IMG/VR virus record: IMGVR_UViG_2617270939_000001
Source of the DNA: a virus
Lineage: Duplodnaviria; Heunggongvirae; Uroviricota; Caudoviricetes
Strand: one strand, 5' to 3'
Length of the DNA stretch: 12,103 nt
In this document: positions 1 through 12,103 of the stretch, one piece after another
Layout: each line of letters starts with the position of its first letter
Position numbering within the stretch: the first letter of the stretch is position 1
Notes under the pieces: model-generated
Databases searched by the model: none
What the model saw: the letters and a program-made list of their open reading frames with translations, nothing else
What the model was told of the DNA's origin: nothing
Program-made: the position numbers and the translations under genes

Positions 1-486
1 CGTAAGCTGCATCTCGCCGTTGACAGTAAAACACATGAAATCATCTGCGCTGACCTGTCGCTGAACAACGTTACGGACTCAGAGGCCTTCCCCGGGTTAA
101 TCCGGCAGACTCACAGAAAAATCAGGGCAGCATCGGCAGACGGCGCTTACGACACCCGGCTCTGTCACGATGAACTGCGGCGTAAGAAAATCAGCGCGCT
201 TATCCCGCCCCGAAAAGGCGCGGGTTACTGGCCCGGTGAATATGCAGACCGTAACCGTGCTGTTGCGAATCAGCGGCTGACCGGGAGTAATGCGCGGTGG
301 AAATGGACAACAGATTATAACCGTCGCTCGATAGCGGAAACGGCGATGTACCGGGTAAAACAGCTGTTCGGAGGTTCACTGACACTGCGTGACTACGATG
401 GTCAGGTTGCAGAGGCTATGGCCCTGGTACGAGCGCTGAACAAAATGACGAAAGCAGGTATGCCTGAAAGCGTGCGTATTGCCTGA
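1..486 (+). CDS. IS903-group DDE transposase, C-terminal 161 codons (5' partial at window edge)
   Basis: Open frame from base 1 to TGA at 484-486. Not in the ORF track because it has no start inside the window. Protein is typical of IS5/IS903 transposase C-termini. Confidence 0.8.
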   Translation, partial: RKLHLAVDSKTHEIICADLSLNNVTDSEAFPGLIRQTHRKIRAASADGAYDTRLCHDELRRKKISALIPPRKGAGYWPGEYADRNRAVANQRLTGSNARWKWTTDYNRRSIAETAMYRVKQLFGGSLTLRDYDGQVAEAMALVRALNKMTKAGMPESVRIA

Positions 487-524
487 AAACACAACCCGCT
501 ACGGGGGAGACTTACCCGAAATCT

Positions 525-542
525 GATTTATTCAACAAAGCC
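525..542. repeat. IS903-type terminal inverted repeat (right end)
   Basis: Matches the reverse complement of GGCTTTGTTGAATAAATC, positioned just after the transposase stop. Confidence 0.7.
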
Positions 543-652
543 ACGCATTCGTTTATTTTCGAACGTGTACATACAAATATGCACAAAAATAATCAAAATT
601 ATTTTCTGAGATGCATTATGATATGAACACCAATTTCGTATAGAGTCTCACT

Positions 653-1243
653 ATGTCTCGAATTTTTGCTTACTGTCGGATATCAACGCTGGATCAGACC
701 ACCGAAAATCAACGCCGGGAAATCGAAAGTGCAGGTTTTAAAATCAAACCTCAGCAAATAATCGAAGAACACATTAGCGGCTCAGCAGCAACCAGTGAGC
801 GTCCTGGTTTTAACCGGTTGCTTGCTCGCCTGAAATGTGGTGATCAATTGATTGTGACAAAACTGGATCGCCTTGGTTGTAATGCAATGGATATCAGGAA
901 AACAGTGGAACAACTGACCGAAACAGGTATCAGAGTGCATTGCTTAGCATTGGGGGGCATTGACCTGACCAGTCCAACAGGAAAAATGATGATGCAAGTA
1001 ATTTCAGCAGTCGCTGAATTTGAACGAGACCTTTTACTTGAACGCACTCATTCCGGGATAGTAAGAGCCCGGGGCGCAGGGAAACGTTTTGGTAGACCAC
1101 CTGTGTTAAATGAAGAACAGAAACAGGTGGTATTCGAACGAATTAAGTCAGGTGTAAGTATAAGTGCCATTGCCCGGGAATTCAAAACCTCGCGGCAAAC
1201 CATTTTAAGAGCCAAAGCAAAACTTCAGACACCTGACATATAA
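653..1243 (+). CDS. pin: Serine recombinase / DNA invertase of the Pin/Gin/Hin/Cin family, 196 aa, apparently intact
   Basis: N-terminal catalytic motif YCRISTLDQ with the active-site Ser; C-terminal HTH ([16 protein letters not shown]). Length and sequence agree with PinQ/PinR of K-12 cryptic prophages as I remember them. Confidence 0.9.
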
Positions 1244-1340
1244 AAAATAATCTCGGTGTGAGATGCTTTACGTCTTCCAAGCCACCTTCCTTGCCGTAAA
1301 TGGAAAGATACATCTAATTATAGAATTTATATGTTTTACC

Positions 1341-1916
1341 CTACGGCAGTGCTGGCCATTCAATATCCTGTGCAGTTGACGTATCAACACGGTTCAGCAA
1401 TACCCGATACTTTTTCCATGCTTCCAGCAACGAGATTTCTTCCTCCGTTGCAATTTCCAGATCTGCAGCATCCTGAAGCGGCGCAATATGCTCACTGGCT
1501 ACCTGCATCAGGCTGTTTTTTGTTTCTTCCGCCTCCCGGATCCGGAACAGTTTTTCTGCTTCCGTATCCTTCACCCAGGCTGTGCCGTTCCACTTCTGAT
1601 ATTCCCCTCCCGGCGATAACCAGGTAACATTTTCCGGTAACGGACCGAGTTCAGAAATAAATAACGCGTCGCCGGAAGCCACGTCATAAACCGTTTTACC
1701 CCGATGATCTTCAACGAGATGCCACGATGCCTCATCACTGTTGAAAACAGCCACGAAGCCTGCCGGAATATCTGGCGGTGCAATATCGGTACTGTTTGCT
1801 GGCAGACCTGTATGAGGCGGAATATATGCGTCACCTTCACCAATAAATTCATTAGTTCCGGCCAGCAGATTATAAATTTTTATGGTCCGTGGTTGTTCAC
1901 TCATTCTGAATGCCAT
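1341..1916 (-). CDS. tfa: Tail fibre assembly protein (Tfa), 191 aa
   Basis: Its start codon (1914-1916) shares one base with the stf stop (1916-1918), TAATG on the coding strand. Protein is TfaQ/TfaR-like. Convergent with pin, as in Rac and Qin. Confidence 0.85.
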
Positions 1917-3904
1917 TATGCAAGCCTCACAATATAGTTAAATGCGATGTTTTTGACGGTGTTTTCCGCGTTACCAGCAGCGTTAACGGTGATGGTATGT
2001 CCATGTGAACCAATCGCAACGGAGTGCGTATGAGCACCAATACCGACAGTATGTGCGTGTGCACCTGCGCTTGCAGCAGTACCCGATACAGAGTGCGTAT
2101 GAGCGCCTGCAGAAGAAGTGTTAACACTGTATTTAGAATAATCAGGTGATCCACTTCCCGGAGCACCACTGGAACCACCTGAAACAAATGTCATCGAATG
2201 GGTATGTGCACCGGCTGAAGCAGCCGTACCGCTAACACTATGGGTATGCGCACCAGTGTTATTCGTGGATTTAGTGCCGTAATCAAACGACGATGTGGTT
2301 TTCGTCCCCAAATCCGTACTGGATACGCTGGCGCTGTGGGTGTGTGATTTAATGCCGTCCTGTTCCTGAGACAATACGGCTCGATCACTGGCGGGCTTGC
2401 CCTTAATCGTCCAGCCACGCATATCAGGGATCACGCCTGACGGATAAGCGGCTGCAAGTTTCGGGTAAGCAGATTTGTCAAAAGTCTGCCCCTGCATCAG
2501 GGCATAACCAGACGGAACGGTATCTGATGGCCACGGGATTGGTGCGCCGACTGGATAAAACTCTGCAGGAGGATGAGCCGAGGTGTAAAGCTGCGCCCAC
2601 GGCGACCAGTTTGCGTCGGTCGTATCCCGTCGTGAACGAATAAATGCCGGAGCATGATCGCCGCTGGTTCCACTCCAGCCAATAAGTAACTCACCCTCTC
2701 CTACTGCGGTTACACCAGTGAGATGAAGCACATTACCATAGGTTGTTGGGTAGCCATTGTTGTATGCCTCATACATCTGAATGCCTGGTGTACCCTTTGC
2801 GCTCCCACTTAATGCCGTAACACGGTTTCTGGATACTAACGTATTAATATTTATATCGCTGGAACCATCAAATTTAACTCCATTTATATTTATCGCATTT
2901 TGTAACTTGGTTGCTGTCAATGCGTTACCGTTCAGACTTGCGGACAGTTTGGTTCCAATAACCAGTTCGCCGGTTGCGTTATCAATAGCAAACGGTCTTA
3001 ATGTATTCCAGCCACCATAAACATCACCTTGATTGGTAAGCAGCAGGTAAGTTTTAGCGCCATCATTACGCCATAATGCACCATACTCCCCACCTATCAT
3101 TCGAATCTGATTACCACCACGCGCTACAATTTCGTCTGTGGCAAAAAGTTTTTTGCACGACAAGTTATCGTTAACGATTAACGAATGAGACTCATAAAAA
3201 CCACGCCCACTCTTAAAATCAAGGATAACGTCCGCCGCGATACATTCAGTCGCCGGATTTGTTGCCCCAAACTTATAGGTCGTATCATTAACAACGAGAT
3301 CAGCACCAGGTGCGGATATTGACAGGCCATCTTCGATAAACGCAAAAACAGGGAAAGCAGCGCCATCAACATAGAACACAGAGCGCAAATCATCGCCCTT
3401 ATTACTCATCATTATTGAGTGGATGGCTCGTTCATTGTTTTGATATTGCCAGAACATTCCATAAGCATAACGCCCCCTGTCAGTCCAGCCACCAGGCATA
3501 ACAAATCCGTTAAACTCGCAGTTATTCATCGGATCGCCTGCGGTTCGCGTTGCCGTGGTGATAATGACCCTTGATGCCAGTTCGCTTACTGAGCCAGCAG
3601 AACGCATAACAGCAACAGGGTAATATTTTCCAGATGTTGCACCTGCAGGAGCGTTAACCCGCACATAACGCATACCACGCTTATCAGCAAAGTCTGTTTT
3701 ACTGACCGCGTTAATGTTGTTCAGGAAGCGTCCCTTATCGGGTATATCAGCGCCGTTCTGGTCTTTCTGCAGACGTTTCTCTGCATTGTCATAGGCTGCT
3801 TTTACTGCCTTTGGCGTTGCCGCCAGCGTTTCAGACGTGCTGTTGGTCGCACTGCTGAGCTGTACTATCCCCTTTTTCGTCGTGCTCGCATCCTCAAGCG
3901 CCAC
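1916..3904 (-). CDS. stf: Side tail fibre protein (Stf), C-terminal portion only; the frame is open up to about 4294 but has no ATG, and homology to lambda Stf begins about 4230
   Basis: Translation matches the lambda Stf middle and C-terminus ([35 protein letters not shown] … [14 protein letters not shown] … [31 protein letters not shown]). Upstream in the same frame (3905-4230) is the Ala/Ser/Thr-rich repeat typical of Stf. The 3904 start in the ORF track is a GTG (Val in SAVALED), not a true start. Confidence 0.8.
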
Positions 3905-4665
3905 GGCGGATGCAATATCCTCTGCCCGTTTTGCTGCTGTCTCGGCGCGCGTTGCCGCGGATTCCGCCGTACTTTTGCTCTGAGCTGCCGCCGTCGCACT
4001 GCCAGCTGCCTCTGTCGCCTTCGTGGATGCCGTCGTGGCGCTGCCCTTCGCTGCTGACGCCTGTCTGGTCGCCTCATCTTTTGAAGCAGACGCCGATGAT
4101 GCCGATGACGCCGCCGAACTGGCGGACGATGCCGCTGCCGTTTTTGAGGATTCTGCACGGGTTTCCGACGCTTTCGCGTTCGTTTCGGATGTCTTCGCTG
4201 CGGAAGCTGACCTCGCTGCTGCACTGGCCTGTTTTCCAGTTCCGGAAAACGCCGCTGCACCGACAGGGGGATCCCGTCGAGAATACTGGCAATTTCACCT
4301 GCGATCCGCGACAGCACGAAAGTACAGAATGCGGTTTCCACCACTTCAGCGGAGTCTCTGGCATTTTTCAGCTCCTGTGCGTCGGCCTGCGCACGCGTAA
4401 GTCGATGGCGTTCGTACTCAATAGTCCCTGGCTGGAGATCTGTCTCGCTGGCCCGCCGCAGTTCTTCAACTTCCCGGCGCAGCTTTTCGTTCTCAATTTC
4501 AGCATCCCTTTCGGCATACCATCTTATAACGGCGGCAGAGTCATAAAGCACCTCATTACCCTTGCCACCGCCTCGCAGAACGGGCATTCCCTGTTCCTGC
4601 CAGTTCTGAATGGTACGGATACTCGCACCGAAAATGTCAGCCAGCTGCTTTTTGTTGACTTCCAT
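3865..4665 (-). CDS. nohA: Terminase small subunit Nu1 homologue (NohA-like): 146 N-terminal codons are Nu1, then about 120 codons of out-of-frame stf DNA (deletion fusion, probably non-functional)
   Basis: First 146 aa ([29 protein letters not shown]…[12 protein letters not shown]) are nearly identical to lambda Nu1, including the wHTH. After codon 146 (about 4230) the protein becomes an Arg/Pro/Gln-rich tail, which is the Ala-rich stf repeat DNA read in the wrong frame. Confidence 0.8.
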
Positions 4666-4900
4666 TGTTCATTCCACGGCCAAAAACAGAGAAAGGAAAC
4701 GACAGAGGCCCAAAAGTTCGTTTTCAGCACCTGTCGTTTCCTTTCTTTTCAGGGGGTATTTTAAATAAAAACATTAAGTTACGACGAAGAAGAACGGAAA
4801 CGCCTTAAACCGGAAAATTTTCATAAATAGCGAAAACCCGCGAGGTCGCCGCCCCGTAACCTGTCGGATCGCCGGAAAGGACCCGCAAAATGATAATAAT
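4666..4900 (-). other. Intact lambda-type cohesive-end site: cosB (between Nu1 start and cosN), cosN (4843-4854), cosQ side (about 4855-4895)
   Basis: The minus strand reads …CCGACAGGTTACG|GGGCGGCGACCTCGCGGGTTTTCGCTATTTATGAAAATTTTCCGGTTTAAGGCG…, which is the lambda right end joined to the lambda left end with the 12-nt cohesive sequence GGGCGGCGACCT, directly upstream of the Nu1 start (ATG 4665-4663). Confidence 0.85.
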
Positions 4901-5053
4901 TATCATCTACATGTCACAACGTGCATCTACGCCATCAAACCACGTCAAATAATCAATTATGACGCAGGTATCGTATTAATTGATCTGCATCAACTTAACG
5001 TAAAAACAACTTCAGACAATACAAATCAGCGACACTGAATACGGGACAACCTC

Positions 5054-5287
5054 ATGTCAACGAAGAACAGAACCCGCAGAACAACAACCCGCAACATCCG
5101 CTTTCCTAACCAAATGATTGAACAAATTAACATCGCTCTTGAGCAAAAAGGGTCCGGGAATTTCTCAGCCTGGGTCATTGAAGCCTGCCGCCGGAGACTG
5201 TGCTCAGAAAAAAGAGTTTCTTCTGAAGCAAACAAAGAAAAGAGTGACATTACTGAATTGCTCAGAAAACAGGTCAGACCAGATTGA
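5054..5287 (+). CDS. Small basic protein, 77 aa, predicted ribbon-helix-helix DNA-binding fold (YnfO-like by position)
   Basis: Basic N-terminus (KNRTRRTTTRN), then a beta-strand-like IRFPNQ and two helices (MIEQINIALEQ / FSAWVIEACRRRL), resembling Arc/MetJ/CopG-type RHH proteins. Lies between cos and ydfO, where ynfO sits in K-12 Qin. Confidence 0.6.
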   Translation: MSTKNRTRRTTTRNIRFPNQMIEQINIALEQKGSGNFSAWVIEACRRRLCSEKRVSSEANKEKSDITELLRKQVRPD

Positions 5288-5344
5288 AGCAATTTAGATA
5301 ATCGTGCAGACTACGCCCCCTCATATCACATGGAAGGTTTATCT

Positions 5345-5755
5345 ATGGATCAGGTAGTCATTTTTAAACAAATATTTGATAAAGTTCGAAACGATTTAAA
5401 CTATCAATGGTTTTATTCTGAGCTAAAACGTCACAATGTCTCACATTACATTTACTATTTAGCCACAGAGAATGTTCATATTGTATTAAAAAATGATAAT
5501 ACAGTGTTATTAAAGGGCCTAAAAAACATTGTGTCTGTCAAATTTTCAAAGGATAGGCATCTTATAGAAACGACCTCTAATAAGCTGAAATCCAGAGAGA
5601 TCACATTTCAGGAATACAGAAGAAACCTTGCTAAAGCAGGAGTTTTTCGGTGGGTTACAAATATCCACGAACAAAAAAGATATTACTATACCTTTGATAA
5701 TTCATTACTATTTACTGAAAGCATCCAGAAAACTACACAGATCTTACCACGCTAA
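5345..5755 (+). CDS. ydfO: DUF1398-family prophage protein YdfO-like, 136 aa (the ORF track begins at an upstream ATG, 5330)
   Basis: A GGAAGG Shine-Dalgarno lies 7 nt before ATG 5345. Sequence and length agree with K-12 YdfO as I recall it. Confidence 0.7.
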
Positions 5756-5857
5756 ACCATAACGTCCGGCTTCTCTCACTCCTGAGCCGGACTGCATTGG
5801 TTTAATAAAAACCATCAACAATTGTGATTTAGATATTCGGAACCATTCAAATATAAC

Positions 5858-5880
5858 AAAACCCCGTAAAAACGAGGTTT
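5858..5880. terminator. Candidate bidirectional rho-independent terminator between ydfO (+) and gnsB (-)
   Basis: Imperfect hairpin AAACCcCG-taaaaa-CGaGGTTT with T-rich flanks on both strands. Stem has a mismatch. Confidence 0.35.
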
Positions 5881-5906
5881 ATGGATAAATTTTATTATTG
5901 AATACA

Positions 5907-6080
5907 TCAGATTAAATTAATCTTGACATCATAGCTTTCAAGACCCGTCATTTTTTCCCGTGCGGTAAACTGAATACTGGTAACTTCTTTCCCGGTCTTT
6001 TTCTTAAGTTCAATAATTTTTTTTGTTATATATTCAGAAATATCTGCTTCTGCTTTTGTTTTTAAGTTTTCAATATTCAT
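5907..6080 (-). CDS. gnsB: GnsB, 57 aa; absent from the ORF track because it is under 60 aa
   Basis: Manual reverse-complement translation gives MNIENLKTKAEADISEYITKKIIELKKKTGKEVTSIQFTAREKMTGLESYDVKINLI, stop TGA at 5907-5909. AAGAGGAAATG precedes the start (tandem ATGs at 6083 and 6080). Confidence 0.8.
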   Translation of the reverse strand: MNIENLKTKAEADISEYITKKIIELKKKTGKEVTSIQFTAREKMTGLESYDVKINLI

Positions 6081-6251
6081 CATTTCCTCTTTTAGTCTGT
6101 TATGACTTTCCAGTTACACAGTAAGTCGATTATATGGTGCAAACGTGTAAAAGATAAGATGAAACATCGCAATAATCAACATACGATAGTCTAAATTTTA
6201 CACAAACAGACAAAGAGAATTTTCCTGAATTATCAATGCAATAGCATCAAA

Positions 6252-6482
6252 TCAACTCAAGAGCCTTATTGCTGCTTCCAGAATTTCTTCTGAAGTAACA
6301 TGTCGATCCGCGGCTACATAAATGACTTTATGATCTCCGGTCAGAGATGGAAACCCTGCGGCCATTACAGTAAGGTGTGTTTTTTCGCCATTTGGATATT
6401 CACGCATGATGGTGTTAACTCCAGTCATCGCTGGCACTACCACTGCTGGTTCAGAGTTAAAAAAAACTATGATTTTTTTCAT
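6252..6482 (-). CDS. Small hypothetical protein, 76 aa from MKKIIVFF (track ORF extends to a further upstream ATG at 6524); at the position of the cold-shock-induced ynfN in Qin
   Basis: Clean ORF in the AT-rich cargo block, same strand as the flanking gnsB and cspI. Start is ambiguous and the SD is weak. I do not recognise the sequence with confidence. Confidence 0.5.
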   Translation of the reverse strand: MKKIIVFFNSEPAVVVPAMTGVNTIMREYPNGEKTHLTVMAAGFPSLTGDHKVIYVAADRHVTSEEILEAAIRLLS

Positions 6483-6523
6483 GATGTTACCGTAGTATGT
6501 GAGTATCCATCGAATAGACACCA

Positions 6524-6560
6524 AGCAAAAAAGCTCCCGAAGGAGCCTTCATTTTCACTT
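6524..6560. terminator. Candidate terminator/attenuator hairpin between cspI and the downstream small ORF
   Basis: GCTCC-cgaa-GGAGC, a 5-bp GC stem with a GNRA-like loop, flanked by an A run (6524-6532) and T-rich sequence (6551-6565). Stem is short. Confidence 0.3.
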
Positions 6561-6753
6561 TTTTAAATCCAACGACAGACGGCTGGCATTTAAGTATTGT
6601 GAAATATTATCAAATGTAATCATCATTGATTTACAAAAGATACATTTTGCCCCGAAAGGATTCATGTCAGAAACATCAAAAGATGATGTTCTATACTGGG
6701 AACCATGACAACACGGGCATCTAAAGTGAATATGGTTTGTAATATTGTCTACC

Positions 6754-6966
6754 TCAAAGCGCCACTACATGAACAGCGGCAGGACCTTTAGGTCCGTTCT
6801 CAATACCAAATTCAACTTCCTGATTCTCAGTTAATGTTTTGAAATCGTTGCTCTGAATTGCTGAGAAATGGACAAACACATCTTTGCTGCCATCTTTCGG
6901 CGTGATGAAACCAAAACCTTTTTCAGGGTTAAACCATTTCACTAAACCAGTCATTTTGTTAGACAT
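6754..6966 (-). CDS. cspI: Cold-shock protein CspI (CspA family), 70 aa
   Basis: [70 protein letters not shown] carries RNP1 (KGFGFI) and RNP2 (VFVHF). Confidence 0.9.
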
Positions 6967-7098
6967 AATTATTACCTTTTGAAGAAATTAGCCCTTGGGC
7001 AGAATGGTCCGAAAAAAAATATCAGAGAGAAAAACCAACAAGGAAATCTCAAGAGGTACAAATAATAAAATTATAACAATGACTGCTTCAGATAAATT

Positions 7099-7146
7099 TG
7101 TAACAAACCAGAACACCATTAACGCATGATTAACCACCCATAGCAA
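7099..7146 (-). promoter_or_regulatory. Predicted cspI promoter (-35 TTGCTA 7146-7141, 17-bp spacer, -10 GTTAAT 7123-7118) and cold-box-like 5' UTR start (GGTTTGTTACA, 7109-7099)
   Basis: Same layout as the cspB promoter in this window, and similar to the cspA promoter (TTGCAT/CTTAAT) followed by a GGTTTGACGTACAGAC cold box, as I recall it. Predicted 5' UTR about 144 nt. Confidence 0.45.
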
Positions 7147-7328
7147 GGATTACTTTTGTAAAGAAAAACACAGCAATGAAAGAATAGCTTTATTTATTAA
7201 TAAAACGTGTCATTCTGATTAAGACCTTTTATCTTACCCTTAAGATTTCAGGAATTTTGGCTCATGGAAGAGTCCTTTTTATTTAAATTTTACATTCCGC
7301 GATGTAAATGTTCCGATTTAATATTACC

Positions 7329-8662
<1,334 letters not shown>

Positions 8663-8666
8663 TGGA

Positions 8667-8882
8667 TTATTCTCCTCTCGCAGCCTTACGCCTGTCTTCT
8701 TTAATCTTGAAATAAAGATTTGTCAGATACGTCAGCAGGCCAAAAACCAGGCTACCCAGCACACCGATTGCAGCCCACTGTGACGGAGTTACTTTATCGA
8801 GTAACTGCAATGCCCAGAAACCAGCATTACCCGCCGATGTGCCATAGGCAACACCTGTTGTTAACTTATCCATTGATTTCAT
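8667..8882 (-). CDS. essQ: Class II holin / pinholin, phage 21 S-like, 71 aa, with dual-start motif MKSM
   Basis: [71 protein letters not shown] has two TM segments and is very similar to S21 as I recall it. GGTGAGGAT SD before ATG 8882. The track ORF's 25-codon upstream extension is not supported. Confidence 0.85.
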
Positions 8883-9101
8883 ATCCTCACCCCGATGTAC
8901 ACGGATGGTGCAATATGTTTGAAAAGATCGGAGTCTACGGGGTAGTTTTGACAGCACACGTTGTTCTCAACGGCGCTAAAAAAACATACACATTAAAAAT
9001 GTGGGTAATTATTTTGAAAGAAAGTCATATATAAAATAATAATACGAGAAATGTTTTCATATTTAGTGTACTGTATACGGCCATTTATACAGGAAAAGCC
9101 T

Positions 9102-9272
9102 ATGTCAGAACGTAAAGACTCAAAATCACGCCGTAATTATCTCGTTAAATGTTCCTGCCCAAACTGCACCCAAGAGTCAGAACACAGTTTTTCAAGAGTA
9201 CAGAAAGGTGCCCTTTTGATCTGCCCTCATTGCAACAAAGTATTCCAGACAAATCTTAAAGCTGTAGCCTGA
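9102..9272 (+). CDS. Small zinc-ribbon protein, 56 aa, of the kind described as YnfQ/YmcF-type small proteins next to csp genes
   Basis: AGGAAAA SD before ATG 9102. Two CxxC pairs (CSCPNC … CPHC). Antisense to the late lysis operon. The upstream part of the track ORF (from 9051) lacks an SD. Confidence 0.6.
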   Translation: MSERKDSKSRRNYLVKCSCPNCTQESEHSFSRVQKGALLICPHCNKVFQTNLKAVA

Positions 9273-9327
9273 TTGATTTTATTAGTAACAAGTATTTTTT
9301 ATATTTTAATAATATATTTAAAGCAGA

Positions 9328-9354
9328 TAATAAAAAACCCGCCTGAGCGGGTTT
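9328..9354 (-). terminator. Rho-independent terminator acting on the minus strand (downstream of cspB)
   Basis: Perfect 8-bp stem AAACCCGC-ctga-GCGGGTTT (9335-9354), followed on the minus-strand transcript by a U run (plus-strand A run 9328-9337). Confidence 0.7.
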
Positions 9355-9635
9355 GAGATTGTGGTGCTTTTTGTGGGAGTCATCCACTTACGCACTTTGT
9401 TTTGCGATGCCAGCAGTTAGCTTCTGCTGTGAAACTATTCATGCAGCAAACCTGCACTTCACCACAATGGTTAGCATACTTTTCCTGATTAAGATTTTGC
9501 CAAATATGCTGGCCATTGTTTCATGTATTGGACCTCCTTACTTTTTATTAAAGAGATCCAATATTCACTACTCTGTCCGTATCTCTACTCAGGCATCAGC
9601 CTTCTTCGTTATCGTATACAGACGAGCGATGAATT

Positions 9636-9851
9636 TTAATCAGTAATGATGACATTTGCTGCTGCAGGACCTTTAGCACCACTCTCTATAGAGAAGGTAA
9701 CCTTTTGACCTTCAAATAAGGTTCGATAATTATCATTCTGAATCGCAGAAAAATGCACAAACACATCTTTACTACCATCAACAGGAGAAATAAAGCCGAA
9801 ACCTTTATCAGCGTTAAACCATTTTACTAAACCAGTCATTTTATTTGACAT
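9636..9851 (-). CDS. cspB: Cold-shock protein CspB (CspA family), 71 aa
   Basis: [67 protein letters not shown]… with RNP1 and RNP2 motifs. AAGGAA SD. Confidence 0.9.
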
Positions 9852-9993
9852 TCTACATTCCTTAACTTGAGCCTTTCGGCATAAATGGTTTGCATAACAG
9901 AAACGACTTCGTACTTAATTGGAGAGACTCAAAGAAGGAATAAGTGAATAACACCTGAAATGAGAACTGCTTTAGTAAACTACTTCGTATATC

Positions 9994-10047
9994 GTCTGTT
10001 CTTCAAACCGACGCAGTCATTAACTCATAGTTGAACATATGAAGCAA
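9994..10047 (-). promoter_or_regulatory. Predicted cspB promoter (-35 TTGCTT 10047-10042, 17-bp spacer, -10 GTTAAT 10024-10019) and cold box at the 5' UTR start (CGGTTTGAAGAACAGAC, about 10010-9994)
   Basis: Minus strand reads TTGCTT-n17-GTTAAT-gactgcgt-CGGTTTGAAGAACAGACGA…AAAGCAG, closely paralleling the cspA promoter and cold box as I recall them. Predicted 5' UTR about 159 nt (10010 to 9852). Confidence 0.55.
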
Positions 10048-10149
10048 TGTTTATTTTAGACATCCAGCCACCTTCAACCCTATCAAAAAAGTAGTTTTCT
10101 CCAGGAACGTGTGTATGGTGCACCAGGTTATCAGTATTAAGGAGTTTTT

Positions 10150-10358
10150 CTGTCCCCTAAAATGACAGGAATTGTCAAAAACTTTGACTACAAAAGCAGC
10201 AAAGGTCTTATATTCCCATCCGATGGCGTATCGATGCCCAGCTTCACGTTTCAGCTCTCAATCTTCGAGATGCAGAAGAAATTACCACAGGATTACGCGT
10301 GGAATTTTGCCGGATAAATGGTTCGCATGGACCTTCAACTGCCAATGTTTATCCCGGG
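10150..10358 (+). pseudogene. cspF: cspF-like cold-shock gene remnant: start codon position is CTG, one frameshift, and no stop at the expected end
   Basis: TAAGGAG SD (10138-10144) sits 5 nt before CTG 10150, where ATG is expected. Frame 1 from ATG 10162 gives [22 protein letters not shown], then homology resumes in another frame (…[12 protein letters not shown]…[21 protein letters not shown]) after a one-base loss near 10227. That frame runs on through the terminator. Confidence 0.6.
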
Positions 10359-10395
10359 ATGAGATTCAATATCTCTATTGCCCCATTTAAAGCAC

Positions 10396-10430
10396 AAAAA
10401 CCCGCTTATAAGCGGGTTTTCTACTTTTTT
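10396..10430. terminator. Strong bidirectional rho-independent terminator; candidate tR' of the Q-dependent late transcript
   Basis: Perfect 9-bp stem AAACCCGCT-tata-AGCGGGTTT (10398-10419) with an A run before and a T run after, so U tracts follow the hairpin on both strands. About 110 nt downstream of the Q stop on the minus strand. Confidence 0.75.
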
Positions 10431-10526
10431 CTAAACGTCGGATACACAAAGCCCATCGTTGAGAAAATCTTATCCATGTTTTTTGAAAAATGCAAACATC
10501 ATGTCGCCATCTTCAGCAAAAATCAT

Positions 10527-11279
10527 TTATCTCGTCACCTTCCTCAATTGCGCTTCCGCGTATGCTTCTTCCTGCCAGCACTTTGTTACCAGTTTACCAA
10601 TGACGTCCGCATACCCCTTATACCACTGATAATCGGTCAGGTCTGGTACCAGCTTCTGGACATGACGTCGTGCCAGCGTGGTCGGTAAACGACTAAACCG
10701 GTTTCCATTACAACGCCCACAAATCTTATATACCGGTACGCCATGAAACCGGGTTCTTTTTTCATCCAGAACAATCCCTTTACCCTTACACCCCCTGCAC
10801 GCTGTGCTGACTTCGCCCTTACCATGGCAATGCTGACATAGTTCCTTCACCCATTCTTCCTTGATTACAGATTCCCCGCGTCTGTAGTGTTTCACCACTT
10901 CGCGCAATACATTATAAAATCCCGTACCTGAACAATGCTCACAGCGAGCCTTACTTGCCGCAGACCTGGAGTAATCAGCAAAGGCAAAATTCACAAGGTA
11001 AGGAATAATCTGTAACCGGATTTCTTCACTCAATTTGTTCAATGTCGGGTTATCCAGTGCCATCGCGTAATTTAGCAGGCCTTCAATCGCAAACTGAGGG
11101 TCCTGAACACCAACTTTTGCCAGAAATAAGGCCAACCCAAGTGGTGCTTTCGACTGCACCATCCCCTGCGCTGCCATTACATCCGTAATTGTTAAACAAC
11201 CGGTGCCTGTCGCTGGAGCGTCATCGCTCAATTTTGGAGATTTTGGGGAGTAATATTTTGGTAAGGCTTCAAGGTTCAT
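10527..11279 (-). CDS. quuQ: Late-gene antiterminator Q, 250 aa from [10 protein letters not shown] (the track ORF's 65-codon N-terminal extension overlaps the upstream gene and is rejected)
   Basis: GGAGAA SD before ATG 11279. Four Cys pairs ([30 protein letters not shown]), a zinc-binding pattern. Sequence and length agree with K-12 QuuQ/QuuD-type Q proteins as I recall them. Confidence 0.8.
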
Positions 11280-11292
11280 GCTCGTTCTCCAC

Positions 11293-11836
11293 TTACGCCA
11301 GTACGCCAGTTGCCAGCGCGCGATCGATAAAACGAAATACCAGCTCCAGTTGGGAGCCATACTTCTCTTCAAATGCCACTGTATCCGTATGCAGCTCGTT
11401 GTGATGCTTTCTGCACAAAGGCAACACAAAGAGATCATGTGCTTTTGTTCCCATTCCGCCCTGCCCGTGACCAATCAGATGATGCGGATCGTCGGCTGGC
11501 ATACCGCAGCAAGCACACGGCTGTGTCTTAACCCAACGTGTGTATTTCTCCTTAACCCAGCGGCGACGTTTAGGCAGCTTCATGAAAGATTCCGGAGACT
11601 CTGGATCAACGGTGATGATTACCACCGTCTTTTCCTGTGGTGGTTTTTGTTGCTGGTGGGCGTAAGGCAACGGTGCAAGATTTTTTGTGCGTTGTTTCAA
11701 TATGCTGGTGGCGGTCTGCTCTCCCGGTACGATGTCGCTTTCGCGGTACACCGAGCAGATTTTTTCCGCTGGTAATCCCAGCGAACGACGCGATACAGCC
11801 TCAGGTAGTGCATCCACCTGAATCGCCACGGATAAT
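11293..11836 (-). pseudogene. ydfU: YdfU-like (DUF968) gene, C-terminal part only; N-terminus replaced by an IS3-family insertion
   Basis: C-terminal region carries an HNH-like Cys/His motif (PCACCGMPADDPHHLIGHGQGGMGTKAHDLFVLPLCRKHHNELH) and ends 13 nt before the Q start. Upstream, the same DNA in another frame encodes the end of the transposase, so the first about 40 codons of the track ORF are IS-derived. Exact junction not determined. Confidence 0.55.
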
Positions 11837-12103
11837 CTAGACACTTCCGAGCCGTTGATAATACTGGTTTTCATATTCTGTCGGTGACATCTGTTCGCTA
11901 GAACCATGCCGACGCTTACTGTTATAAAACATTTCGATGTAATCAAAAATATCACTGCGGGCTTCTTCCCGCGTTCCGTAGATCTTTTTCTTTATCCGTT
12001 CACGTTTCAACAACTGGAAAAAACTTTCTGCAACCGCATTATCATGGCAGTTACCGCGACGGCTCATGCTACCCTCCAGGCCGTGTGATTTCAGGAACGA
12101 CTG
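11800..12103 (-). mobile_element. IS3-family insertion sequence, right end and 3' part; approximate inner boundary 11800-11836
   Basis: Transposase 3' end at 11837. The terminal inverted repeat could not be identified because the other end is outside the window. Confidence 0.6.
11837..12103 (-). CDS. IS3-family transposase (OrfB, DDE/rve domain), C-terminal 88 codons; gene continues beyond the right edge
   Basis: Minus-strand frame is open from the window edge to TAG at 11837-11839 (…QSFLKSHGLEGSMSRRGNCHDNAVAESFF…SPTEYENQYYQRLGSV). SRRGNC.DNA is the hallmark around the catalytic Glu of IS3-family transposases. Confidence 0.8.
   Translation of the reverse strand, partial: QSFLKSHGLEGSMSRRGNCHDNAVAESFFQLLKRERIKKKIYGTREEARSDIFDYIEMFYNSKRRHGSSEQMSPTEYENQYYQRLGSV

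Follow-up and report, generated by a model that had tools for sequence, protein, structure and literature searches.

The 12,103-nucleotide stretch of DNA analysed here (the window) carries prophage genes between two insertion sequences (IS) and raises the question of what these elements have done to the prophage, in particular whether the left one took the place of the neighboring gene ydfK, or of an invertible segment or crossover site next to the recombinase gene pin, and whether the two elements together form a mobile unit. As argued below, we consider it very probable that the window is a remnant of the late region of prophage Qin at its usual site, which has undergone two independent IS events, one clean and one deletional.

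By a megablast search of its whole length against complete Escherichia coli genomes, the window was identified as what remains of the late region of Qin, a cryptic lambdoid prophage, and at least 80% of it is covered in 401 genomes. The closest genome, NZ_LR536431.1 (referred to as the sister genome), matches window positions 4–12103 at 99.9% identity in one piece, both IS junctions included. Positions at its Qin locus are given with the prefix L001, and those at the Qin locus of K-12 MG1655 with the prefix L002. The annotated order in the sister genome is ydfJ, ynfT, ydfK, an IS5-family transposase gene, pinQ, and tfaQ, continuing to ydfT and a truncated DUF968 gene, after which an IS3-family fragment, IS30, IS3, a transposase fragment, and rspB follow; the segment accordingly lies at the normal Qin locus, between ydfJ and rspB. 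The genes annotated over the match are, from left to right, pinQ, tfaQ, a tail protein gene, a nohA fragment, ynfO, ydfO, gnsB, ynfN, cspI, rzpQ, rrrQ, essD, cspB, cspF, ydfT, and the truncated DUF968 gene (ydfU), in agreement with a Pfam scan of the window's own reading frames. The configuration is already known, being present and annotated in this public complete genome. The Qin segment enclosed by the two IS elements spans 11,276 bp (543–11818), close to the roughly 11 kb of prophage cargo given in a first-pass annotation of the same DNA. The features of the window to which the argument refers are listed below.

1–542, plus strand: right-hand 542 bp (IS positions 516–1057) of an IS903-group (IS5 family) element, assigned by identity, domain, and terminal repeat.
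543–551, no strand: right copy of the target-site duplication ACGCATTCG; the same 9-mer precedes the left IS end in NZ_LR536431.1.
543–652, plus strand: 110-bp remnant of the native ydfK–pinQ spacer, colinear with K-12 from L002 5513.
653–1243, plus strand: pinQ, encoding an intact serine recombinase of 196 amino acids with Resolvase and HTH_7 domains (Pfam, 653–1240); WP_000086527.1 in the sister genome.
1341–1916, minus strand: tfaQ, with a Caudo_TAP domain; annotated in the sister genome and convergent with pinQ.
1916–3904, minus strand: tail-fibre gene of 662 amino acids with Phage_fiber_2, Gp34_trimer, and Collar domains (Pfam, 1919–3904); convergent with pinQ.
11293–11818, minus strand: remnant of ydfU (DUF968), the C-terminal 174 codons and the stop codon; DUF968 match at 11296–11817 (E = 2.5e-68).
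11819–12103, minus strand: terminal 285 bp of ISEhe3 (IS3 family), with the terminus TGAATCGCCACGG... at 11819 and the 3′ end of orfB on the minus strand.

Compared with the part of K-12 Qin from ydfK to ydfU, the window shows the same chromosomal site, the same gene order, and 98–99% identity over most of 543–11818. In contrast to the uninterrupted K-12 spacer, the ydfK–pinQ spacer of the window contains an IS; moreover, ydfU is truncated, and nothing is left of the early region (rem to intQ).

The left element shows 96–98.7% identity over window 1–542 to elements annotated as IS903 or IS903B in 1567 E. coli genomes. It contains the 3′ part of the transposase gene (1–486, stop codon included), which is directed toward pinQ and gives a DDE_Tnp_1 match to the transposase C-terminus in 1–483 (Pfam; E = 2.4e-24; profile positions 36–199 of 200). 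The end of the element at 542 and its distance of 110 bp from pin, both given in the first-pass annotation, are borne out, the former by an 18-bp terminal inverted repeat at 525–542 (the reverse complement of GGCTTTGTTGAATAAATC) and the latter by the pinQ start at 653, which leaves a gap (543–652) of exactly that length. As the first base of the window already belongs to the IS, its left end, the left copy of the duplication, and ydfK are visible only in the sister genome, where the complete copy occupies 1057 bp (L001 7483–8539), the last 542 bp of which are those of the window. The left end of this copy reads GGCTTTGTTGAATAAATC and is identical at 18 of 18 positions to the repeat at window 525–542, and the 9-bp sequence ACGCATTCG stands directly on both sides of the element (left copy, L001 7474–7482). 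A 9-bp target duplication is typical of IS903B (PMC13618097). The junctions, the terminal repeats, and the duplication can thus be read directly, and the element shares with IS903 and IS903B its 1057-bp length (in the sister genome), the perfect terminal repeat, the size of the duplication, and the DDE_Tnp_1 transposase. A search for the left junction in one genome per species gave 0 matches.

The IS entered the 316 bp of AT-rich spacer that separate ydfK from pinQ, at a point 101–110 bp upstream of the pinQ start, and the spacer remnant of the window is included in a 1562-bp match to K-12 (window 543–2104; 98.5% identity). In the alignment with K-12, the left flank extends to L002 5521 and the right one begins at L002 5513, giving an overlap of exactly 9 bp (L002 5513–5521). 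The first-pass annotation looked to such an alignment with K-12 Qin to define the displaced sequence; the overlap reveals no loss on the left. The empty site is also observed directly: when reconstructed from both flanks and one copy of the duplication, it is found at 100% identity in a single piece in many E. coli genomes, and at least 80% of it is present in 2757 of 5426 genomes. Since, in the sister genome, ydfK (L001 7034–7267) is intact 215 bp to the left of a complete IS that is flanked by a 9-bp duplication, the IS903-group element is best read as a simple insertion by which nothing has been deleted or displaced, ydfK and pinQ being intact on either side. The view of the first-pass annotation that the IS stands in place of ydfK is therefore contradicted by the intact gene beside the complete 1057-bp element, and its own caveat, that ydfK might turn out to be intact once the IS boundaries were mapped, proved justified for the left side. 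In the simplest course of events, the IS903-group element would have transposed into the AT-rich 316-bp spacer, and its DDE transposase would have made a staggered 9-bp cut, from which the duplication ACGCATTCG arose.

Other insertions have been found in the same 316-bp spacer. Strain E66 (L008) has an independent IS903-group element at a position corresponding to K-12 L002 5371–5379, with a 9-bp flank overlap, and strains EC21Z-137 (L009) and CT29 have IS1 at L002 5600–5608, also with a 9-bp flank overlap; pinQ of E66 is additionally truncated by another IS1. At least 2757 of the approximately 2806 genomes holding the spacer locus have it essentially uninterrupted or with a small insertion, occupied spacers being rare.

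The displacement proposed in the first-pass annotation extended to an invertible segment or crossover site on this side of pin. In prophage e14 of K-12, one crossover site is located inside stfP and the other 55–80 bp upstream of pinE, so that the upstream side is indeed the right place to look; besides, ydfK is beyond the reach of the window itself. We scanned for two 26-bp sites of the TTNTCNNAAACC NN GGTTTNNGANAA type in inverted orientation, using a consensus that was validated by the scan of e14, in which both known sites (pix) were recovered as a positive control with 1 mismatch each. With up to 3 mismatches allowed, the same scan detected 0 crossover sites of the Hin/Gin/Cin/Pin type, either in the window or in the 28 kb surrounding K-12 Qin, which include the uninterrupted ydfK–pinQ spacer. 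The positional equivalent of the upstream e14 site (window ~573–598) lies downstream of the IS and is preserved. A search of 1–5000 for inverted repeats able to bound an invertible segment returned chance-level pairs and one hairpin at 4690–4746, and no inverted duplicate of tail-fibre sequence was found near pinQ in the same range. With these results, and with ydfK intact beside a clean 9-bp duplication at the same junction in the sister genome, it is exceedingly improbable that the IS903-group element replaced ydfK, an invertible segment, or a crossover site upstream of pin; judged from the sequences compared, no invertible segment or crossover site appears to have been lost through the insertion.

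Qin was also compared with the e14 pin / P-segment system of DNA inversion. Like the recombinase of e14, PinQ is a serine recombinase with Resolvase and HTH_7 domains, and its gene adjoins tail-fibre genes, whereas Qin has neither the 26-bp crossover sites nor a duplicated, inverted tail-fibre segment, and pinQ, rather than following an invertible segment, is oriented convergently with tfaQ. Since PinQ is only 38% identical to PinE of e14, it is probably not a close member of the Hin/Gin/Cin/Pin (Din-type) invertase group. The spacer remnant also contains a promoter-like site at 566–593, detected in a promoter scan, the −10 element of which is overlapped by an AT-rich 26-bp pseudo-palindrome at 583–608 (ACAAAAATAATC AA AATTATTTTCTG). 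The pseudo-palindrome is kept in K-12 with 1 mismatch and corresponds roughly in position to the e14 crossover site upstream of pinE; neither the window nor the sister locus nor K-12 Qin contained a convincing second copy (up to 8 mismatches). Neither this search nor the crossover scan of the window and K-12 Qin yielded a substrate for PinQ. To our knowledge, no PinQ substrate has been described.

A further possibility is that the insertion was functionally selected, in that the IS, with its co-oriented transposase gene in front of pinQ and with the distal 206 bp of upstream DNA separated from it, alters pinQ expression. The transposase gene shares its strand with pinQ, no terminator-like site separates the two, and three independent IS insertions have occurred in the 316-bp spacer in different strains, of the IS903 group at two positions and of IS1 at a third. 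However, the promoter-like site at 566–593 still adjoins pinQ, AT-rich intergenic DNA is a generic target of IS elements, occupied spacers are rare, and PinQ has yielded no substrate. We consider such selection unlikely, and a regulatory role of the insertion is, from what the sequence offers, likewise unlikely. Wider in scope is the idea that the spacer is a recurrent, selected landing site for IS elements, which might rewire the expression of PinQ or of the cold-shock gene ydfK, with 583–608 serving as a putative operator or recombination site of PinQ; this we hold to be distinctly unlikely.

While its site is ordinary, the IS903-group copy itself has a composite sequence. Among 5426 complete E. 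coli genomes, no identical copy was found, the best match being 98.7%. Unlike IS903 and IS903B, the window copy combines IS903B-like with IS903-like stretches in a mosaic: over 1–218 its sequence is that of an IS903B copy (L005), over 100–542 that of the NZ_LR536431.1 copy, and its 14 differences from the latter, mostly at third-codon sites, are all within bases 3–99. The mosaic suggests either gene conversion between IS903 variants or an assembly effect that produced a chimeric sequence. It is conceivable, though less likely, that the element was inserted independently at the very same 9 bp in the source of the window and in the sister genome. An assembly artefact at the left junction or in the IS sequence itself, for example through the collapse or chimerism of a repeat, could be suspected from the mosaic, with its IS903B variant in 1–99 and the sister-genome copy in 100–542, and a 1-bp homopolymer difference at ~8343 hints at sequencing noise in addition. 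An artefact is nevertheless very unlikely, as an independent complete assembly has the identical junction and duplication and agrees with the window at every base from 100 up to the difference at ~8343, and mosaicism among IS903 variants is visible in other copies too. The difference at ~8343 is a 1-bp deletion in a 5-base homopolymer run in codons 4–5 of rrrQ (minus strand), absent from both K-12 and the sister genome, and may be either a homopolymer sequencing error or a real frameshift in the lysozyme gene. A second 1-bp deletion at ~8419, in ydfR, is common to the window and the sister genome, and the two deletions together produce a fused open reading frame of 279 amino acids (7823–8662, minus strand).

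On the right side, the homology of Qin to other E. coli genomes and to K-12 ends at 11818, and the IS terminus is at 11819, one base before the start at about 11820 given for an IS3-family element in the first-pass annotation. The terminal stretch is 99.7–100% identical to full copies of ISEhe3 elsewhere, contains the last 88 codons of OrfB with matches to rve_2/rve_3 (Pfam; 11840–12103, minus strand), and runs colinear with a 1229-bp copy inserted in rbsR of E. coli HS. The HS copy has TG...CA ends, an AAC duplication on both sides, and an annotated programmed frameshift, and proteins identical to its OrfA and OrfB are named ISEhe3 in Shigella flexneri and UniRef records; ISEhe3 is also encountered as a named element in the literature. 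The ends of the element, TG...CA with imperfect inverted repeats, read TGAATCGCCACGGATAATCTAGACAC at window 11819 and ...GTGTCTGTTAAACCCGTGGCGATTCA at the other end, as seen in HS and in L001. With genuine terminal inverted repeats at their junctions, both IS stretches are more than the transposase-like fragments that the first-pass annotation had allowed for, and the boundaries of both elements are now exact to the base. The right element shares with ISEhe3 its near-complete identity to the 1229-bp copies, the TG...CA termini, and the integrase-core C-terminus of OrfB, and differs from the HS rbsR copy in having no 3-bp duplication here and in being interrupted by IS30 and IS3 in the sister genome.

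In the sister genome, ISEhe3 is complete but split by the adjacent IS30 and IS3, forming a nest of three IS elements (L001 19817–23530); its far end is at L001 23530, and its own two ends are 3.7 kb apart. The triplet next to ydfU is ACC and that at the far end AGG, and the 3-bp target-site duplication is accordingly absent. This absence concerns the history of the insertion, namely a deletion; the identity of the element is unaffected by it. Beyond the far end lie 262 bp of a fragmentary AIPR-family (abortive-infection) gene, adjoining rspB; in strain C9, this fragment is separated from the ydfU breakpoint by 2372 bp that contain hokD, rem, and a hypothetical gene. The K-12 homology stops at L002 15781, inside ydfU (L002 15256–16305), the N-terminal half of which has been lost at the IS junction, and the remnant is annotated in the sister genome as a pseudogene missing its N-terminus. 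Relative to K-12, ~9 kb is absent (L002 15782–24761, rem to intQ).

The discontinuity of the flanks is a direct observation, and the flanks by themselves point to a deletion, because a target duplication is lacking and the far flank is a fragment of a distant gene. ISEhe3 lies inside ydfU, its flanks are contiguous in no ancestor and carry no 3-bp duplication, and the IS30 and IS3 insertions within it are located outside the window. As the flanks are non-contiguous and not duplicated, the prophage DNA beyond the middle of ydfU was presumably removed, either by an adjacent deletion associated with ISEhe3 or by recombination between two ISEhe3 copies. We infer this mechanism of deletion, as well as the order of the two IS events.

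The IS-mediated decay that the first-pass annotation considered typical of Shigella-like genomes is thus supported on the right side, where ydfU is cut and flanked by ACC and AGG, while the description as Shigella-like applies only in a loose sense: judged by source names, ISEhe3 occurs commonly in Shigella flexneri, but the genome closest to the window is from an E. coli in which the IS copies number in the tens and not in the hundreds. The other IS ends and the target duplications, expected beyond the window, are mapped in the sister genome, the duplication being 9 bp for the IS903-group element and none being present for ISEhe3 here. Altogether, what was observed in the first-pass annotation is confirmed, and its interpretation is partly supported; a plausible but wrong reading, that ydfK or an invertible segment had been erased, is corrected.

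The presence of IS elements at both ends of the segment could suggest that they and the 11.3 kb between them constitute a mobile composite unit. This has virtually no chance of being correct: the elements belong to different families (IS5 versus IS3) with unrelated ends and transposases, the segment is found where Qin normally resides, between ydfJ and rspB, and each element is accounted for separately, the IS903-group element by its own 9-bp duplication and ISEhe3 by both of its own ends lying 3.7 kb apart. A composite transposon was accordingly rejected on family identity and chromosomal context, in keeping with the first-pass annotation, which had ruled one out for two unrelated families (here the IS903 group of IS5, and ISEhe3 of IS3). 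In the preferred reading of two independent events, the IS elements represent ordinary, routine prophage decay, and the locus sets a clean IS insertion with a target duplication against an IS-associated deletion without one, in a single decaying prophage.

Several minor differences and features were noted within the enclosed Qin segment. In the tail-fibre region (2105–4230), 2126 bp of the window stand for 859 bp of K-12, and the 662-residue tail-fibre reading frame (1916–3904) contrasts with the 320-residue StfQ of K-12 Qin. K-12 shares the nohA-side breakpoint of the large deletion in the late operon (window 4231), and the full 20-kb operon from terminase to tail is kept in strain C9. A 258-bp deletion relative to K-12 at 10351/10352, by which the 3′ end of cspF and ynfS are gone, recurs in the sister genome, whose annotation gives cspF as a pseudogene. 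Finally, Rfam matches were obtained to IS009 inside tfaQ (1375–1573, minus strand) and to cspA-type thermoregulator leaders upstream of cspI and cspB (6727–7112 and 9620–10012, both on the minus strand), all of which are expected for Qin.

Follow-up and report, generated by a model that had tools for sequence, protein, structure and literature searches.

In the window, the whole 12,103-nt stretch of DNA analysed here, the terminase small subunit gene nu1 of a lambdoid prophage is joined directly to the interior of a side tail fibre gene, stf. This junction is very probably the product of a short-homology illegitimate deletion that occurred in one Escherichia coli lineage and left two pseudogene remnants, nohA' and stf'. 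By gene order and identity, the window belongs to Qin, a defective lambdoid cryptic prophage of E. coli, and covers its late-gene half; it occupies the usual Qin position on the chromosome, beside ydfJ. The whole window is 99.88% identical to a stretch of chromosome NZ_LR536431.1 that adjoins ydfJ and has the order ydfJ-ynfT-ydfK-IS5-pinQ-tfaQ-stf'-nohA'-ynfO-ydfO-gnsB-...-ydfT-ydfU'. Exactly the Qin gene order is found there (ydfJ, followed by ynfT-ydfK-pinQ-tfaQ-stf-noh-ynfO-ydfO-gnsB-ynfN-cspI-rzpQ-rrrQ-(ydfR)-ess-cspB-cspF-ydfT-ydfU), and window positions 543–2104 and 4231–11818 are 98–99% identical to K-12 Qin. The features that bear on the junction are as follows.

653–1243, plus strand: pinQ, intact serine invertase gene (Pfam Resolvase and HTH_7; annotation)
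1341–1916, minus strand: tfaQ, intact tail fibre assembly gene directly downstream of stf' (Pfam Caudo_TAP, E = 1e-42; annotated in L001 and K-12)
1916–4233, minus strand: stf', the 3' 69% of a lambdoid side tail fibre gene, to its native stop (homology and Pfam)
1916–3904, minus strand: longest start-codon ORF in stf', from GTG 3904, 662 aa, RefSeq/PGAP 'phage tail protein' WP_024262767.1
3865–4230, minus strand: stf DNA read through in the nu1 frame, 121 codons (45 Arg), with a stop at 3865–3867 (translation)
4231–4233: junction microhomology of 3 nt, minus-strand AAC (plus-strand GTT), which both parents have and of which one copy is retained (three-way alignments and phage-match overlap)
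4231–4250: nu1 inverted repeat GTTTTCC-GGAACT-GGAAAAC with palindrome TTCCGGAA, the junction lying inside its 3' arm (read from sequence)
4231–4665, minus strand: nohA', remnant of the terminase small subunit gene nu1, codons 1–145 from ATG 4665 (identity, Pfam and RefSeq)
4295–4297, minus strand: in-frame stop closing the stf frame upstream, within nu1-derived DNA (reading-frame scan)
4690–4890, minus strand: intact lambda-type cos, upstream of nohA' (match to the lambda left end)
4830–4854: cosN, with the cosB R elements between cosN and the nu1 start (read from sequence)

The junction was placed by three-way, base-level alignments with lambda, K-12 Qin, E. coli 1303 Qin, PhiR42_1 and PhiR34_1, PhiR42_1 serving as the reference for intact nu1 (99.8%) and PhiR34_1 for intact stf (96.5%). 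An identical junction was obtained from all five. Homology to nu1/nohA extends over minus-strand positions 4800 to 4231, and homology to stf begins at 4233; megablast matches to phages end at 4231 on the nu1 side and at 4233 on the stf side, an overlap of exactly 3 bases. With the break marked by a slash, the parental nu1 reads ...CCGGAACTGGAAAAC/CGACATG and the parental stf ...GCCACTGAAC/AGGCCA, and the window across the junction reads ...CCGGAACTGGAAAAC AGGCCAG. Because AAC is common to both parents, any position within these 3 nt could be the break. The 96–99.8% identity on either side of the junction leaves no room for chance. The three-way alignments show no inserted bases, and no insertion sequence (IS), repeat or recombinase-type site was found at the junction. 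A sequence-only reading had proposed a deletion near 4230 that fuses the N-terminal part of Nu1 to the middle of stf in a different frame and removes everything from the terminase large subunit through the stf 5' end. Every comparison agrees with this: the 3' end of nu1, gene A and the 5' third of stf are absent, and no gene was found to be homologous throughout 4200–4260. Alignment to nu1 and stf, which that reading suggested as a check, supplied the exact breakpoint and the AAC microhomology.

On the nu1 side, cosN matches the lambda left end at 25 of 25 positions (GGGCGGCGACCTCGCGGGTTTTCGC; chance expectation 0 matches). nohA' shares 99.8% identity with both E. coli 1303 nohA and PhiR42_1 nu1, and 97.2% with lambda nu1. 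Residues 1–148 of its product match positions 1–148 of the 164 in Pfam model PF07471 (Phage_Nu1, E = 2e-90), and the N-terminal winged-helix DNA-binding domain and the central region of the Nu1 family are both recognizable. A complete Nu1 of ~181 aa, with the gpA-binding C-terminal segment, is not present. Homology stops at codon 145 (Asn, AAC; 435 nt from ATG 4665), where 146 had been read from the sequence, and gene A is absent from the window. RefSeq labels the same stretch of NZ_LR536431.1 'DNA-packaging protein, incomplete, missing C-terminus', and by these comparisons nohA' appears to be a remnant and not a functional Nu1-family member.

On the other side, stf' retains 2,315 of the 3,351 nt (69%) of the 1303 allele, close to the two-thirds first estimated, and starts at codon 346 of 1116 (1303) or 348 of 1134 (PhiR34_1). 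It is 97–98% identical to stf of 1303 Qin and 96.5–98% identical to stf of phages PhiR34_1 and Kati. Pfam matches to Phage_fiber_2, Gp34_trimer, Collar and Phage_fiber, together with the tfa chaperone gene tfaQ downstream, mark it as a Stf fibre gene; the N-terminal virion-attachment domain ('prophage tail fiber N-terminal domain') has no Pfam match in stf'. The native start codon is also gone, homology beginning only at codon 346/348. The earlier statement that stf has no start codon is therefore right for the native start but not for the frame as a whole, which runs open from 4294 to its stop at 1916–1918, a length of 792 codons. The stretch between 4294 and 3904 holds no ATG, GTG or TTG in the stf frame, and GTG 3904 is the first; the exact 662-aa protein that it opens is present on 87 public contigs.

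Translation bears out the claims that stf lies one base out of the nu1 frame and that Nu1 ends in an Arg-rich nonsense tail, which is the Ala/Ser-rich stf segment in a shifted reading. The tail does not correspond to a conserved domain, there being no Pfam match past Nu1 residue 148. Compared with the 1303 stf allele, it carries 1 synonymous and 7 non-synonymous substitutions in the fusion frame and 3 and 5 in the stf frame, a weak test with just 8 differences. Over 1,381 nt of stf, the corresponding counts are 6 and 30 for the fusion frame and 12 and 24 for the stf frame. Substitutions relative to the 1303 allele are least synonymous in the off frames, and these counts, with their 8 differences in the tail, give no sign of selection in the Arg-rich fusion frame.

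The event would have been a single homology-independent recombination joining nu1, just after nt 433–435, to stf at about nt 1037, with AAC common to the two. It would have removed the 3' end of nu1, gene A, any head and tail genes then remaining and the first third of stf. The nohA pseudogene product would begin with Nu1 residues 1–145, which comprise the parts for DNA binding and oligomerisation but not the C-terminus that binds gpA, and continue with 121 Arg-rich residues, and the stf pseudogene would have lost its promoter-proximal start and virion-attachment N-terminal domain. The junction has the form of a microhomology deletion, in that AAC occurs in both parents and is kept once and no IS end, attachment site or crossover site is present. 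The mechanism was probably short-homology slippage or end joining, without a recombinase. Probably neither remnant has a function of its own. A 3-nt microhomology alone is weak evidence for this mechanism; by our own calculation, a random blunt join is expected to show at least 3 nt about 5% of the time.

Loss of this kind is ordinary. Albertini et al. in 1982 reportedly described deletions in lacI that arose by short-homology-dependent illegitimate recombination or replication slippage, and Glickman and Ripley in 1984 are said to have described deletions associated with palindromes. Like the window junction, those deletions share few bases, retain one copy, lack a recombinase site and have an endpoint beside an inverted repeat. 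The window differs in that its homology is just 3 nt and the event is known from its product alone. Among incomplete prophages it is an established pattern that tail-fibre genes are kept while those for terminase and head are lost (PMC7744054).

One of 5,426 complete E. coli genomes (NZ_LR536431.1) carries the exact junction, and the exact 266-aa fusion ORF occurs on ~38 public contigs (NCBI, ENA and Logan). The exact junction 30-mer had no match in a collection holding one genome per species, a scope that makes this result uninformative. In K-12 MG1655 Qin (nohA-stfQ, b1548/b1547), which shares the prophage, chromosomal locus and flanking genes with the window, a nu1 remnant is likewise out of frame with a 5'-truncated stf that is followed by tfaQ and pinQ. 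The K-12 break, however, falls after nu1 nt 529 (codon 176) and far deeper in stf, leaving a 320-aa stf remnant with a divergent 5' part, whereas the window breaks after nt 433–435 and keeps 772 stf codons. K-12 retains nu1 nt 436–529, absent from the window, and the window retains 2762–4230, absent from K-12; because each keeps DNA that the other has lost, the two deletions are independent. The Qin prophage of E. coli 1303 (NZ_CP009166.1) lies at the same locus and is 99.8% identical on the nohA side and 97–98% on the stf side, but has a complete nohA (181 aa), A', E' and Z' fragments, FI and FII in intact form and an stf of full length (1116 aa). It provides an example of what the deleted interval may have contained. 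Since the K-12 and 1303 Qin junctions differ from that of the window, decay has been independent in each lineage.

Complete, functional counterparts of the genes of which the window keeps only two ends are found in lambda nu1, in Ur-lambda stf and in the viable, ECOR-derived phages PhiR42_1 and PhiR34_1. The late region of PhiR42_1 from Q to nu1 matches that of the window (99% over 4231–11818), but its nu1 and A are intact; PhiR34_1 has the order J-lom-stf(1134 aa)-tfa-pin, with stf-tfa-pin 96.5–98% identical to that of the window. Other nu1-to-tail junctions in E. coli prophages (DLP12-type in TW14425; 20AR0354; B4103-1; ETEC4088; MLI023K1) likewise run from cos-nu1' to stf'-tfa, and two of them use the same nu1 nucleotide as the window. 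They differ in their stf or tail partner positions, in their microhomologies and, in part, in prophage and chromosomal site, and are independent events. The window junction is thus one rare allele among many independent nu1-to-tail deletions.

Two questions about the history of the deletion are (i) how much DNA was lost in the final step and (ii) what initiated it. For the first, a deletion of ~3.8 kb in an already eroded, 1303-like Qin is a plausible alternative, at somewhat less than an even chance, to a single loss of ~20 kb from an intact prophage. The breakpoints are just 3,795 bp apart in 1303 Qin, A, E and Z being already reduced to fragments in that prophage, and the presence of Qin at the same locus in all strains examined implies a long and stepwise decay. 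At 97–98% identity to the window in stf, short of full identity, 1303 is not the direct ancestor, however. An intermediate with the SNPs of the window was not found, and the junction itself is uninformative about the DNA that formerly intervened.

For the second question, the left ends of deletions in lambdoid nu1 are not random. Positions nt 507–510 form the left end of about a quarter of the distinct junctions, with at least 25 different partners, and the window site, nt 433–435, is used by at least five independent junctions including that of the window. The cos-nu1 side is always retained, the partners lie at downstream distances between 53 nt and 21 kb, and each join uses 2–6 nt of microhomology. 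It is possible, though we hold this only tentatively, that the window deletion was begun by a site-specific lesion at a nu1 hotspot (a nuclease nick or break, or polymerase stalling at the GTTTTCC/GGAAAAC hairpin) and that the end was then joined to stf by microhomology. Five further junctions have their nu1 end at nt 433, which falls within the 433–435 ambiguity zone of the window, with differing partners. The following were recorded.

L002: nu1 end at nt 433, partner in stf, 67 nt further on
L007/L032: nu1 end at nt 433, partner in stf, 1.1 kb further on, in a DLP12-type prophage
L014/P0120: nu1 end at nt 433, partner in gene FII
L016/P0119: nu1 end at nt 433

A score-ranked list of Nu1 matches also contains no junctions between residues 146 and 164 and two at 144, and the far stronger site at nt 507–510 shows that such sites exist in nu1. 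On the other hand, nt 433 accounts for only 1 of ~38 distinct junctions in a position-unbiased DNA sample, and L002 and L007 were noticed through their likeness to the query, which introduces an ascertainment bias. The hairpin is also modest: the intact-nu1 inverted repeat folds as DNA at −10.4 kcal/mol (z = −1.9), with 12 of 200 shuffles equally stable, and the junction sequence folds at −14.8 kcal/mol (z = −2.8). No nuclease or motif was identified. That at least four other independent junctions share the nu1 end of the window hints at a site-specific initiating lesion over a purely random event.

More generally, a few nucleotide-precise nu1 positions may repeatedly serve as the left end of independent lambdoid prophage deletions through a directional, site-specific initiating lesion, although we consider this the less probable interpretation. 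The recurrent left ends would then be, again with limited confidence, nt 433, 507–510 (just before the A ribosome-binding site), 690 and 766 from the nu1 start. Candidate lesions include nicking by terminase or another nuclease of a cosN-like TACC^GGGG at nt 509 and structure-induced template switching; the wider cosN-like match, TAC(C)GGGG..GC, spans nt 505–516. Common ancestry of the nt-507 events is excluded by at least 17 nu1 haplotypes, which also occur with intact nu1. As a right endpoint, nt 507–510 was found in 0 of 64 matches, all 64 being divergent intact nu1 alleles. Several known initiators fit poorly. Chi-like sequences (GCTGGATG, 8 nt upstream of nt 507, and ACTGGAAA, at site A) have at least two mismatches to Chi and lie at the wrong distance. 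The gyrase consensus YRTGNYNNY has no match, and for a HUH nick of the phiX174-pC194-IS91 type (AACT(T)GATA) the break is 3 nt off the canonical position. No junction retains an IS, as an IS-mediated adjacent deletion would, and no homing-endonuclease gene inserted at the nu1/A boundary is found among the partners. DNA folding gave no notable structure at site B and, at site A, a hairpin with z of only −1.9. Literature searches turned up no described nu1 deletion hotspot.

The deletion may also have left something useful to the host. Expressed from GTG 3904 or another internal start, the truncated Stf could act with TfaQ, for example by blocking phage receptors, but we regard this as unlikely. 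The 792-codon frame has no stop, tfaQ and pinQ are intact, PGAP annotates the ORF as a protein, and stf' belongs to the late operon that follows Q (ydfT); on the minus strand, the interval from nohA' to stf' yielded no terminator-like site. The e14 fragment StfE2 is reported to block phage receptors, truncated or chimeric Stf proteins of K-12 cryptic prophages reportedly inhibit T2 adsorption (PMC12529663), and degraded prophages are enriched in tail-fibre genes (PMC7744054). Against this, GTG 3904 has a poor ribosome-binding context (GAGGA 13 nt upstream, a poor spacing), no promoter-like site was found near it, and the reading frame that it opens overlaps the upstream nohA' fusion ORF, which is in another frame, by 37 nt. 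Changes relative to 1303 are mostly non-synonymous even in the stf frame, and a recent deletion explains the open frame equally well, given 97–98% identity to functional phage stf. The open frame and intact tfaQ and pinQ would fit a recent origin and selection for stf' alike.

That the adjacent serine invertase PinQ made a site-specific deletion between quasi-crossover sites in nu1 and stf is highly improbable. The intact pinQ lies 2.6 kb from the junction, natural Pin/Gin/Hin crossover sites occur within tail-fibre genes, and nu1 CTGGAAAACC resembles the left half of hixL. In a 12-2-12 alignment, however, the break falls 3–4 nt to the left of the central dinucleotide GA, nothing like a half-site is seen on the stf side (AGGCCAGTGCAG), and other junctions at the same nu1 site have unrelated partner sequences; neither geometry nor partner sequences fit. 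Manual alignment to the Din-family consensus (Pin/Gin/Hin/Cin) found no crossover site in nu1 or stf, and wild-type invertases strongly disfavour deletion between distant sites. An assembly chimera or sequencing artefact is barely conceivable, since the junction is present in a finished chromosome (NZ_LR536431.1) and the fusion ORF on 38 contigs from several sources, and an overlap of 3 nt is much shorter than any assembler k-mer; the survey does include a metagenome contig (L246) that ends in Illumina adapter, showing that such artefacts arise, but nothing of the kind is specific to the window junction.

A short-homology illegitimate deletion remains the preferred explanation, and no observation contradicts a deletion. 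Taken alone, the junction carries little weight, being one further lineage-specific step in the decay of Qin, although at 1 in 5,426 complete genomes it is usable as a clonal marker. Qin has been disarmed independently in the window lineage, in K-12 and in 1303, each time by loss between nu1 and stf and with retention of cos, the lysis and cold-shock cassette, tfa and pin. The stf'-tfaQ and cos-nohA' segments are pieces with which infecting lambdoid phages recombine (PMC3945230), and truncated Stf proteins have a reported role in phage defence (PMC12529663). The nu1 endpoint hotspots, a by-product of this analysis, could outweigh the junction itself in importance. If they are real, a specific molecular process would lie behind prophage inactivation, testable in lambda genetics, and a directional lesion, if true, would be an undescribed route by which lambdoid prophages are disarmed.

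Searched against phage genomes with megablast, the whole window split into two sets of matches with a common meeting point. Lambdoid late regions (Q, holin, lysozyme and Nu1) account for positions 4231–11818, and stf–tfa–invertase modules for 543–4233. Among complete E. coli genomes, a full-length match in one piece to the 901 bases around the junction was found only in NZ_LR536431.1. The window is 99.88% identical to this genome, differing only in bases 1–99, by a 1-nt indel at 8343 and by one SNP. Its annotated gene order is as follows.

Flank outside the prophage: dcp-ydfG-rspR-ydfZ-ydfI-ydfJ, then ynfT
Prophage: ynfT-ydfK-IS5-pinQ-tfaQ-'phage tail protein'-'DNA-packaging protein (incomplete, missing C-terminus)'-ynfO-ydfO-gnsB
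Prophage, continued: gnsB-ynfN-cspI-rzpQ-rrrQ-essD-cspB-cspF-ydfT-ydfU′-IS3

This gene order and the comparison with K-12 identify the window as the cryptic prophage Qin at its usual chromosomal site. Within positions 1–542, about 110 nt upstream of pinQ, lies the end of an inserted IS5-family element that is absent from this place in K-12 and in the less decayed Qin of E. coli 1303. The first 99 bases of the window carry 14 differences from the NZ_LR536431.1 copy, which is otherwise identical. Matches to K-12 Qin and to phages end at 11818, and an IS3-family fragment (11819–12103) truncates ydfU (DUF968; ydfU′, 11294–11830). At 8343, near the rrrQ start, a 1-nt deletion relative to NZ_LR536431.1 gives one 279-aa ORF (7823–8662, minus strand) that joins the ydfR remnant to the lysozyme gene, whether by a real frameshift or through a sequencing error. 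At 10351/10352, 258 bp of K-12 Qin (L003, 12059–12316) are missing, a loss that takes out ynfS entirely and clips a few bases from the end of cspF; cspF is marked as a pseudogene by RefSeq in the matching genome.

On the minus strand, homology to nu1/nohA extends from 4800 down to 4231, with identities of 99.8% to 1303 nohA, 99.6% to K-12 nohA, 97.2% to lambda and 99.8% to phage PhiR42_1. Homology to stf runs from 4233, at 98.1% to the 1303 Qin gene and 96.5% to phage PhiR34_1. The aligned sequences are given below, with a slash at the break.

nu1 parent: ...TTTTCCGGAACTGGAAAAC / CGACATGTT
stf parent: ...GAAGCCACTGAAC / AGGCCA
Window at the junction: ...TTTTCCGGAACTGGAAAACAGGCCAG

The break is exact to the base, with 3 nt (AAC, 4231–4233) common to both parents and no inserted bases. 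The switch of homologies at 4231–4233 confirms the sequence-only reading, which had proposed a deletion joining the Nu1 N-terminus out of frame to the middle of stf. That reading placed the break at Nu1 codon 146, one too high; the last codon is Asn145 (435 nt from ATG 4665). Beyond the junction, as anticipated, the nu1 frame continues one base out of register with stf and reads 121 codons, 45 for Arg, before the stop at 3865–3867. Pfam recognizes Phage_Nu1 at residues 1–148 of the fusion ORF and nothing in the Arg-rich tail, the segment earlier described as nonsense. Of the stf gene 69% is retained, in agreement with the 3′ two-thirds first estimated; the first codon is 346 in the numbering of the 1303 allele (1116 aa) and 348 in that of PhiR34_1 (1134). 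Its frame is open from 4294, with the upstream stop (4295–4297) in nu1-derived DNA. The earlier statement that stf lacks a start codon holds for the native start, which is lost, but not for the internal GTG at 3904, the first ATG, GTG or TTG of the frame. This GTG has GAGGA 13 nt upstream and opens a 662-aa ORF named phage tail protein by PGAP. On the stf remnant Pfam finds fibre repeats, Gp34_trimer and Collar, and no N-terminal domain. With these small corrections, both the observation and its interpretation stand.

The lost interval is about 19.7 kb on the lambda scale (626 to roughly 20,370, the stf coordinate being extrapolated, as the first 174 nt past the junction have no lambda alignment) and only 3,795 bp on that of 1303 Qin. 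The deletion may have been one large step, or it may be the last of several. A PinQ-mediated event (pinQ is adjacent) is rejected, as the break lies 3–4 nt off the central dinucleotide of a hix-like site and stf has no half-site. Because the junction has neither an IS end nor an att-like core nor a crossover site for an invertase, and 3 nt are common to the parents, we infer from the recombination product a short-homology illegitimate recombination, which could have proceeded by replication slippage, template switching or microhomology end joining. On the nu1 side, the break falls in an inverted repeat, GTTTTCC-GGAACT-GGAAAAC, within its 3′ arm; the DNA fold predicted for intact nu1 beats shuffled sequences by only a modest margin (z = −1.9).

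Of 5,426 complete genomes, 1 matches a 101-nt junction-centred probe across the break, and the exact 266-aa and 662-aa ORFs occur on 38 and 87 public contigs, under the names 'terminase small subunit' and 'tail fiber protein', respectively. These records show the junction allele to be real and clonal, and already in public databases. At the same locus in 1303 Qin, nohA is complete and stf full-length, FI and FII are intact, and A, E and Z survive as fragments; K-12 Qin retains nu1 to nt 529 (numbered from the nu1 start) and an stf remnant of only 320 aa. Nu1 nt 436–529 are present in K-12 and missing from the window, while stf DNA at 2762–4230 is present in the window and missing from K-12. 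Since each retains DNA missing from the other, neither allele descends from the other, and Qin has been truncated independently in different lineages. The Qin-type late region is found whole in two viable phages of ECOR origin (cold-shock genes, gnsB, ynfN, ydfO, intact nu1–A and the stf–tfa–pin module); PhiR42_1 has an intact Q-to-nu1–A region and PhiR34_1 an intact J–lom–stf–tfa–pin arrangement. Living phages thus carry the 'host-like' genes of Qin as ordinary cargo.

Packaging function is gone, because Nu1 1–145 lacks the gpA-binding C-terminus and gpA is absent. The Arg-rich tail is a by-product of reading frame: it has no domain and no synonymous excess in its frame. The cos site upstream of nohA′ is intact.

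4690–4890, minus strand: cos region (cosB retained, gpA gone, Nu1 truncated)
4830–4854, minus strand: cosN, 25/25 identical to lambda

A helper phage with a terminase of lambda specificity could in principle cut the chromosome at this cosN. Both cos–nohA′ and stf′–tfaQ are segment types with which infecting lambdoid phages recombine (PMC3945230). No terminator-like site was found between stf′ and nohA′ on the minus strand, nor any promoter-like site belonging to stf′. Lying in the late operon, stf′ could be transcribed, but it lacks a good translation start. A domesticated, functional stf′ is improbable; in its favour, degraded prophages show an enrichment of tail-fibre genes (PMC7744054), and a chimeric e14 Stf fragment made by PinQ-mediated inversion is reported to block T2 adsorption (PMC12529663).

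The nu1 end of the window recurs with different partners in four other junctions, in all of which nt 433 is the last possible nu1 base.

20AR0354: nu1 nt 433, partner stf, 67 nt further on
TW14425: nu1 nt 433, DLP12-type prophage, stf 1.1 kb further on
GCA_012073085: nu1 nt 433, partner gene FII
Logan contig L016: nu1 nt 433

The ambiguity zone of the window (nu1 nt 433–435, in the region of 4231–4235) includes nt 433, and at least four other independent junctions end within these 3 nt. A position-unbiased DNA sample, retrieved by exact match to the first 30 nt of nu1, comprised 244 loci from viral and metagenome contigs, 159 of them collinear with lambda for at least 1 kb. Only one of its about 38 distinct junctions lies at nt 433. 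These data are suggestive of a minor hotspot at nt 433, partly ascertained through similarity to the query.

A second site, nt 507–510, is a solid hotspot, with about 10 distinct junctions in the same sample. It corresponds to lambda 697–700 at the end of nu1 (...GATGAACTGATA / CCGGGGTTGCTGAGTG, A start), a part missing from the window; examples are L012 and L013 (both at 6507), L017, L018, L203, L207 and L216. Downstream partners are between 53 nt and 21 kb away, and TA is the usual microhomology. The nt-507 events are independent, because they are spread over at least 17 nu1 haplotypes, each also found intact. As a right-hand endpoint, nt 507–510 was found in 0 of 64 matches. In a protein search with full-length NohA, nearly all high-identity fusion ORFs with a Nu1 part past residue 143 break right after I169 ('...AALDELI/'); there were no junctions between residues 146 and 164, and two at 144. 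At least 20 different tails follow I169, at lambda positions 751 to 22,390 and all in deletion orientation, in A, B, C, E, FI, Z, V, K, I, J, lom, stf and tfa; the partner site is mostly TA, sometimes ATA, GATA or CTGATA.

Inside gene A, nt 690 (L085/L101) has two distinct junctions and nt 766 (L109/L141/L186) three, the third from outside the sample, with two to three different partners each. Recurrence is also seen on the partner side: one stf sequence, ACCGCGYTGACAGACAATACGCAGGGGG, follows nu1 nt 529 in K-12 Qin (L003, 5840) and nt 690 in contig L101. An apparent junction at nt 748 in L246 (OGUJ01003606.1) runs into AGATCGGAAGAGC, an Illumina adapter, and was left out of the counts as an assembly artefact. 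Accounts of the hotspots by Chi, gyrase, HUH nicking, IS elements or Pin do not fit, and our literature searches found no description of them. The likeness between TACC^GGGGTTGC (also TACC^GGGG) and the nicked half of cosN, TTACG^GGGCGGCG, offers a candidate explanation.

The deletion junction in the window was read correctly and is placed to the base; the cryptic prophage that carries it is well known. The junction is an ordinary scar of a known type, and this new allele is already public and annotated as a partial gene. The one element that might surprise a specialist is that its nu1 end may be one of several base-precise sites at which deletions repeatedly stop.

Follow-up and report, generated by a model that had tools for sequence, protein, structure and literature searches.

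The window, the whole 12,103-nucleotide stretch of DNA analysed here, matches the chromosome of E. coli VREC0864 (NZ_LR536431.1) at 99.9% identity, at a locus between ydfJ and rspB. The source-genome annotation shows a lambdoid remnant adjoining a truncated ydfJ. Its gene order opens with IS5, pinQ, tfaQ, a gene labelled 'phage tail protein', a DNA-packaging pseudogene, ynfO, ydfO, gnsB and ynfN, and continues through cspI, rzpQ, rrrQ, essD, cspB, cspF', ydfT (Q) and a partial DUF968 gene; beyond the latter lie copies of IS3 and IS30, and then rspB. Both the position of the remnant on the ydfJ side and the order pinQ-tfaQ-stfQ-nohA-ynfO-ydfO-gnsB-cspI-rzpQ-rrrQ-ess-cspB-ydfT are those of Qin. 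Indeed, the Qin prophage of K-12 MG1655 aligns with the window in three colinear blocks of 98.4-99.0% identity, with 99.0% over 6.1 kb in the region that contains cos (window 4231-10351). Gene order and identity identify the window as the copy of the cryptic prophage Qin in E. coli VREC0864.

This copy of Qin is only ~17.5 kb long. It carries an IS5 copy between ydfK and pinQ, and the IS3 and IS30 copies stand in place of the ydfU-distal half of the prophage (rem, hokD, relBE, dicA, dicB and intQ in K-12). The immunity, replication and int half of Qin, represented in K-12 by dicA, dicB, relBE and intQ, is absent in VREC0864, and the source-genome annotation contains no integrase, excisionase or replication module within the remnant. 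Nor does it list any remaining terminase large subunit, capsid or tail-shaft gene there, in agreement with a preliminary description of this DNA according to which the element encodes neither its own large subunit nor a capsid. That description went on to state that all head and tail genes had been lost; this holds for the head and tail-shaft genes, but a truncated stf and tfaQ remain. Three Rfam matches in the window scored above the gathering score: an IS009 RNA inside tfaQ (1375-1573, minus strand, 221 bits) and, preceding cspI and cspB, two thermoregulator leaders of the cspA type (6727-7112 and 9620-10012, both on the minus strand). The cspI and cspB regions form a 200-nt direct repeat of 73% identity.

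The features around cos, in window coordinates, are as follows.

1916-4230 (annotated ORF 1916-3904), minus strand: truncated side-tail-fibre gene, with Pfam tail-fibre domains.
3865-4230, minus strand: out-of-frame continuation of the nohA' ORF through stf DNA, a tail of 120 aa with 51 Arg/Lys.
4229-4231, no strand assigned: deletion junction joining Nu1 codon ~146 to stf codon ~348 at an AAC microhomology (3 bp).
4231-4665, minus strand: nohA', corresponding to Nu1 (TerS) residues 1-146 and adjoining cos.
4231-5216, minus strand: whole lambda-homologous block, 96.8% identical over 987 bp to lambda from 48141 through cos to 625.
4690-4705, minus strand: cosB R1, 16/16 identical to lambda 151-166.
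4731-4746, minus strand: cosB R2, in the opposite orientation to R3 and R1, 16/16 identical to lambda 109-124.
4747-4789, minus strand: R3-R2 interval carrying the predicted IHF site I1, unchanged in length, with two changes, lambda A73G and T102C.
4790-4805, minus strand: cosB R3, the critical TerS-binding site (lambda bp 50-65), 16/16 identical, contact segment bp 55-63 included.
4806-4840, minus strand: cosN-R3 spacer (I2 region), 35/35 identical to lambda.
4841-4856, minus strand: cosN, the nicking site (12 nt and two flanking bp on each side), 16/16 identical to lambda.
4843-4854, minus strand: 12-nt cohesive end GGGCGGCGACCT, within cosN.
4878-4884, minus strand: cosQ, GGGTCCT, the packaging-termination subsite, 7/7 identical to lambda 48473-48479.

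The interval from cosQ to cosB was aligned base by base with the corresponding sequences of lambda, lambda DE3, K-12 Qin, K-12 DLP12, PhiR34_1, 2H10, Kati and PhiR42_1, and the coordinates of the subsites were confirmed by extracting their sequence from the window. For cosQ we used the lambda coordinate 48473-48479, reportedly given by Wieczorek & Feiss 2001, and the sequence at that place agrees with it. Conservation of the 7-bp cosQ is high (PMC4669245). R3 occupies bp 50-65 of lambda and is contacted at bp 55-63, and the spacing of cosN and cosB is important (Murialdo & Feiss 2022, PMC9026076); R2 and R1 were located through the 16-bp sequence that, according to the same source, is common to both sites. 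The inverted pair R1/R2 was also recovered independently by a repeat search.

The preliminary description had held cosN and the cosB and cosQ sides to be intact, and the alignment bears this out. Point differences from lambda were looked for in cosN and the three R elements and none was present, leaving the two changes in the I1 interval as the only ones between R3 and R2. The distance from cosQ to cosN is that of lambda and, since the spacer between cosN and R3 is identical at all of its 35 positions, the critical distance between cosN and cosB is unchanged too. This cosN is the only exact one in the window, and also the only one in 83 kb of the source chromosome. Among the elements that define a lambda-type cos by sequence, cosN, cosQ, R3 at its proper spacing from cosN, the inverted R2, and R1 are present; on this evidence the region 4666-4900, minus strand, is confirmed as a complete lambda-type cos, and its match to that of lambda is far beyond chance.

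Within 4666-4900 the window differs from lambda at about ten places (48459, 48467, 48471, 48486, 73, 102, 134, 138/139, 145 and 176). None of these falls in a defined subsite; all are in spacers, a placement with a chance of ~0.02 under a uniform model (hypergeometric). A73G, which adjoins the apparent core of the predicted IHF site I1, and T102C are both also found in PhiR34_1, 2H10 and PhiR42_1. The difference at 138/139 consists of one substitution and a 1-bp deletion relative to the reference, the deletion being common to all the other sequences compared, lambda DE3 included. The substitution, a G>A at lambda ~138/139 between R2 and R1, is absent from the compared phages and present in the Qin prophage of E. 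coli 1303. All of the ~10 differences thus recur in PhiR34_1, 2H10, Kati or PhiR42_1, or in other copies of Qin.

These differences bear on whether the site could be dead, that is, whether spacer changes, or a chromosomal context in which cos is present in single copy and not on replicating concatemers, block terminase and leave only decaying DNA. The departures from lambda, and the one variant absent from the compared phages, would fit such decay. However, nine of the spacer variants also occur in phage genomes that have been deposited, the window and PhiR42_1 disagree at just 2 of the 235 positions of the cos interval, and the critical elements and their spacing are unchanged. Prophage and plasmid-borne cos sites are, moreover, cut by terminase in vivo, as in cosmids and docL. 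A dead cos is therefore very unlikely indeed.

The site is adjoined by nohA', which Pfam Phage_Nu1 matches over residues 1-148 (E = 2e-90). Over residues 1-146 it differs from lambda Nu1 by four conservative substitutions (K48R, Q71R, A75T and L132I). Residues 1-47 are identical to lambda and cover the recognition helix (17-24) and the wing (31-39), so that the N-terminal winged-HTH DNA-binding domain of TerS is present in sequence, consistent with the intact Nu1 N-terminus noted in the preliminary description. The homology ends at residue 146, and the C-terminal TerL-binding segment, comprising the last ~30-40 residues, is missing, so that nohA' does not qualify as a functional TerS. Given the domain roles assigned to Nu1/TerS, nohA' is predicted to keep the parts for DNA binding and self-association without the segment that binds TerL; TerS is a poor binder of TerL once its last 30 residues are removed (PMC9026076). 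RefSeq records the gene as a pseudogene missing its C-terminus.

Beyond residue 146 the open frame passes into DNA that matches the interior of phage side-tail-fibre genes (3865-4230). The resulting 120-codon tail, with its 51 Arg/Lys, would place a highly basic extension on a DNA-binding domain and is probably non-functional. The truncated stf itself is 97-98% identical to the stf genes of 2H10, mEp332 and PhiR34_1. A 284-aa ORF on the plus strand (3910-4764), antisense to nohA', was treated as spurious.

The junction between Nu1 and stf was placed by a three-way alignment with the Nu1 and stf genes of PhiR34_1. Relative to that phage ~20.2 kb is missing (19,774 to 39,937), comprising the 3' end of Nu1, A, all head and tail-shaft genes, lom and the first ~347 codons of stf. 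The same junction was found in just one of 5,426 complete E. coli genomes, and the deletion is a private and presumably recent event. Other lineages carry different nested deletions at the Qin locus and have kept more of the prophage: E. coli 1303 has a full-length nohA, a partial gpA, a partial capsid gene, FI/FII and a full stf. The deletion of the window ends at lambda bp 625, that of K-12 Qin at 719 and that of DLP12 at 1018. These left ends of independent deletions cluster within ~1 kb to the right of cos, with right ends in stf or tfa; chance, selection against terminase, or a mechanism are candidate explanations for the clustering, and E. coli 1303 represents an intermediate state.

A likely picture of the ancestor is provided by PhiR42_1 (PV340562, 48.7 kb), which is 99.0% identical to window 4231-11800 at 100% coverage. 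The shared block runs Q-holin-lysozyme-cspB/cspI-gnsB-ydfO-ynfO-cos-Nu1, and with the same cold-shock and gnsB morons this phage is in effect a complete relative of Qin. We envisage that a PhiR42_1-like lambdoid phage integrated beside ydfJ, and that a single illegitimate deletion of ~20 kb in the lineage of this isolate would then have removed everything from Nu1 codon ~147 through stf codon ~347. Cos was spared because it lies upstream of the left end of the deletion. Moreover, since the deletion is private and the flanking 7.6 kb still shares 99.0% identity with the genome of a deposited phage, no decay of cos is yet to be expected. An intact cos is what the recent truncation of a PhiR42_1-like prophage predicts, and no selective explanation is needed. 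We considered whether the restriction of substitutions to spacers might reflect selection in situ, and rejected this in view of the two differences in 235 positions from PhiR42_1 and the private deletion; the pattern reflects constraint during the live-phage past of the lineage. A sequence-perfect cos in a gutted prophage is thus the default result of a recent deletion and indicates neither selection nor satellite biology.

The history of the deletion also bears on the idea that cos and NohA' have been kept by selection as an anti-phage device, with NohA' occupying incoming cosB or cos titrating terminase, in either case lowering the burst. Nu1 residues 1-146 are intact, with the recognition helix and wing of lambda, and their product would be expected to bind TerL poorly; furthermore, three independent deletions (those of the window, K-12 Qin and DLP12) spare cos and 5' Nu1. 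But any deletion of the structural genes downstream of cos would spare cos, and a junction private to one genome has had no test by selection yet. The ORF runs out of frame for 120 aa, its annotation is that of a pseudogene, a full-length nohA persists in other lineages, and a literature search on the function of nohA and nohD yielded no expression, phenotype or functional data. We regard selection for such a device as scarcely credible.

If cos is an authentic relic, what would follow were it cut? In lambda, initiation of packaging requires cosN and cosB, and termination requires a downstream cosQ and cosN (PMC4669245; PMC9026076). Lambda terminase remains on the end that contains cosB and translocates from it (PMC4669245), so that packaging from the Qin cos would start at cosN and proceed by way of cosB and nohA' to stf, tfa and pin, with decreasing coordinates. 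This is the direction given in the preliminary description, and it agrees with the lambda mechanism. Because all of the subsites recognised by terminase are identical to those of lambda, a terminase of lambda specificity supplied in trans should recognise the site, and it is plausible that a terminase with the specificity of lambda or phi80 could cut it in trans. The terminase had been proposed to come from a superinfecting or a co-resident phage. As to the latter, a single place in the source genome matches window 4000-5300, which leaves no co-resident lambda-type Nu1/cos. A superinfecting phage of this specificity (lambda, phi80 or a PhiR42_1-like phage) would bind cosB via its own TerS, and its terminase would then nick cosN and translocate toward nohA'-stf-tfa-pin and the host genes beyond.

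The 64 kb downstream in this direction carries ydfJ, dcp, dgcZ, the mar operon and the lsr operon. Past the remnant, the first DNA encountered holds dcp, dgcZ, mgtS, eamA, marRAB (~20 kb from cos) and the lsr operon, and more than ~50 kb downstream of cos there is an island with integrases and restriction or nucleotidyltransferase-type genes. In all, 83 kb of the source chromosome was joined and searched for cosN and for the composite of cosQ and cosN. The only composite found was the Qin cos itself, and the 64 kb downstream held no second cosQ and cosN that was correctly oriented. Three 12-mers within two mismatches of cosN, at +37.8, +39.7 and +47.2 kb, are without cosQ, and none has one mismatch or fewer; we treated them as chance matches.

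These observations weigh against the proposal, developed from the preliminary description, that the chromosomal cos acts like that of a cos-type satellite, with helper terminase packaging nohA', stf, tfa, pin and host genes such as the mar operon into infectious transducing particles. The cos is indeed sequence-perfect and oriented for packaging toward pin, lambda and phi80 transfer natural cos-bearing islands (PMC6092414), and a defective lambdoid prophage has been reported to be packaged, most likely by the terminase of another prophage (PMC2669165). However, satellites and the prophage concerned, Sp4, excise and/or amplify, such that cos flanks a packageable unit, whereas the remnant lacks int, xis and replication functions. 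Termination would need a cosQ and cosN of which the next 64 kb holds none, and the host genome has no second lambda-type Nu1/cos. The analogy with satellites breaks down, and satellite-like packaging is consequently very unlikely.

With neither excision nor replication, and with no second cosQ and cosN in the next 64 kb, packaging cannot terminate correctly. One expected product of cleavage would be a chromosomal double-strand break that stimulates recombination and marker exchange with the infecting phage. The other would be dead-end filled heads of the docL type; efficient transducing particles are not expected. Work by Sternberg and Weisberg in 1975 and by Sternberg in 1986 reportedly found that packaging from a lone chromosomal cos gives docL-type particles, which are normally non-infectious. 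Recombination with incoming lambdoid phages stimulated by cos, together with dead-end packaging, is likelier than satellite-like transfer and, in our analysis, recombination appears to be the better-supported consequence of the two. A decoy function of NohA' and/or the chromosomal cos against lambda-specificity phages, or low-level unidirectional 'lateral' packaging of the pin-ydfJ-mar side by cos phages, is a very long shot; if true, the part that cos phages play in moving host genes or in defence, now thought minor, would be a larger one. In our judgement it is highly probable that this is an authentic Qin cos, a passive relic with every sequence feature of a working lambda-type cos, from which cleavage in trans and its consequences would follow as set out above.

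Variation among copies of Qin gives some indication of past exchange at this point. Immediately to the left of cosN (window 4855-4930) two haplotypes are found, a lambda type, carried by K-12 Qin and E. coli 1303, and a DLP12/2H10 type. The window agrees with DLP12, 2H10, Kati and PhiR42_1 at nine variant sites left of cosN (48427-48486), and K-12 Qin is identical to lambda over 389 bp, from 48167 to bp 53. On the cosB side one haplotype is common to all Qin copies, so that the switch falls at cosN; it looks like a recombination breakpoint and would fit recombination at cos. It could also be an inherited polymorphism instead of the product of recombination in situ. We considered that the lambda tract of K-12 Qin might have been gained from K-12's own lambda prophage, and set this aside: since E. 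coli 1303 shares the haplotype, the polymorphism is segregating and not specific to K-12.

Recombination at such a site has a precedent in DLP12, whose homology block with cos recombines with lambda ~100-fold above the blocks of Qin or Rac, 10 of 19 junctions between lambda and DLP12 lying next to cos (PMC3945230). The DLP12 nu1 is functional in lambda (PMC3945230; PMC545071). Relic cos/noh blocks are thus plausible recombination hot spots with incoming lambdoid phages, as described for DLP12 (PMC3945230). They are also very common: a match to the cos/noh block was found in 4,945 of 5,426 complete E. coli genomes, with a median of three places per genome.

The occurrence of cos next to noh genes in the cryptic prophages of K-12 is long established. 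Lambda qin hybrids described by Espion and co-workers in 1983 are said to point to a Qin cos beside noh, and for Qin the arrangement follows from the K-12 sequence. For DLP12, cos beside a Nu1 homologue (a noh gene) is documented (PMC3945230; PMC545071). Both the packaging of defective lambdoid prophages in trans and the lambda-mediated transfer of cos islands are already published (PMC2669165; PMC6092414). The Qin cos is genuine and lies where the preliminary description placed it; it is of a kind already known, and beyond annotation its significance is small.

The remnant can be compared with several known systems. The machinery of lambda or phi80 packages cos-type satellites such as the EcCICFT073 PICI and SaPIbov5, which possess a cosN of the helper type; these elements excise, and their replication yields concatemers in which cos sites lie one unit apart (PMC6092414). 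The window shares the helper-type cos, but satellites have int, regulatory and replication modules, and the remnant has none, so that neither integrase-mediated excision nor replication with repeated cos is available to it. EcCICFT073 also has a different cosB, with Rpp redirecting TerS (PMC9026076), whereas the window has the canonical lambda cosB. The defective prophage Sp4 of E. coli O157 Sakai most likely owes its packaging to the terminase of Sp14, the cos sites of the two being nearly identical (PMC2669165). It resembles the window in lacking a working terminase and in having a cos that matches the one in a possible terminase donor. However, Sp4 has almost its full size, its integrase excises it, and the replication of a neighbouring prophage amplifies it, none of which is possible for the remnant. 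PhiR42_1, PhiR34_1, Tritos, 2H10 and Kati, unlike the window, are complete genomes of 44-49 kb with terminase, head and tail genes.

Phage lambda itself shares with the window all cos subsites, the spacing of cosN and R3, and the helix and wing of TerS. The window differs in its ~10 spacer changes, in encoding no large subunit, and in having its cos as a single chromosomal copy that is not concatemeric. DLP12 of K-12 likewise has a lambda-type cos beside a Nu1 homologue (nohD) and a gene of the ylcI/ynfO family, has lost its head and tail genes, and carries the same haplotype left of cosN; in contrast to the window it lies at a different locus, has a full-length Nu1 with a deletion starting in gene A (lambda 1018), and shows R3 C53T and I1 T85A. 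K-12 MG1655 Qin keeps the dicA, dicB, relBE and int half that VREC0864 lacks; its deletion ends at lambda 719 and leaves a 320-aa stfQ, as compared with lambda 625 and a longer stf in the window, and it has R3 G54A together with the lambda-type left haplotype, where the window R3 is that of lambda. Nevertheless, K-12 Qin (b1548 region) and the window share the same locus, the same gene order pinQ-tfaQ-stfQ-nohA-cos-ynfO-ydfO-gnsB and the same haplotype on the cosB side.

Follow-up and report, generated by a model that had tools for sequence, protein, structure and literature searches.

The palindrome beside cosQ in the prophage DNA analysed here (the window: the whole 12,103-nucleotide stretch of IMG/VR record IMGVR_UViG_2617270939_000001) is, with high confidence, an operator bound by the host regulator Fur, a statement that draws on published experiments with identical or near-identical DNA. 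Our best explanation, to which we give somewhat better than an even chance, is that this is a high-affinity Fur operator, the same as those of nohB/nohD and nohA in E. coli K-12, and that it occludes a leftward promoter reading into a homologue of the small terminase gene Nu1; we infer the promoter, its direction and the repression mechanism. As a Fur site the locus is already known, both in the literature and in compilations of the E. coli regulon. One point alone was absent from the accessible literature, namely the conservation of the box beside cosQ in live lambda-type phages.

The palindrome and its counterparts in E. coli K-12

The prophage of the window is defective, lambdoid and of the Qin/DLP12 type, and its features around the palindrome are collected in Table 1. 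Several E. coli chromosomes match the 281 bp around the site at 100% identity, and 4,610 of 5,426 complete E. coli genomes contain homologues of this 281-bp region. To the left of the site, the end of the Nu1-like open reading frame overlaps the start of a 662-residue tail-fibre gene, with an invertase among the genes beyond, and therefore the head and tail-shaft genes have all been deleted, as in Qin (nohA-stfQ-tfaQ-pinQ). The Nu1 fragment and the tail-fibre gene form the Qin-like nohA-stfQ-tfaQ arrangement, possibly read as a co-transcript. When mapped onto NC_001416, the palindrome corresponds to lambda 48452-48466 and cosQ to lambda 48473-48479.

Table 1. Features of the window around the palindrome
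Feature	Position	Strand	Details
Core Fur operator, perfect 8-1-8 palindrome ATGATAAT-A-ATTATCAT	4890..4906	.	Contains the 7-1-7 unit at 4891-4905; the same as the K-12 DLP12 nohD/ylcI site
Best match to the classical 19-bp Fur box GATAATGATAATCATTATC	4886..4904	+	16/19
Leftward sigma-70-like promoter (predicted)	4890..4917	-	-35 GTGACA (4917-4912), 16-bp spacer, -10 TATCAT (4895-4890); 10/12 consensus
cosQ, packaging-termination subsite	4878..4884	-	GGGTCCT on the minus strand (plus: AGGACCC); heptamer annotated as cosQ in the 434 and 21 records
cosN cohesive-end sequence	4843..4854	-	GGGCGGCGACCT on the minus strand, AGGTCGCCGCCC on the plus; cos site in the DE3 record, sticky end in the phi80 record
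Nu1 (small terminase) homologue, noh-like, truncated or fused	3865..4665	-	Pfam Phage_Nu1, E = 2e-90, aa 1-148 of 266
Tail-fibre gene, 662 aa, directly downstream of the Nu1 fragment	1916..3904	-	Pfam tail-fibre domains
DUF3950 gene (YlcI/YnfO family, 'RHH-like')	5054..5287	+	Pfam PF13132, E = 2.7e-21; RefSeq annotation
DUF1398 gene (YdfO/YbcV family)	5330..5755	+	Pfam PF07166, E = 1.7e-46

The sequence TGATAATAATTATCA at 4891-4905 reads TGATAAT-A-ATTATCA, a perfect 7-1-7 unit exactly as the first-pass annotation gave it, and its symmetry extends by one further pair to 8-1-8. The placement in that annotation, beside cosQ and about 150 bp upstream of the RHH-like gene, also holds: the palindrome is 6 bp away from cosQ and 36 bp away from the cohesive-end sequence, and 149 bp separate its end from the ATG at 5054. 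Its statement that a 15-bp inverted repeat of this kind is unlikely by chance has to be given up, as first-order Markov simulations lead one to expect about 0.9 perfect 7-1-7 palindromes of any sequence per window and three are present. The argument from palindromy alone is therefore weak, and what is rare is the match to Fur. All 14 of the 14 specified positions of the 7-1-7 Fur unit TGATAATnATTATCA are matched at 4891-4905, which is the single match with at most two mismatches in the whole window (0.07 expected), and a match of at least 16/19 to the classical 19-bp box was seen in 0.3% of simulated windows. Overlapping 7-1-7 units at offsets of -6 and +6 (4885-4899 and 4897-4911) match at 9/14 positions each. 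Taken with the 16/19 match, these units make the site an extended Fur box, not the lone dimer site without a 19-bp box that the first-pass annotation had described. This array agrees with the model of Chen et al. 2007, in which the homologous K-12 loci have three to four overlapping Fur sites (PMC2189734).

Alignment with K-12 MG1655 shows that the palindrome in the DLP12 intergenic region between nohD (formerly nohB) and ylcI is identical to that of the window, and that Qin (nohA/ynfO) and lambda/DE3 carry TGATAATGATTATCA, in which the sole difference within the palindrome is the unconstrained central base (G, against A in the window). Both K-12 loci have a published record as Fur sites. Chen et al. 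2007 list nohB as a four-site, 28-bp Fur cluster of 25.3 bits, the third strongest in K-12, and their Table 4 gives as its evidence the Fur titration assay of Stojiljkovic et al. 1994; in the same study nohA is a 22.3-bit cluster at 1634624, position -233, which was picked as a predicted Fur-controlled sigma-70 promoter, was positive by gel shift at 150 nM Fur and had earlier been selected in vivo from Sau3A fragments by Vassinova and Kozyrev 2000 (PMC2189734). After correction for genome version, the Chen coordinates of nohA and nohB land exactly on the palindrome centre (aligned segments L003:2101 and L002:1602), with U00096.2-to-.3 offsets of 1976 bp for nohA, from gene coordinates, and 777 bp for nohB, which was inferred. 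In the window, the distance from the palindrome centre (4898) to the Nu1-homologue ATG (4665) is 233 bp, equal to the '-233' given for nohA. A ChIP-seq summit reported by Myers et al. 2013 at 1634625 falls 1 bp from the palindrome centre, and its locus was classed with Fur-bound operons (PMC3688515). Reviews that name 'phage DNA packaging' among the processes controlled by Fur rest on these noh sites; noh, ynfO and ylcI go unmentioned in the main texts of the Fur ChIP studies Beauchene 2015, Gao 2020 and Banerjee 2020. The proposal that the palindrome is a Fur-binding unit was thus both correct and already known, with an identical site in DLP12 and a one-base variant in Qin and lambda published by titration, gel shift and ChIP.

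The window resembles each of the two K-12 loci in a different way. With the DLP12 nohD operator it shares the 15-bp palindrome, cosN, cosQ, their spacing, the GTGACA/TATCAT hexamers and a following ylcI-type gene, whereas its left side, in which the Nu1 fragment leads to tail-fibre genes, is Qin-like and differs from nohD-aaaD-tfaD; the DLP12 nohB site bears no gel-shift 'G' in the Chen table (PMC2189734). With the Qin nohA operator it shares the 233 bp to the Nu1-homologue ATG and the gene order nohA-stf-tfa / ynfO-ydfO; published work on this operator comprises a gel shift with purified Fur, the selection of a fragment in vivo and a ChIP summit at the centre of the palindrome. The Qin operator differs from the window in its central G (window A) and at two further positions, 4890 (window A, Qin G) and 4913 (window G, Qin A).

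That the site belongs to some other regulator, either FNR or the DUF3950 RHH-like protein acting on an operator of its own, seems to us barely credible. RHH proteins commonly autoregulate via nearby repeats, which speaks for the second candidate; against it, the box occurs with no adjacent DUF3950 gene in phi80, N15 and 21. The FNR consensus is TTGAT-N4-ATCAA, with a gap of 4 bp, whereas the TGAT and ATCA half-sites of the palindrome are 7 bp apart. FNR enters because the Myers peak came from an FNR ChIP-seq experiment and carries that label, yet Myers et al. themselves group the locus with operons known to be bound by Fur (PMC3688515), and purified Fur shifts a nohA oligonucleotide (PMC2189734).

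Direction of control

A consensus scan of 4660-5100 returned a single promoter-like site, which is leftward, and no rightward promoter-like site. The spacer and -10 hexamer of the leftward site lie within the palindrome, and the first gene downstream of it is the Nu1 homologue. In the lambda/Qin allele the corresponding hexamers are weaker (GTGATA and TATCAC), the differences from the window being at 4913 and 4890. These two substitutions, G for A at 4913 and A for G at 4890, are among the few near the box and separate the window, DLP12 and 434 from the lambda/Qin allele; both improve the leftward hexamers, from GTGATA to GTGACA and from TATCAC to TATCAT.

On our preferred explanation, the perfect TGATAAT-N-ATTATCA core would be occupied by iron-loaded Fur dimers, which probably also occupy the weaker units that overlap it on both sides. 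In the window allele, bound Fur would then cover the spacer and -10 of the leftward sigma-70 promoter (GTGACA / TATCAT) and block leftward transcription across cosQ, cosN and cosB into the Nu1 homologue, which in this deleted prophage would extend into the tail-fibre genes; loss of Fur would release this transcription. The layout would be that of classical Fur-repressed promoters such as fhuF, fepA-fes and cirA, in which the box overlaps a sigma-70-like promoter, here as a 19-bp box-like array with a perfect 7-1-7 core. It differs from them in that the downstream genes are remnants of phage packaging and tail-fibre genes with no link to iron, and in that 233 bp, including a complete cos site in the leader, separate the operator from the first ATG that follows it.

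Expression data from a fur deletion are partly useful here. Hou et al. 2023 report nohA and nohD2 as lower in Fur+ than in Fur- cells, with log2 values of -3.56 and -3.21, respectively, which supports leftward control. Their delta-fur table does not include Qin stfQ or tfaQ, their table of wild-type cells with and without iron does not include the noh genes, and no Fur ChIP peak was assigned to the noh loci, possibly because the region is multi-copy (PMC10219339). The strain used, NCM3722, has three near-identical noh copies (PMC10219339). In Table S2 of the same study, AA953_RS10095-RS10240, next to bioA, is about 11-fold up in the fur knockout (PMC10219339); these genes make up the full late operon of a third prophage, which is lambda-like and lies at the lambda attachment region, and their rise could reflect either prophage induction in delta-fur cells or an effect of Fur on late transcription. 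With three near-identical copies and a derepressed late operon in the third prophage, noh reads may cross-map, and the nohA/nohD2 signal is therefore confounded as support for leftward control. Because this RNA-seq support is confounded, we hold the promoter-occlusion mechanism with moderate confidence.

The first-pass annotation had looked in the opposite direction, suggesting that the box could make the rightward DUF3950/DUF1398 pair (5054-5755) iron-responsive, a proposal that did not survive and that we regard as decidedly unlikely. The box does sit 149 bp upstream of the ATG at 5054, and in the third NCM3722 prophage Fur+ cells have less ybcV2 and ybcW expression than Fur- cells, though there the whole late region changes. 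Against this stand the lack of a rightward promoter-like site in 4660-5100 and the fact that ynfO, ydfO and ylcI are missing from both the delta-fur and the iron differential-expression tables of Hou 2023 (PMC10219339). The box is also kept where no such gene follows it. In phi80 and N15 it is met by the end of a late-direction gene (gp59 in N15 and its homologue in phi80), it is present in 21, and in PhiR12/Stx1a-type phages no annotated gene lies between the box and Rz; across 65 box-bearing loci, no particular right-hand gene goes with it, the first open reading frame being a leftward late-direction gene in 26 and a rightward one in 39. Since the box does not go with any particular right-hand gene, the DUF3950/DUF1398 pair is unlikely to be its general target and the DUF3950 protein is unlikely to be its ligand. 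Finally, the stretch from 4930 to 5050, closer to the gene, has an inverted repeat of its own. The DUF3950 and DUF1398 genes are thus probably neighbours of the box and not its target, and leftward transcription into the Nu1 homologue is the better-supported target of the two.

The second inverted repeat lies at 4952-4984 and consists of ATCAATTATGACG and CGTATTAATTGAT, 13-nt arms that are 85% complementary and 7 nt apart. The stretch that holds it, just upstream of the DUF3950 gene, is 100% identical among the window, Qin, DLP12 and lambda/DE3, and from its sequence the repeat is a candidate operator for the DUF3950 protein.

Conservation of the box beside cosQ in lambda-type phages

The first-pass annotation had proposed looking for the palindrome at the right ends of lambda and related phages, and the outcome was strongly positive. 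We examined the sequence after cosQ in 120 IMG/VR loci with an exact cosN-23N-cosQ arrangement and scored the box by counting, within 30 nt of cosQ, how many of the 14 specified Fur-core positions were mismatched. Mismatch counts were bimodal, with 0-3 in 88 of 117 loci and 6-9 in the remainder, against a background frequency of about 0.8% for three or fewer, which indicates the presence or absence of a maintained element. Clustering of the loci on the 360 nt that follow gave 20 flank groups with no relation to one another, of which 13 have the box and seven, at 6-9 mismatches, lack it. It is present in lambda, 434, phi80 (TGATAATAATTATCA), 21 (CGAGAATAATTATCA) and N15 (CGATAATAGTTATCG), none of whose curated records annotates it, and the phi80 record labels an entire 55-bp stretch that contains it 'cosQ; aka R4 region'. 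No description of a phage phenotype for the box was found in the accessible literature.

Among 16 lineage representatives with unrelated tails, the box carries about 1.38 bits per position (1.33-1.38), with individual positions at 1.0-1.9 bits, while the next 10 bp carry 0.5 bits and positions beyond +25 carry 0.04 bits. The interval between cosN and cosQ served as an internal control, in that its positions 7-10 and 15 have drifted to 0.2-0.5 bits in the same sequences. Because these unconstrained positions have drifted in the same lineages, youth alone does not explain the box, which is under constraint. Between cosQ and the box the spacer differs in both length and sequence, placing the box 3-8 nt after cosQ in box-bearing loci (3-7 in the 16 representatives), and perfect 14/14 Fur cores turn up again in flanks that are unrelated. 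The right arm of the palindrome is more conserved than the left in the lineage representatives. Palindrome-preserving double changes, considered as evidence of a dimeric ligand, proved uninformative, with 2 symmetric double changes and 41 one-sided ones.

Two short elements accompany the box in the otherwise unrelated flanks of these 16 representatives. A semi-conserved tTTaCAT (variants TTGCAT, TTACAT and CTACAT; 0.3-1.3 bits) stands directly 3' of it at +15 to +21, where the window has TCTACAT (4906-4912), and an A-run precedes it. Both may represent the weaker Fur hexamers at the outside of an F-F-x-R-R array, or have another identity.

These patterns bear on the view that Fur binding is incidental, that is, that an AT-rich palindrome happens to fit Fur and was inherited with the cos block, with no selected regulatory role in a defective prophage. 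We consider this unlikely. Several observations are in keeping with it: perfect 7-1-7 palindromes are not rare in the window, the prophage is defective, the noh genes do not respond to the omission of iron in the wild type (PMC10219339), the main texts of several genome-wide Fur studies are silent on the locus, and seven lineages do without the box. Incidental inheritance is, however, hard to square with a box whose positions hold 1.0-1.9 bits where neighbouring unconstrained positions have drifted to 0.2-0.5 bits beside a spacer that varies, with mismatch counts that fall either at 0-3 or at 6-9, or with perfect Fur cores in unrelated flanks.

The leftward promoter does not follow the box through these lineages. 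The promoter-like signal is good in the window, DLP12 and 434 and weaker in lambda/Qin and phi80, and no promoter-like site over the box was detected in 21 or in PhiR12-type phages, both of which keep the box. Conservation of the promoter in all lineages was accordingly rejected, the signal being confined to the lambda/DLP12/434 family and, weakly, phi80. Since the signal is lineage-specific and the box is conserved throughout, promoter occlusion is not the whole reason for the conservation of the box.

The box co-occurs with a Nu1-type small terminase in 61 of 74 loci. A proposal that the box-less lineages are all terminase-less islands was rejected, as several of them encode full Nu1-type proteins; the box-less groups include phages with a lambda-identical Nu1, and a second Nu1-like type has a terminator hairpin where the box would be. 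Four loci (L012, at 4162-4203 and 4716-4757, L040, L042 and L076) each have two exact cosN-23N-cosQ cores, inverted and head-to-head about 510-770 bp apart with cosQ facing outward, both without a Fur box; in these, one copy is then followed by the terminator-like hairpin GCCGGATTTCTCCGGC. A search of genome contigs with the relaxed cos pattern CCGCCCCG-21N-AGGACCC gave chance matches only, in high-GC genomes such as Streptomyces, and comparison of the divergent lineages with the phage collection returned Escherichia phages and one Enterobacter phage and no others.

Relation to cos function and meaning for lambdoid phages

The position of the box invites comparison with the subsites of lambda cos (cosQ, cosN, I2, cosB with R3-R1, and I1; in phi80 also the 'R4 region'). 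Like these, it is contiguous with cosQ and conserved with the cos block in lambda, 434, 21, phi80 and N15. It differs from them in lying outside the 7-bp cosQ, in having no fixed spacing to cosQ or cosN and in being absent from seven of the 20 lineages. The first-pass annotation had allowed that the palindrome might turn out to be part of a characterised cos-flanking element; its start at 4890/4891 lies outside cosQ (4878-4884), and the 434 and 21 records annotate the heptamer alone. Because the spacing to cosQ varies and seven lineages lack the box, it is better seen as accessory or regulatory than as a core cos subsite, and its behaviour is that of an accessory to the cos/terminase module, dispensable yet maintained.

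Whether such an accessory acts through cos itself is a separate matter, and a role in packaging and not in transcription, with Fur acting from 3-8 bp upstream of cosQ, appears quite unlikely to us. On this view Fur would, for example, form a roadblock or bend that aids recognition of cosQ by the terminase motor, or protect the right chromosome end. The box is always on the cosQ side at 3-8 bp, is the right-hand limit of the conserved cos block in lambda, 434, 21, phi80, N15 and 13 of the 20 flank groups and is conserved even where no promoter is detectable, all of which would suit a role at cos. The standard cos fragments of the Feiss laboratory (lambda 48442/48446 to 182) also contain it, and for this reason those constructs do not separate the box from cosQ. 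On the other side, its spacing drifts by about half a helical turn, against the strict cosQ-cosN spacing of our search pattern, and among the seven flank groups without a box, some have a lambda-identical Nu1 and others a terminator hairpin at the corresponding position. The cos literature describes cosQ as a 7-bp site, and where accessible it mentions neither a requirement nor a packaging function for the box sequence. The study that defined cosQ is said, in its abstract, to have arrived at 7 bp by saturation mutagenesis and to have found substitutions between cosQ and cosN tolerated.

Beyond occlusion of the leftward promoter in the window, we tentatively put forward a wider proposal, to which we give appreciably less than an even chance: the Fur box would be a modular accessory to lambda-type cos and terminase, kept by selection in live phages and cryptic prophages alike, through which host iron, acting via Fur, would gate either prophage-state transcription of terminase across cos or cosQ-dependent termination of packaging.

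For the window itself, the site is of little consequence and already catalogued in the E. coli Fur regulon. For lambdoid phages more generally, the packaging-termination signal of phage lambda has one of the strongest Fur operators of E. coli within a few base pairs of it, and this operator has been maintained across many lambda-type phages. A role for Fur in lambdoid phage biology, via either prophage terminase expression or cos usage, is a modest possibility. If Fur does influence terminase expression or cos usage, host iron physiology would be linked to lambdoid phage maturation, and this link would include the Stx-converting phages that carry the box.

Follow-up and report, generated by a model that had tools for sequence, protein, structure and literature searches.

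We report here that the DUF3950 gene ynfO and the DUF1398 gene ydfO, which lie side by side in a prophage of Escherichia coli, stand in an asymmetric relation: DUF3950 is a regular feature of the junction between lysis and packaging genes, whereas the DUF1398 gene inserted behind it is one of several cargoes that may or may not be present. Our overall reading, which we consider probable, is that ynfO encodes a ribbon-helix-helix (RHH) regulator belonging to the lambdoid backbone and that ydfO is a separable, independently regulated moron. Both genes are already known and annotated and belong to the best-studied systems, E. coli K-12 and phage lambda; neither has an assigned function. The preliminary description knew of no established function for the pair, and a literature search likewise gave none.

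Anatomy of the window

The window, that is, the whole stretch of 12,103 nucleotides analysed, comes from a Qin-type cryptic lambdoid prophage of E. coli. Positions 4700-6100 are 100% identical to NZ_LR536431.1, in which ynfO is labelled as a YlcI/YnfO family protein and ydfO as a DUF1398 domain-containing protein, and the region is matched in 4,844 of 5,426 complete E. coli genomes. Along the window lie, in order, pinQ, tfaQ, the tail-fibre gene, a Nu1/nohA remnant, the cohesive-end sequence, ynfO, ydfO, gnsB-ynfN-cspI on the minus strand, the lysis cassette, cspB and a Q-like antiterminator gene. Both genes of interest are on the plus strand, ynfO at 5054-5287 (77 aa, DUF3950) and ydfO at 5345-5755 (136 aa, DUF1398), with a spacer of 57 nt; the coordinates, sizes and spacer given in the preliminary description were exact.

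On the upstream side, the Nu1/nohA remnant (4222-4665, minus strand; terminase small subunit) matches Pfam Phage_Nu1 over residues 1-148 with an E value of 2e-90, and RefSeq has a partial DNA-packaging pseudogene at the equivalent position. It is the start of a largely deleted packaging module, and ynfO points away from it. The Nu1-like ORF as a whole (3865-4665, minus strand) keeps residues 1-148 of the family and beyond these an unrelated frame rich in Arg and Pro extends into the tail-fibre gene (1916-3904, minus strand); it follows that the head and tail genes from the terminase small subunit to the side tail fibre have all been deleted; this deletion marks the prophage as cryptic. The tail-fibre protein carries a His-rich GAHTHS repeat block near its C terminus, and the tfa gene and pin invertase gene lie next to it. 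Between the remnant and ynfO, the 12-mer AGGTCGCCGCCC (4843-4854, minus strand) is a unique exact match to, and the complement of, the lambda left end GGGCGGCGACCT, and an AGGACCC element is found among repeats at 4878-4884. From what is known of lambda, we take these to be cosN and cosQ, respectively. The cos region of the window aligns base for base with the lambda right end.

On the downstream side, gnsB (5907-6083, minus strand) is convergent with ydfO and is followed by ynfN (6252-6482, minus strand). A terminator scan located a hairpin at 5859-5880 (minus strand) between the convergent genes; it scores as a gnsB terminator, and ydfO transcripts may end there too. No known RNA families were found in 4400-6600. 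The gene gnsB (Pfam GnsAB_toxin, "addiction module toxin") is the sole toxin-antitoxin annotation in the neighbourhood, and neither gnsB nor the adjoining ynfN had a PADLOC match. The lysis genes rzpQ, rrrQ and holin occupy 7329-8957 on the minus strand, with gnsB, ynfN and cspI between them and ydfO. The pair is thus flanked by cos on one side and by the lysis genes on the other, in agreement with the moron position proposed for it earlier. Within the lysis region, a 279-aa ORF at 7823-8662 (minus strand) joins a DUF1327 N-terminal part to phage lysozyme, and the RefSeq version of this region contains a frameshifted DUF1327 pseudogene and a separate rrrQ. Lying at the right end of the prophage, ynfO and ydfO are antisense to the late operon, an orientation from which expression by the resident prophage would be expected, as for lambda bor.

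DUF3950 and DUF1398 genes are separable

Among 50,697 GenBank phage records, DUF3950 was present in 155 and DUF1398 in 43, which means that DUF1398 accompanies at most 28% of the DUF3950-carrying records. A diverse IMG/VR sample seeded with a Stx/HNH-type protein contained 74 DUF3950 loci, 22 with DUF1398 (30%) and 52 without; wherever an upstream marker could be identified in this sample, it belonged to the packaging genes (Nu1 or HNH-TerS) and ran in the opposite direction. When the sample was seeded with the window's own YnfO, and hence biased to the Qin-type tail of this protein, DUF1398 lay directly downstream in 78 of 80 loci. Individual phages illustrate the variety: Stx phage YYZ-2008 has its DUF3950 gene between HNH and Rz genes that face the other way, and no other gene there; in ev243, YlcI is accompanied by a 37-codon ORF and Bor, and 2H10 has the DUF3950 gene only. 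In E. coli genomes, the DUF3950 core was found at 9,861 places in 4,184 genomes, and full-length ydfO/ybcV-type genes in only 3,011; the other DUF1398 matches represent ycgX, which occurs in almost every genome.

Three arrangements coexist in K-12: ynfO and ydfO are adjacent, ylcI and ybcV are about 650 bp apart with ybcW on the opposite strand between them, as in lambda, and ycgX stands beside bluR without DUF3950. All nine ycgX-type loci lack DUF3950 within 4 kb. Conversely, prophage-type DUF1398 loci with enough flanking sequence have DUF3950 upstream in 31 of 32 cases, and the exception, L118, is rearranged. In this Qin-like prophage (2244-3326), a lambda-type ybcW and a ybcV-like gene are present without DUF3950, and homology ends at the 3' end of ylcI. 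In a further two loci, from IMG/VR, Nu1, DUF3950, a ybcW-like gene, gnsB, ynfN and cspI are present and DUF1398 is absent. L118 and these two loci show further modular shuffling at the site. The unequal counts, together with the separated and solitary loci, indicate an asymmetric relation and not an obligate module.

The arrangement in lambda and DLP12 is the closest known relative of that in the window. The DLP12 genes ylcI-ybcW-ybcV and the lambda right end (complement(48109..48303), lambdap79 and lambdap78) contain the same families in the same strand relationship, likewise placed between cos/Nu1 and bor/Rz. At the protein level, identity is 100% for the YnfO core and 79% between YbcV/lambdap78 and YdfO. 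The differences are the additional, oppositely oriented ybcW/lambdap79, which leaves about 650 bp between genes that are directly adjacent in the window, and a different and shorter tail in YlcI (64 aa). The RefSeq record of lambda, NC_001416.1, has no feature over this YlcI/YnfO homologue of 64 codons; the ORF is some 200 bp away from cos, and its first 49 residues are identical to YnfO of the window. It has been reported that ybcW/lambdap79 is an activator of Vulcan defence, and a 2026 preprint describes escape of lambda-vir from Vulcan by deletion of lambdap79, which its authors attribute to likely recombination with Qin. Such recombination would create exactly the ynfO-ydfO arrangement of the window.

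These data bear directly on the proposal, made in the preliminary description from the layout of a small DNA-binding protein gene followed by a gene of unknown function, that the two genes might form a toxin-antitoxin or regulator-effector pair. A type II toxin-antitoxin or abortive-infection pair, with YnfO as an RHH antitoxin whose C-terminal tail neutralizes a YdfO toxin, would account for that layout, for ParD and MazE antitoxins being the best structural neighbours of YnfO, and for the co-occurrence of the Qin-type tail with a directly adjacent DUF1398 gene. It is nevertheless very unlikely, since the two genes are often apart, as the records, IMG/VR loci and ycgX loci above demonstrate, and since YbcV of DLP12 and lambda is encoded about 650 bp from, and across an opposite-strand gene from, a YlcI with a different tail. 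Besides, the 57-nt spacer coincides with a change in base composition, no lethality has been reported from overexpression of YdfO, which was produced for NMR, or of YbcV, and neither PADLOC nor toxin-family searches gave a match. Neither the strict co-occurrence and adjacency of a type II pair nor a recognizable growth-inhibiting toxin family was found, and we reject both the toxin-antitoxin interpretation and that of an obligate regulator-effector pair. As in ParD-, MazE- and CopG-type antitoxins, an N-terminal DNA-binding domain and a C-terminal tail are predicted in YnfO and a second gene follows, whereas the partner gene of ynfO is optional, separated in lambda and solitary as ycgX. Separability removes a tempting but wrong annotation.

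The two genes share a reading frame and are split by a single TGA (GAT TGA AGC), with no other stop in the spacer (5285-5344), and rare natural TGG alleles encode a DUF3950-DUF1398 fusion (P0122, 233 aa, and P0242). Accordingly, one might think of a single gene with a leaky stop, in which read-through of the TGA yields a functional 233-aa fusion protein. Among 87 directly adjacent pairs, however, 27 are out of frame, 12 have extra spacer stops and none has TGG, the TGG junction had no match in IMG/VR, and the cluster of P0122 consists of ordinary 136-aa proteins. The single TGA and the TGG alleles are real, yet unconserved across loci, and we regard a functional read-through product as extremely improbable.

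A search of GTDB for DUF1398 beyond enterobacteria employed back-translated patterns that are specific to the enteric clade and is uninformative on wider distribution. Many of the non-enteric assemblies with hits (L098-L131; Pseudomonas, Kitasatospora, Bradyrhizobium, Cohnella, Flavobacterium and others) contain contigs, about 3.5 kb or 48 kb long, in which the genes are arranged as at the lambda right end and identity to YdfO is 79%, and the same pattern was seen in many ENA contigs of about 3.5 kb among the protein hits. Because 3.5-kb or 48-kb contigs carry the full lambda arrangement, most of these hits seem best explained as contamination by lambda control DNA, a sequencing spike-in.

YnfO has a conserved core with a predicted ribbon-helix-helix fold

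YnfO belongs to the DUF3950 and YlcI/YnfO families, with scores above the curated cut-offs of Pfam DUF3950 (PF13132; E 2.7e-21, 75.6 bits, cut-off 25) and NCBIfam YlcI_YnfO_N (NF041551; 36.6 bits, cut-off 30), and it matches phrog_949 with an E value of 6e-34. The family is small, with 120 representatives at 50% identity among 1.84 billion proteins. Its conserved unit corresponds to codons 1-50 (5054-5203, plus strand) and consists of a basic N-terminal arm, MSTKNRTRRTTTRN, followed by a predicted RHH unit with an IRFP strand, a helix at residues 19-32 and an NFSAWV-capped helix at residues 34-49. These first 50 residues are near-invariant across E. coli lambdoid phages, and relatives with 33-56% identity retain K-x-IRFP-x-x-L-[helix]-NFSAWV-x-x-AC. 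The remainder of the gene, the Qin-type C-terminal tail CSEKRVSSEANKEKSDITELLRKQVRPD and the TGA stop (5204-5287, plus strand), is the variable part: at least six unrelated tail types, differing in sequence and length, occur among close homologues. Since other phages carry unrelated tails, there is a mosaic joint near codon 50 of ynfO.

For codons 1-49, dN/dS was 0.09 and 0.03, at dS of 0.69 and 1.56, in comparison with diverged copies, and the protein is thus under strong purifying selection. In phages of the HNH/Terminase_2 type (YYZ-2008 and the prophage in L006), similarity to the window begins exactly at the ynfO ATG; the DNA upstream is an unrelated HNH gene only 41 bp away. The onset of homology at the ATG and the low dN/dS rule out that ynfO is conserved merely as DNA overlapping cos. 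Together with the similarity of YdfO to PDB 2HH8 described below, they identify ynfO and ydfO as real protein-coding genes and not chance ORFs.

An AlphaFold2 (AF2) model of the YnfO monomer has residues 1-18 extended, helices at 19-32 and 34-55, a core pLDDT of about 84 and a low-confidence tail. The strand-helix-helix order of about 45 residues is present, with the strand itself unformed in the single-chain model, as expected; an RHH protomer modelled without its partner strand should look like this. In a Foldseek search of the PDB, the five best hits of the model were ParD RHH antitoxins, yet with E values of 3 or more, and ParD and MazE antitoxins are its nearest structural neighbours at a non-significant level. 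By hhalign, YnfO N14-I-R-F-P18 falls on Arc N11-L-R-W-P15 (P 0.0024), with Mnt and CopG in the same register, and Arc N11 and R13 reportedly contact bases in the operator. The RHH-like fold named in the preliminary description thus gained convergent evidence from AF2, Foldseek and hhalign, no single test being significant. RHH-like is plausibly the best reading of YnfO, based on several weak lines that agree.

YnfO can be compared with Arc and Mnt of phage P22, members of the MetJ/Arc/CopG superfamily. All three are small phage proteins with this order of elements, which in YnfO is predicted; their genes lie in the late region of temperate phages, and the N-x-R-x-P motif, where the strand meets helix A, aligns in register. 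Against this, the N-terminal arm of YnfO is long and basic and its C-terminal tail is variable, no sequence or structure match with Arc or Mnt reached significance, and the window has no ant-like target. Taken together, the 50-residue core is most likely an Arc/Mnt-like RHH dimer, and YnfO would regulate by binding specific DNA sequences, most probably as a repressor at the lysis-packaging junction.

YdfO as a probable, independently regulated moron

YdfO is a DUF1398 protein (Pfam PF07166; E 1.5e-46, 157.7 bits, cut-off 22) and is identical to PDB 2HH8, a structure solved by NMR, at 135 of 136 residues, with one difference. A sequence-profile search of the PDB with YdfO returned 2HH8 only. 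The AF2 model of YdfO was poor (mean pLDDT 46), and there is an alternative in-frame ATG at 5330. No PADLOC defence model matched YdfO or YnfO, and no toxin or defence family was found for YdfO in Pfam or PADLOC. The chromosomal paralogue YcgX, encoded next to bluR, is 44% identical to YdfO, belongs to the same fold family and has the same conserved aromatic and charged positions; it differs in its location outside any prophage.

The GC content is 0.28-0.37 over ydfO compared with 0.41-0.53 over ynfO and nohA (ynfO alone, 0.41-0.47). This drop relative to the flanking phage genes and the optional presence of the gene among DUF3950-carrying phages are both as expected of a moron. A known moron in the same interval, between Rz and cos, is lambdoid bor, which has the same orientation against the late operon; like bor, ydfO is AT-rich, non-essential and present only in some related phages. 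Bor is a lipoprotein that confers serum resistance, whereas for YdfO there are associations from overexpression and transcriptomes only. The mRNA of ydfO has been measured in K-12 and was induced 116-fold by an ionic liquid, and overexpression reportedly raises resistance to oxidative stress. An ASKA clone of ybcV is viable and has a glycogen phenotype, and lambdap78 is non-essential for lytic growth of lambda. The labels "head protein" (PHROG 413, RefSeq) and "envelope protein" for lambdap78 look like inherited annotation and are unsupported here, because lambdap78 is non-essential, encodes a soluble product and runs antisense to the late operon. In addition, lambdap78 (47042-47575, "head protein") appears to be over-extended at its 5' end, as the DUF1398 match starts at 47452.

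A PdhR-box-like palindrome, AACAGGTCAGACCAGAT (5268-5284, plus strand), lies over the last ynfO codons, 61 nt upstream of the ydfO start codon, and is an exact and unique match to a PdhR site that genomic SELEX placed between ynfO and ydfO (PMC7660256). In the same work, the mRNA of the paralogue ybcV fell 10-fold in a pdhR mutant (PMC7660256). This suggests that the box is a host regulatory input to ydfO. Upstream of ynfO by 70-100 bp, there is an imperfect inverted repeat, ATCAATTATGACG-N7-CGTATTAATTGAT (4952-4984), which is kept in lambda, DLP12, ev243 and 2H10. It is absent from the HNH-type phages YYZ-2008 and the L006 prophage, the whole upstream region of which is unrelated. Because it does not accompany the gene in these phages, the repeat is a weak candidate at best for a YnfO operator.

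RHH proteins commonly autoregulate their own operons, and an alternative specific to the Qin subtype is that YnfO autoregulates a common ynfO-ydfO transcript and so sets the output of YdfO, with no obligatory pairing across phages. The same strand, the short spacer and the lack of any terminator or consensus promoter between the genes in our scans agree with this; indeed, a simple promoter scan gave no plus-strand site upstream of either gene. So do the directly adjacent DUF1398 gene behind the Qin-type tail (78 of 80) and the position of prophage-type DUF1398 genes, nearly always downstream of DUF3950. Several observations speak for separate control. The PdhR box immediately precedes ydfO, and the paralogue ybcV, whose promoter region is separate, is activated by PdhR. 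Induction of DicC moved ydfO, one of four responding Qin genes, with ynfO below threshold. The GC content drops sharply at the ynfO/ydfO junction, and no operator travels with ynfO: HNH-type phages have unrelated DNA upstream of the gene, yet the residues predicted to read DNA do not vary. We consider such an operon unlikely, if worth keeping in mind. As the preferred reading has it, ydfO would be optional AT-rich cargo that recombined in downstream of ynfO, with the joint within the 3' part of ynfO, and its product would be a soluble, non-toxic protein with its own host regulatory input through the PdhR box and stress-responsive expression, probably working independently of YnfO.

DUF3950 at the packaging junction and in satellites

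Attention thus moves to YnfO/YlcI as a strongly conserved, probably DNA-binding domain of 50 residues by which the junction of lysis and packaging genes in cos-type lambdoid phages can be recognized. If a regulatory or packaging role of YnfO is true, there is an extra gene for the lambda paradigm; if not, it is ordinary prophage cargo. A packaging- or late-operon-linked factor, to which DUF1398 is irrelevant, might modulate terminase or the use of cos, block read-through or take part in helper-satellite interference. In E. coli lambdoid phages, the packaging genes invariably have DUF3950 as their first upstream neighbour, pointing away from them, and this holds for different packaging modules (lambda Nu1, and HNH with a Terminase_2 TerS); in satellites related to phage-inducible chromosomal islands (PICI-like), it is fused to a TerS DNA-binding domain. 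A gene antisense to the late transcript is, however, badly placed to encode a protein that acts late, divergent family members occur in non-phage contexts, and the conserved position could simply reflect a hotspot of moron insertion. The known lambda cos elements (cosQ, cosN and cosB) are outside the ORF of the ynfO homologue. We judge a factor of this kind to be quite improbable.

In the PICI-like satellites (L006, 4590-5363, E. coli CP027459.1; also L007-L010), two DUF3950 genes are located between the integrase/AlpA end and the primase-TerS-capsid operon. The capsid, TerS and primase genes are on one strand, the DUF3950 gene and the DUF3950-TerS-DBD gene follow on the other strand, facing away from the replication and packaging operon, and the AlpA-like and integrase genes are again on the first. 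One of the two genes (P0328, 120 aa; P0310 in another satellite) is the fusion to the terminase small-subunit DNA-binding domain. It matches Pfam Terminase_2 (E 1.6e-11) and PDB 2CMP, 4ZC3 and 3ZQP, and among PDB sequences only TerS DNA-binding domains were matched. From its domain composition, the fusion is a candidate packaging-interference protein. Rpp of E. coli PICIs was considered as a possible relative of this fusion, and a search of the Rpp paper for a few phrases, among them ribbon-helix-helix, gave no match. The L006 satellite adjoins the TerS/HNH genes of a lambdoid prophage.

A more far-reaching and rather unlikely possibility is that YnfO/YlcI is an overlooked important regulator of cos-type lambdoid phages, which binds the lysis-packaging boundary and controls transcription or packaging, and that satellites have borrowed its domain, using the TerS-DBD fusion to interfere with or redirect packaging by the helper.

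More divergent DUF3950 genes are found beside integrases, in a CbtA/TraI island and at a chromosomal copCD-holE locus. At the last of these (L143-L145, 4001-4192), with no phage genes nearby, the divergent gene P0317 (63 aa) is followed by a 59-codon ORF and lies between a TonB-dependent receptor gene and yebY-copD-copC-holE.

Follow-up and report, generated by a model that had tools for sequence, protein, structure and literature searches.

Genes of the two AT-rich blocks

The stretch of DNA analysed here (the window, 12,103 nt) is the late region of Qin, a cryptic lambdoid prophage of Escherichia coli. Its minus strand carries cspI, cspB, gnsB and small ORFs along with Q (ydfT), the holin, lysozyme and Rz genes and nohA, in agreement with the preliminary description, which had assigned gnsB, a small ORF and cspI to the late-operon strand. 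The cargo occupies two positions: an island with cspB between Q and the holin gene, and a block with cspI between Rz and cosN (Table 1). The reported AT-richness of positions 5900–7330 and their location between Rz and cos were both borne out. The G+C content of this interval was 0.352, compared with 0.471 in the lysis genes, 0.497 in Q/ydfU and 0.508 in nohA/stf/tfa; rzpQ ends at 7329, and the cosN 12-mer (4854–4843) forms the boundary of the Rz-to-cos interval that contains the cspI–gnsB cargo. The AT-rich tract runs on from the cargo block through ydfO and ynfO, which lie on the opposite strand between gnsB and cos and are as AT-rich as the cargo itself. Only cspI falls inside the block as first delimited; cspB (9636–10047) sits beyond it in a second AT-rich island with a G+C content of 0.375. 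A hidden new non-coding RNA in the AT-rich block was considered and rejected, as the Rfam hits were limited to the two cspA leaders and, in tfaQ, an unrelated match to IS009.

CspI and CspB matched the CSD family over their full length, and the best NCBIfam models were CspG and CspA. The single small ORF mentioned previously exists and is probably ynfN, but three small genes are annotated in the block (ynfQ, ynfR and ynfN). The first of them, ynfQ, has an ATT start 10 nt past the cspI stop, where TGAGG constitutes a Shine-Dalgarno (SD)-like element. A short gap (10–11 nt) and an ATT or ATC start were found in 49/49 csp-linked ynfQ homologues; ymcF-like genes always start with AUU or AUC when linked to a csp gene and commonly with AUG when unlinked. 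The hairpin behind ynfQ had a folding energy of −22.3 kcal/mol in a 71-nt context (z = −3.4). An equivalent hairpin follows ymcF in the cspG locus of strain K-12, and 37 of the 49 csp-ymcF loci have a terminator hairpin after the ymcF-like gene, with differing stem sequences. No family was found for ynfN in Pfam or NCBIfam. Tagged YnfR increases strongly upon cold shock (PMC6001520), and azidothymidine (AZT) treatment co-induces ynfN, cspI and ynfQ (PMC11228462).

Table 1. Features of the cspI–gnsB block, the cspB island and the cos site, with positions in the window.
Feature	Position	Strand	Details and basis
cosN 12-mer, lambda type, GGGCGGCGACCT	4843..4854	-	exact match; cosB-like sequence next to it; ~190 nt upstream of nohA
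Terminator-like hairpin after gnsB, AAACCTCG-TTTT-ACGGGGTTT + T-rich tail	5859..5880	-	hairpin search, fold
gnsB	5907..6083	-	57 aa (ATG 6080) or 58 aa (6083); Pfam GnsAB_toxin, E = 3.3e-35
ynfN	6252..6482	-	76 aa (RefSeq) or 51 aa (K-12 annotation)
ynfR	6487..6552	-	21 aa; RefSeq annotation
Intrinsic-terminator-like hairpin, AAGGCTCC-TTCG-GGAGCTTT + T run	6527..6549	-	5 nt past ynfQ stop, within ynfR ORF
ynfQ	6555..6743	-	62 aa; YmcF-like zinc-ribbon small protein; Pfam PF23641, E = 6.9e-32; RefSeq
cspI CDS	6754..6966	-	70 aa; Pfam CSD (PF00313), E = 1.6e-31; RefSeq cold shock protein CspI
cspI downstream-box region ATGACTGGTTTAGTGAAATGG	6954-6934	-	conserved in four-gene alignment
cspI 5' leader, ~145 nt	6967..7111	-	Rfam RF01766, geometry, published length (PMC6719143)
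cspI SD, AAGG	6978-6975	-	within cspI leader
cspI upstream-box hairpin GCCCAAGGGC	7000-6991	-	within cspI leader
cspI divergent cold-box region GGTTTGTTACAAATT	7109-7095	-	within cspI leader
cspI promoter	7118..7146	-	-35 TTGCTA 7146-7141; 17-nt spacer ending TGC (extended -10, TGn type, 7126-7124); -10 GTTAAT 7123-7118
A/T-rich UP-like run (…TTTTTCTTTACAAAAGTAATCC)	7147..7170	-	directly upstream of cspI -35; aligned with AAAATAA run of cspA, cspB, cspG
Terminator-like hairpin downstream of cspB	9335..9354	-	-16.7 kcal/mol, z = -5.7
cspB CDS	9636..9851	-	71 aa; Pfam CSD (PF00313), E = 9.8e-32; RefSeq
cspB 5' leader, ~161 nt	9852..10012	-	Rfam RF01766; contains upstream box GCCGAAAGGC
cspB cold box TGAAGAACAGA	10005-9995	-	inside hairpin-forming GGTTTGAAGAACAGAC
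cspB promoter	10019..10072	-	UP-like TAAAATAAACA; -35 TTGCTT 10047-10042; 17-nt spacer ending TGA (TGn extended -10, 10027-10025); -10 GTTAAT 10024-10019

Promoters and leaders of cspI and cspB

The −35 element, 17-nt spacer and −10 element proposed as common to both genes were confirmed. The pattern TTGCTW-N17-GTTAAT matched the window at exactly two sites, those of cspI (7146–7118) and cspB (10047–10019), and gave 0 matches in 200 dinucleotide-preserving shuffles (expected 0). We defined a cspA-type promoter by an A/T-rich run, a −35 of TTGnnn downstream of it and a 17-nt spacer that carries TGn directly before a −10 of (C/G)TTAAT; cspI and cspB have all of these. The A/T run is UP-like, an UP-element function being described for cspA; in cspI-type loci of other genera, ACAAAAC/GTAA is kept in this region. 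A generic sigma-70 scan of the window called neither promoter because the GTTAAT −10 has T at position 2, and the promoters were instead identified by the explicit pattern and comparative data. The TGn motif is present in all four csp promoters described elsewhere (bioRxiv 10.1101/2021.03.08.434349).

Both −10 sites are followed by (C/T)GGTTTG. The CGGTTTG predicted near the transcript start was exact for cspB only (GACTGCGT-CGGTTTG), because cspI has CTGGTTTG (preceded by GGTGTT). A start 6–7 nt past the −10 gives leaders of 161 nt for cspB (start ~10012) and 145 nt for cspI (start ~7111), and the distance from the −10 to the ATG is 167 and 151 nt, respectively. In MG1655, these starts correspond to coordinates of about 1,641,715 (cspB) and 1,638,812 (cspI). 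A leader counted as a member of RF01766 (cspA thermoregulator) if the covariance model gave it at least 78 bits, the curated gathering score. Both genes scored above it (cspB: 158.8 bits over 10012–9620; cspI: 112.8 bits over 7112–6727) with full-length matches (model positions 1–428), in which model position 1 corresponded to 10012 and 7112, respectively. The anticipated 5' UTRs of 145–160 nt thus agree with the model starts and with the published values: 161 nt for cspB and 145 nt for cspI, with cold box and downstream box, in PMC6719143, and 159, 161, 156 and 145 nt for four csp genes in bioRxiv 10.1101/2021.03.08.434349.

A cold-box-like element had been expected in both leaders, and the expectation suited cspB better than cspI. 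In cspA, a 5' hairpin close to +1 holds the cold box, which is a conserved 11-mer (UGACGUACAGA). The cspB cold box matched 9/11 of these positions and that of cspI 4/11 (ungapped). When the first 28 nt of each leader were folded locally, the energies were −6.4 kcal/mol for cspA, −4.3 kcal/mol for cspB and 0 kcal/mol for cspI, and on this basis we discarded a cspA-like cold-box hairpin for cspI. The cspI leader is approximately 15 nt shorter than the cspA type, with a 16-nt gap directly after GGTTTG; the cold-box core is therefore replaced by TTACAAATT, and no stable local hairpin forms at the 5' end at 37 °C according to the folding. The cold box of cspI appears to be a divergent short variant. 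A short GGUUUG-NNN-CRAAYU hairpin variant recurs in the cspI-type leaders of Citrobacter, Salmonella and Intestinirhabdus.

Aligning the two 5' UTRs with cspA, as had been suggested, showed a layout common to cspA, cspB, cspG and cspI. It comprises the UP-like run, the −35, the 17-nt spacer with TGn, the (C/G)TTAAT −10, a start just before GGTTTG, a long leader, an upstream-box hairpin (GCC-NNNN-GGC) and a downstream box. The layout first described is real; absent from that description were the UP-like run, the extended −10 (TGn) and both the upstream and the downstream box. The downstream box of cspA, in its first codons, is AUGACUGGUAUCGUAAAAUGG; the consensus A(A/T)AATGACTGGT(A/T)T(C/A)GT(A/G)AAA was present at this place in 4/4 aligned genes. 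Retention of the layout by both paralogues holds for the motifs, but the upstream resemblance ends there. The leaders of cspI and cspB are 55% identical and blastn aligned the two regions only in the CDS, so their shared architecture consists of shared motifs and not of extended similarity. Classed by sequence, the cspB leader is cspG-like and the cspI leader belongs to a separate short-cold-box type.

At 37 °C, minimum-energy folding pairs the 5' end of the leader with the start of the CDS. The same pairing was obtained in a consensus fold of 12 cspI-type leaders, and both folds agree with the 37 °C structure described in PMC13271884. Compensatory changes were seen in 4/33 base pairs of the consensus fold, a low number that reflects the high similarity of the sequences. 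Equilibrium folding at 37, 25, 15 and 10 °C left the initiation region paired throughout and did not reproduce its opening; since the cold switch reportedly depends on low-temperature folding, these equilibrium folds say nothing on the switch (PMC13271884, PMC9947658).

Relatives of the cargo in enterobacteria and phages

The chromosomal K-12 locus cspH<>cspG-ymcF-ymcE-gnsA has the same gene order and orientation as the Qin block. The cspH<>cspG region aligned with cspF<>cspB of Qin at 74% over 628 nt, including the entire intergenic region; cspG and ymcF aligned with cspI and ynfQ at 74%, and gnsA and gnsB shared 73% DNA identity. In both loci, a terminator hairpin stands directly after the second gene of the pair (ymcF in K-12, ynfQ in Qin). 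Unlike in the K-12 cspG locus, the lysis cassette separates the Qin module into two parts; only the 21-codon ynfR is left of ymcE, and ynfN occupies the place of ymcE. The cspI and cspG leaders gave no blastn alignment. The short-cold-box leader type of cspI is also chromosomal in Citrobacter and Salmonella, and the cspA-type promoter and leader layout was found in 47 of the 49 csp-ymcF loci, from many enterobacterial genera, as well as in cspA and cspG of K-12.

The phages PhiR42_1, Tritos, 2H10, mEp460_ev081 and HannyBb share the order Q-cspF<>cspB-lysis-cspI-ynfQ-ynfN-gnsB with the window (92–100% identity). In these Escherichia phages, the arrangement ends near the genome terminus. Their genomes are complete (45–49 kb), whereas the window belongs to a deleted, IS-ridden cryptic prophage. 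The cspI promoter differed from that of phage 2H10 by one substitution in 54 nt and the cspI leader was 97.9% identical, with flanking non-coding DNA at approximately 90%. Taken together, 4/205 nt of the cspI promoter and leader were substituted, against 39/382 nt in the other non-coding DNA of the block (Fisher p = 1e-4). For cspB, the identity to 2H10 was 96.3% in the promoter and 98.8% in the leader, compared with 84–88% in the flanks; the cspB leader was 75.8% identical to the cspG leader. Promoter and leader of both genes are the best-conserved non-coding DNA between the two phage lineages.

Lambdoid phages carry morons such as bor, located between Rz and cos in lambda, and stx, located between Q and S. 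Both Qin cargo blocks have the marks of a moron (an extra gene between phage modules, deviating G+C content, an own promoter and terminator), and they resemble the known examples in their two late-operon positions and their lower G+C content. They differ in content, as Qin carries cold-shock RNA chaperones and small cold-induced proteins, whereas morons of the bor/stx type encode virulence or exclusion factors. They also differ in being regulated mainly through the mRNA leader.

Expression of the prophage cold-shock cargo

The best explanation, to which we assign a probability of about 0.93, is that Qin carries cold-shock cargo in two insertions, with cspI and cspB behind cspA-type promoters and thermoregulator leaders. 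The cargo consists of two AT-rich insertions in the late operon, cspF<>cspB in the Q-holin interval and cspI-ynfQ-ynfR-ynfN-gnsB in the Rz-cos interval, each with its own promoter and terminator. Motifs and geometry, Rfam membership, conservation and gene identities were established in this analysis. Most likely, cspI and cspB are each transcribed from an own sigma-70 promoter in which a UP-like run precedes TTGCTx and a 17-nt spacer with TGn at its end leads to GTTAAT, an unusual −10; transcription starts just before (C/T)GGTTTG and yields the long leader. At 37 °C, a single long stem-loop formed by pairing between the 5' end and the CDS start would occlude the ribosome-binding site and start codon, and the transcript would have a short lifetime. 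After a shift to 10–15 °C, a shorter, register-shifted fold would free the initiation region and the mRNA would be stabilised; both the 5'-terminal cold-box region and the downstream box would form part of this leader. We infer that translation of ynfQ is probably coupled to that of cspI and that the hairpin immediately downstream of ynfQ probably terminates most transcripts.

Start sites, cold induction and the structural switch in this explanation come from published experiments. Both genes are recognised as cold-inducible (PMC4956666, PMC6719143 and bioRxiv 10.1101/2021.03.08.434349), and csp cold induction is also covered by PMC9947658; primer extension, reporter fusions and structure probing have been published as well. 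PMC4956666, PMC9947658, PMC13271884 and PMC6719143 describe an induction on temperature downshift that depends on the leader. The leaders of cspB, cspG and cspI refold with temperature, those of cspB and cspI adopting different structures at 37 °C and at 10 °C (PMC13271884). Cold induction in the cspA family is attributed mainly to the leader, through mRNA stability and structure, and not to the promoter (PMC13271884, PMC9947658 and the general cspA literature).

A very improbable alternative, and the least probable of those weighed here, is that the motifs are leftovers of ancestry among csp paralogues and that the prophage copies are silent, decaying cargo. Qin is indeed decaying in this strain: cspF carries a frameshift, the ydfR-like gene has become a pseudogene, nohA lacks part of its sequence and each end of the window has IS elements. 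The motifs were also inherited, as the alignment of cspF<>cspB with cspH<>cspG indicates. However, silent cargo is difficult to reconcile with the exceptional conservation of promoter and leader between phage lineages at both genes, with a layout retained across many genera and two leaders above the Rfam threshold, or with the published cold induction and leader refolding of cspB and cspI (PMC4956666, PMC13271884). Cold-induced cspI and cspB mRNA and protein, made from the native loci, have in fact been reported. The cold-inducible regulation of prophage cargo suggested in the preliminary description is upheld, and experiments had already established it.

We also consider it very unlikely that the cargo is expressed chiefly in the phage late transcript with its own promoters in a secondary role. 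A pR'-type promoter downstream of Q would then give rise to a transcript that Q makes terminator-resistant and that reads through cspB and cspI. These two genes point the same way as Q, the holin, lysozyme and Rz genes and nohA, and a promoter-like TTGCAT-17-TAAGAT (10495–10467) followed by a hairpin terminator (10420–10397) lies just downstream of Q. The Q-holin and Rz-cos intervals are classic positions of cargo insertion in lambdoid phages, and the sequenced phage genomes show the same arrangement. Nevertheless, cspI and cspB each have a conserved cspA-type promoter and an own terminator, and cold induction has been reported for K-12, a strain whose cryptic Qin cannot be induced. Late transcription and transcription from own promoters are, moreover, not mutually exclusive.

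On the main explanation, expression from own promoters with thermoregulator leaders, a further and rather doubtful proposal can be placed: the cspI-gnsB block might be a copy, mobilised by phage, of a two-gene unit that is conserved in enterobacteria and has two control points inside it. The unit may consist of a cold-inducible csp gene, 10–11 nt, a ymcF-like gene and a closing intrinsic terminator. The AUU start and the SD-like csp stop may make YnfQ dependent on csp translation and on IF3 proofreading. The terminator embedded in ynfR may be read through in the cold, possibly by Csp antiterminator activity, and may thus gate ynfR, ynfN and perhaps gnsB.

For cspA-type cold-shock genes, the layout seen in the two genes is a signature already described in the literature, and the finding is therefore correct and ordinary. 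Earlier publications cover the cold induction of cspB and cspI, the lengths of their leaders and the behaviour of these leaders as thermometers. As a discovery the finding carries little weight, since both Qin genes have ranked among the textbook examples of cold shock since the 1990s (PMC6719143, PMC4956666 and bioRxiv 10.1101/2021.03.08.434349 cite Etchegaray 1996 and Wang 1999 for them) and their leaders were lately shown to act as RNA thermometers. The analysis does tidy the picture: the promoter-plus-leader signature is family-wide across the Enterobacteriaceae, and the whole Qin block parallels the chromosomal cspG-ymcF-ymcE-gnsA. Since sequenced, complete phage genomes carry the cargo, cold-adaptation genes are moved between strains by temperate phages.

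Gene order and base composition of the prophage region

The entire 12.1-kb window matched an E. coli chromosome (NZ_LR536431.1) at 99.9% identity. In K-12 MG1655 its colinear counterpart is the late region of Qin, a cryptic lambdoid prophage. Protein identities were confirmed with Pfam and NCBIfam (CSD, YmcF-like, GnsAB_toxin, YnfU, DUF1398, DUF3950, DUF2514). Two cargo islands were found, at the Q-to-holin and Rz-to-cos positions of the late operon, both classic insertion sites in lambdoid late operons. The arrangement recurred in complete sequenced Escherichia phages (PhiR42_1, 100%; Tritos, 99.8%; 2H10, mEp460_ev081 and HannyBb, ~92% each), and 2153 of the 5426 complete E. coli genomes carry the cargo block.

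The block at 5900–7330, previously described as AT-rich, had a G+C content of 0.352, compared to 0.471 in the lysis genes and ~0.50 in Q/ydfU and the tail genes. The AT-rich tract extends through ydfO and ynfO on the opposite strand, and another AT-rich island, at 0.375, holds cspB. Three annotated small genes separate gnsB from cspI, instead of the single small ORF proposed in the preliminary description.

Several features mark the prophage as defective or rearranged in places. The head and tail region is deleted entirely. The cosN 12-mer and cosB-like sequence upstream of nohA are both intact. The cspF gene is intact in K-12 and phage 2H10, unlike the copy in the window, and ydfR and rrrQ are separate genes in K-12 versus a joint ORF here. 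In the best-matching genome, pinQ has an IS5-family transposase immediately upstream, and ydfU is interrupted by an IS3-family transposase fragment, followed by IS30.

Features of the window in late-operon order
Feature	Position	Strand	Remarks
IS elements	1-540; 11837-12103		both window edges
ydfU		-	cut by IS3-family element
ydfT (Q antiterminator)		-	after ydfU
TTGCAT-17 nt-TAAGAT	10495-10467	-	promoter-like; just downstream of Q stop
Hairpin terminator	10420-10397	-	strong, two-way; after TTGCAT-17 nt-TAAGAT
cspF	10162-10374	+	between ydfT and cspB; frameshifted, pseudogene in RefSeq
cspB -35 TTGCTT	10047-10042		17-nt spacer to -10
cspB -10 GTTAAT	10024-10019
cspB		-	between cspF and ynfU
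ORF MKQWPAYLAKS (11 codons)	9489-9540	-	~95 nt 3' of cspB; very strong Shine-Dalgarno TAAGGAGGT precedes it; unannotated in records examined
cspB terminator	9354-9335		after MKQWPAYLAKS ORF
ynfU		+	between cspB and holin
Holin essQ/essD		-	then ydfR-like pseudogene, rrrQ, rzpQ
279-aa ORF	7823-8662	-	rrrQ (534 nt) plus upstream frameshifted, truncated ydfR-like (DUF1327) pseudogene
Lysozyme rrrQ		-	between ydfR-like pseudogene and Rz
Rz rzpQ	7329-7826	-
cspI -35 TTGCTA	7146-7141		17-nt spacer to -10
cspI -10 GTTAAT	7123-7118
cspI	6754-6966	-
ynfQ	6555-6743	-
Intrinsic-terminator hairpin	6549-6527	-	AAGGCTCC-TTCG-GGAGCTTT and T run; 5 nt 3' of ynfQ stop
ynfR	6487-6552	-
ynfN	6252-6482	-
ynfN-gnsB spacer	6084-6251	-	168 nt
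gnsB	5907-6083	-
gnsB terminator	5880-5859		3' of gnsB
ydfO, ynfO		+	after gnsB, before cosN
cosN 12-mer, lambda type	4854-4843		after ydfO/ynfO
nohA (small terminase subunit homologue)	3865-4665	-	truncated; runs into/fused to tail-fibre genes
IS009 (RF02111)	1375-1573	-	Rfam, full-length, 221 bits; within tail-fibre assembly gene tfaQ

Promoters and leaders of cspI and cspB

Every element of the promoter and leader previously ascribed to both genes was present in the window, the cold box of cspI in a divergent short form. The pattern TTGCTW-N17-GTTAAT matched only the cspI and cspB sites on the two strands of the window, and gave no match in 200 dinucleotide-preserving shuffles. The -10 is followed by GACTGCGTCGGTTTG in cspB and by GGTGTTCTGGTTTG in cspI; the CGGTTTG quoted for the transcript start thus fits cspB exactly but not cspI. 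A start 6–7 nt past the -10 yields leaders of 161 nt (cspB) and 145 nt (cspI), in line with the proposed 145–160 nt and equal to the lengths given in two publications (PMC6719143; bioRxiv 10.1101/2021.03.08.434349). The starts predicted from promoter geometry coincided with model position 1 (10012 for cspB, 7112 for cspI) of RF01766, the Rfam cspA thermoregulator family, which matched leader plus coding region at full length in cspB (158.8 bits) and cspI (112.8 bits; gathering score 78). Further elements, absent from the preliminary description, were a TGn extended -10 (TGC in cspI, TGA in cspB), an A/T-rich UP-like run, an upstream-box hairpin and a downstream box, all of which align across cspA, cspB, cspG and cspI.

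Among 80 loci with YmcF-like proteins, fetched from one genome per species, 49 had the ymcF-like gene directly 3' of a cspA-like gene. TTGnnn-N14-TGn-GTTAAT, with (C/T)GGTTTG 6–8 nt further on, occurred in 47 of these 49 csp genes, at a -10 to ATG distance of 142–179 nt. Between the window and phage 2H10 (~92% identical), the cspI promoter and leader differed by 4 substitutions in 205 nt, versus 39 in 382 for the remaining non-coding DNA of the block (Fisher p = 1e-4). The cspB leader was 98.8% identical to 2H10, its flanks 84–88%. Given this recurrence and low divergence, the layout is a regulatory unit that is conserved and under selection, a signature common to the entire cspA-type family and not peculiar to the two prophage genes.

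Judged by sequence, cspI and cspB are not close copies upstream of the ATG. The cspB leader has been described as similar to that of cspG and the cspI leader as divergent (PMC13271884). In blastn of the two regions, the alignment was restricted to the coding sequences (73%), with none upstream of the ATG; leaders were 55% and promoters 57% identical. cspB groups with cspG: their leaders share 76% identity, and K-12 cspH<>cspG aligns at 74% with cspF<>cspB along 628 nt that take in the intergenic region. Compared to cspA, cspB and cspG, the cspI leader has a 16-nt gap directly after GGTTTG, and TTACAAATT in place of the cold-box core TGA(C/A)G(T/A)ACAGA (4 of 11 positions match). No stable local hairpin was found at its 5' end at 37 °C (0 kcal/mol, versus −6.4 for cspA and −4.3 for cspB). 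The short leader type is not a product of decay: GGTTTG(T/A)(T/A)(A/G)C(A/G)AA…TTATCTGAAG is also found on the chromosomes of Citrobacter, Intestinirhabdus and Salmonella enterica subsp. arizonae and diarizonae, in csp-ymcF loci.

Cold induction and late transcription

Promoters of the cspA type are also active at 37 °C; induction occurs chiefly through mRNA stabilisation and refolding, and the cold box is implicated in the shut-off that Csp proteins exert after acclimation. The induction range of cspI is lower and narrower in temperature than that of cspA. In cspI-type leaders, the 5' end (GGUUUG and the AUCUGAAGCAGU stretch) pairs with the coding-region start around the downstream box, a predicted fold that would enclose the ribosome-binding site. 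This pairing was the minimum-energy fold at 37 °C and also the consensus when 12 cspI-type leaders were folded together; the sequences are so similar that only 4 of its 33 pairs show compensatory changes. At lower temperatures, equilibrium folding left the initiation region closed, and these folds count neither for nor against a cold switch. The ribosome-binding site and start codon are reported to be hidden at 37 °C in one long stem-loop and exposed at 10 °C by a shorter, register-shifted one (PMC13271884); that report, citing Wang 1999, also states that the leader controls cspI expression. The layout and RF01766 membership found here, with the cold induction of cspB and cspI described in PMC4956666 and PMC9947658, support the earlier proposal of cold-inducible regulation.

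Late transcription from a pR'-like promoter 3' of Q could also read through cspB and cspI, as a secondary contribution at most. The promoter-like sequence and terminator at 10397–10495 (- strand) are similar to pR'-tR' in lambdoid late operons, and read-through and expression from the genes' own csp promoters are not mutually exclusive.

Small genes downstream of cspI

The chromosomal cspG-ymcF-ymcE-gnsA locus of K-12 parallels the Qin block from cspI to gnsB (cspI+ynfQ versus cspG+ymcF, 74%; gnsB versus gnsA, 73%). The YmcF-like gene ynfQ starts with ATT 10 nt 3' of the cspI stop, where TGAGG forms an SD-like element. Across the 80 enterobacterial loci, all 49 csp-linked ymcF-like genes had an ATT (45) or ATC (4) start at an invariant 10-nt spacing, and 18 of 31 unlinked copies an ATG start. 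The ATT/ATC pattern suggests that ymcF-like genes may be translationally coupled to csp.

The hairpin 3' of ynfQ has a counterpart 3' of ymcF (handle L003, about 3383–3405). It was kept, with differing stem sequences, in 37 of 49 csp-ymcF loci, which argues that the conserved unit is a two-gene csp-ymcF transcript. The hairpin lies inside the ynfR frame in Qin and inside ymcE in the cspG locus, and itself encodes …APSGAF… of ynfR and the N-terminus …LPRGAF… of ymcE; since both are hairpin-encoded, ynfR appears to be what is left of the ymcE start. Published expression data, a strong rise of tagged YnfR following cold shock (PMC6001520) and 5.8- to 6.5-fold co-induction of cspI, ynfQ and ynfN in another stress data set (PMC11228462), suggest that part of the transcription passes the hairpin. 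No part of the block is richer in A+T or less conserved than the ynfN–gnsB spacer (89% identical to 2H10). The spacer contains a perfect TATAAT with a poor -35, ~50 nt before the gnsB ATG, where gnsB may have a promoter of its own.

The promoter/leader layout and the AT-rich cargo are thus confirmed and the cold-inducible reading is supported; both are already known, because the layout and regulation of cspB and cspI have been published. Loose ends are confined to the block's small genes and to what the divergent cold box of cspI does, and the candidate leads are the csp-linked 10-nt spacing and ATT/ATC start of ymcF-like genes and the terminator within ynfR.

Follow-up and report, generated by a model that had tools for sequence, protein, structure and literature searches.

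The ynfU gene of a Qin-type prophage encodes a predicted zinc-ribbon protein, lies antisense between Q and the holin gene and belongs to a family often linked to cold-shock genes

The stretch of DNA analysed here (12,103 nt, hereafter the window) is a Qin-type cryptic lambdoid prophage of Escherichia coli. In a strain with 99.9% identity to it, RefSeq annotates the genes in the order nohA, ynfO, ydfO, gnsB, ynfN, ynfR, ynfQ, cspI and rzpQ, continuing with rrrQ, ydfR, the holin gene (essD/essQ), ynfU, cspB, cspF, ydfT (quuQ) and ydfU. The gene quuQ, the promoter/terminator block that follows it, cspB and the holin gene essQ are all found on the minus strand, and the open reading frame of interest, ynfU, is on the plus strand (Table 1).

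Table 1. Position and supporting evidence of the features at the ynfU locus (coordinates of the window)
Feature	Coordinates	Strand	Evidence and remarks
essQ, P21-type holin (Pfam PF04971)	8667..8882	-	Divergent from ynfU, 219-bp gap
Alternative sigma-70-like site TTGAAA-N18-AATAAT	9014..9043	+	Scan; 10/12 matches; Escherichia version only
Promoter-like motif, conserved across the family	9046..9074	+	Alignments; predicted function
Shine-Dalgarno AGGA, 7 nt before ATG	9091..9094	+	Sequence, alignments
ynfU CDS, 56 codons + stop, small Cys4 zinc-ribbon protein (predicted fold)	9102..9272	+	ORF list, HMMs, RefSeq, publications, selection
GC-rich 8-bp hairpin between convergent ynfU and cspB	9335..9354		63 nt after the ynfU stop
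cspB, convergent partner of ynfU	9636..9851	-	cspA-type thermoregulator leader 9620-10012
cspF, third cassette gene, frameshifted	10150..10352	+	Open frame 10162-10317, 51 aa
Candidate late promoter and first terminator, directly downstream of Q	10397..10493	-	Predicted promoter assignment
quuQ/ydfT, Q antiterminator (PF03589)	10527..11279	-	

Further observations concern the remainder of the prophage. An ORF at 11837-12067 (-) encodes the C-terminal part of an IS3-family-like transposase and truncates ydfU (DUF968); judged from the sequence, an IS insertion (window 11837-12103) appears to end the prophage segment here. A match to the Rfam model IS009 (RF02111, 221 bits) at 1375-1573 (-) falls inside tfaQ, a tail-fibre-assembly coding sequence at 1341-1916 (-). 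The ORF at 3865-4665 (-) combines a terminase-small-subunit (nohA-like) N-terminus with an Arg/Pro-rich low-complexity tail, which extends into the beginning of a side-tail-fibre gene (1916-3904, -; 662 aa, GAHTHS repeats), and this junction resembles the scar of a deletion by which head and tail genes were lost. At 7823-8662 (-), ydfR (DUF1327) and the phage lysozyme gene rrrQ form a single 279-aa ORF; in a near-identical strain ydfR is annotated as frameshifted by RefSeq, and the lysozyme could still use its own ATG. In the window strain cspF is decaying, and ynfU and cspB are intact.

The original prediction described a 56-aa plus-strand protein with two CxxC pairs and a good Shine-Dalgarno sequence, and all of this was found at the locus. 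The ORF list gives an ATG...TGA frame whose product is MSERKDSKSRRNYLVKCSCPNCTQESEHSFSRVQKGALLICPHCNKVFQTNLKAVA, with CPNC as residues 19-22 and CPHC as residues 41-44, and the ribosome-binding site is well placed (Table 1). The ORF is ynfU (E. coli K-12 b4776; Pfam PF23499; NCBIfam NF038384), which was already annotated and named; that is, the prediction re-discovered a known gene. It matched PF23499 (YnfU) with 107.7 bits (E=2.5e-31, model positions 1-49 of 49, cut-off 27 bits) and NF038384 ('YnfU family zinc-binding protein') with 79.8 bits (positions 1-51 of 52, cut-off 36 bits). Using a 246-bp probe centred on the gene, we detected it in 1,650 of 5,426 complete E. coli genomes (~30%), K-12 strains included, where it is present as a single copy and annotated as ynfU in RefSeq. 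The window copy is 99.2% identical to the K-12 locus on the DNA level. Its product shares 96% identity with the commonest E. coli cluster of the protein; D6 and K53 of the window allele correspond to N in the P0001 cluster.

Comparative data show that the protein is encoded and maintained. Of 80 window ORFs with a length of 40 aa or more, only ynfU and Q contain the motif CxxC-N10-30-CxxC, which 200 shuffles yielded with a mean of 0.045 per window; its occurrence is thus not due to chance. The reading frame of ynfU is retained across 79 homologous loci, the two other frames being open in just 1-2 of them, and variable sites fall mostly on the third codon position (29, 27 and 46 for the three positions). 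Against the copies of Citrobacter, Raoultella, Klebsiella, Kluyvera and Atlantibacter, dN/dS was 0.04-0.11. YnfU is under strong purifying selection. We also considered a 73-aa reading from the ATG at 9051, which is unsupported because species differ by 1-3-nt indels between CAGGA and the ynfU ATG, upstream indels that are not multiples of three, and because RefSeq annotates the 56-aa form.

Translation of the ORF, for which ribosome profiling or a tagged fusion had been proposed as a check, is already on record. Weaver et al. (2019, mBio; bioRxiv 10.1101/511675) report that ynfU was found by ribosome profiling with initiation-complex inhibitors and that chromosomal YnfU-SPA was seen by immunoblot in stationary-phase LB cultures, with MG1655 as the untagged control. 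According to the same study, YnfU was the most abundant among their newly detected small proteins, carries a 'pair of zinc knuckles' (CPXC) and is encoded within Qin. PIRT-seq independently recovered the gene.

We then examined the region upstream of ynfU in 73 distinct homologous sequences, nearly all of which retain CAGGA. Their common pattern reads aGC(a/t)A, N17, TA(t/a/c)(g/t)GT, ~7-10 nt, CC.TT, (a)tCAGGA, 6-9 nt, ATG. In the window, the promoter-like part of it is composed of a -35-like GAGAAA (9046-9051), a 17-nt spacer and a -10-like TACTGT (9069-9074); in other genera aGC(a/t)A occupies the -35-like site and TAtgGT the -10-like site, with T1, A2, G5 and T6 invariant. The motif is a poor match to sigma-70. 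Judged from its conservation, it may act as a weak, non-canonical ynfU promoter that would give a leader of ~20 nt. An alternative sigma-70-like site lies further upstream (Table 1), and the region does not exceed shuffles in the number of such sites, which makes it weak evidence for a promoter at 9014-9043. An apparent TGTATA/TATACA hairpin precedes ynfU in E. coli. Across 42 species RNAalifold found 0 consensus RNA pairs upstream of ynfU, and shuffles folded as well as the E. coli leader did (z = -0.4), which led us to reject an RNA thermometer or other structured leader. A Zur-box-like half site, GAAATGTT at ~9047-9054, was noted by eye and set aside, since its second half is mismatched and it is not conserved in other genera. 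Downstream, the hairpin shared by the two convergent genes is followed by a strong U-run on the minus strand, where it terminates cspB, and by just UUUGAG on the plus strand, a weak signal for ynfU.

The two cysteine pairs are conserved in homologues, as the original prediction required of a genuine motif. In 25 close homologues, C17, C22 and C44 do not vary, and conservation reaches at least 90% at C19 and C41. In the YnfU alignments, which extend to 30%-identical relatives, P20, C22, S29, L39 and C44 are invariant, with C19, H28, C41, P42 and F48 conserved to at least 90%. The window protein thus shares with its family, whose HMMs it matched over full length, the signature CPxC - x3 - SEHS - ... 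- (L)ICPxC - x2 - F of a ~55-aa protein. When 1.84 billion representative proteins were searched in full with an HMM, only 44 matches were returned, 25 of them at E up to 1e-10. Such a small number led us to reject the idea that YnfU is part of a more distant family, and none of the 44 is an informative domain fusion, all being small proteins or obvious mis-called fusions. Distant relatives, 30-42% identical, retain CPxC...(S/A)EHS...RVxK...LICPxC..LF and are devoid of C17. Because C17 is lost in these relatives while both CPxC motifs are kept, C19, C22, C41 and C44 are the most likely predicted zinc ligands.

An AlphaFold model of YnfU, built on a broader alignment, reached a mean pLDDT of 75, with 81-86 in the core. 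Its order is beta, knuckle, beta, short helix, beta, knuckle, beta, and at this moderate model confidence strands 14-18, 25-29, 38-40 and 47-49 flank both CPxC motifs. Confidence is low at both ends (block mean pLDDT 50-55), for the basic residues 1-10 at the N-terminus as well as for residues 51-56 at the C-terminus. Structural neighbours of the model are zinc ribbons such as LysW, ZitP and L37Ae. The model therefore supports a Cys4 zinc-ribbon core with two CPxC knuckles, which is a generic fold class, and YnfU would be expected to bind zinc. Small zinc ribbons that bind ribosomes or RNA, such as the N-terminal knuckle of archaeal eL42/L44e, HVO_2753-like proteins and bL33, are similar to YnfU in size, in their two-knuckle Cys4 architecture and in their basic character. 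They were the top, non-significant sequence and fold neighbours; in a PDB profile search the match of the first YnfU knuckle to eL42/L44e was marginal (E ~0.01 over 17 residues). Structure and sequence searches pointed to no specific family. PADLOC gave no match, and PHROGs gave weak matches to families of unknown function, on which grounds a role of YnfU in a defence system was rejected.

All named YnfU homologues are from Enterobacteriaceae; a few loci are titled as other taxa and look like contaminated assemblies. To place the window copy in context, we compared 80 species-representative loci. A csp (cold-shock-domain) gene is located within 1 kb of ynfU in 56 of them: 22 have the exact Qin layout (ynfU> <cspB-like cspF-like>), 12 have ynfU> <cspB-like, eight have ynfU> cspF-like>, and the remainder show divergent or upstream csp arrangements. 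The other 24 are without csp within 1 kb. Given the handful of csp genes in a 5-Mb genome, chance adjacency would be well under 1%, where the 80 loci are to be read as related by descent rather than independent, with ~40 different flank clusters among them. Phage lysis genes are near ynfU in just ~11 loci. Examples from Klebsiella, Enterobacter, Lelliottia and Franconibacter are found amid ordinary metabolic genes, and the neighbours of a distant member are dinI, usp and ydhR genes. Thus, ynfU resides chiefly on the chromosomes of Enterobacteriaceae, frequently in a cassette with genes of the cspB/cspF type, and the mostly non-phage flanks together with the csp linkage indicate that the Qin copy is a chromosomal-type cassette riding in a phage.

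Within the cassette of the window, an unusually long gap of ~280 nt (9355-9635, -) separates the cspB stop from the terminator hairpin. In other genera the distance from ynfU to csp is as short as 75-190 nt, so the extra sequence is specific to Escherichia and Citrobacter.

Isolated phages carry the gene as well. HannyBb, Tritos, 2H10, PhiR63_1 and PhiR42_1 have the same ynfU segment. A Superficieibacter prophage has ynfU-cspB-cspF between a Q of a different family (DUF1133/Phage_antitermQ) and a 40%-identical holin, and in Klebsiella phage ST13-OXA48phi12.4 a ynfU with 57% identity, not accompanied by csp genes, lies in antisense orientation with a Q of 35% identity on one side and a LydA-type holin on the other. 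That is, a backward ynfU between Q and holin recurs in three lambdoid backgrounds that differ in Q or holin family. Phage PHB10 has the cassette near its integrase and far from the lysis genes. In HannyBb (locus 4750-6880), ~2 kb of extra DNA are found between cspF and Q. This DNA holds a second promoter/terminator block (window 10352-10584 matches 5012-5242 and 6799 onward) and was annotated by its depositors just as a string of ~30-aa ORFs; we considered a tRNA array or tandem repeats behind these tiny ORFs between Q and ynfU and found neither.

Late lambdoid transcription is expected to start at pR' and to meet tR' just downstream of Q. Directly after Q in the window, within 130 nt of its stop, we identified a candidate promoter (TTGCAT 10493-10488, N17, TAAGAT 10470-10465), followed by a hairpin (10420-10397; z = -3.75) and then UUUUUGUGCUUU; the block thus occupies the position expected of pR'/tR'. 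Stx2c-converting phages, mEp460, Ayreon and SfV share its 156 bp with ~82% conservation, and the annotations of the latter two place a terminator in it. The genes following on the same strand are those of lysis: essQ, which starts at 8882, and then the lysozyme and Rz genes rrrQ and rzpQ. In the gap between essQ and ynfU (8883-9101), a scan for a holin-specific promoter gave one weak minus-strand match, the total count being no higher than in shuffles.

On the minus strand, a path from the block to the holin runs through cspF (antisense), cspB (sense) with its terminator and finally ynfU (antisense), so that two minus-strand terminators lie between Q and the holin. The antisense position of ynfU between Q and the holin, as originally predicted, can therefore be read directly from the strands; that late transcripts take this path to the holin is suggested by the block. 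A collision of ynfU expression with late transcription is plausible.

The lysis genes themselves deserve a remark. By eye, the holin begins with MKSM, its Met codons three apart as in the dual start of the P21 pinholin, and the N-terminus of the lysozyme (7823-8356, -) has a hydrophobic Ala/Gly-rich stretch resembling a SAR signal anchor. These features suggest a lysis system of the pinholin/SAR-endolysin type.

Taken together, we think that ynfU is probably a self-contained, moron-type unit of the csp cassette which encodes a Cys4 zinc ribbon, and that its orientation is a by-product of insertion. Such a unit would bring a conserved promoter-like motif of its own, followed by a leader that is short and unstructured, and a Shine-Dalgarno sequence that is likewise conserved. 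In lambdoid phages, the variable region separating Q from the holin would house the cassette, or just ynfU, as a passenger ('moron'). In a lysogen, or in a cryptic prophage like Qin, transcription from the late promoter would terminate just after Q, and ynfU would be expressed from its own promoter. Upon induction, the terminators would no longer stop the polymerase, now modified by Q, which would traverse ynfU in the antisense direction before reaching the holin, and this read-through may silence ynfU at a time when it is no longer needed. The backward orientation of ynfU would follow most simply from the insertion of the cassette ynfU> <cspB cspF> and would not be a device. Judged from fold, basic tail and csp linkage, the most likely targets of YnfU would be RNA, ribosomes or another protein, in a physiological context related to csp.

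The stx genes and the tRNAs of Stx phages are lambdoid morons of the Q-to-S interval, and stx and most of the other morons there are co-oriented with late transcription and boosted by Q. Like them, ynfU is a self-contained and non-essential insert between Q/pR'/tR' and the lysis cassette that is present or absent among relatives: the Qin type, HannyBb, L042 and the Klebsiella phage have it in the Q-holin interval, and SfV has the Q-downstream block but other genes in this interval. As to a promoter and a terminator of its own, which a moron would be expected to have, ynfU shows a conserved promoter-like motif with a poor sigma-70 match and a hairpin with a weak plus-strand U-run. Unlike stx-type morons, ynfU is antisense, and Q read-through would be expected to repress it rather than to induce it. 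Expression from a cryptic prophage is a further trait in common with morons; here the source is the YnfU-SPA immunoblot of Weaver et al., not our own computation.

A different explanation is that YnfU is a cold-shock small protein, co-regulated with cspB/cspF and acting with them at low temperature. The original prediction had likened its position to that of reported small proteins next to cold-shock genes, and this likeness is only partly borne out. The linkage to csp stands, and it extends over convergent, tandem and divergent layouts. In addition, the window contains another Cys4 small protein gene next to csp, ynfQ (6555-6743, -; ATT start according to RefSeq). It is intact, encodes 62 aa with CPCC...CIFC, lies directly downstream of cspI on the same strand and belongs to the YmcF-like family PF23641, with the RefSeq name 'cold shock small protein YmcF'. 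YmcF and YnfQ, the neighbours of cspG and cspI, resemble YnfU in being small, restricted to Enterobacteriaceae, equipped with two CxxC pairs and adjacent to csp; cold induction, however, is carried by YmcF in name only, and the literature found to mention ynfU gave no low-temperature expression data for it.

Homology is where the likeness ends. BLASTP produced no alignment of YnfU to YmcF/YnfQ, hhalign gave a probability of 2.4%, and the Pfam scan listed no YmcF, on which basis common ancestry of the two was rejected. The mirror is positional and compositional and does not reflect a family relationship; YnfQ and YnfU, both Cys4 mini-proteins encoded beside csp genes of a single prophage, are unrelated. 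The arrangement differs too. In contrast to ynfQ, ynfU is not directly downstream of a csp gene on the same strand, but convergent with cspB at a distance of 364 nt, with the terminator hairpin between them and a promoter-like region of its own, and hence is not co-transcribed with it. Within the window, the Rfam cspA thermoregulator matched cspB and cspI, but not ynfU, and the leader of the latter appears short and unstructured. Furthermore, YnfU-SPA was already abundant in stationary-phase LB cultures in the published immunoblot, and 24 of the 80 species lack a csp neighbour. We therefore regard a cold-shock role as unlikely.

One locus favouring a cold link should be mentioned. In Lelliottia (locus 4507-5679), ynfU is located between a YnaE-family gene and a convergent csp gene, the three being flanked by liv transporter genes on one side and pgsA/uvrC on the other. 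Induction by cold shock has been reported for YnaE/YdfK. If the Lelliottia YnaE gene is cold-induced, it would be a second cold-linked neighbour of ynfU there.

Alternatively, the backward unit could work as DNA or RNA, acting by transcriptional interference (an 'excludon') against leaky late transcripts, with the protein being secondary. Such a device would protect the host of a lysogen from stray holin expression. It would fit that ynfU is the gene nearest to the holin and always antisense in the three lambdoid backgrounds, and that its gap to the holin start is ~200 bp in the Qin type and the Klebsiella phage alike. However, ynfU transcription heads away from the holin and overlaps only the late leader, not the holin mRNA, and two minus-strand terminators are already in place between Q and the holin. 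Most family members are outside prophages, the PHB10 cassette is far from the lysis genes, and the purifying selection acts on the protein. The recurrence itself could have arisen through lambdoid mosaicism spreading one ancestral insertion to varied Q and holin modules. We thus give this interpretation little chance.

YnfU might also be a factor that benefits the phage, for example in superinfection exclusion or anti-defence, with the chromosomal copies as prophage remnants. Its presence in isolated temperate phages and the tail-spike or Gp34 fragments near several 'chromosomal' loci agree with this idea, but PADLOC and PHROGs lend it no functional match, and many loci sit amid housekeeping genes with no phage genes within 4-6 kb; we judge it very improbable. 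That the ORF is a chance frame and no gene, for which nothing but its small size speaks, is practically refuted by the published tagging together with HMM scores, dN/dS, cysteine conservation and shuffles.

Beyond the literature, our comparison adds to what is known of ynfU its cassette with csp genes, its mostly chromosomal occurrence, a conserved promoter-like motif upstream of it and its repeated antisense position between Q and S. On the reading we prefer, that of a moron-type unit in a csp cassette, the locus is a natural case for studying what Q-modified polymerase does to an opposing gene. A bolder idea is that enterobacterial csp genes were repeatedly partnered with small Cys4 proteins of at least two unrelated families as Csp cofactors and that the trio is a phage-acquired mobile stress module. 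We consider this quite unlikely at present; if true, YnfU with cspB/cspF, and YmcF/YnfQ with cspG/cspI, would be partners of the Csp RNA chaperones, such as cofactors binding RNA or the ribosome, and the backward placement would limit ynfU expression to lysogeny or insulate the holin from leaky late transcription. The finding is unlikely to surprise a specialist, but its comparative context, including another small Cys4 protein, unrelated to YnfU and encoded next to cspI of this prophage, provides a concrete starting point for finding the function of YnfU.

Follow-up and report, generated by a model that had tools for sequence, protein, structure and literature searches.

We identified a large, conserved and structured RNA in the 3' UTR of cspB-type cold-shock genes, of which a Shine-Dalgarno (SD)-like sequence and the ATG that follows it, downstream of cspB in the viral DNA studied here, are probably by-products. 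One hairpin of this RNA (P2) would protect the RNA 3' end, and the core that lies downstream of it would act in cis. The SD and the 11-codon open reading frame behind it (the mini-ORF) are most likely not a gene, and the mini-ORF is most likely not expressed as a functional peptide. Positions are those of the window, i.e. the whole stretch of 12,103 nucleotides that was analysed, and the features discussed are listed below.

9636 to 9851, minus strand: cspB coding sequence, ending ...NVIITD*, from the open reading frame list and the RefSeq annotation of identical or 99% identical loci
9563 to 9634, minus strand: P1, a long stem-loop whose internal loop is purine-rich and conserved, GAUAACGAAGA / CUGAGUAGA
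9527 to 9562, minus strand: P2, a 14-bp hairpin, AUUGGAUCUCUUUA - AUAAAAAG - UAAGGAGGUCCAAU, the 3' arm of which contains the SD
9540 to 9532, minus strand: the SD, TAAGGAGGT, with a 7-nt spacer to the ATG of the mini-ORF
9489 to 9524, minus strand: mini-ORF of 11 codons, MKQWPAYLAKS (ATG 9524-9522, TAA 9491-9489)
9521 to 9523, minus strand: dominant RNA 3' ends, on the U of the mini-ORF AUG and on the A after it, two bases later
9464 to 9519, minus strand: P3, a long hairpin, ACAAUGG..AGCAUAUUU / AAGUAUGCU..CCAUUGU
9361 to 9465, minus strand: four-way junction P4-P7, from covariation and covariance model R1
9465 to 9460 with 9366 to 9361, minus strand: P4, the closing helix, GUGGUG with CACCAC
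9457 to 9441, minus strand: P5
9429 to 9411, minus strand: P6, with the 7-nt loop AAGCUAA
9398 to 9387, minus strand: AAAGUGCGUAAG, a stretch that is single-stranded in the model
9387 to 9373, minus strand: P7
9327 to 9354, minus strand: intrinsic terminator, AAACCCGC-UCAG-GCGGGUUU and a U-run, from a terminator scan
9102 to 9272, plus strand: ynfU, a convergent gene for a small zinc-binding protein, from the K-12 annotation via the coordinate offset and from the open reading frame list

When the sequence was re-read, the coordinates that the original prediction gave for cspB, the SD, the spacer, the ATG, the reading frame (ATG AAA CAA TGG CCA GCA TAT TTG GCA AAA TCT, then TAA) and its stop codon all proved correct. 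The window is 99% identical to the Qin prophage of Escherichia coli K-12 (window coordinate + 1631703 = MG1655 coordinate), in which a CCA to CTA change (P5L) gives the peptide MKQWLAYLAKS. The pairing of such an SD with an ATG had been described as rare by chance, and this holds only weakly: AAGGAGG-N4-9-ATG is mildly unusual, with 0.16 occurrences expected per window, but at least one was found in 31 of 200 dinucleotide shuffles of the window. Similarly, TAAGGAGGT with at most one mismatch occurs three times in the window against 1.7 expected, and the motif by itself is not significant. The predicted RNA structure around the SD is far beyond chance, with z = -6.7 for the fold of the 313-nt 3' UTR and z = -7.0 for the 36-nt P2 hairpin.

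The structured RNA begins immediately past the cspB stop codon, and the 3' UTR of approximately 300 nt is structured throughout, consisting of P1, P2, P3, the four-way junction (P4-P7) and the terminator. Within P1 (the fold of 9560-9640 gives -26 kcal/mol, z = -4.6), an outer stem pairs 9623-9616 with 9582-9575, and an inner stem pairs AGGC with GCCU. The 5' arm of P3 is made up of codons 3-8 of the mini-ORF, with codons 9-11 falling in the loop, and the K-12 change from CCA to CUA restores a P3 pair. The scan confirmed the terminator that the original prediction placed at 9354-9335, together with its T-run, and reported no further site of this type past the cspB stop, the other minus-strand site (9812-9795) being within the cspB coding sequence. 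The terminator is common, in the other orientation, to the convergent ynfU.

P2, with a predicted folding energy of -17.1 kcal/mol, buries the SD. Between 10 and 42 C, no base of the SD is predicted to fall below 95% pairing, the unpaired probability being below 0.01 for 8 of the 9 bases (7 at 42 C) and up to 0.05 at the first U, and opening the ribosome-binding site (-18 to +12) is predicted to cost approximately 20 kcal/mol; by folding prediction, the accessible ribosome-binding site of a small gene is absent. P2 could still open in vivo despite this prediction, since cold-shock proteins of the CspA family act as RNA chaperones and melt structure. Sequence variants of P2 among Qin-type copies mostly keep its pairing, either by a G.U to A-U change that weakens the SD to GGAGA, or by a C to U change that gives G.U. 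The sequence of P2 is lineage-specific, and strong but unrelated hairpins take its place in the Cyrano and L104 lineages. P2 does not qualify as an intrinsic terminator, as it is followed by ACAUGAAAC with no U-run.

We additionally considered, and rejected, an RNA thermometer of the FourU (RF01795) or ROSE-like type. The arrangement is similar, with a U/C-rich strand (CUCUUU) that pairs with AAGGAG in a hairpin just upstream of an AUG, and positions 9529-9560 of the window gave a weak match to the FourU model (16.6 bits against a gathering threshold of 60, E = 0.99). In contrast to these thermometers, P2 lies in a 3' UTR and not a 5' UTR, controls no conserved ORF, and, at 14 bp and -17 kcal/mol, is predicted to remain unmelted even at 42 C.

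Published Term-seq data for K-12 cultures grown at 37 C under three conditions (Adams et al. 2021 eLife, PMC7815308, Supplementary file 1) contain minus-strand 3' ends at MG1655 1641226 and 1641224, classed as "orphan", with 604,404 (LB OD 0.4), 1,233,565 (LB OD 2.0) and 2,464,295 (M63) reads. Mapped to the window via a gap-free alignment with K-12, these dominant ends fall 4 and 6 nt past P2, indicating that the main RNA species stops where the ORF would start. Most 3' ends that are not at terminators are attributed to RNA processing in the same study (PMC7815308). At the terminator downstream of the core, no minus-strand 3' end (MG1655 16410xx) is listed in any of the three 37 C conditions, and the plus-strand end at MG1655 1641060 lies at the terminator hairpin (PMC7815308). 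Thus, a simple model in which the transcript is cleaved and both halves are kept is hard to reconcile with the data.

Using a sequence-only MAFFT alignment, we recovered P3, P5, P6 and P7 with RNAalifold. Across the 36 scored pairs of P3 and the junction in the MAFFT alignment A3, 96.6% of cells were paired, and 12 of these pairs had double changes, compared with 4.7 +/- 1.5 in shuffled alignments (0/500 reached the observed value) and 0-2 in slid controls; within P3, both sides had changed in 5 of 13 pairs. In the outer stem of P1, both sides had changed in 8 of 9 pairs over 14 lineages, with a covariation score of 0.469 against 0.242 in shuffles, none of 500 reaching the observed score. The covariation events are few and are concentrated in four or five lineages. 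The compensatory base changes, which were found in an alignment not fitted to the structure, occur across Enterobacteriaceae prophages, phage-plasmids and chromosomes, indicating that the fold itself is conserved. Covariance model R1 matched the window at 9523-9356 with 142.9 bits (E = 1e-32). An alternative pairing returned by RNAalifold (GUGC/GCAY) showed one-sided changes only, and P4, with double changes in two columns, was preferred. The AAGCUAA loop and AAAGUGCGUAAG were the search keys with which the family was collected, and their invariance is not evidence of conservation.

At least 119 viral and 26 genome contigs carry the element, the genera represented being Escherichia, Shigella, Enterobacter, Kosakonia, Kluyvera, Phytobacter, Raoultella, Superficieibacter and Pseudescherichia, and 93 of the 100 metagenome loci searched matched the covariance model. 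In 141 of 152 instances it follows a CspA-family gene at a distance of 150-220 nt from the stop codon, and it is also found outside phage late regions, beside umuDC or SRAP genes and in phage-plasmids. BLAST searches of distant relatives (the phage-plasmid Cyrano and the phage PHB10) matched the 3' half only, although a later, pattern-anchored alignment showed that Cyrano also keeps P1.

The element gave no match to Rfam 15 at the gathering threshold, and at E <= 10 only terminator-type or chance matches were found, with none of note to known ribozymes, riboswitches or sRNAs. A relationship to tRNA or tmRNA, considered given the cloverleaf order of the junction, was likewise rejected, as ARAGORN identified neither and, where a tRNA would have U33, the 7-nt loop has A. 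Full-text literature searches for the conserved strings of the element returned unrelated papers only, and searches on the cspB 3' UTR and on the peptide returned nothing relevant. By Rfam 15, ARAGORN and full-text search the element belongs to no family already curated, and the csp 3' UTR structure is apparently an undescribed RNA and a new family.

The SD and start codon are not conserved with the structure. When the homologous csp 3' UTR was compared over 19 lineage representatives, both were present in only one (the Qin type), and the other 18 keep P3 and the junction with neither an SD nor a start codon. Two close relatives of the Qin type (L272 and L273) have no P2, P3 or mini-ORF, and in a near-identical relative (L146) these have been replaced by unrelated sequence. 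Conservation of the SD and ORF across Qin-like prophages, put forward as a check on the original prediction, is accordingly absent outside the Qin type, with deletion or replacement in some near-identical relatives.

We propose that the apparent translation signals are parts of RNA helices, TAAGGAGGUCCAAU being the 3' arm of the 14-bp P2, with P3 taking its 5' arm and loop from the 11 codons. Most cspB-sense RNA in cells ends 4-6 nt after P2, on the AUG, and because of this P2 is most likely a 3'-terminal protective hairpin. The 3' end may be made by endonucleolytic cleavage in the short single-stranded linker between P2 and P3, or by exonucleolytic trimming back to P2. The conserved core of approximately 160 nt (P3 and P4-P7), followed by the terminator, would constitute a cis-acting module for csp mRNA processing or stability, possibly most relevant in the cold. 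Our best guess is that the 3' UTR acts in the processing of the mRNA 3' end or in mRNA stability. The earlier suggestion of an element affecting cspB mRNA stability thus pointed in the right direction, and we can add to it a conserved, structured 3' UTR and an SD-containing hairpin at the 3' end of an abundant RNA.

More tentatively, the core might represent a new functional RNA class, either a temperature- or Csp-responsive switch of processing, or a trans-acting or protein-binding RNA. As a switch, two covarying pairings of 9468-9466, one with 9517-9515 upstream and one with 9360-9358 downstream, would direct csp mRNA processing at the P2-P3 linker, and would, if this is true, set the amount of stable cspB message. 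In the other version, phages would carry the RNA together with the cold-shock moron.

It is rather unlikely that the core and terminator (approximately 9520-9327) form a separate trans-acting sRNA derived from the 3' UTR, with the SD and ATG marking its 5' processing site. Such an sRNA would fit with the 3' half being the most conserved part of the element, and the sole part matched by BLAST in Cyrano and PHB10, with a processing-type 3' end just upstream of the core, and with a good intrinsic terminator with a U-tail at the Qin-type end. The AAGCUAA loop and AAAGUGCGUAAG, both single-stranded in the model, could act as seeds, albeit that their invariance, as search keys, does not count as evidence. 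However, the terminator has no listed minus-strand Term-seq 3' end in the three conditions, such that a discrete stable RNA ending there was not found (at 37 C only), and in many lineages (the PHB10 and Enterobacter types) there is no obvious terminator after P4. Pairing of the conserved loops to cspB, cspI and other RNAs in the window was at chance level, the minus strand between 9355 and 9635 gave no sigma-70-like promoter, and the linkage to a csp gene in 141 of 152 instances fits a cis role.

An improbable alternative is that the mini-ORF is a regulatory frame, the occasional translation of which (e.g. when Csp chaperones or cold open P2) unfolds P3 and controls the processing or stability of the 3' UTR, much like a leader peptide but at the 3' end. 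The ORF coincides exactly with the 5' arm of P3, so that a ribosome would disrupt P3, the gene product is itself an RNA chaperone of the CspA family, and the two covarying partners of 9468-9466 hint at a switch. In contrast, the 18 other representatives that have P3 and the junction and neither SD nor start codon indicate that the conserved function needs no translation; P2 is predicted to be more stable, not less, in the cold; and the SD and the ORF lie on opposite sides of the major 3' end. A conventional leader peptide, as originally suggested, is not supported, given the unconserved SD and ATG, the buried SD, the RNA 3' end on the start codon, and the substitutions and K-12 annotation described below.

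A genuine, Qin-lineage-specific micro-protein of 11 amino acids, translated from the strong SD, is highly improbable. The perfect 9-nt SD, its 7-nt spacing and the ATG would suit such a gene, as would the AUG itself, for which folding at 37 C predicts a mostly unpaired state. The ATG is kept in nearly all of approximately 100 Qin-type copies examined, but these copies are more than 95% identical and its retention therefore says little. We identified six distinct substitutions in the mini-ORF within the Qin type, of which five are non-synonymous, one nonsense (W4stop, in one copy) and none synonymous, with 4 of the 11 residues variable (P5L, A9V, K10I, S11T/P). There is thus no excess of synonymous changes of the kind left by purifying selection on a peptide, and the substitutions, in this small sample of six changes, appear compatible with neutrality and not with constraint. 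Qin-type copies with the SD variants GGAGA and GGCGG additionally exist. Together with the absence of the ORF from other lineages and from L272, L273 and L146, an SD held inside a -17 kcal/mol hairpin at every modelled temperature, and an AUG that is the end point of the main RNA species, these results argue against the micro-protein first suggested. Translation at a low level, or confined to the cold, may nevertheless occur. The K-12 RefSeq annotation also has no gene at the mini-ORF, despite the annotation of experimentally found small genes nearby. These neighbours of the locus in K-12 (ynfU, ynfS, ynfR and ynfT) are small genes derived from ribosome profiling.

Finally, we dismiss a protein encoded on the opposite strand: a 97-codon plus-strand ORF (9353-9646) exists, is a "hypothetical protein" in some phage records, and has a 79-aa CDS annotated in its place in phages HannyBb and PhiR63_1, but it is not conserved across lineages, as such a stop-free length is found only in the Qin type, the repeat-bearing L138 and in part L137 (78 codons), none of the 15 remaining full-length lineage representatives exceeds 56 stop-free codons, the indels that distinguish lineages do not come in multiples of three, and conservation is explained instead by the covariation of paired columns.

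The cspB element, interpreted as a cis-acting 3' UTR module, may be compared with several known systems. Processed or Rho-terminated bacterial transcripts are reportedly trimmed back to a 3'-terminal stabilising stem-loop, and P2, with its putative protective role, resembles these in its stability, its position a few nt upstream of an RNA 3' end, its lack of a U-tract and its long 3' UTR. It differs in being one module of a conserved multi-domain structure of approximately 300 nt, and in having a perfect SD as its 3' arm. Among cold-shock mRNAs, ProQ is said to protect the 3' end of the cspE mRNA from RNase II, and in cspA an RNase E site reportedly separates the stop codon from the 3' stem-loop. 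The likeness is that mRNA stability is set at a structured 3' end, putatively so in cspB, whereas the structures in cspE and cspA are short terminator hairpins.

The cspA thermoregulator (Rfam RF01766) matched cspB at 9620-10012 with 158.8 bits. It concerns the same genes and is also a large structured mRNA segment, the role proposed for it being temperature-dependent mRNA behaviour. It is, in contrast, a structured 5' UTR, at the opposite end of the mRNA, and is unrelated in sequence and fold to the 3' element. IpeX, an RNA downstream of nmpC at the Q-lysis junction of DLP12, is similarly a structured RNA that follows a moron gene, located in a lambdoid prophage between Q, the antiterminator gene, and the lysis genes, and has an intrinsic terminator at its end. 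The cspB element differs in its occurrence outside phage late regions, and accumulation of its core is unsupported by Term-seq at 37 C.

These results indicate that a textbook SD and ATG can be the by-product of an RNA helix, and that structure and conservation should be examined before a small-ORF scan calls such a site. In the best-studied bacterium, the element coincides with one of the more abundant recorded RNA 3' ends, and a large conserved RNA of which we found no description is present on a cold-shock mRNA in approximately one third of complete E. coli genomes (1716 of 5426). The 3' element may also be the reason that phages move csp genes with this tail attached. Temperature-dependent mRNA stability has classically been studied in cold-shock mRNAs, where nearly all work has concerned 5' UTRs, and a structured 3' module would be a second, testable layer of cold-shock mRNA control.

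We found that the 3' UTR of cspB is a conserved multi-domain structure, in which the Shine-Dalgarno-like sequence (SD) proposed to initiate an 11-codon mini-ORF (MKQWPAYLAKS) forms one arm of hairpin P2 and the ORF one arm of hairpin P3, and that published Term-seq data place the end of an abundant RNA just past P2. Re-reading of the minus strand placed the SD, ATG and ORF exactly at the coordinates originally given. The terminator scan likewise confirmed 9354-9335, followed by a T-run, as the sole terminator-like site 3' of the cspB stop codon; a second minus-strand site lies within the cspB coding sequence.

Features of the cspB 3' region, in window coordinates
9636-9851, minus strand: cspB (ORF list)
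9562-9527, minus strand: P2, perfect 14-bp hairpin AUUGGAUCUCUUUA / UAAGGAGGUCCAAU, -17.1 kcal/mol, z = -7.0
9540-9532, minus strand: SD-like sequence TAAGGAGGT (sequence)
Between SD and ATG, minus strand: 7-nt spacer CCAATAC (sequence)
9524-9489, minus strand: mini-ORF ATG AAA CAA TGG CCA GCA TAT TTG GCA AAA TCT TAA (sequence)
9519-9464, minus strand: P3 hairpin (predicted fold)

The stretch aligns without gaps to Escherichia coli K-12 MG1655 at 99% identity (MG1655 coordinate = window coordinate + 1631703), and the K-12 mini-ORF carries CCA to CTA (P5L). No gene is annotated at its position in the K-12 RefSeq record, in which the small genes ynfU, ynfS, ynfR, ynfT and ynfQ of the same prophage, known from tagging or ribosome profiling, are annotated. 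The SD and ATG had been considered rare by chance, but the bare motif is no great surprise: a shuffled window should contain AAGGAGG-N4-9-ATG 0.16 times, and 31 of 200 shuffles had one or more.

Between the cspB stop codon and the terminator lie 313 nt with a predicted folding energy of -105 kcal/mol, versus -70 +/- 5 for shuffled sequences (z = -6.7). In this fold the SD is the 3' arm of P2, the AUG lies within a short linker, codons 3-8 make up the 5' arm of P3, and codons 9-11 fall in the P3 loop. The whole-UTR partition function gave unpaired probabilities below 0.01 for eight of the nine SD bases at 10, 15, 25 and 37 C, no more than 0.05 for the first U, and 0.012 for the second base at 42 C. 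Opening the region from -18 to +12 around the AUG is predicted to cost approximately 20 kcal/mol.

RNA 3' ends of MG1655 have been mapped by Term-seq in three conditions (Adams et al. 2021, eLife, PMC7815308, Supplementary file 1). We took the 3' nucleotide as base 51 of each 61-nt flank string, from the printed flanks (...GTAAGGAGGTCCAATACAT before the end and GA... after it) and a thrL control row.

Term-seq 3' ends downstream of cspB, in MG1655 coordinates (PMC7815308)
1641226, minus strand: LB OD 0.4, 604,404 reads, orphan
1641224, minus strand: LB OD 2.0, 1,233,565 reads, orphan
1641224, minus strand: M63 glucose, 2,464,295 reads, orphan

Position 1641226 corresponds to window 9523, the U of the mini-ORF AUG, and 1641224 to window 9521, respectively 4 and 6 nt beyond the last P2 pair; the dominant cspB-sense RNA at 37 C therefore stops just after P2, leaving its SD cut off from any ORF. 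Within the part of the table covered here, these read counts are among the highest, compared to 3.5 million for a tRNA end and 57,000 for the attenuated cspB 5' UTR end at 1641634 (PMC7815308). The definition of orphan ends includes those in long 3' UTRs, and ends from 200 nt upstream of an ORF to its stop that are neither intrinsic nor Rho-dependent were assigned to RNA processing (PMC7815308). The terminator hairpin (9327-9354) is common to the convergent cspB and ynfU, on both strands. No minus-strand 3' end is listed in the three conditions at the predicted cspB-side terminator (16410xx), despite its better U-tract, whereas the ynfU side, with the weaker U-tract, has an end in the same hairpin at 1641060 on the plus strand (PMC7815308).

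We aligned 19 representatives of the UTR, less than 94% identical to one another, on sequence alone. The conserved architecture has four modules and begins with P1, a stem-loop with a conserved purine-rich internal loop (GAUAACGAWGA / CUGAGUAGA), in which, in the window (9563-9634, minus strand), a tandem G-A adjoins the inner stem; judged by eye, this loop is similar to protein-binding motifs of the k-turn or loop-E type. P2 is variable in sequence, with a strong hairpin in the Qin type (the lineage of the window and of the K-12 Qin prophage), in phage Cyrano and in the lineages of two further contigs, L104 and L130, and a weak or absent one elsewhere. The core consists of P3, a long hairpin, and a four-way junction closed by P4, which holds P5, P6 (with the 7-nt loop AAGCUAA), a single-stranded AAAGUGCGUAAG and P7; AAGCUAA and AAAGUGCGUAAG are invariant by construction, because both were search keys. 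An intrinsic terminator is added in some lineages. In one Raoultella lignicola contig (L138), seven tandem GAAAGCCT occupy the linker between P5 and P6, the remaining element being intact. In contig L081 (approximately 2940-2975, plus strand), a transposase-like gene and an insertion-sequence-like end, identified by appearance, abut CCATTGTGG, and a mobile-element insertion appears to cut the element inside P3.

Unaided, RNAalifold recovered P3, P5, P6 and P7, and missed P4. Standard pairs fill 96.6% of cells of the core model in the sequence-only alignment, and two-sided changes occur in 12 of 36 pairs, versus 4.7 +/- 1.5 after column shuffling (none of 500 shuffles reaching 12) and 0-2 pairs when partners were slid by 1-3 columns. 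Clean double changes occur at two columns of P4, one switching from A-U to G-C in five sequences and the other from U-A to C-G in two; the P1 outer stem has two-sided changes in eight of nine pairs. Bases 9468-9466, between P3 and P4, can pair with either of two partners on the minus strand, 9517-9515 (P3 base) or 9360-9358 (P4 extension), and both pairings covary, with few independent events; this may represent a structural switch, or may simply reflect a small number of shared events. We found neither an Rfam family nor a descriptive paper for this 3' element: it matched no family in Rfam 15 and no tRNA or tmRNA, and a full-text literature search with its most conserved strings returned no relevant paper.

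Conservation did not extend to the SD and ORF. In the UTR of each representative we looked for an SD-like motif of five or six bases with ATG, GTG or TTG 4-10 nt downstream, and only the Qin type, one of 19, has such a pair; other lineages have ...UCGACACAACGG, ...UCAUUACAACAGG or ...UCUUAAUAUCAGG at the aligned position. Two close relatives that share the CspB C-terminus of the Qin type (contigs L272, 6400-6600, and L273, 8884-9030, both minus strand) retain P1 and P4-P7, with P2, P3, SD and mini-ORF replaced by a short unrelated hairpin, GUGGGUAUUGAAUCCCAU, and so constitute a natural, ready-made deletion mutant of P2/P3. E. coli ECGI0523, also with this C-terminus, has unrelated sequence at the mini-ORF position. 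Across approximately 100 Qin-type copies, the 33 coding bases carry six different substitutions, none synonymous (P5L, A9V, K10I, S11T, S11P and W4stop); the one seen in K-12, P5L, re-forms a pair of P3. Changes in P2 mostly keep pairing: one replaces G.U by A-U, which alters GGAGG to GGAGA, and two others, from C to U, leave a G.U pair. Substitutions of this kind mark an RNA helix rather than a peptide.

UTR-only BLAST matched 1716 of the 5426 complete E. coli genomes, as well as several temperate phages; in phage PHB10 and the phage-plasmid Cyrano it matched more distant copies, of the 3' half of the UTR. A pattern from two conserved blocks identified the element in at least 119 viral and at least 26 genome contigs from public collections, in Escherichia, Shigella, Enterobacter, Kosakonia, Kluyvera, Phytobacter, Raoultella, Superficieibacter and Pseudescherichia; a looser pattern identified 120 metagenome contigs, and the covariance model matched 93 of 100 searched (110-181 bits). 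The element starts 150-220 nt 3' of a CspA-family stop codon in 141 of 152 instances, the upstream proteins ending in ...NVIITD*, ...NVVALS*, ...NVILCDK* or ...NVTLCDR*; other instances are truncated at contig ends, disrupted or replaced. The element is found in some cases between the antiterminator Q gene and lysis genes, in others beside umuDC and an SOS-response peptidase gene, and on a phage-plasmid between hicAB and dnaE. In Cyrano, an unannotated CspA-family ORF (approximately 2600-2860, plus strand) precedes the element, within the hicB-dnaE gap. The constant unit across these contexts is the csp gene with its structured tail.

In the window, cspI and cspB, both minus strand, have an Rfam cspA thermoregulator 5' UTR (matches at 6727-7112 and 9620-10012, respectively); the 3' element follows cspB only, cspI being followed by ynfQ and ynfR. 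Elsewhere on the minus strand, we observed a full-length Rfam IS009 match (1375-1573, 221 bits) inside a tfaQ-like tail-fibre assembly ORF, a 662-aa side-tail-fibre ORF (1916-3904) versus the 320-aa K-12 stfQ, and a single 279-aa ORF (7823-8662) whose K-12 counterpart is separate ydfR and rrrQ. The window prophage is less decayed than K-12 Qin, or differently rearranged.

Non-conservation, predicted sequestration in P2 and a 3' end on the AUG leave the proposed unannotated gene or peptide unsupported. A lineage-specific micro-protein or a translated regulatory frame has low probability: both must overcome a -17 kcal/mol hairpin, both conflict with the observed 3' end, and 18 of 19 lineages conserve the element with neither. 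An antisense 97-codon ORF, annotated in some phage records, is open only in the Qin type and the repeat-bearing L138, and partly (78 codons) in contig L137. An independent sRNA gene lacks both a promoter-like site in our scan and a detectable 3' end, and the missing record of an end at the core's terminator speaks against release of a stable sRNA at 37 C.

Of the original suggestions, an element affecting mRNA stability comes closest to the evidence, given the conserved structured 3' UTR and the abundant end past P2. P2 would act as a 3'-terminal protective hairpin, the end being made either by an endonuclease that cuts the A/U-rich linker ACAUGAAAC or by an exonuclease that trims the RNA as far as P2; we rejected P2 as an intrinsic terminator for lack of a U-run behind it. 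The core may be a cis module controlling either that processing step or what becomes of the full-length transcript, perhaps chiefly in the cold, when cspB is induced. What lies here is a structured RNA, conserved at the 3' end of mobile cold-shock genes of the cspB type.

Follow-up and report, generated by a model that had tools for sequence, protein, structure and literature searches.

CspF and CspH form a divergent clade of the Csp proteins which is poor in aromatic residues and whose function is not known (PMC6719143). Overproduction of CspF was found to have little effect on the CspA and CspD target mRNAs that were tested (PMC11648934). In the Qin prophage of E. coli K-12, cspF (b1558, WP_000087756.1) is an intact gene encoding 70 aa from a TTG start, and the surrounding genes occur in the order essD, ynfU and cspB, followed by the divergently oriented cspF, then Q (ydfT/quuQ) and ydfU. 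K-12 cspH (b0989) belongs to the same CspF/CspH subfamily and is likewise paired divergently with a cspA-type gene, cspG, at another chromosomal locus. Both genes (cspF at L002:1653-1865 and cspH at L005:2386-2598 of the retrieved loci) are annotated with a TTG start located 5 nt after TAAGGAA, unlike cspB, cspG and cspI, which begin with ATG. Two near-K-12 variants of cspF were also checked for an ATG start and, in this small sample, TTG was observed in both. A literature search for experimental mapping of the cspF or cspH start codon found none. Initiation at CUG in E. coli has been reported to reach 1-2% of that at AUG, with UUG placed in the 10-100% class (bioRxiv 10.1101/063800).

Inactivated copies of cspF are also known, and calling a cspF pseudogene is routine and has already been done by NCBI PGAP. 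As an example, ACR3H2_RS11235 in NZ_CM149863.1 and C6N23_RS16865 in NZ_CP027342.1 are annotated as cspF pseudogenes and were found to be identical or 98% identical to the locus described here, with the same two lesions; the label given to the identical DNA is cspF 'frameshifted; incomplete; missing C-terminus'. A further relative is phage Tritos (OV696610.1), which corresponds to prophage 3 in LF82, an adherent-invasive strain; plaque formation on MG1655 and electron microscopy images of this phage have been reported (PMC9928086). In the LF82 lysogens, expression lies 59-fold (cspB) and 93-fold (cspI) above the local background (PMC9928086).

The stretch of DNA analysed here, which we refer to as the window, is 12,103 nucleotides long and was found to be an E. 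coli lambdoid prophage of the Qin type. From left to right it carries pinQ, tfaQ and stfQ, a nohA remnant, ynfO and ydfO, cspI, rzpQ, a ydfR/rrrQ fusion and a holin gene, which are followed by cspB, the cspF remnant (10150-10351, plus strand), Q and a ydfU that is cut by an IS3-family element (Table 1). The remnant is therefore orthologous in position within a lambdoid prophage of this type, with an intact cspB diverging from it and Q converging on it. As in K-12, the Shine-Dalgarno (SD) sequence is found at the same position and is followed by a non-ATG codon. The region from 8500 to 11595 is collinear with K-12 except for a deletion of 258 bp, and the cspB-cspF DNA is 95% identical between the two. 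Unlike K-12 cspF, which is intact, the gene in the window is interrupted, and nine amino-acid replacements were observed across codons 2-68. The divergence from K-12 cspH, which is also intact, is much larger, with a pS of 0.49 relative to the window allele.

Two RNA leaders were recognised in the window by Rfam. The cspA thermoregulator match at 9620-10012 indicates that the 5'UTR of cspB extends to about 10012, and a second match of the cspA type at 6727-7112 covers the leader of cspI; no RNA family was matched on the cspF side. A scan of 9850-10560 with the sigma-70 consensus gave no match, and the known cspB promoter region was likewise missed by the same scan.

Table 1. Positions of cspF-related and neighbouring features in the window
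Feature	Position	Strand	Remarks
cspI	6754-6966	-	
cspB, intact	9636-9851	-	Divergent from cspF; protein 100% identical to K-12 CspB
Shine-Dalgarno TAAGGAG	10138-10144	+	5 nt (TTTTT) before the start position; TAAGGAA in K-12
CTG at the cspF start-codon position	10150-10152	+	TTG in K-12 cspF and cspH; CTG in the intact ET450, S51 and SKEK alleles
cspF codons 1-26, original frame	10150-10226	+	NF012007 positions 1-27
cspF codons 27-68, shifted one base	10227-10351	+	NF012007 positions 27-68; final TA belongs to codon 68
TAA closing the frameshifted frame	10315-10317	+	Product of 55 aa from CTG, 51 aa from ATG 10162
258-bp deletion junction	10351/10352		Segment present in K-12 (L002:1856-2113) and in the intact parent
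Strong G+C-rich hairpin of 10 pairs between A and T runs	10397-10420		z = -3.7
Q antiterminator gene (ydfT/quuQ)	10527-11279	-	Convergent with the cspF remnant

The most probable reading of positions 10150-10351, to which we assign a probability of about 95% on comparative sequence grounds, is that of a pseudogene, in which the cold-shock-like gene cspF carried by the prophage survives as a non-functional remnant. The first lesion was located by an alignment of the window to three sequences, namely K-12 cspF, the intact allele of strain ET450 and a 98% identical variant. Codon 26 has lost its third base, a T that would lie between 10226 and 10227, and GATGGTCGT is thereby changed to GATGGCGT (GATGG-CGT in the window). 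The two sides of this site were both recognised by the NCBIfam profile for CspF (NF012007), where codons 1-26 gave 42.5 bits (E=4e-11) and the segment beyond the shift gave 73.6 bits (E=8e-21); a match of this kind is, by profile comparison, far beyond chance. The downstream frame, read from 10227, retains residues 27-68 (RIDAQLHV...ANVY) and stays open until 10688, passing through the terminator hairpin. The first-pass annotation had described a decayed cspF-like gene whose Csp fold is split between two frames at about 10227, and the alignment with K-12 cspF that it suggested places both lesions exactly. Its suggestion that the CTG could give a 26-aa N-terminal fragment was found to be wrong, as the product would comprise 26 native residues followed by 29 frameshifted ones.

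The second lesion is the deletion at 10351/10352, which takes out codons 69-70 of cspF, the TGA stop and a downstream ORF of 30 aa. BLAST against K-12 shows that window positions 9600-10351 are collinear up to L002:1855, while from 10352 onward the match resumes at L002:2114 with 98% identity. The loss of the stop and the reading through the terminator to about 10688 had been noted at first pass and both hold, whereas the cause is this deletion and not a point change. Because the deletion is clean and identity to K-12 resumes behind it, replacement of the cspF 3' end by a foreign module was rejected. A deletion mediated by direct repeats was rejected as well, as CATGAG is found near both breakpoints but the junction lies outside the repeat and microhomology is at most 1 nt. 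The deleted ORF is hydrophobic (L002:1920-2009); in the RefSeq annotations of K-12, ET450 and S51 it lies between cspF and Q and is entered as a hypothetical protein. The hairpin listed in Table 1 is the predicted intrinsic terminator of a transcript of the remnant and, judging from its position downstream of Q, it may also serve as the minus-strand terminator of the late operon.

The consequences for the protein were assessed with two profiles. For the cold-shock domain (PF00313, CSD), we required an uninterrupted domain of about 65 aa that scores above the gathering threshold of 27 bits. The frame-1 product scored 15.4 bits and covered positions 1-23 only; the downstream frame reached 30.1 bits (positions 25-64), yet it lacks a start linked to the SD and meets no stop ahead of the terminator. 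By comparison, the intact parent allele described below gave 62.5 bits over positions 1-65. At the level of the whole protein, where NF012007 calls for at least 111 bits over positions 1-70, the window offers only the two halves given above, which lie in different frames. PGAP recognises a pseudogene by a frame that is shifted, incomplete or both when set against proteins of the family. The locus shows both features, in the one-base deletion and in the missing terminus (codons 69-70 and the stop), and PGAP has flagged the identical DNA as a pseudogene, in agreement with the original call of decay by frameshift and lost stop. By descent and synteny the locus is thus a cspF gene, and it is predicted to encode no CspF protein.

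An intact parent of this allele was sought among metagenome contigs, which were scanned with a pattern permitting the T to be either present or absent. It was found on one contig only (SKEK01000857.1; L010:2406-2618, minus strand), in the same Qin/Tritos-type prophage background, and about 7 kb around it is 99.2-99.5% identical to the window. In this allele the T is present, the 258-bp segment is kept and CTG occupies the start position of a 70-aa ORF ending in ...VYLS*. It is 99.5% identical to the window allele, and the missing T and A10327G (H60R) are the sole differences between the two coding sequences. On NF012007 it scored 140.3 bits where K-12 CspF scored 160.4 bits (cut-off 111). The exact sequence of the parent protein was absent from a collection of 15 billion proteins. 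Between the window allele and K-12 cspF we observed a pS of 0.175 and a pN/pS of 0.44, which indicates that most of the divergence built up under constraint, before inactivation.

These observations point to an ancestor in which an intact cspF, roughly 10% diverged, would have combined a strong SD with a CTG where the subfamily typically has TTG. Removal of the T from codon 26 would then have cut the cold-shock domain after beta-strand 2, and the 258-bp deletion would have fused codon 68 to DNA lying shortly before the hairpin terminator. Initiation at the CUG or at AUG 10162 would give, at most, polypeptides of 55 or 51 aa in which 26 or 22 residues are native, presumably too few for a cold-shock domain to fold.

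The start region deserves separate consideration, as the codon at 10150-10152 had been taken at first pass for a sign of decay, with CTG standing where ATG belongs. The SD sequence reported there, TAAGGAG at 5 nt before the CTG, is indeed present. Its TAA (10138-10140) is an in-frame stop and therefore no start is possible further upstream of the CTG. The interpretation of the codon itself does not stand, as K-12 cspF and cspH both have TTG behind the SD at the same position and CTG is found in intact alleles; a non-ATG codon at the CspF/CspH start position is no evidence of decay, since TTG is used there. Full-length CspF with a CTG start is annotated by PGAP in strains ET450 and S51, and the S51-type CspF protein was found on at least 1000 contigs. 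The CTG is, as these alleles indicate, a T-to-C polymorphism of TTG and is not among the disabling lesions.

A mosaic structure was observed in some of the intact alleles (L003:1651-1863 and L006:727-939), where a window-type 5' end, including the CTG, runs through about codon 11 and is followed by a K-12-type body. The recombination point is intragenic, and PGAP calls these alleles intact with a CTG start.

The alternative that retains most weight, although we consider it unlikely, is that the CTG was itself the primary inactivating lesion, so that loss of an ATG silenced cspF and the other lesions came later. The order of events is compatible with this, as the CTG must be older than both disabling lesions because the intact parent also has it. 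CUG is also an initiator about 10-fold or more weaker than UUG, and pN/pS is somewhat higher in the window allele (0.44) than between K-12 cspF and cspH (0.24). Against this reading, the start codon of the subfamily is TTG rather than ATG, the value of 0.44 is still below 1, and intact CTG alleles persist in 36-38 complete genomes and on the contigs carrying the S51-type protein. The stronger SD of the CTG lineage (TAAGGAG as opposed to TAAGGAA) also argues against silencing. The CTG probably lowers the expression of cspF, and the SD, stronger by one base, may be compensatory.

The TTG/CTG polymorphism in intact cspF alleles provides a natural test case for CUG initiation. It is conceivable, at odds clearly short of even though better than those of silencing by the CTG, that in the intact CTG alleles (S51/ET450 type and the SKEK parent) CUG, placed 5 nt after an SD of 7 nt and shortly behind an in-frame stop, is a real initiation codon and the polymorphism acts as a natural expression dial. 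cspF would then be a naturally CUG-initiated gene of E. coli, and the remnant could still give a low level of the 55-aa peptide.

The lesioned allele was found to be widespread. The window-type 5' end of cspF occurs in 255 complete E. coli genomes, where 216-217 have the frameshifted body and the remaining 36-38 are mosaics with an in-frame body of the K-12 type. The T is missing in every complete E. coli genome with a window-type body (216/216), and the junction of the 258-bp deletion was found in 214 of 5426. Among the complete E. coli genomes, none was found to have the frameshift without the deletion and none to have a window-type body with the T retained. The doubly lesioned allele is also present in the representative genome of Escherichia ruysiae and on seven of eight metagenome contigs, and both LF82 and ATCC 25922 carry the lesioned allele. 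In Tritos the same remnant is found with 3 mismatches in 300 nt and is gap-free from the SD onward; it is unannotated there, in the spacer between cspB and Q, and its neighbours are the same as in the window.

Tritos is a complete, plaque-forming phage of 46 kb, whereas the prophage in the window is degraded, with frameshifts in ydfR/rrrQ and an IS in ydfU. The presence of both lesions in Tritos indicates that they were inherited with the phage lineage and did not arise by decay of this cryptic prophage in place. On this distribution, the pseudogene is best described as having arisen in, and as travelling with, a phage lineage that is still active. The idea of a differential decay of paralogous cargo genes put forward in the first-pass annotation is correct in that cspB is intact, while its placing of the decay in this prophage is misleading since the lesions are shared with Tritos. 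The doubly lesioned allele would have spread through temperate phages similar to Tritos and through recombination between prophages, and it has become fixed in roughly 4% of the complete E. coli genomes. A moron can thus be lost within a phage that is still active, as Tritos has a dead cspF alongside two highly expressed genes, cspB and cspI. This suggests that cspF is dispensable to both phage and lysogen.

The persistence of the allele in an active phage could also be taken to mean that the 55/51-aa ORF or its transcript has been co-opted and has gained a function, such as that of a small protein or of an RNA antisense to the late transcript. In line with this, both SD and terminator have been kept, and on 115 contigs the 51-aa ORF is entered as a 'hypothetical protein'. 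We regard co-option as very improbable, as the persistence is explained by hitch-hiking of the allele between cspB, an expressed moron, and the essential gene Q, and no independent conservation signal was observed.

Recoding, with a full-length Csp-like protein regained through programmed -1 ribosomal frameshifting near 10226, draws on the two halves being still open and on the good conservation of the C-terminal half, but is given next to no weight because CCGATGGCGTA (shift region CC GAT GGC GTA) contains no slippery heptamer of the form X XXY YYZ, because the absence of a downstream stop before 10688, beyond the terminator, would leave a non-stop mRNA or a tail of about 110 aa, and because a recent origin of the lesions, at 99.5% identity to the intact parent, explains the conservation. 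A sequencing or assembly error, with a gene intact except for its 3' end, has nothing in its favour beyond the general frequency of single-base indel errors and can safely be dismissed, since the same T is missing in 216 complete genomes, in E. ruysiae, on 7 metagenome contigs and in the Tritos record, the shift site (GATGG|CGT) does not lie in a homopolymer run, and the 258-bp deletion alone would inactivate cspF.

Other lesions were noticed around the pseudogene. Relative to K-12, one base is missing from ydfR (codon ~75, about 8438) and another from a run of A residues at codon 4 of rrrQ, which encodes a lysozyme (about 8343). These indels, which are the second and third frameshift lesions of the prophage, merge both genes into one ORF of 279 aa at 7823-8662 (minus strand). 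At the right-hand end, 11819-12103 holds the C-terminal end of an IS3-family transposase (NF033516; ORF 11837-12067, minus strand). Homology to ydfU in other genomes and in Tritos ends at 11815-11818 with the transposase beyond, which indicates that ydfU is interrupted by the IS. The flank of NZ_CM149863.1 differs from this, as its cspF region is 100% identical to the window and an IS1 (L001:1641-2338) replaces cspB and the sequence upstream, with homology starting at window position 9855.

In the left-hand part of the window, collinearity with K-12 Qin breaks at 4231. The nohA-like ORF at 3865-4665 (minus strand) has a long arginine-rich tail which resembles out-of-frame read-through, and the stfQ tail-fibre ORF at 1916-3904 is much longer than the K-12 remnant. 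Furthermore, a match to the Rfam family IS009 was observed at 1375-1573 (minus strand, 221 bits), inside the tail-fibre assembly gene tfaQ.

Follow-up and report, generated by a model that had tools for sequence, protein, structure and literature searches.

We found that the intergenic DNA immediately downstream from the antiterminator gene Q in a Qin-type prophage of Escherichia coli has the anatomy of a phage late promoter region. That is, a weak promoter (PR'), a pause element like that of phage lambda and a hairpin terminator (tR') follow one another between Q and cspB. We estimate a probability of roughly 0.88 that the region serves a Qin-type lambdoid prophage, with a Q of the Q-lambda family, as its late regulatory cassette, and we are at least as confident in the identification of PR' and tR'. 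The element is of the well-known lambda type, its copy in E. coli K-12 is already present in public high-throughput data, and the status of cspB as a moron is published. Under this assignment, one of the strongest sigma70-dependent pauses recorded in K-12 is explained: it is the pause at the Qin late promoter.

The locus and its genes

The window (the whole stretch of DNA that was analyzed, 12,103 nucleotides) is a cryptic lambdoid prophage of the Qin type from E. coli. It matches NZ_LR536431.1 with 100% identity from 8600 to 11400, and at least 80% of this stretch is found in ~1,570 of 5,426 complete E. coli genomes (~29%). Our reading supplies a corrected functional annotation for the intergenic stretch inside the Q-to-holin region of these genomes. 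The sequence anatomy, the family of Q and the order of the genes were observed directly in the window. On the minus strand, the order is a truncated DUF968 gene, Q, cspB, the holin gene S, a lysozyme gene and Rz-like genes. The lysis genes are on the same strand as the cassette and 3' of it, beginning with the holin (8882-8667). The genes that frame the cassette, other than cspB, are:

10527-11279, minus strand: Q antiterminator, ydfT/quuQ type, 250 aa (Pfam, phmmer, identity to relatives)
10529-10527, minus strand: TAA stop codon of Q (direct sequence reading)
10150-10352, plus strand: cspF pseudogene, antisense to late transcription (RefSeq: frameshifted, C-terminus missing; stop codons in the translation)
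9102-9272, plus strand: ynfU, antisense to late transcription (RefSeq annotation)
8667-8882, minus strand: holin S, essQ/essD type, the first lysis gene downstream of PR' (Pfam PF04971, 4.4e-34; annotation)

The copy of cspF has a 1-nt frameshift and, relative to K-12, a 258-bp deletion that takes out ynfS and the 3' end of cspF. The deletion junction is at 10352/10351, between ATCCCGGGA and TAAACATTGG (minus strand). The plaque-forming phage Tritos has the identical 258-bp deletion, indicating that the deletion is older than the decay of the prophage in the window. Upstream from Q, the annotation shows the truncated DUF968 gene and then IS3/IS30 remnants. Because the early operon that normally supplies Q is gone and IS remnants lie upstream, the supply of Q in this cryptic locus is doubtful.

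Two observations concern other parts of the window. There is a full-length match to Rfam IS009 (RF02111, 221 bits) at 1375-1573 on the minus strand, inside the tail-fibre-assembly gene tfaQ and adjoining pinQ. In addition, a single 279-aa open reading frame at 7823-8662 (minus strand) covers both the lysozyme gene rrrQ and a ydfR-like gene (DUF1327) that carries a frameshift in the annotation. The frameshift places the N-terminus of ydfR in one frame with the lysozyme.

Q belongs to the Q-lambda family

The product of Q matched Pfam PF03589 (2.9e-54), named as the Q-lambda family (Yin 2022), and by phmmer it matched the Q-lambda chain 7UBM_Q (5.8e-36). It had no match to the Q82 and Q21 families in the Pfam and phmmer searches. 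Two of its 250 residues differ from K-12 YdfT, and two from the Q of phage PhiR42_1; six of 250 differ from the Q of Tritos. A Q-lambda cassette is defined as the Q gene, PR', a Q-binding element, a sigma-dependent pause element, a terminator and the late genes (Yin 2022).

Compared to Q-lambda, there is an insertion of ~40 residues at residues ~120-160 of Q (DNA ~10800-10920, minus strand). It adds two CXXC motifs, for a total of four, and the region also scores as a DnaJ-type CXXCXGXG zinc finger (PF00684, 7.9e-09). This insertion with its two extra CXXC motifs suggests that the DNA-contacting 'arm' of Q is probably longer or binds two zinc ions. In K-12, a Rho-dependent region on the plus strand, antisense to ydfT, is reported at 1643015 (Adams 2021).

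The promoter and its spacer

The preliminary description of this DNA, made from the sequence, proposed a sigma70 promoter downstream from Q. Direct reading of the minus strand confirmed both hexamers and the 17-bp spacer at the positions given for them:

10490-10495, minus strand: PR' -35 hexamer TTGCAT (direct reading; invariant in 9 of 9 Qin-type, mEp460-type and Stx-phage copies examined)
10473-10489, minus strand: 17-bp spacer TTTTCAAAAAACATGGA, putative Q-binding element (clade-specific conservation)
10467-10472, minus strand: PR' -10 hexamer TAAGAT (direct reading; TAAAAT in K-12)

The hexamers, together with a downstream hairpin and its T run (10420-10392), span 32-137 nt past the Q stop on the minus strand. 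The hexamers had been called weak, and they are: the -35 matches the consensus at 3 of 6 positions and the -10 at 4 of 6. A promoter scan did not report the TTGCAT/TAAGAT site, and the region as a whole had five promoter-like sites versus 5.8 expected from shuffled sequences. With no excess over chance and the site absent from the scan, the hexamers alone are no evidence for a promoter. The composite of hexamers and pause element, TTG-N20-TANNNT-N6-AACGAT, occurs once in the window, with 0 mismatches (chance ~0.09 with one mismatch allowed).

The promoter in the window is identical to that of Tritos. Compared to K-12, one base in the spacer, one in the -10 and one in the discriminator are changed, along with a few positions in the transcript. 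The TAAGAT form of the -10 is found also in Tritos, mEp460, SfV, and Stx2c and Stx2k phages. We searched the published literature on Qin, ydfT and quuQ for a late promoter or antitermination and found no paper describing this promoter, nor any published test of Q-dependent read-through at this terminator.

In lambda, the Q-binding element is located within the spacer between the -35 and the -10. The element spans 13 bp of the late promoter, 5' of the pause element (Yin 2022). In every phage with the type of Q found in the window, the spacer is TTTTCAAAAAA(C/T)ATGGA. This class of spacer is unlike the class in lambda and P22 and unlike the class in EH1910, HK225 and Klebsiella phage. The spacer classes track the clades of Q, as co-evolving pairs of Q and Q-binding element would, and we infer that the Q-binding element of this cassette is in the spacer at 10473-10489.

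Putative start site and sigma70-dependent pause

The sequence just past the -10 is closely similar to that of lambda PR'. The features predicted here are:

10452-10460, minus strand: putative start at A10460, with the pause element AACGAT (+1 to +6) and GGG (+7 to +9) (likeness to lambda; K-12 start site)
10443-10444, minus strand: predicted sigma70-dependent pause, +17/+18 (K-12 RNET-seq homologue)

The putative start is 67 nt past the Q stop. The sequence AACGATGGG (10460-10452) begins six bases past the -10, which is exactly the spacing in lambda PR'. That is, the window reads TAAGAT-TTTCTC-AACGATGGG and lambda PR' reads TAAATT-TGACTC-AACGATGGG. In lambda, AACGAT is a -10-like sequence that is re-bound by sigma70, with GGG at +7 to +9 strengthening the binding, and the polymerase pauses at +16/+17. 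While Q is being loaded, sigma region 4 sits on the hexamer immediately 5' of AACGAT. In the window, this hexamer agrees with the lambda TTGACT at only 4 of 6 positions.

Data from K-12 place both a start and a pause at this element. RNET-seq with sigma70 affinity in a delta-greAB strain detected minus-strand pauses at 1640430 (score 5783, ranked 24th) and 1640429 (score 6881, ranked 12th) (Sun 2021). The nearest start determined by dRNA-seq (Thomason 2015, via Sun 2021) is 1640446, at distances of 16 and 17 from the two pauses. The coordinates in Sun 2021 are those of NC_000913.2, and an offset of +1976 converts them to version 3. As a check on the offset, we predicted a start for cspB at 1639739 (version 2), and it was present there. 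The K-12 start at 1640446 (version 2), or 1642422 (version 3), falls on the initial A of AACGAT, which in the window is position 10460. K-12 and the window align without indels from +1 to +25. Across the promoter, pause element and hairpin, the K-12 Qin sequence differs from the window by a few substitutions and two single-base indels.

The supplement of the K-12 Cappable-seq study has no entry at this start position, and we found no mention of a Qin late promoter in the text of Sun 2021 or Adams 2021. The start site, the sigma70-associated pause and the RNA 3' end described below are known from the K-12 homologue only. By homology, the window would have an active sigma70 promoter with a defined start, and a sigma-dependent pause element corresponding to the one at which a sigma70-associated pause was measured in K-12.

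Conservation of the cassette and exchange of cargo

The cassette is found in plaque-forming phages. Tritos, from strain LF82, is collinear with the window from 11300 to 8600, without gaps and at 98.9% identity, and has the same cspF remnant. A plaque of Tritos was isolated on MG1655 (Misson 2023). Phages PhiR42_1 and 2H10 have the K-12-like version, with cspF intact.

The same Q/PR' module is followed by different cargo in different phages. The cargo is cspF/cspB in Qin, Tritos, PhiR42_1 and 2H10. In a second group, with a Q that is ~94-95% identical, it is a methylase gene and small hypothetical open reading frames in mEp460, SfV and Ayreon, tRNA genes with stx2 in Stx2c and Stx2k phages, and tRNA genes with stx2k in phiSTEC1575. 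In the Stx2c phages, a homologue of stxA is 2.7 kb past Q. The preliminary description had likened the position of cspB to that of the stx genes in Stx phages. This comparison turned out to be literally true: the same module precedes stx2c and stx2k. Q-dependence measured on the harmless Qin or Tritos version of the module should therefore carry over to expression of the toxin.

The layout also recurs after Q genes that are only 33-42% identical, in P22, Stx2a_EH1910, SF6, HK225, Klebsiella phi5.1 and Yersinia YeP3. The pause element is AACGAATGG in P22 and AAGGATGGG in Yersinia YeP3. In these distant relatives, a hairpin and T run are 35-65 nt downstream from the inferred start; lambda, with its terminated RNA of 194 nt, is the exception.

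Comparison of the Qin-type modules with those of mEp460, SfV and the Stx2c and Stx2k phages revealed that similarity ends at window position 10446 (+15), shortly before the pause site. Despite the divergence past +15, a CCCGC/GCGGG hairpin is present at equal distance in both groups. It seems that the boundary for exchange of cargo is inside the short transcript.

The terminator tR' and the short RNA

The hairpin that ends the cassette is:

10392-10420, minus strand: tR' hairpin (10420-10397) and U tract, with a predicted RNA 3' end at ~10392 (terminator scan; fold; K-12 Term-seq)

A terminator had been placed about 110 nt past the Q stop; the measured distance is 107 nt. The hairpin is AAAACCCGCT-TATA-AGCGGGTTTT, followed by TGTGC. 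The terminator scan scored it on the plus strand only, as a hairpin of 10 pairs, 5 of them G-C. The minus-strand T's were counted into the stem. The hairpin is symmetrical, with a run of A's before it and a run of T's after it, and it is possibly bidirectional; plus-strand transcripts arising from cspF might then stop here as well. The stem is followed by a short U tract with interruptions (UUUUUGUGC).

The stem is kept across phages, with changes in the loop. In Stx2a_EH1910, the stem still pairs although bases have changed: a C-G pair is changed to U-G on one side, and a U-A pair is changed to C-G on both sides. The equivalent hairpin is annotated as a terminator in the GenBank records of SfV, Ayreon and HK225.

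In K-12, Term-seq detected a minus-strand RNA 3' end at 1642356 in two or more growth conditions (Adams 2021). This position is the C of GCGGGTTTTGTGC, 8 nt past the stem. The K-12 start site and the mapped 3' end together indicate that an RNA of 67 nt is made from PR' without induction, with a sigma70 pause at +17/+18. The counterpart in the window would extend from 10460 to ~10392 and be ~69 nt. The predicted fold has a 5' hairpin, an A-rich linker and the terminator hairpin (z-scores: K-12 RNA, -5.6; window RNA, -2.3). K-12 Term-seq also has a minus-strand 3' end at 1642188, which is 168 nt past tR' and inside the 258 bp that are absent from the window. This 3' end indicates that some transcripts cross the tR' hairpin without induction.

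By analogy with the small RNA StxS, cryptic prophages might keep the cassette mainly for the ~69-nt PR'-tR' RNA, acting in trans. StxS is a precedent for Hfq-dependent by-products of PR'-tR', perhaps a general one according to its authors. The RNA in K-12 gives a sizeable Term-seq 3'-end signal without induction, and its fold is structured, as described above. Several observations weigh against this idea. A search of 10370-10540 against Rfam at gathering thresholds found no family, the U tract is short and interrupted, and from +15 on, the body of the transcript is different in Qin-type and mEp460-type modules, which argues against a conserved seed. We consider this explanation improbable. (With permissive thresholds, there were Rfam matches to leader and small RNA families. 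We rejected these as chance matches; they were below threshold and had in common only a generic terminator hairpin.)

The hairpin might instead be a mere bidirectional terminator for the convergent transcripts of Q and cspF/ynfS, with the hexamers having no regulatory role. The symmetry of the hairpin and its score on the plus strand fit this view, as does the arrangement of the genes: cspF, and in K-12 also ynfS, converge on the hairpin. In addition, a Term-seq 3' end by itself cannot separate transcripts from PR' from the ends of Q mRNA. However, in K-12 there is a start and a top-ranked sigma70 pause exactly at AACGATGGG, 67 nt 5' of the mapped 3' end. The unit of promoter, pause element and hairpin is also kept in mEp460, SfV and Stx phages, all of which lack cspF, and we found no plus-strand 3' end at the hairpin in the K-12 Term-seq table. 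We regard a mere bidirectional terminator as somewhat more improbable still. Least credible is that the hexamers are a chance match with no start site: they are weak and the promoter scan was not above shuffled sequence, but the K-12 dRNA-seq start and the pause at the homologous base already contradict this, the composite motif is improbable by chance, and the layout is conserved across the Q-lambda family.

We favor the reading as PR' and tR', which had first been proposed from the layout. It is now supported by the lambda-type pause element, by the family-wide layout, and by the start site, sigma70 pause and RNA 3' end in K-12.

cspB between the cassette and the holin

The DNA between tR' and the holin contains cspB in the sense orientation (9851-9636), as reported before. 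It also contains the antisense cspF pseudogene and antisense ynfU, which the preliminary description had missed. The distance from the hairpin to the holin start at 8882 is 1,515 nt, in agreement with the earlier figure of roughly 1.5 kb. Two features belong to cspB:

9620-10012, minus strand: cspB unit with start at 10012, thermoregulator 5' UTR and coding sequence 9851-9636 (Rfam, K-12 start site, annotation)
9335-9354, minus strand: hairpin terminator after cspB, common to the convergent ynfU (terminator scan; K-12 Term-seq)

The leader matches the cspA-type thermoregulator RF01766 (158.8 bits over 10012-9620). The K-12 start of cspB at 1639739 (version 2), 161 nt 5' of the ATG, is at the same place as the 5' end of the RF01766 match (window position 10012). 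K-12 also has a Rho-dependent 3' end within the cspB leader, and a plus-strand Term-seq 3' end (1641060) at the hairpin homologous to 9335-9354. A second cspA-type thermoregulator (RF01766, 112.8 bits; 6727-7112, minus strand) belongs to cspI, further down the late region.

In a Tritos lysogen, expression of cspB was 59-fold over the prophage background, and cspB is listed as a moron alongside cspI (Misson 2023). Consistent with this, cspB has its own promoter and terminator and is expressed in the lysogen independently of the lytic programme, and it is part of a variable cargo between conserved flanks in related phages. That is, cspB is a self-contained moron within the Q-controlled unit. Since it has its own promoter, leader and terminator yet is inside this unit, late transcription would supplement, and not supplant, the expression that cspB has by itself.

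Polymerase modified by Q is expected to read through terminator signals such as these, and so co-expression of cspB on induction, as the preliminary description suggested, is a reasonable expectation. Co-transcription of cspB from PR' would follow from the gene order. Because the window prophage is cryptic, with Q cut off upstream by IS remnants, 'during induction' fits intact relatives such as Tritos and not this locus. (Induction of the Qin csp genes by AZT has no bearing here. We rejected it as a sign of Q-driven transcription because non-prophage csp genes respond alike.)

We looked for a second late cassette directly upstream of the holin, as in the K-12 prophage DLP12, and found no minus-strand hairpin with a T run between 9335 and 8882. 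No other promoter-terminator unit was found ahead of the holin. In plaque-forming phages that share this layout, the only way for PR' late transcripts to get to S is through cspB. The DLP12 region compared with the window is not homologous to it. About 170 nt before essD in DLP12 is the second-ranked sigma70 pause of K-12 (Sun 2021); its start is at 576452 (version 2), and the pauses are at +12 to +15. At this start (position 2430; region 2395-2480 of the DLP12 stretch), there is a TATGCT -10 and then a AAACCCGCC...GCGGGTTTTT hairpin just before the holin, and nmpC is upstream of this promoter-hairpin unit. It looks like DLP12 has its own late cassette with the porin moron outside the Q-controlled unit, unlike cspB in the window.

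Proposed function of the cassette

Based on these results, we propose the following model. In the absence of Q, sigma70 RNA polymerase would start at A10460. Sigma region 2 would re-bind AACGAT (+1 to +6), aided by GGG (+7 to +9), and the polymerase would pause at about +17/+18. It would then terminate at the hairpin (10420-10397) and release an RNA of ~69 nt. When Q is present, it would bind DNA in the spacer between the -35 and the -10 and load onto the paused complex, and the polymerase would become resistant to terminators. Transcription would then go on past tR' and the antisense remnant of cspF, through cspB (including the Rho-dependent attenuator and the terminator of that gene) and antisense ynfU, and reach the S-R-Rz lysis genes. 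Binding of Q and Q-dependent read-through of tR' are predictions from the sequence and from the family to which Q belongs.

It is conceivable, but unlikely, that the cassette has a further role. The ~69-nt RNA might act in trans like StxS, or cspB (and cspI) in the late unit might supply RNA chaperone in a burst, to the benefit of late transcription or translation, for example in the cold, or both.

Comparison with known systems

The logic of promoter, sigma-dependent pause and terminator is shared with phages 82 and 21, in which the Q families are unrelated to the Q in the window. In phage 82, the pause is at +25 and the -10-like element is further downstream. Q21 binds a direct repeat as a dimer (Yin 2022).

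The cassette is much closer to that of P22, where gene 23 encodes a Q-lambda-family antiterminator. The geometry is the same, and a hairpin ~35-60 nt after the start gives a short RNA. P22 differs in its pause element (AACGAATGG), in having a lambda-class spacer and in having no cargo genes before the holin.

Compared to lambda, the family of Q (PF03589) is the same, the cassette comes right after Q, and the -10/N6/AACGATGGG arrangement at +1 to +9 is kept. A pause at about +16 to +18 is followed by an intrinsic terminator, with the late lysis genes beyond. The differences are in the spacer, the expected place of the Q-binding element, where the sequences are unlike, in the -35, which is weaker in the window, and in the terminated RNA, which is 194 nt in lambda (the 6S RNA) and is predicted to be ~69 nt in the window. 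In addition, the zinc arm of the Q in the window is larger by ~40 residues and two CXXC motifs, and there is ~1.5 kb of cargo between tR' and S. In lambda, the distance from tR' to S is ~500 nt.

In the Stx phages, as in the window, there is sense cargo between tR' and S, and the Q/PR' module of the Stx2c and Stx2k phages is the one described here. Stx phages make the short terminated PR'-tR' RNA constitutively. StxS, from Stx1 and Stx2a phages, is an Hfq-dependent regulator derived from this by-product: the PR' transcript of 258 nt is processed to 74 nt, and its authors suggest possible generality. The cargo differs in its own regulation. cspB has its own leader and its own strong, regulated promoter, which stx2 is not known to have.

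The closest match is the Qin prophage of K-12 (ydfT-cspF-cspB-essQ), which has the same element. The flanks are 97.7-98.1% identical, with the same promoter, pause element and hairpin. In contrast to K-12, the window has lost ynfS and the 3' end of cspF (258 bp in all), its cspF is frameshifted, its -10 is TAAGAT in place of TAAAAT, and it is more degraded upstream of Q.

Follow-up and report, generated by a model that had tools for sequence, protein, structure and literature searches.

The ydfU-like gene at the right-hand end of the window (the whole stretch of DNA analysed here, 12,103 nt in length) is very probably a non-functional 3' pseudogene of the Qin-prophage gene ydfU, left by an IS-associated deletion in a prophage that was already defective. 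This account is built on things that are directly seen, namely where ydfU breaks off and where the insertion sequence ends, the absence of a target duplication, the deletion itself, and the domains and fold that the remnant has kept, and taken as a whole it describes ordinary, recent, IS-driven erosion of a prophage. The window consists of the right arm of a cryptic, Qin-like prophage of Escherichia coli, with the gene order pinQ, tfaQ, tail fibre, nohA', ynfO, ydfO, gnsB, ynfN, cspI, rzpQ, rrrQ, ydfR', essD, cspB, cspF', ydfT, ydfU'. The features on which the argument turns are the following, in window coordinates:

10527 to 11279, minus strand: ydfT/quuQ, the antiterminator Q gene, intact, with its own Shine-Dalgarno sequence, 13 nt downstream of the ydfU stop
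11293 to 11818, minus strand: ydfU 3' remnant, 526 nt made of 174 sense codons, the stop and 1 nt of a split codon
11296 to 11556, minus strand: part of the remnant modelled with confidence by AlphaFold (remnant residues ~88-174), a beta-beta-alpha core and C-terminal helices
11389 to 11517, minus strand: Cys/His core of the His-Me finger (HNH) motif, C101xxC104, H113, C135-R-K-H138-H139-x3-H143
11557 to 11817, minus strand: predicted linker of low AlphaFold confidence (remnant residues 1-87)
11819 to 11844, no strand assigned: right terminal inverted repeat, TGAATCGCCACGGATAATCTAGACAC, of a 1229-bp IS3-family element, the junction lying at 11818/11819
11837 to 12103, minus strand: 3' end of the IS3-family transposase gene orfB, with rve_2/rve_3 integrase core, running off the window
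11293 to 11955, minus strand: mechanical hybrid ORF of 220 codons; in the ydfU frame, which is not that of orfB, no stop occurs over 46 codons of IS sequence

The closest relative of the window is a nearly identical segment of NZ_LR536431.1 (isolate VREC0864), 2443627-2455729 reversed, from which window 5101-12103 differs by one indel and one mismatch, the ydfU' region being 100% identical. That the two differ at several bases elsewhere while having the same junction suggests that they are separate sequence records with an identical ydfU'|IS junction. Sequence past the window end at 12103 was read in this sister genome, to whose locus the L001 coordinates used below refer. RefSeq/PGAP annotates there a 'DUF968 domain-containing protein; incomplete; missing N-terminus' beside an 'IS3 family transposase; missing N-terminus', then IS30, IS3 and rspB, and the pseudogene status of ydfU' at the VREC0864 locus is already on record in this annotation. 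Elsewhere in the window, cspF (10162-10380) has a 1-nt deletion between 10226 and 10227, reading GATGG|CGT against GATGGTCGT in K-12, and a diverged 3' end; PGAP treats the VREC0864 copy as frameshifted. At the 5' end of rrrQ (window 7823-8662, at 8344) there is one T fewer than in NZ_LR536431.1, which results in a 279-codon ORF running from the ydfR remnant into the lysozyme gene, and ydfR (DUF1327) is annotated as frameshifted in VREC0864; these changes of frame in rrrQ and ydfR could be real decay or homopolymer sequencing errors. Window 4-99 shows 10 mismatches and 2 indels relative to NZ_LR536431.1, with an IS5-family element adjoining just outside the window, and the divergent first 100 nt may mark a recombination or an assembly boundary.

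To locate the breakpoint, 5,426 complete E. coli genomes were searched by megablast with window 11100-12103 as query; intact ydfU alleles matched at 99.9% identity over 719 nt and thousands of matches ended at query position 719, which is window 11818, while only the sister genome VREC0864 runs on. With its stop codon at 11293-11295, the remnant corresponds to residues 176-349 of a 349-aa protein, and it differs from the 349-aa allele of strain NRG 857C, taken as the intact reference, by one base and one conservative residue (V/I); its peptides include VDPESPESFMK and WVKTQPCACCGMPADDPHHLIGHGQGGMGTK. Aligned without gaps, the window reads ...GCATCCACC|T and NRG 857C reads ...GCATCCACC|A, divergence starting at 11819, and a gapped placement of the junction by MAFFT was discarded in favour of this reading. 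The dinucleotide CC that precedes the IS tip is common to three contexts; it was ruled out as IS sequence because the OW1E2 copy of the element has TC in its place and the left end does not mirror it, so that the tip is TGAATCG and the ambiguity of the breakpoint is at most 2 bp. CC stands just outside the right inverted-repeat tip in three of the four IS copies examined (window 11817-11818 and the flanks in loci L003 and L004), and this recurrent flank may reflect target preference or a shared ancestry of the junctions.

It is worth setting these coordinates against the sequence-only reading, which had seen here a ydfU-like gene cut at an IS3-family element, with its C-terminal 150-180 codons kept upstream of Q. 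Both statements are confirmed (174 codons, with ydfT 13 nt downstream), and the alignment with full-length ydfU that it had proposed did define the breakpoint. The IS terminal repeat that it expected near 11800-11836 was found, starting at 11819; upstream of 11836, in the ydfU frame, ydfU does not continue and the sequence is that of the IS. As to the span it had given, 11293-11836, the left end stands and the right end is 18 bp too far, 11819-11836 being IS terminal repeat. What is left is not an intact, expressible ydfU, as residues 1-175, the native start, the ribosome-binding site and the upstream operon are all absent. No inactivating mutations have accumulated within the remnant, and since its sequence is essentially unmutated the truncation would appear to be recent; an unmutated remnant is what a recent event leads us to expect, and it is also compatible with retention. 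The junction itself, found in only one of the 5,426 complete genomes, for that reason shows no sign of selection to maintain it.

The two inverted repeats of the adjoining element, TGAATCGCCACGG...CCGTGGCGATTCA, are of the TG...CA type and match at 20 of their 26 positions, the 13 tip positions perfectly, the left repeat lying at L001 10408-10433; the TAG stop codon of orfB (11839-11837) sits within the right one. Matches to rve_2 and rve_3 and to positions 293-369 of NF033516, together with the terminal repeats and the frameshift in the OW1E2 copy, place the element in the IS3 family. That intact copy, which serves as reference (strain OW1E2, L007 4442-5670), is 1229 bp long, 98% identical and annotated with an orfA-orfB programmed frameshift. 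In PGAP and PLSDB annotations the element is named 'IS3 family' only; from its length of 1229 bp and its spread on Enterobacterales plasmids, it would seem to resemble ISEhe3. In VREC0864 its ends lie at L001 6720 and 10433, and IS positions 1-917 and 916-1229 are kept apart by 2.48 kb made up of IS30 and IS3. IS30 cuts the element at IS position 917, orfB being a pseudogene in this genome, and the 2-bp overlap (IS positions 916-917) would be consistent with a target duplication made by IS30. L001 6720-10433 is a nest of three levels, the IS3-family element containing IS30, with a complete IS3 near the right end of the latter. The IS3-family::IS30 junction is also found elsewhere in E. coli, in strain 2452 (near a porin gene and hsdR) and in EC102 (near a flagellin island), and its presence at unrelated loci implies that the composite has spread or recombined as a unit.

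That an IS-interrupted gene results from simple insertion, its 5' half lying intact across the element, is the default expectation, and this was the wording of the sequence-only reading, of which the abutting IS stands and the simple insertion does not. We give this model almost no credence, and in the sister genome VREC0864 it is refuted. The triplets that flank the IS are ACC and AGG, and they differ, leaving none of the target-site duplication that a simple insertion makes; this would be consistent with a deletion or a rearrangement after insertion, and does not affect membership of the IS3 family. In VREC0864, 258 bp of unrelated DNA come directly after L001 10433, then rspB-adjoining DNA resumes, and the 5' half of ydfU, rem, hokD and relBE were not found beyond this other IS end. 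On the K-12 map, the distance from mid-ydfU to rspB-proximal sequence is ~9 kb, an interval that holds the 5' half of ydfU, a 279-bp ORF, rem, hokD, relBE, ydfV, flxA, dicC, dicA and dicF, as well as ydfABC, dicB, ydfD and the intQ remnant. Some 9 kb of prophage, including the early promoter region, is thus gone. A different way to do without a deletion is to suppose that the junction is an assembly artefact, created by collapse or mis-joining at repeated copies of the IS. The region is after all a nest of three repeated elements, of which many copies exist in the genome (13 places in the record), and the single-base frameshifts of genes close by could be errors of sequencing. Against this, what lies across the nest is rspB, which naturally borders the left end of Qin in the chromosome, and mis-assembly is unlikely as the join is local and collinear, as expected of a deletion; the window and NZ_LR536431.1 share the junction despite their base differences elsewhere, and a comparable IS-bounded deletion exists in OW1E2. 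An artefact is, on balance, highly improbable.

The 258 bp of AT-rich DNA between the left end of the IS and rspB (L001 10434-10691) take in the greater part of an ORF of 105 aa, for which the annotation is hypothetical protein, and gave a megablast match in no other of the 5,426 complete E. coli genomes. In OW1E2 the intact copy of the IS (L007 4442-5670) stands upstream of ydfU, which is intact there, and adjoins an rspA that is truncated; its flanks, CTC and CTT, again form no matching target duplication, and ydfU is followed downstream by a Q gene of another antiterminator family. This is an independent IS-associated erosion of the same prophage arm with a different breakpoint.

We can picture the deletion that we prefer as follows. 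An IS3-family element abuts codon 176 of ydfU, the prophage DNA upstream having been deleted. The ~9 kb lost included the early promoter region, from which ydfU and the Q gene are normally transcribed, and in its place there are the IS with its nested IS30 and IS3, 258 bp of DNA not met in the other genomes, then rspB. The cut falls at the boundary between the N-terminal domain and the linker, so that the remnant still encodes the linker and a complete predicted HNH module.

The remnant covers positions 17-171 of the 171 in the profile of Pfam DUF968 (PF06147), at 229.7 bits against a cutoff of 27.8 bits (E = 2.9e-68); for the intact allele, in which the domain takes up residues 160-346 of YdfU, the match extends over positions 1-171 and reaches 255 bits. 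The HNH-like Cys/His motif said to have been kept is present, far beyond chance. In remnant numbering its residues are C101-A-C103-C104, H112-H113, H117, H127, C135, H138-H139 and H143, which supply the zinc-binding CxxC...CxxH pattern and the catalytic histidines of the His-Me finger/HNH superfamily. In an alignment of 39 sequences most of the core Cys/His are invariant, C101, H138 and H139 being conserved in at least 90%, and at all family-invariant columns the remnant retains the residues. When the 174-residue remnant was modelled by AlphaFold with the help of 38 homologues, confidence was low over residues 1-87 and the pLDDT about 90 over roughly 90-115 and 130-170, the loop 118-124 being of low confidence; the predicted structure has the beta-beta-alpha-metal fold. 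By this predicted fold the remnant belongs to the His-Me finger superfamily, with a complete core and a putative nuclease activity. Within the superfamily its placement is less sharp: with HNHc_6 (PF16784) the window ORF scores 26.6 bits, exactly the cutoff of 26.6, and intact YdfU 25.6, over profile positions 123-184 of 204 only, while with RecA_dep_nuc (PF16786) the score is 19.0 bits against a cutoff of 26.9. As the remnant fails the Pfam threshold of the Ref family and sits on that of HNHc_6, we would file it in neither. An NCBIfam scan of intact and truncated YdfU matched no family, and searches of PDB sequences with phmmer and with the 39-sequence profile gave no meaningful match, kinship with solved HNH structures being visible only by fold.

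A model of the full-length homologue P0113 has a folded N-terminal domain (~30-165), a disordered linker (~169-221), then the HNH core. The N-terminal domain contains a beta-beta-alpha element and a conserved pattern of its own, C...H...CWHCDN, and a structure search found no confident structural relative for it. The breakpoint falls in the conserved WW..ADALPE segment at the end of this domain, and it is because the cut is at the boundary between domain and linker that the remnant amounts to linker plus nuclease core. In databases the C-terminal module of DUF968 is joined to varied N-termini. Its fusions involve RusA, a Dam-type methyltransferase, HTH/GntR and PF06254 (proteins P0019/P0049, P0059/P0076, P0063/P0077 and P0008), and some of them may be true mosaics, others frameshift or gene-calling artefacts. 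In a prophage of Citrobacter braakii (L008 3001-3513), a stand-alone DUF968 gene of 170 aa lies directly upstream of a Q antiterminator gene, in an early operon that looks intact, with cI-like, cro-like, cII-like and antirepressor genes; the protein begins only ~14 residues before the first residue of the remnant. The varied N-termini and this natural DUF968-only gene make it plausible that a fragment of the size of the remnant would be a self-sufficient folding unit.

Such a fragment could fold and act if it were made, and it is natural to ask whether the remnant might be expressed, as a truncated or IS-hybrid protein, yielding a free Ref/Gp16-like HNH domain that acts on host or phage DNA. 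The sequence-only reading had envisaged this, with an internal start and an outward-reading IS promoter, and neither has fared well. In favour of expression, the His-Me finger core is complete with its invariant residues all kept, the natural Citrobacter gene and the module's varied N-termini point the same way, and the ydfU frame is open into the IS, where 46 stop-free codons are unremarkable (roughly 0.1 by chance). Starts that could serve are GTG 11625, ATG 11583 or, within the IS, ATG 11874. The in-frame starts that keep the nuclease core are, in all, GTG 11955, ATG 11907, ATG 11874, GTG 11829, GTG 11817, GTG 11625 and ATG 11583. Their pairing with the anti-Shine-Dalgarno sequence is -4.3 kcal/mol or weaker, against -6.4 for ydfT, and no convincing Shine-Dalgarno was found at any of them (GTG 11955, ATG 11907 and ATG 11874 included). 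Transcription would have to come from a weak outward promoter at the IS end or from read-through out of the nested elements. Outward -35 elements are known at the right ends of IS3-family elements, and an antisense promoter has been described in IS30, which is oriented antisense to ydfU'. Weak outward promoter-like hexamers do occur within 70 bp of this IS end, with TTATCA-16-TAGATT at window 11861-11834; yet a permissive scan of 1.55 kb returned 7 weak sites against 6.4 +/- 2.8 in dinucleotide shuffles, which is the level of chance, and a terminator-like hairpin lies upstream of ydfU' (window 11972-11957). A consensus scan of the minus strand over L001 5300-10500 found three sites only, the native promoter of the IS, in the left repeat 3.6 kb upstream and behind IS3 and the antisense-oriented IS30, and two others inside IS3, with no consensus promoter on that strand from IS30 to ydfU'.

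To this must be added, by analogy, that truncated Gp16 has no RecA binding, which its effect required (PMC12817073), and that the junction is confined to a single complete genome. Expression of the remnant is on these grounds unlikely. A stronger form of the idea, in which a chimeric or internally initiated gene for a free linker-plus-HNH protein has arisen at the IS-ydfU' junction, with low-level transcription from the IS end or by read-through into ydfU'-ydfT, strikes us as quite improbable; were it true, the strain would gain a nuclease activity that is new to it and that could be toxic or alter recombination. Considering that promoter, start codon and ribosome-binding site have been lost, we infer that the remnant is silent, and expression of a free nuclease domain finds no support in the sequence.

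Understood as a silent pseudogene left by deletion, the locus is one more case of insertion sequences eroding a cryptic prophage, and matters little. The cut at a domain boundary left a predicted nuclease module intact, and this lineage is without the Qin early region (relBE, hokD, dicABF). The locus would bear on the creation of new genes by IS junctions only in the event that ydfU' is expressed.

We may finally place the remnant among known systems. YdfU of the K-12 Qin prophage is the same gene, at the same position directly upstream of ydfT/quuQ, with which its co-transcription is the normal arrangement; unlike intact YdfU, the remnant has no folded N-terminal domain (residues 1-175), no start or ribosome-binding site and none of the prophage DNA upstream. 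The HNH-type classification of DUF968/YdfU is already published, DUF968 and DUF1364 forming 'group 7' of the His-Me finger nucleases with YdfU named explicitly (Jablonska et al. 2017, PMC5714182). A DUF1364 member, YbcO of DLP12 (PDB 3G27), is in contrast a stand-alone intact gene of 96 aa and a separate Pfam family. The predicted core of the remnant is structurally closest to P1 Ref (PDB 3PLW, PF16786), a RecA-dependent HNH endonuclease, a resemblance in structure only: Ref is an expressed phage gene, and the remnant lies below the RecA_dep_nuc threshold. The S. aureus phage PhiNM1 encodes Gp16, an HNHc_6-type, RecA-dependent HNH nickase in which zinc-finger and catalytic residues C145xxC148, H157 and C181-R-E-H184-H185...H189 were mutagenised (PMC12817073). 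Gp16 and the remnant share a layout, CxxC, a histidine 9 residues on, then C-R-x-H-H-x3-H, this being a comparison of patterns and not an alignment to the Gp16 sequence; Gp16 differs in coming from a phage of Gram-positive bacteria and in its NinB/Orf-like N-terminal domain, to which that of YdfU is unrelated by Pfam. Truncations of Gp16 at the N-terminus and at the C-terminus each lose the RecA binding needed for its effect (PMC12817073), and this analogy argues that a truncated YdfU would not be fully functional. In IS-mediated adjacent deletions, too, a truncated gene adjoins the end of an IS, a target duplication is missing and insertion sequences are nested, and in OW1E2 the same IS borders another deletion of this prophage arm. 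Compared with other IS-driven erosion there is nothing unusual here; the particular breakpoint is seen in only one complete genome of 5,426.
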